Source: Candidatus Hermodarchaeota archaeon (GTDB taxonomy: Archaea; Asgardarchaeota; Hermodarchaeia; Hermodarchaeales; Hermodarchaeaceae). From it: a DNA stretch of 11,794 nucleotides. Positions 1 through 11,794 of this stretch are shown in pieces. Each line of letters opens with the position of its first letter. The stretch's first letter is position 1. The DNA lies in the NCBI GenBank assembly GCA_016839365.1, contig JAEOUH010000059.1, forward strand, positions 1 through 11,794. The letters run 5' to 3'. The notes beneath the pieces are model-generated. The model worked only from the letters and a program-made list of their open reading frames with translations, was not told the DNA's origin and did no database searches. The position numbers and the translations under genes were made by a program.

Positions 1-1
1 G

Positions 2-412
2 ACTCCGTTGCTTGTATACCCCATTGCGGCTTCTCTGGTACTAATCAGCATATTTCCATTGACAAACGCCCGAGAGGTAATATGGAATGAACGCCTCGTT
101 GAGGACATCGATGTAAGTGTGGACAGCCGTCAAGTAAGTCGGGCGCTTCGCGATTTAGAGGTTGACACTTCGCTTCGCAGTATCGAACAACAAATCGAAA
201 CTGAAATCGCCCATCTCATAAAAACCACGGGAGTAACTCGTAAGCAAGCCAAAACACTCCGTGATGAAGGGTATGAAACCCCTGAACTTGTTGCTCGTGC
301 TGATCCAGAGATGATGGCCCAGATCCTTTCTAGCTCATTAGAAAAAGCAGAGGAAATCATCAAAAAAGCCAAATCTGGAAAACGTCACACAACGAAAAGA
401 ACAACTAAGTAG
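2..412 (+). CDS. 5'-truncated membrane protein with C-terminal helix-hairpin-helix (HhH, RadA-N/HHH_5-like) domain
   Basis: Frame is open from the window edge. A hydrophobic helix (LLVYPIAASLVLISIFPL) is followed by TGVTRKQAKTLRDEGYETPELVARADPEMMAQILSSSLEKAEEIIKKAK, a typical tandem HhH pattern, and a basic tail. Confidence 0.65.
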   Translation, partial: TPLLVYPIAASLVLISIFPLTNAREVIWNERLVEDIDVSVDSRQVSRALRDLEVDTSLRSIEQQIETEIAHLIKTTGVTRKQAKTLRDEGYETPELVARADPEMMAQILSSSLEKAEEIIKKAKSGKRHTTKRTTK

Positions 413-483
413 TAGAAGCCTTGAGGATGTAATAGCAGATGCCTTGAACCACGACCAAACAAGGTGGGAGGTAAACTGGGTCA

Positions 484-2139
484 ATGACAACGAAGGGGCG
501 GAAGAAGATTCGAACCCAGCGTAAACGGCTGGGCCAATTCTTCACTCCTGACTGGATAGTCGATTATCTCACCCGCCATACACTCAGCCCGGCACTGGCT
601 GAAAATCCTGAACGATTACTTGGAGAATTCACAGTTCTTGATCCGGCATGTGGCGATGGTGCGTTTCTTATTGGTGTTCTGCGGTTCCTGGCAAAAAGAG
701 TCGAATCCTATCCAATGGAAAAACAACGGTTGCTCATTCGTAGCATCGTTGACAGTATCCATGGCATTGATGTAGACCCCAAGGCGCTCGAGCAGTGTCA
801 ACGGCACCTCGAGCAATTGAGCAAGAAGCTTCTGGGGGTACCCGCGGATTTCTCCCAGCGTGTTCTGTTAGGAAATAGCCTCATCCAACCTGATCGAAAT
901 GCCCAAGATGTTTTTGGAAAAGCCCTTCCCAAGAAGCTTCCAGTGGACTGGCATCGTGTATATCCCTGGGTTATGCGGGACGGAGGCTTCGATGCTATTA
1001 TTGGTAATCCCCCTTTCATCGGCATAAAAGCCATGGAGCCGGATCTGAAAACCTACATTCGCCATCGTTACCGCACGGTTCACCAGCAATTTGATATCCT
1101 CATTCCCTTCATCGAACTCGGACTAAACCTCTTGCGACCCGGTGGTCGGTTAGGCTATGTCATCAGTAACAAAGTCCTTGCCGCAGATTATGGAAGTGTT
1201 CTTCGAAAGACTCTAGTAAAAAATTACGTGATTGAGCAAATGGTAGATTTATCCCACCTTAATGCCTTCGAAGACGCCGCAACCTACCCCCATCTGATCG
1301 TTATTCGGAAACCCCGAATACCAGATGAAGTGCACCGGAATCGAGTTCAAATTCCCCAAGCTCCCACCTACCCGAAGGATCTCTCCCAAACAAACATTCC
1401 CCTCCACTCAGTTCCCCAACATTACTATGATACATTACCCAATACGATTCTAACTCCCTCCCTAACTGAAGCAAAGTTCTCAATCCTCCGAAAATTACTC
1501 CATAGCACCATTCCCTTGGGGCAAGCCACAACCATCCGCTGCGGTATAGCTAAAACCGGATTCACCAAACACTTGCTTTCAGTCAATGCATACGACAAGC
1601 TTAGCAAAGCGTCACGAGACAAAACGCTCCCTTTTCTCAACGCTGGCGATGTTCATCGGTACCGGCTTCGGCGTAAGAAATATCTCACCTTCACGCCAGA
1701 TCTATCCTCTGAGGATCAATGGCAAGACTTCAAAGAACCCAAACTCGTCATTGCCGGCATGGCCAAACACCTCCGCGTCGCACTCGACGAAACTGGCCAC
1801 GCTCTCGGTCGTGTTTACTACATCGCTAACGCCCGTGCTCCCTTCGACCTTTATTTTATGCTAGGCTTACTCAACTCTCGCCTTATCAACGCCTTCTTCT
1901 CTCTGCTCTTCGTCGCCACTCATCTCCGTAGTGGGTACATCCGTTACAATGCCAGCTATCTTGAACAAATCCCACTTGTCACCCCAACTCTGCACCAGGA
2001 AGAAAAGCTCGCTGACCTTGCCAAACTAGCCACACAAAACCCGAAATACCTACAAAAGGGGCTAGACCACGAAATCAATGAAATGGTCAACAATTTGTAC
2101 GGATTAACTGGTGACGATGTCAAGTTGCTAGAAGAATAA
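484..2139 (+). CDS. N6-adenine DNA methyltransferase, gamma class (TaqI/Eco57I-like) with C-terminal TaqI-like target recognition domain
   Basis: Motif X GQFFTP, motif I VLDPACGDGAFL, GIDVD, GNSL and catalytic motif IV FDAIIGNPPF. C-terminal YFMLGLLNSRLINAFF...YLEQIPL is typical of TaqI_C. SD GGAGGT at 467-472. Confidence 0.9.
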   Translation: MTTKGRKKIRTQRKRLGQFFTPDWIVDYLTRHTLSPALAENPERLLGEFTVLDPACGDGAFLIGVLRFLAKRVESYPMEKQRLLIRSIVDSIHGIDVDPKALEQCQRHLEQLSKKLLGVPADFSQRVLLGNSLIQPDRNAQDVFGKALPKKLPVDWHRVYPWVMRDGGFDAIIGNPPFIGIKAMEPDLKTYIRHRYRTVHQQFDILIPFIELGLNLLRPGGRLGYVISNKVLAADYGSVLRKTLVKNYVIEQMVDLSHLNAFEDAATYPHLIVIRKPRIPDEVHRNRVQIPQAPTYPKDLSQTNIPLHSVPQHYYDTLPNTILTPSLTEAKFSILRKLLHSTIPLGQATTIRCGIAKTGFTKHLLSVNAYDKLSKASRDKTLPFLNAGDVHRYRLRRKKYLTFTPDLSSEDQWQDFKEPKLVIAGMAKHLRVALDETGHALGRVYYIANARAPFDLYFMLGLLNSRLINAFFSLLFVATHLRSGYIRYNASYLEQIPLVTPTLHQEEKLADLAKLATQNPKYLQKGLDHEINEMVNNLYGLTGDDVKLLEE

Positions 2140-2140
2140 G

Positions 2141-2148
2141 TTTAATAA
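2141..2148 (+). promoter_or_regulatory. Putative TATA box (TTTAATAA) of the wHTH regulator gene
   Basis: TATA-like element preceded by purine-rich BRE-like GAAGAATAAG, ~110 nt upstream of the start codon. Confidence 0.5.
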
Positions 2149-2179
2149 GCAGCATTGTACAAATTCCTAAAAAGCAATA

Positions 2180-2238
2180 TTCTCATCGTTTGAGAAAAAA
2201 AGATTATGGATAAAAACAACTCTATCTCTCTTTGAGAA
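2180..2238. promoter_or_regulatory. Palindromic operator pair: TTCTCA-N5-TGAGAA (2180-2196) and CTATCT-N5-TGAGAA (2222-2238)
   Basis: A perfect 6-5-6 inverted repeat downstream of the TATA box, plus a second copy exactly 42 bp further, in front of a transcription factor gene (autoregulation-like). Confidence 0.6.
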
Positions 2239-2258
2239 CAAACTCAGGTGATAATTAA

Positions 2259-2903
2259 ATGGCCCATCAAGATGTAATTACTTTCAAACCCGAACGTATT
2301 AAAATTGTTTATGATAAAAAAACAAACGATGTCCTACGAGATCCTAATCATGTCCCCATCATTAAGGTGTTACGAAAAGGACCTATGACGGTTCAAGAAC
2401 TCACAAAAGCTTATGCTAAGGAGGCAGAAACTAATCCGGAGCTGGAATCTAAATCAGATAAAACCATTTATCGTTACCTGAAGGTTTTGGAAGACGCCAA
2501 CGTGGTCGTTCCGGCGGGTCAAAGGGTAGTCATTGGAAAAACCGCAACAGAAACGCTATTTTCTCGAACCGCCGAGGTGTTCATCGGTGGACAAAGTGAA
2601 GAAGAATATTGGAGCTGTGAAGCTGGTAAAGAACTCTGTGATAATGTTGCTCAACTCCTTAGCAAGCTCCTAGGTGATAAGAAAGCCGACAAAGCCTGTA
2701 TTGTGAAGTTCATGAATGAATTTGATAAAATTGGTACCAAATACATCGTCAGCCTCGTAGAAGAAGCTGATGATGAACTTGTTGATTTAATCACAGGAAT
2801 TGACTGGGCGTATAAAGACAAAATCTTAAGCTATGTCAGCATCTTTGCGATGGTCCTAAACAATCCCGACCTCTTCGAAAAGCTTAGGACCTGTTTCAAA
2901 TAG
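2259..2903 (+). CDS. Winged helix-turn-helix (ArsR-like) transcriptional regulator with helical C-terminal domain
   Basis: IIKVLRKGPMTVQELT...KSDKTIYRYLKVLEDANVV...ETLFSRTA wHTH pattern. SD GGTGA at 2247-2251. Confidence 0.8.
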   Translation: MAHQDVITFKPERIKIVYDKKTNDVLRDPNHVPIIKVLRKGPMTVQELTKAYAKEAETNPELESKSDKTIYRYLKVLEDANVVVPAGQRVVIGKTATETLFSRTAEVFIGGQSEEEYWSCEAGKELCDNVAQLLSKLLGDKKADKACIVKFMNEFDKIGTKYIVSLVEEADDELVDLITGIDWAYKDKILSYVSIFAMVLNNPDLFEKLRTCFK

Positions 2904-2921
2904 CGCCATGAAACTTCCTTC

Positions 2922-4214
2922 TTATGAATGGGGTTTTTCCTGTTCTGTTGTCGTTTGTTCAGAATCCTGACGGCTGCGCCATGTTTGAACTTGGTAGAAT
3001 ATTTCGAGGCCCAGGGGAATTGCAGCCACTAACACCATTAGGATCGTAGCAATGATAACTATTTGGTCAAGGGAGAAGGGGAAAGGCGGAATCGGTGGCG
3101 GCTGGTATCCAATGGCAGGAATAATGTAGTCTGTCATAATGGATGCAAAGCTTGCCTGCTCATACCAGGCTGTGAATACAACTACAAGATTGTGTTCAGG
3201 AACGACATTAATCTGCTGCCCATTGTAACCAATTGCCAGATAGGAGTTAATCGGTAAATCGAGCCACCACTGATAGCCATAGCCAATGGTGTCTGTGTCA
3301 TTATATGGTGTTGCCAGATTTCGAGTTGAGTTTTCAACCCATTCGGCGGGTATCAATTGGTTGCCATCCCAGGCGCCATTATTCAGGTATAGGAACCCAA
3401 ACTTCGCCATATCGCGTGGCGTCAAATGTAAATTCGAACCTCCAGCCACGACTTCCTGCGGATCTGTTTCCCACTGATAATCTGAAATTCCCAAGGGAGT
3501 AAAGAGGTGGTTATCGGCATATGAGAGCGTGGTTGTGCCCACTGTTTGGTTGATGATCATGGATAGGAGGTGGGAGGTTCCAGAATTGTAATCCCATACT
3601 GTTCCCGGTTCATAGCGCATGGGCTGATCCAACACGTACTGCACCCAATCTGGGCTATTCACCAGGTAGGTATAGCTACTAGTCGGGCCATAAGGCCATT
3701 CATCCCACGCCAGACCGGAAGTCATGGTTAGCACCTGTTCCAAGGTGATGGCCTCCTTCTCAACTGTCAGGTTAGCAATGGTTCGGCCAGGGAAGAAACT
3801 CAACAGTGTATCATTTACTCCTGAAATGTATCCCTCGGCGATGGCTATGCCAATCAACGAGGAGGTCACGCTCTTTGTGCATGAATAAATATTCACGTAA
3901 TCATCGGGGCCATAGGATGGATCATAGTAGGATTCCCACACAATGTAACCGTTATGGATAATCAGAACCGACCGGATCAGGTGTCCCCACGATAATTGCT
4001 GAAAGTACCTTTCCATTGCCTGCAACTGCACCGTACTCATCCCTTGAGCTTCAGGACTTGTCGAACGCCACCCATCGGTTGGCCAATAATCAGGCAACGC
4101 CAGCACCTGACCACTCTCATTACAATACTTCCACAAGGTGGGGGTGACGGATATGAAAGCGATCACTAGAAGTGTTACGAGCCTGTGCATTCTTCGTGGG
4201 CGCACCTTGACCAA
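2922..4214 (-). CDS. Secreted/membrane-anchored serine hydrolase, beta-lactamase class C/AmpC-like family (peptidase/amidase/esterase)
   Basis: SxxK (SCTKS), WDYNS, LTPRDMAKFG, YGYQWW and GYNGQ motifs. N-terminal hydrophobic signal, Pro-rich linker (QPPPIPPFPF) and C-terminal TM helix. True start may be the ATG at 4190. Confidence 0.88.
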   Translation of the reverse strand: MVKVRPRRMHRLVTLLVIAFISVTPTLWKYCNESGQVLALPDYWPTDGWRSTSPEAQGMSTVQLQAMERYFQQLSWGHLIRSVLIIHNGYIVWESYYDPSYGPDDYVNIYSCTKSVTSSLIGIAIAEGYISGVNDTLLSFFPGRTIANLTVEKEAITLEQVLTMTSGLAWDEWPYGPTSSYTYLVNSPDWVQYVLDQPMRYEPGTVWDYNSGTSHLLSMIINQTVGTTTLSYADNHLFTPLGISDYQWETDPQEVVAGGSNLHLTPRDMAKFGFLYLNNGAWDGNQLIPAEWVENSTRNLATPYNDTDTIGYGYQWWLDLPINSYLAIGYNGQQINVVPEHNLVVVFTAWYEQASFASIMTDYIIPAIGYQPPPIPPFPFSLDQIVIIATILMVLVAAIPLGLEIFYQVQTWRSRQDSEQTTTEQEKPHS

Positions 4215-4335
4215 CTCAACTAGGAAGTGTTGGTCTCATCGAAATTCTCATCTTATATGCTCATGGTATGTGGCAACAATTAAGGACCCTTATGAGGAGG
4301 AGCTGACAAGTTTAGGGGATTAAGTTGGGTTAGTG

Positions 4336-4416
4336 CTCTCGCTGTTTGATAATAATATTCTCTAAAACCGATATATTTATATCATAGTAATAGATAGTAT
4401 TCTCAACCCGTAAGAT
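4336..4416. promoter_or_regulatory. Array of four phased operator-like sites (4336, 4358, 4379, 4400) overlapping a TATA box (TTTATAT, 4376-4382)
   Basis: CTCTCG-N5-TGATAA, TTCTCT-N5-CGATAT, ATATCA-N5-ATAGAT and TTCTCA-N5-TAAGAT, spaced 22/21/21 bp. Same core as the 2180 palindrome. Confidence 0.55.
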
Positions 4417-4440
4417 TATCGGGACACGTGGTGGCAATAA

Positions 4441-4578
4441 ATGTCAAAGAATAAAATCCGCTTTACTCGAATCGGGGTCGGTGAACGAGCCGCCCTTGGG
4501 TGTCACAATCCACACCCAACGCCGAACTTCCAGCGGGCATACAAAATCATGACCTCCCGCCGGGGTTCGAAATGGTAG
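4441..4578 (+). CDS. Small protein sORF1, 45 aa: MSKNKIRFTRIGVGERAALGCHNPHPTPNFQRAYKIMTSRRGSKW
   Basis: ATG 6 nt after GTGGTGG SD (4428-4434), ~60 nt downstream of a TATA box. Shares C-x-N-P with sORF3. Translated by hand. Confidence 0.65.
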   Translation: MSKNKIRFTRIGVGERAALGCHNPHPTPNFQRAYKIMTSRRGSKW

Positions 4579-4614
4579 AAGTCGAAAATATGAACTGAAA
4601 AGTGGTGGTAAAAA

Positions 4615-4698
4615 ATGGAAAATAAAAAACAAAATCTGCAAATGAATGGTTCCAATAAGGATACCTTCCTCTACACCCTCCTCTTTACTCGAAGGTAA
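4615..4698 (+). CDS. Small protein sORF2, 27 aa: MENKKQNLQMNGSNKDTFLYTLLFTRR
   Basis: Identical GTGGTGG SD (4602-4608) with the same 6-nt spacer as sORF1. C-terminal TLLFTRR matches SLLFQRR of sORF3. Confidence 0.55.
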   Translation: MENKKQNLQMNGSNKDTFLYTLLFTRR

Positions 4699-4764
4699 AA
4701 AAATACAGGATGATCACAATTGAGCTGGCTAGGGTGTGAGCTCTTAGGATGATGTCACGTACTC

Positions 4765-4884
4765 GGGTCTTCCGGAACAACTCTTTCACTCAAATCCGTT
4801 GTCTACCCAGTAGGTCTCCAAGCCCAGTAAATGCTGGTAGCCAGTCTCCATCTAACCTCTTGGCCAGCATTCTCCGGAAGACCC
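4765..4884 (+). ncRNA. Putative structured RNA module 1 (120 nt, multi-branch)
   Basis: 12-bp closing stem GGGTCTTCCGGA/TCCGGAAGACCC. Inner stems ACAAC/GTTGT (4777-4802), CTAC/GTAG (4803-4813) and AATGCTGG/CCAGCATT (4830-4871). Followed by a U-rich tract. Confidence 0.55.
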
Positions 4885-4907
4885 ATTTTTTCCCATTTCT
4901 TCTTCTC
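4885..4907 (+). terminator. U/pyrimidine-rich tract after RNA module 1
   Basis: ATTTTTTCCCATTTCTTCTTCTC immediately 3' of the closing stem. Oligo-U tracts terminate archaeal transcription. Confidence 0.45.
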
Positions 4908-5005
4908 GATTCTATACTAAACTCTCAAGAAGAGACTAATGAAGATTACCAATTAAAACCCGTTTACACACCTGCTTGCAGAAAATTATTGTGTAAGCTG
5001 GGTAC

Positions 5006-5122
5006 GGATGCAAAGGCCCACTCGCTTTTATTGGTTATCCCTTCCATTCATCATGACACAACCCATACCACCACGAATCGTTGTCTCGCCTTACCATAGG
5101 CTTTGAGTGGGTTTTTGCATCC
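5006..5122 (+). ncRNA. Putative structured RNA module 2 (117 nt, multi-branch)
   Basis: 18-bp closing stem GGATGCAAAGGCCCACTC/GAGTGGGTTTTTGCATCC is fully paired on + using two G-U wobbles. Inner stems ACAAC/GTTGT (5058-5084) and GCCT/AGGC (5088-5101). Confidence 0.55.
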
Positions 5123-5163
5123 CATACGTTCGCTCCCTGTGCTGTTGTCCTGTTTTGAGAAAT

Positions 5164-5180
5164 GGGAAAGTCATTTAAAC
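5164..5180 (+). promoter_or_regulatory. Putative BRE+TATA promoter for sORF3 (GGGAAAG..TTTAAAC)
   Basis: The same GGGAAAG BRE-like heptamer occurs at 5534-5540 before the DUF362 gene. A degenerate operator TTGTCC-N5-TGAGAA lies just upstream (5145-5161). Confidence 0.45.
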
Positions 5181-5294
5181 TGGTGTCATACTTAACAGTG
5201 TTAACTCCTTAGCGATTCTAGTGCCCAGTCTATCCTGAAACCAAATCACTGATATTCCAAGCAAACCAAACATGAACCGTAAGGGGTGATTATA

Positions 5295-5441
5295 ATGGTC
5301 CGATATGAACTCAATAGATGTAAAGTTCCCGTCTCTGAGGACGAGCGAATCAAAGAACCGAAAGGGCTCGCTGAATGCCGTAATCCCAAGGCACTTCGTA
5401 AATGGCCCATGGAAGAATCACTGCTCTTTCAGCGACGTTAA
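5295..5441 (+). CDS. Small protein sORF3, 48 aa: MVRYELNRCKVPVSEDERIKEPKGLAECRNPKALRKWPMEESLLFQRR
   Basis: Canonical archaeal SD GGGGTGAT (5283-5290), a candidate promoter of its own and a downstream terminator. Shares motifs with sORF1 and sORF2. Confidence 0.7.
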   Translation: MVRYELNRCKVPVSEDERIKEPKGLAECRNPKALRKWPMEESLLFQRR

Positions 5442-5464
5442 TATGTGAAAGTCATTATCCAATC

Positions 5465-5507
5465 TGGGGATCAACCACGTCAAGTGGTTTGCCCCCCACT
5501 TCTTTTT
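5465..5507 (+). terminator. Hairpin + U-tract terminator after sORF3
   Basis: GGGG..AACCAC-gtcaa-GTGGTT..CCCC stem followed by CTTCTTTTT. Confidence 0.6.
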
Positions 5508-5533
5508 CTATTCCGTTTCCTGCGTTGTCGAAA

Positions 5534-5582
5534 GGGAAAGGTTTTTATCACAACATGAGACTATGTTCTCACAAGATTAGAA
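5534..5582 (+). promoter_or_regulatory. DUF362 gene promoter (BRE GGGAAAG, TATA TTTTTATC) overlapped by tandem operators TTATCA-N5-TGAGAC (5545-5561) and TTCTCA-N5-TTAGAA (5566-5582)
   Basis: Two near-perfect copies of the 2180 palindrome, 21 bp apart. The first overlaps the TATA box. Confidence 0.65.
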
Positions 5583-5629
5583 AATCTACATCATGCCTTC
5601 ACCCACTGGCAAATAAACAGGTGAAATGA

Positions 5630-6832
5630 TTGACATCAGAAGTGTATTTTGGATCGATCCAACAAGGGCGGGACGCCGAATTCGCCTCCCTTGGAGCAAA
5701 ACTCGGCAAACTCCTTGAACATCTCGATTTCTCTACCATCGAGAAAAATGACAAGGTTGCCATTAAGATGCACCTTGGATTCTCCGATGGCTATCAAACT
5801 GTGCCCGTGTTTTTTGTTCGACGCATCGTTAAAGCTGTCAAAGAAACTGGTGGCTGGCCCTTTGTCACCGACAATCCCACCTCCATCTACAACGCCGTCG
5901 ACCGCGGTTACACCCAAGAAACCTGCGGATGCCCCCTCATCCCCGTAGCTGGTGTCAAAGACGGTTACACCAAACCAGTCAAAGTGGACTTTAACAAGGT
6001 CAAAGAACTCGATATGGGCGGCGTCCTCCACGACGCTGATGTATTGATTGACCTCACCCACGCCAAAGGCCACGCCAACTGTGGCTACGGCGGCGCTATC
6101 AAAAACATCGCCCTCGGTGGTTACTCGGGCCCCTCACGCTGGAATAAAATCCATGGGATCGAAAACGTCTACCCCTGGTGGGACGCGAAGAAAGCCTCCC
6201 CCGAACATGCCCAGAAACTAGTCGAAAGCTGCCCCTACAGCGCGCTCCGCTATGACAAGGAGAAACACCAACTCAATATCGCCCGCTTTCAATGCCACTA
6301 TGGCAACTGTACCGAATGCATCAAAGCCGACAAAGACGTTGGAGCCCTCAACCTCCAACCCGAACAATTCGAAGCCTTCCAAGAATTCATGGCCATTGCC
6401 GCCCAAAAAGTCCTCGACACCTTCGACGACAATAAACGCTTCTTCATCAACGTGGCCCTTCAGATCACTGCCCATTGCGATTGCGTGGGCCTTCCTCAGC
6501 CGGTGATTGTCCCGGAGATAGGGATTTTGGCGAGTCGTGATATTGTGGCGGTGGAGCAGGCAACCTTGGATTTAATCAAAGAGAAAGGTCTTATTGAGAG
6601 TGAGATTCCGCCATACTTCAAGCACATCAAACTGGATTCAGGCGTTGATTTTTCGCATCCGTTCGCTCGGTTGTGGGGACCATACAAGAATCCGTATTTG
6701 GTGACAAAACATGCGGAGAAGTTAGGGATGGGTCAACGAGAGTATACCCTGGTTGAGGTGCTTTCGCCGAAGAAGACGATGAAGATGAAACCTCCTAAAC
6801 ACGTGTTTGAACGTGCTCCGTCTTTCTACTAA
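5630..6832 (+). CDS. DUF362-family Fe-S protein with ferredoxin-like insertion
   Basis: TTG start with SD GGTGA (5620-5624). SEVYF, KVAIKMHLG, PFVTD, THAKGH..GYGGAIKNIALG, HCDC and GILASRDIVAVEQATLDLI are typical of this family. Confidence 0.85.
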   Translation: MTSEVYFGSIQQGRDAEFASLGAKLGKLLEHLDFSTIEKNDKVAIKMHLGFSDGYQTVPVFFVRRIVKAVKETGGWPFVTDNPTSIYNAVDRGYTQETCGCPLIPVAGVKDGYTKPVKVDFNKVKELDMGGVLHDADVLIDLTHAKGHANCGYGGAIKNIALGGYSGPSRWNKIHGIENVYPWWDAKKASPEHAQKLVESCPYSALRYDKEKHQLNIARFQCHYGNCTECIKADKDVGALNLQPEQFEAFQEFMAIAAQKVLDTFDDNKRFFINVALQITAHCDCVGLPQPVIVPEIGILASRDIVAVEQATLDLIKEKGLIESEIPPYFKHIKLDSGVDFSHPFARLWGPYKNPYLVTKHAEKLGMGQREYTLVEVLSPKKTMKMKPPKHVFERAPSFY

Positions 6833-6918
6833 AGATAACTGCTAATCATTCTCAAGCCCAAATAGCTTTATCCTCGCTACTCAGACATGGCTGCTTCAAA
6901 TCAGAACTAATGTGTAGT

Positions 6919-6956
6919 AAAAAGAGGGGGGAGTCAATAGGGGTGAACCTATTGAC
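6919..6956 (-). terminator. Hairpin + pyrimidine/U-tract terminator of the small membrane protein gene
   Basis: Perfect 9-bp stem GTCAATAGG/CCTATTGAC (6933-6956) just past the stop codon. The minus strand continues CCCCCCTCTTTTT. Confidence 0.65.
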
Positions 6957-6960
6957 GAGG

Positions 6961-7296
6961 CTATGCAGAATTGCCTTCAGCGATGGCTCCTCCAATGAGG
7001 ACAAATAGCCCTGGGAGGAAACCGCCAAAGAGTAATCCAAGGATGCCTGTGATTATCAACCCGGCCCTATGGGCGGATGGCTCGTGGCGCCATTGAAACC
7101 AAAGGACGGTGAAGATAAGGCTAATAATTCCACCGATGAAAAAGAAGGCAGGAACGATGAGAATCCAAATATCAAAGATTCCAAAAATCAGCGGTAGAAT
7201 GAAGGTGAATACTCCAAAGCCAATGAGTGCGATTGAGAAGAGGAGCTGTAGAATCGCACCCACGAGGACCAAAGTTGATGCGGTTTTATCTGACAT
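6961..7296 (-). CDS. Small multi-pass membrane protein (DUF4064-like), ~111 aa
   Basis: 3-4 hydrophobic Gly-rich helices (GLIITGILGLLFGGFLPGLFVLIGGAIA). Start moved to ATG 7296 because an AAGGTG SD lies ~7 nt upstream. Confidence 0.75.
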   Translation of the reverse strand: MSDKTASTLVLVGAILQLLFSIALIGFGVFTFILPLIFGIFDIWILIVPAFFFIGGIISLIFTVLWFQWRHEPSAHRAGLIITGILGLLFGGFLPGLFVLIGGAIAEGNSA

Positions 7297-7407
7297 GATT
7301 GTGCACCTTGAATCCATATTCAGAAGAATATCCCTAAATAGTTATGCCGATGCCGTCTTTCAGAGACAATCAATATGACCGTGGTACGAGCAGTCTGGCA
7401 TGTTGTA

Positions 7408-7424
7408 AAGGAAGAGTTTTTATA
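7408..7424 (+). promoter_or_regulatory. Putative BRE+TATA (AAGGAAGAG TTTTTATA) upstream of proS
   Basis: Consensus-like archaeal promoter ~170 nt upstream of the proS start. Confidence 0.5.
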
Positions 7425-7591
7425 CACCAAATCGGGTGATGACACCTGAGGTTTGAGCAGATGATAGGTGTTCACTTTCCCGTTTGCCTACCAATCCTTT
7501 AAGACCATCCATTCCATTTTTACTGCTCAACATCTTCTAGATTTATCATTTGAGTTTCACAAAGTGGTTATTCATTTCGGCAGGTGACAAT

Positions 7592-9085
7592 ATGGCGAAG
7601 AAAGTTAAGAAAATGAAAGCAGAACAAGAAGAAGTCGTAACTTTCCACTATGATAAGGTTGGAGACTTTTCCAATTGGTTTACTGAAATCAACAAACGAG
7701 CGGAACTCACAGATCAACGCTATGGTGTAAAAGGGTTGGTTGTGTTCCGCGCGTGGACAACCGTGACCTTAAAGATCATGTATCGGTTACTCGAGGAAGA
7801 CCTCGAACATCACGGACATCTTCCCGTTATTTTTCCTGCCTTAGTTCCTGAATCGAATTTAATAAAAGAAGCCGAGCACGTGGAGGGCTTTGCCCCGGAA
7901 GTGTTTTGGTGTACACGGTCTGGTGCTGATAATATCTTTGATGAGCCGCTAGCACTTCGTCCGACTAGCGAATCCGCCATGTATCCTCTCTATGCGCTCT
8001 GGATTCGTAGTTGGCGGGATCTTCCTTTCAAACGGTATCAGAGTGTAGCCATCTGGCGGTATGATACAAAGATGACCCGACCCTTCTTGCGTGGACGTGA
8101 ATTTTACTGGATTGAAGCCCACGATGTGTTCGCTACAGCAAAAGAAGCTGAAGAACAAGTGCTAGAAGATCTGGCAATAACAAAGAACTTCGTGCAAGGC
8201 CACTTGGCCTTCCCCATCATTGTATTGATTCGTCCTCAATGGGATAAGTTCCCTGGCGCTGTTTATACGGTTGCGGGTGAATCGATATTACCGGATGGTC
8301 GTTTCATACAGAATTCGACCAGTCATATGCTAGGTGATAACTTCGCCCGTGCCTATGGAGTGAAGTATGTGGATGAAAATGAGGAAGAACAGTATGCCCA
8401 GCAGACTTGTTTTGGTCCTGGGCTCAGTCGAATGTATGGAGCTCTCATAATTATGCACGGCGACGATGATGGGTTAATCCTCCCCTTTGATCTAGCCCCA
8501 GTGCAGGTGGTTATCGTTCCAATTCCTAAAAAAGGAGCGAAAAAAGCAGTTGAAGCACGCTGTCTGGACCTCGAAGTCATCTTACGTAAAGCTGGATATC
8601 GAGTTCACTTCGACAACACAGAGAAACGGCCTGGTGAGAAATATTATCATTGGGAGATGCGTGGAGTTCCGTTACGAATAGAAATTGGAAACCGTGAAGT
8701 CCAGGATAACACGGCGATAATCTTTCGCCGAGACCTTCGAAGCCGGAACACCATTCCATTGGATAAATTGGTTAAGGCCGTAAAACAAGCAGGGAAAGCG
8801 GTTACCAAAGAACTCTGGCGTAGAGCAAAAGAACGTTTTGATAATTCATTCAAGAACGCAGATACCTTTGACGAAATCTGTGACATCATAAACCAAAATA
8901 AAGCAGCTCGAATTAGCTTCTGTACCTTGGAAATGAAAGGATTAGCCTGTGCAGAAAAAATCAAGGATGCGACCGGTGCTGATATCCGTGGTGTGAAACT
9001 CGGAGAAAATGAGAAACCTTGGGGATTGTGCCCTATGTGTGGAGAGCCAGCAACGGTAGTAGCCTATGTTGGAAAACAATACTAG
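7592..9085 (+). CDS. proS: Proline--tRNA ligase, archaeal/eukaryotic type
   Basis: KEAEHVEGFAPEVFW, LALRPTSE, WIRSWRDLP, motif 2 RPFLRGREF, HGDDDGLILP, anticodon domain PGEKYYHWEMRGVPLRIEIG, C-terminal Zn site CPMC and terminal Tyr. SD GGTGA (7583-7587) supports ATG 7592 over TTG 7550. Confidence 0.97.
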   Translation: MAKKVKKMKAEQEEVVTFHYDKVGDFSNWFTEINKRAELTDQRYGVKGLVVFRAWTTVTLKIMYRLLEEDLEHHGHLPVIFPALVPESNLIKEAEHVEGFAPEVFWCTRSGADNIFDEPLALRPTSESAMYPLYALWIRSWRDLPFKRYQSVAIWRYDTKMTRPFLRGREFYWIEAHDVFATAKEAEEQVLEDLAITKNFVQGHLAFPIIVLIRPQWDKFPGAVYTVAGESILPDGRFIQNSTSHMLGDNFARAYGVKYVDENEEEQYAQQTCFGPGLSRMYGALIIMHGDDDGLILPFDLAPVQVVIVPIPKKGAKKAVEARCLDLEVILRKAGYRVHFDNTEKRPGEKYYHWEMRGVPLRIEIGNREVQDNTAIIFRRDLRSRNTIPLDKLVKAVKQAGKAVTKELWRRAKERFDNSFKNADTFDEICDIINQNKAARISFCTLEMKGLACAEKIKDATGADIRGVKLGENEKPWGLCPMCGEPATVVAYVGKQY

Positions 9086-9117
9086 CGCAACTGGCTAGTG
9101 GCAAATTGATGCTTAGG

Positions 9118-9525
9118 CTAATTTGGACGATGTAGTTCCATCCATCGTCGCATAGCTATATATTTTCCAGGAAAGTTTCGATCGATGTAAAGGAAGACAG
9201 TGTAAAGGAGGTCGCGGTCAAATTCGGGGCCGAAGGCCACATCTTGGGCACCTTCGTCACCATAAAAGTAGATATTCTCGCTGGGCTTAACTGTAATACT
9301 GGCTTCGTTGCCGTCAACATAATAGTCCCAGTGAACAAAGAGTTTAGAAAAGAAATCGACATCCAGCGGGCGTTGTAGTGTAATGTTAGCGTAACCGGAA
9401 GCAGTGACTTCTATCTCTAAATCACCGAGATAAATAGTGTCCCCTGAAATGAGAGGCTCTACTCCAGCCAGAAGTGAAAGCAATGCCTCTTTGCATGATT
9501 GCTTAGCGGCTTGATTCGTAGACAA
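9118..9525 (-). CDS. Hypothetical acidic soluble protein, 135 aa
   Basis: Fills the gap convergent to proS with protein-like composition and a TTG start. No family recognised. Confidence 0.65.
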   Translation of the reverse strand: MSTNQAAKQSCKEALLSLLAGVEPLISGDTIYLGDLEIEVTASGYANITLQRPLDVDFFSKLFVHWDYYVDGNEASITVKPSENIYFYGDEGAQDVAFGPEFDRDLLYTVFLYIDRNFPGKYIAMRRWMELHRPN

Positions 9526-9634
9526 TGCCCGATATCCCAGATGACCATTACGACAATCGGGTTTTAATTTTACGTTTCGCCTCGAACGATGACGCTAAAA
9601 TTGTAATATGTTCACATAATCCCTATTAGCGGTT

Positions 9635-10099
9635 TTAGTCGGATGCTTTCGCTTGAAGCAAGTCATAAGCTAGCCCGGTTGTAATTTGGATGATATCCCG
9701 GCATTTGGTCTCCCACAGCTTTTGCTGTCGATACTCAGTCACCCCATCCTCTCCGGAGATATCCAATCCCAGGATATCCTTACATCGAATGTGACCAAGC
9801 CGGGCGTTGAAAAGATTCACCATTCTCTGACTATACTCATATGCCGATTGCCCCTCTAACGTTTCTAAAGGATGATTGCGACCAAATTTTATTCCCAATC
9901 CCATGATGGCTCCTGATAAGGCCCCACAGATTTCGCCATGTCGCCCTATTCCTGCCCCAAATCCTGTCGCGATTCGAGGTATTATTTCACTTTTCATATT
10001 CAAAGCTTTACTTAGGGCAAGAAGAACAGATTCTGAACAGAGAAACCCTTCTTCTGCAAAAGCCTTGGCTTGGTTCACCACCTCTTTTTTCGACAACAT
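9635..10099 (-). CDS. C_GCAxxG_C_C family putative redox-active protein
   Basis: CSESV, GFGAGIG..GEICGALSGA, IRC and KC cysteine pattern. SD AGGTGA (10110-10105) favours ATG 10099. Confidence 0.88.
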   Translation of the reverse strand: MLSKKEVVNQAKAFAEEGFLCSESVLLALSKALNMKSEIIPRIATGFGAGIGRHGEICGALSGAIMGLGIKFGRNHPLETLEGQSAYEYSQRMVNLFNARLGHIRCKDILGLDISGEDGVTEYRQQKLWETKCRDIIQITTGLAYDLLQAKASD

Positions 10100-10139
10100 C
10101 AAACTCACCTTTCTTGTTCACCAGTAAGTATTTCTTCAA

Positions 10140-11792
10140 TTAATTTTTGGTCGTATCAGCACTTGCTATTTCCGATTCATCTTCTGCATCGGGGGTTAAA
10201 GATGGATCTTGGCGATAACGCCACAATACCAACCCAAGGGTAATCAACCAAATGGGAAGGACAATGAGTTGCAATAAGGGTGCAAGGAAGGAAACGATTA
10301 CCAGGGTGACGGCGGAGCCAGCAATGAAGCCCACTGCTATAACTTGGCCTTTTTTAGCAAACCACTCTTTTCCGAATTTTCGATTTGTATAGAGCCGCAG
10401 GAAACCTCCGATAGAAAAGGGAATAAAGTAAGAGGGTGGGAGAAACATGGCCAACGCAACACCCAGCGTGGAAATGGGAAACGCTACAGCAAGTAAGCCA
10501 ACAACGACGCCAGCGAACACGAAGACAATGATATTGAATCCTGCCGCAAGAGCGTTGAGGGCAAAGATCGATACAATAGCAAATCCCTGAAGGACTCCAA
10601 CTGCAGGAAATACTTCCGTTGGAAATCCAATCAGATACCACGCTGCTAACACGAAAACAACACTCGTGATTGTTCCTGGAATGATTTTTAGCAGCTGAGC
10701 AATGAGAATGGACCGGCGTGGTGTTTCAGTCATTGCTCCAATTTTGAGATTTCCAAGAGTATCTGTTGTCGTGAAGGGGTTGATAGCCGGATAGGCGAGA
10801 AAGGGGATGTAGCCTTCCAACCCGATTACTGCCAGGGGGATTTCATAGAACGCCAGCCGCTGGACACCCATACCGATACCTGCTTCGCCAACGAATTTGA
10901 CGAGAACAAAGGTATCAATCAAAGCAATAGGTAACAGTAAGATCAAGGCGATGATAACAGAGGCCCATATCGGTAACGGTGAGAAGACGTTGAGAATAAT
11001 AATGATGAACACGAAAATGATGATGATGGACAAGTAGGCTAACCCGAGCCGACGATTATGGGCTAATCCAAGGAAGTAGGTTTTTGCATATGTACCGAAA
11101 CCGACGGTTCCACCTTCTTGCTCGTCCTCATCTTGTTGTGTTTTTGTGTTGGCTGAATTATTCCTTTTCTGTAATTTCGCAATAACGAATACGACAATCC
11201 CACTCAGAAGCATGATTCCGAGGGCGGGTGCCAGCATGTATTCGAAAAGCAGGTTGAAGTACATGTCCATGCCTGTGAATCCTGGTGTCACGACTCCGAA
11301 GTTCACTAAAATTGGGGAAATCACCAAGTACGTGATAATCCCAGCGAACAGCATCGTAATCGAAACCTTGGGGTCGATGATGTATGAGATAGCCATGAGG
11401 CTAATATTCAACATGAATCCTAACGCAAAGCCTGGAAGCATCAAGGGTGTAAAGTCCCAGCTAAGTGTAGTGAACCCAAAGGGCATGACCAAGACATTGA
11501 TGAAATACTGAATAACGGTGATGAAGATCCCGATGCCCAGCCAACGGAACATGAAGCGACTTTGTTGACCCGTTTCCATACAAGTGTTAATTGTTACTCC
11601 ACTTGCCTGATAGAAAGGAAACTTGGTCTGTTTGCGGGACTGTACATAATCGGTAACCGCTAAGGCTGCAATGAATCCTAGTATTGTACTAAGCCAGACG
11701 AAACCAAGATGAAACAAGATTGGTGGGATCCAGCTTGGATCGAAGGGGCTTCCGTAGAGCAGTATATCCTTGGGAGGAACCAACCACCAGGG
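10140..11792 (-). CDS. OPT-family (oligopeptide/YSL-like) transporter, 5'-truncated by window edge
   Basis: Many TM helices. NLKIGAMTETPRRSILIAQLL resembles the OPT DLKxG..TP..Q motif, and GVALAMFLPP...IGG and GFIAG match OPT C-terminal motifs. Frame is open to the window end. Confidence 0.75.
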   Translation of the reverse strand, partial: PWWLVPPKDILLYGSPFDPSWIPPILFHLGFVWLSTILGFIAALAVTDYVQSRKQTKFPFYQASGVTINTCMETGQQSRFMFRWLGIGIFITVIQYFINVLVMPFGFTTLSWDFTPLMLPGFALGFMLNISLMAISYIIDPKVSITMLFAGIITYLVISPILVNFGVVTPGFTGMDMYFNLLFEYMLAPALGIMLLSGIVVFVIAKLQKRNNSANTKTQQDEDEQEGGTVGFGTYAKTYFLGLAHNRRLGLAYLSIIIIFVFIIIILNVFSPLPIWASVIIALILLLPIALIDTFVLVKFVGEAGIGMGVQRLAFYEIPLAVIGLEGYIPFLAYPAINPFTTTDTLGNLKIGAMTETPRRSILIAQLLKIIPGTITSVVFVLAAWYLIGFPTEVFPAVGVLQGFAIVSIFALNALAAGFNIIVFVFAGVVVGLLAVAFPISTLGVALAMFLPPSYFIPFSIGGFLRLYTNRKFGKEWFAKKGQVIAVGFIAGSAVTLVIVSFLAPLLQLIVLPIWLITLGLVLWRYRQDPSLTPDAEDESEIASADTTKN

Positions 11793-11794
11793 TA

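Follow-up and report, generated by a model that had tools for sequence, protein, structure and literature searches.

A Hermodarchaeia-restricted family of small basic proteins and two associated RNA families, with a possible role as stress effectors

Introduction

SRA, RMF and the alpha/beta SASPs are small basic stress proteins of 45–70 amino acids, which are lineage-restricted and are made from small transcripts of their own; the SASPs, in addition, come as several paralogs. The peptides described here are like these proteins in size, charge and range and unlike them in sequence, as no match to the family is seen. A comparable likeness is offered by eL40, which is of similar size and charge and has a short G-A/C-K/R-N-P turn, but the family does not have its four-Cys zinc knuckle.

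The archaeal hibernation factors HibA/AHA are two-domain HPF-CBS proteins (PMC13324472, PMC13728122), larger than the family peptides. In Methanosarcina, spRNA/asRNA pairs consist of stress-linked small proteins encoded on small RNAs and of cis-antisense RNAs, and one of the proteins, sP24, is a membrane protein (10.1101/2025.10.28.685009). The likeness to the present case lies in archaeal small proteins with RNA-level control, and the difference is that the Hermodarchaeia RNA modules lie on the strand of the genes themselves, with peptides that have no membrane segment.

The closest layout is found in the type I toxin-antitoxin mRNAs. In aapA3 and hok, long-distance pairing between the 5′ and 3′ parts of the mRNA allows a far-downstream anti-Shine-Dalgarno (anti-SD) stretch to occlude the SD or the start codon (PMC6733600), and small type I toxins commonly have a transmembrane helix (PMC8309996). 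Such mRNAs (aapA/IsoA, hok/Sok) share with the locus described here a protein of under 60 amino acids, several chromosomal copies, and a long structured 3′ region whose anti-SD stretch could reach back to the start. They differ from it in that the Hermodarchaeia peptides are archaeal, vertically inherited, and have no transmembrane helix and no demonstrated antisense gene, with the anti-SD found at one locus only. The layout may work like that of type I toxin mRNAs without membership in the class, an analogy that is credible rather than probable; the family is not filed with the class because its peptides have no transmembrane helix and no antisense gene was demonstrated. The literature search found no description of small proteins or structured regulatory RNAs from Hermodarchaeia.

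The sORF cluster and its signals

The window, which is the whole stretch of DNA analysed here, covers 11,794 nucleotides of a Candidatus Hermodarchaeota archaeon (contig JAEOUH010000059.1; the genome is labelled G000). The gap between a beta-lactamase-like gene (2922–4214, minus strand), divergent relative to the cluster, and a gene of the Fe-S type (Pfam DUF362, 5630–6832) hosts three SD-led open reading frames. The first-pass annotation had described three plus-strand sORFs here, each with an SD, and all three are found where it placed them. The features of the gap, all on the plus strand, are the following.

4364–4405, plus strand: putative promoter of sORF1/sORF2, with a BRE-TATA (TTTATA at 4376–4381) and an operator-like box at 4392–4405.
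4407–4434, plus strand: sORF1 leader, with a hairpin at 4407–4423 and the SD GTGGTGG at 4428–4434, read from sequence and kept in orthologs.
4441–4578, plus strand: sORF1, a basic 45-aa peptide that belongs to the core of the family (ER..GCxNP..SRR with a GSKW tail).
4615–4698, plus strand: sORF2, 27 aa, similar to the C-terminal helix of the family and ending in RR-stop; SD at 4602–4609.
4765–4900, plus strand: RNA module 1, a 120-nt structure with the closing helix GGGUCUUCC/GGAAGACCC followed by a U-tract; z -5.3.
5006–5122, plus strand: RNA module 2, with a 17-bp closing stem, a CU-rich loop of ~80 nt and an anti-SD stretch at 5066–5075; z -5.8.
5159–5204, plus strand: putative sORF3 promoter, with a BRE, a TATA at 5174–5179 and the palindrome TTAAC-N3-GTTAA at 5192–5204.
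5295–5441, plus strand: sORF3 (ATG start), a divergent paralog of 48 aa in which two Cys are invariant; SD at 5283–5289.
5465–5510, plus strand: end of the sORF3 unit, a hairpin with a U-tract (z -3.2), the hairpin being kept in orthologs.

The SDs that lead the three ORFs are of the GGTGG/GGGGTGA type, and a GTG at 5286 falls inside the SD of sORF3. The leader hairpin of sORF1 shows a compensatory variant in one ortholog (L008). A single RNA-library contig of 173 nt matches 4435–4607 exactly (n=1), which is a weak hint of transcription only, because DNA can be present in such a library. The RNA libraries were available as contigs with a depth of about 3, and the parts that they leave uncovered prove nothing.

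Between the two modules (4890–5005), an SD and a start codon are kept in several relatives. The ORF that begins there is ~45 aa long, poorly conserved, and runs through module 2 in the relatives, whereas in the window it meets a stop after 5 codons. Elsewhere in the window, an Eco57I/TaqI-type DNA methyltransferase (484–2139) and an OPT-family transporter (10140–11783) are encoded, both without a link to the sORF cluster in the relatives examined.

Coding selection and the extent of the family

The earlier proposal of selection at the protein level is borne out by the orthologs. The dN/dS ratio (Nei-Gojobori) is 0.15 for sORF1, 0.35 for sORF2 and 0.19 for sORF3, and 0.13–0.15 in three further paralog groups, so that the six ortholog groups span 0.13–0.35. 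Most changes fall at third codon positions. In the other reading frames, pN/pS is about 0.9–2.9, except for the mirror frame, which has its third positions in common with the coding frame. Orthologs of sORF3 are present in 11 of the 14 other genomes of the genus, with sORF1 and sORF2 syntenic upstream, and at least 10 genomes have sORF2 at this location and of this length. The terminal codons of sORF2, CGA AGG, are nearly fixed, AGG being the rarest Arg codon. In three genomes, a single ORF of 48 aa stands in place of the sORF1 and sORF2 pair, and in the second genus a sORF2-like ORF lies upstream of a sORF1-like one. By this comparison of orthologs, sORF1, sORF2 and sORF3 are real genes, and the cluster is syntenic across the Hermodarchaeia relatives.

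The first-pass annotation had also proposed an unannotated paralogous family, and the family turned out to be larger than claimed: three more paralogs occur in this genome (one of the C85 type and two of the C5 type in tandem), and at least one match is found in nearly every Hermodarchaeia genome. Some orthologs do have entries at NCBI and JGI, as hypothetical proteins. Iterative searches returned about 50 distinct sORF1-type peptides, in which E, R, N and P are invariant and G, S and R nearly so. The family follows the pattern ER-x4/5-G[CA]xNP-x15-hydrophobic-[ST]RR, and its peptides are basic and 38–57 aa long. The sORF1-type profile matches 18 of the 19 family genomes and 0 of the 381 other Asgard genomes searched, with up to 7 matches per genome. 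A profile search of 1.84 billion representatives returned just 20 short members and two long repetitive matches; no relatives were found in phage records or IMG/VR. Genomes have several paralogs, which are passed on in synteny. The family is lineage-restricted to Hermodarchaeia and was not previously described. Its tree, built on 49 columns, is poorly resolved.

In 38 of the 47 sORF1-type and in 7 of the 12 sORF3-type sequences, the first R of RR stands 17 residues after the N of the NP turn. It had been stated that sORF1 carries one motif only; its RR stands, however, 17 residues from N, as in sORF3, and is followed by the GSKW tail. In profile comparison with the sORF1 family, sORF3 reaches an E of 6e-4, and none of 100 column shuffles scores as high, which supports sORF3 as a divergent paralog of sORF1 in the same N-to-RR register. 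The link of sORF2 is weaker (E 3e-3, 0/100 shuffles); it resembles the last helix of the family only, and its homology to sORF1 is weakly indicated by these profiles.

The two motifs on which the family was originally drawn proved to be special cases. In all six frames of the 2.2-Mb genome, the ending LLF.RR-stop is found 3 times, twice in this cluster, against 0–1 in shuffles, but the exact motif is not kept: sORF2 orthologs end in LILARR, LVFVRR or LASRR, and some sORF3 orthologs in LLSRR or LRRPGG. LLFxRR is just one variant of hydrophobic-[ST]RR. In C-x-N-P, it is the NP turn that is kept, while the Cys is optional, as paralogs with GAKNP, GARNP and GVRNP show, and the number of Cys per peptide ranges from 0 to 2; C[HR]NP is itself common, with 47 matches in the genome. 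The C-terminal end is RR or RH in 42 of the 66 sequences with a scored dibasic end, and RR ends are found in 8 of 1137 long ORFs. In the GSKW subfamily (19 sequences) the RR is buried and the free RR end lost. A divergent subfamily (L164, L166, L167) has GCRTNP, with a one-residue insertion, and a single R at the end.

Peptide properties and identity searches

The net charge of the family peptides is +5 to +12 and their median pI is 11.5, sORF3 being just mildly basic. No membrane segment was found in them (best 17-residue Kyte-Doolittle mean ≤0.65), nor a signal-like N-terminus with a basic and then a hydrophobic part, and the sole hydrophobic run consists of 5–7 residues at the C-terminus. 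The earlier suggestion of signal peptides is not supported by such a composition. AlphaFold predicts a helix-loop-helix at low confidence (pLDDT 65 for sORF1 and 53), and the structural comparison of the sORF1 model at pLDDT 65 gives a best Z of 2.7. Searches of Pfam, PHROG, PDB sequences, ESM Atlas, Foldseek and VIA-align returned no usable match, and since the models are weak, the absence of a structural match does not show a new fold.

Three identities were considered and rejected. The match to eL40 covers 7 aligned columns with a probability of 3%, without the four-Cys zinc knuckle, and the genome has its own eL40. For eS30, 85 of 100 shuffles score as high, and the genome's own eS30 is located on C15. 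For HU/IHF, where the resemblance was to the RNP arm tip, the PDB E is above 1, 23 of 100 shuffles score as high, and the peptides are too short for the dimerisation body. The only HU/IHF match in the 19 family genomes (L117, G016:C477) is a fragment resembling IHF-beta; its contig is very short, and it is probably contamination.

Clustering of the neighbours of 58 members found no modifying enzyme, protease, exporter or transporter common to the paralog groups.

RNA modules

Module 1 starts 63–67 nt 3′ of the sORF2 stop and is kept in 15 genomes (covariance model). Its closing helix, GGGUCUUCC/GGAAGACCC, is also located 3′ of the C5-type paralogs, and in most cassettes the distance from RR-stop to the closing helix is 52–71 nt. 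The post-stop spacer of sORF2 can pair with the interior of module 1 (p 0.024). The inner motifs of module 1, within another closing stem, were found by the covariance model at the 3′ end of a beta-lactamase-like paralog as well. A module 1 type is absent from sORF3, the C85 type and several genus-2 members.

Module 2 is found in 13 genomes, and the G-U pairs favour the plus strand. Its stem shows co-variation, with 7 pairs changed on both sides, a number reached in 0 of 500 shuffles. In Rfam 15, modules 1 and 2 have no match at E up to 5, and five related loci have none up to 1. Both modules appear to be RNA families without an earlier description.

Other 3′ RNAs were observed at further loci. 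A module-1-like RNA with a closing stem of another kind follows the stop of a beta-lactamase-like gene by 6–14 nt (G000:C17:28948-29141; L152, L153, L156–L161). The ATCCGTTGTCC motif of this RNA is complementary to GGAC.CGGA at the start of its own gene in most species, and is kept also where that gene start has drifted. In L154 and L155 (about 1430–1700), the beta-lactamase-like gene is internally deleted, with its first and last codons and the 3′ RNA intact. The genus-2 members L048, L050 and L051 have different 3′ RNAs that still contain the module 1 motif GTAGGTCCA, and in L046 the GTAGGTCCA hairpin reads like a tRNA T-loop. The end of the C85 paralog (G000:C85:33180-33285, minus strand) carries two hairpins genus-wide, one of which has a near-perfect 17-bp stem and a tetraloop.

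Pairing between module 2 and the start regions

The loop of module 2 can form 8–12 bp with the sORF1 start region, and this pairing covers the SD in 10 of 11 species. Cognate module 2/sORF1 combinations pair better than non-cognate ones across species (p 0.019 and 0.008). In this genome, the start regions of sORF1, 2 and 3 are in the top 1–2% of 2370 for pairing with the loop, and across species no such preference was found for the starts of sORF2 and sORF3 (p 0.26 and 0.14). The pairing with sORF1 is suggestive only, because the species are related and the CACC-rich loop pairs with many SDs. In nested folding, the accessibility of the SD is little changed in most species. A 3′ fold-back onto the own start was not found in five other groups (C5a, C5b, C85, sORF3, genus-2; p 0.45–0.88). 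The 3′ arm of module 2 pairs no better with the codons for GCxNP than with synonymous shuffles of them, and the two do not co-vary (p 0.79). No conserved separate antisense promoter was found, apart from the symmetric TATA of sORF3. A pattern search of the assembly returned no rRNA.

Promoters and operators

A TATA, an SD and a 3′ structure are present at nearly every family locus. Most members have a small transcript of their own with a folded RNA at its end, an arrangement that suggests tightly controlled regulators. The sORF1/sORF2 promoter is near-invariant in 11–13 orthologs, and its box resembles the palindrome TGAGA-N6-TCTCA upstream of DUF362; genome-wide enrichment of the operator-like box was not found. 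At sORF3, the arms of TTAAC-N3-GTTAA are invariant in 10 orthologs. Perfect sites of this form number 9 in the genome, where 2.6 would be expected; arms at other spacings are not in excess. Of the 9 sites, 7 are in promoter-like positions: besides sORF3, they precede ferritin/isochorismatase, 4Fe-4S, TusA, PALP/radical SAM, fasciclin and HTH genes (sites in G000 at C37:43371, C37:46743, C42:36058, C64:2246, C90:7662 and C24:41443). As ferritin, TusA, PALP and Fe-S genes are among these, we infer that sORF3 belongs to an iron, sulfur or redox regulon. The palindrome resembles the streptococcal AdcR box, in which the spacer is 2 nt.

Upstream of the C5-type paralogs (L059, L055, L060, L057, L049), another palindrome, TTTGCAC-N7-GTGCAAA, accompanies a non-canonical TATA region. 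Genes of Lrp/AsnC-like regulators are frequent neighbours of these paralogs. In the window, an ArsR/wHTH gene (2259–2903) is syntenic with the sORF cluster in 9 loci, and its upstream region (2170–2190) contains a TTCTCA half-site like those before sORF1 and DUF362. This gene is a candidate local regulator.

Arrest peptides had been among the roles first proposed. One mark of leader peptides, conserved C-terminal residues before the stop, is present in the family as the RR/RH ends. The members have no fixed position ahead of a regulated co-directional gene: at C5 the downstream gene is convergent, and DUF362 is served by a separate promoter at about 5542–5571, behind the hairpin and U-tract. 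A classical arrest or leader role is therefore unlikely: the gene that follows differs among the paralogs, is convergent, or has a promoter of its own.

Proposed role and alternatives

The preferred reading, to which we give a probability of about 40%, is that the family peptides are stress effectors of the cytosol that bind nucleic acid or the ribosome and are themselves controlled at the RNA level. It builds on the comparison of genomes, which shows selection on the coding sequences, paralogous members, a basic charge, a restricted range of lineages, and conserved promoters and RNA stems. The invariant ER / GxxNP turn and the basic helix at the C-terminus would contact a polyanionic partner, for which RNA or the ribosome is the most likely candidate and DNA a possible one; a basic composition alone is no proof of such binding. 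Made available under particular stresses, the peptides would serve as brakes or protectors, and they would be controlled at two levels. At the first level, different operators would serve different paralogs, sORF3 being placed in a regulon of the iron/sulfur/redox type. At the second level, in sORF1/2, the downstream RNA loop could cover the ribosome-binding site.

Part of the same evidence can be read otherwise. If the peptides were growth-arresting toxins and the 3′ modules silencing fold-back or antisense elements, a type I toxin-antitoxin-like system would account for the size of under 60 aa, the several chromosomal copies, the narrow range, and the long structured 3′ regions with an anti-SD stretch far downstream. 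Such a system is unlikely, given peptides without a transmembrane helix, an anti-SD link at one locus only, no separate conserved antisense promoter found, the steady vertical inheritance of the family, and module-1-like RNAs that also end a beta-lactamase-like gene. In another reading, the RNA is the main product, a dual-function sRNA or cis switch, and translation of the RR-stop ORF, perhaps through termination pausing, sets the folding or release of the module. The spacing of RR-stop 52–71 nt upstream of the closing helix, the pairing of the post-stop spacer with the module 1 interior, the nearly fixed terminal codons of sORF2 with the rarest Arg codon, and inner motifs kept even behind an unrelated gene all fit it. 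It is unlikely nonetheless: selection is strong on the whole peptide and not on its end alone, sORF3, the C85 type and several genus-2 members do without such a module, and the C5 pair in this genome has no regulated co-directional downstream gene.

The conserved peptide ends may instead serve a protein target, such as a protease, a regulator or an Fe-S/metal enzyme, to which the peptides would dock as inhibitors via the hydrophobic helix and the free RR, with the sORF3 Cys binding metal or sensing redox. The excess of RR/RH ends over the long ORFs, the two invariant Cys of sORF3 next to a redox-type operator, and the retention of this helix alone by sORF2 are consistent with docking; it is improbable, as the RR is buried in the GSKW subfamily, no partner gene travels with the family, and the RNA modules are left unexplained. 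For a candidate role as a C-terminal Arg degron, also among the roles first proposed, most members have the free RR end, which is extended in the GSKW subfamily. RiPP precursors, which the first-pass annotation had listed, or exported signalling peptides would suit short, paralogous products with one Cys in many members, and a secreted beta-lactamase-like hydrolase and the OPT transporter are encoded in the window. As the neighbours have no modifying enzyme in common and no conserved protease or exporter stands beside any paralog group, the middle and end are conserved without a hypervariable core, and the N-terminus is not signal-like, this explanation is very improbable.

Meaning for Hermodarchaeia

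The limit of the finding is its range: the peptides occur in one family of one class, and say little about eukaryote origins unless their target is a universal machine such as the ribosome. The proposed translational control by SD-masking RNA and small basic effectors is testable without a cultured Asgard strain, because the family is conserved, multi-copy and synthesisable, with defined promoters, operator and modules. A more far-reaching version, distinctly unlikely at present, is a native archaeal peptide-plus-RNA circuit, in which the basic microproteins would inhibit or protect the ribosome, or bind their own 3′ closing helix, the end-paired anti-SD modules would switch translation, and the paralogs would answer different stresses. 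If true, such a circuit would give an Asgard archaeon a growth-arrest system gated by small RNA and made up of undescribed protein and RNA families.
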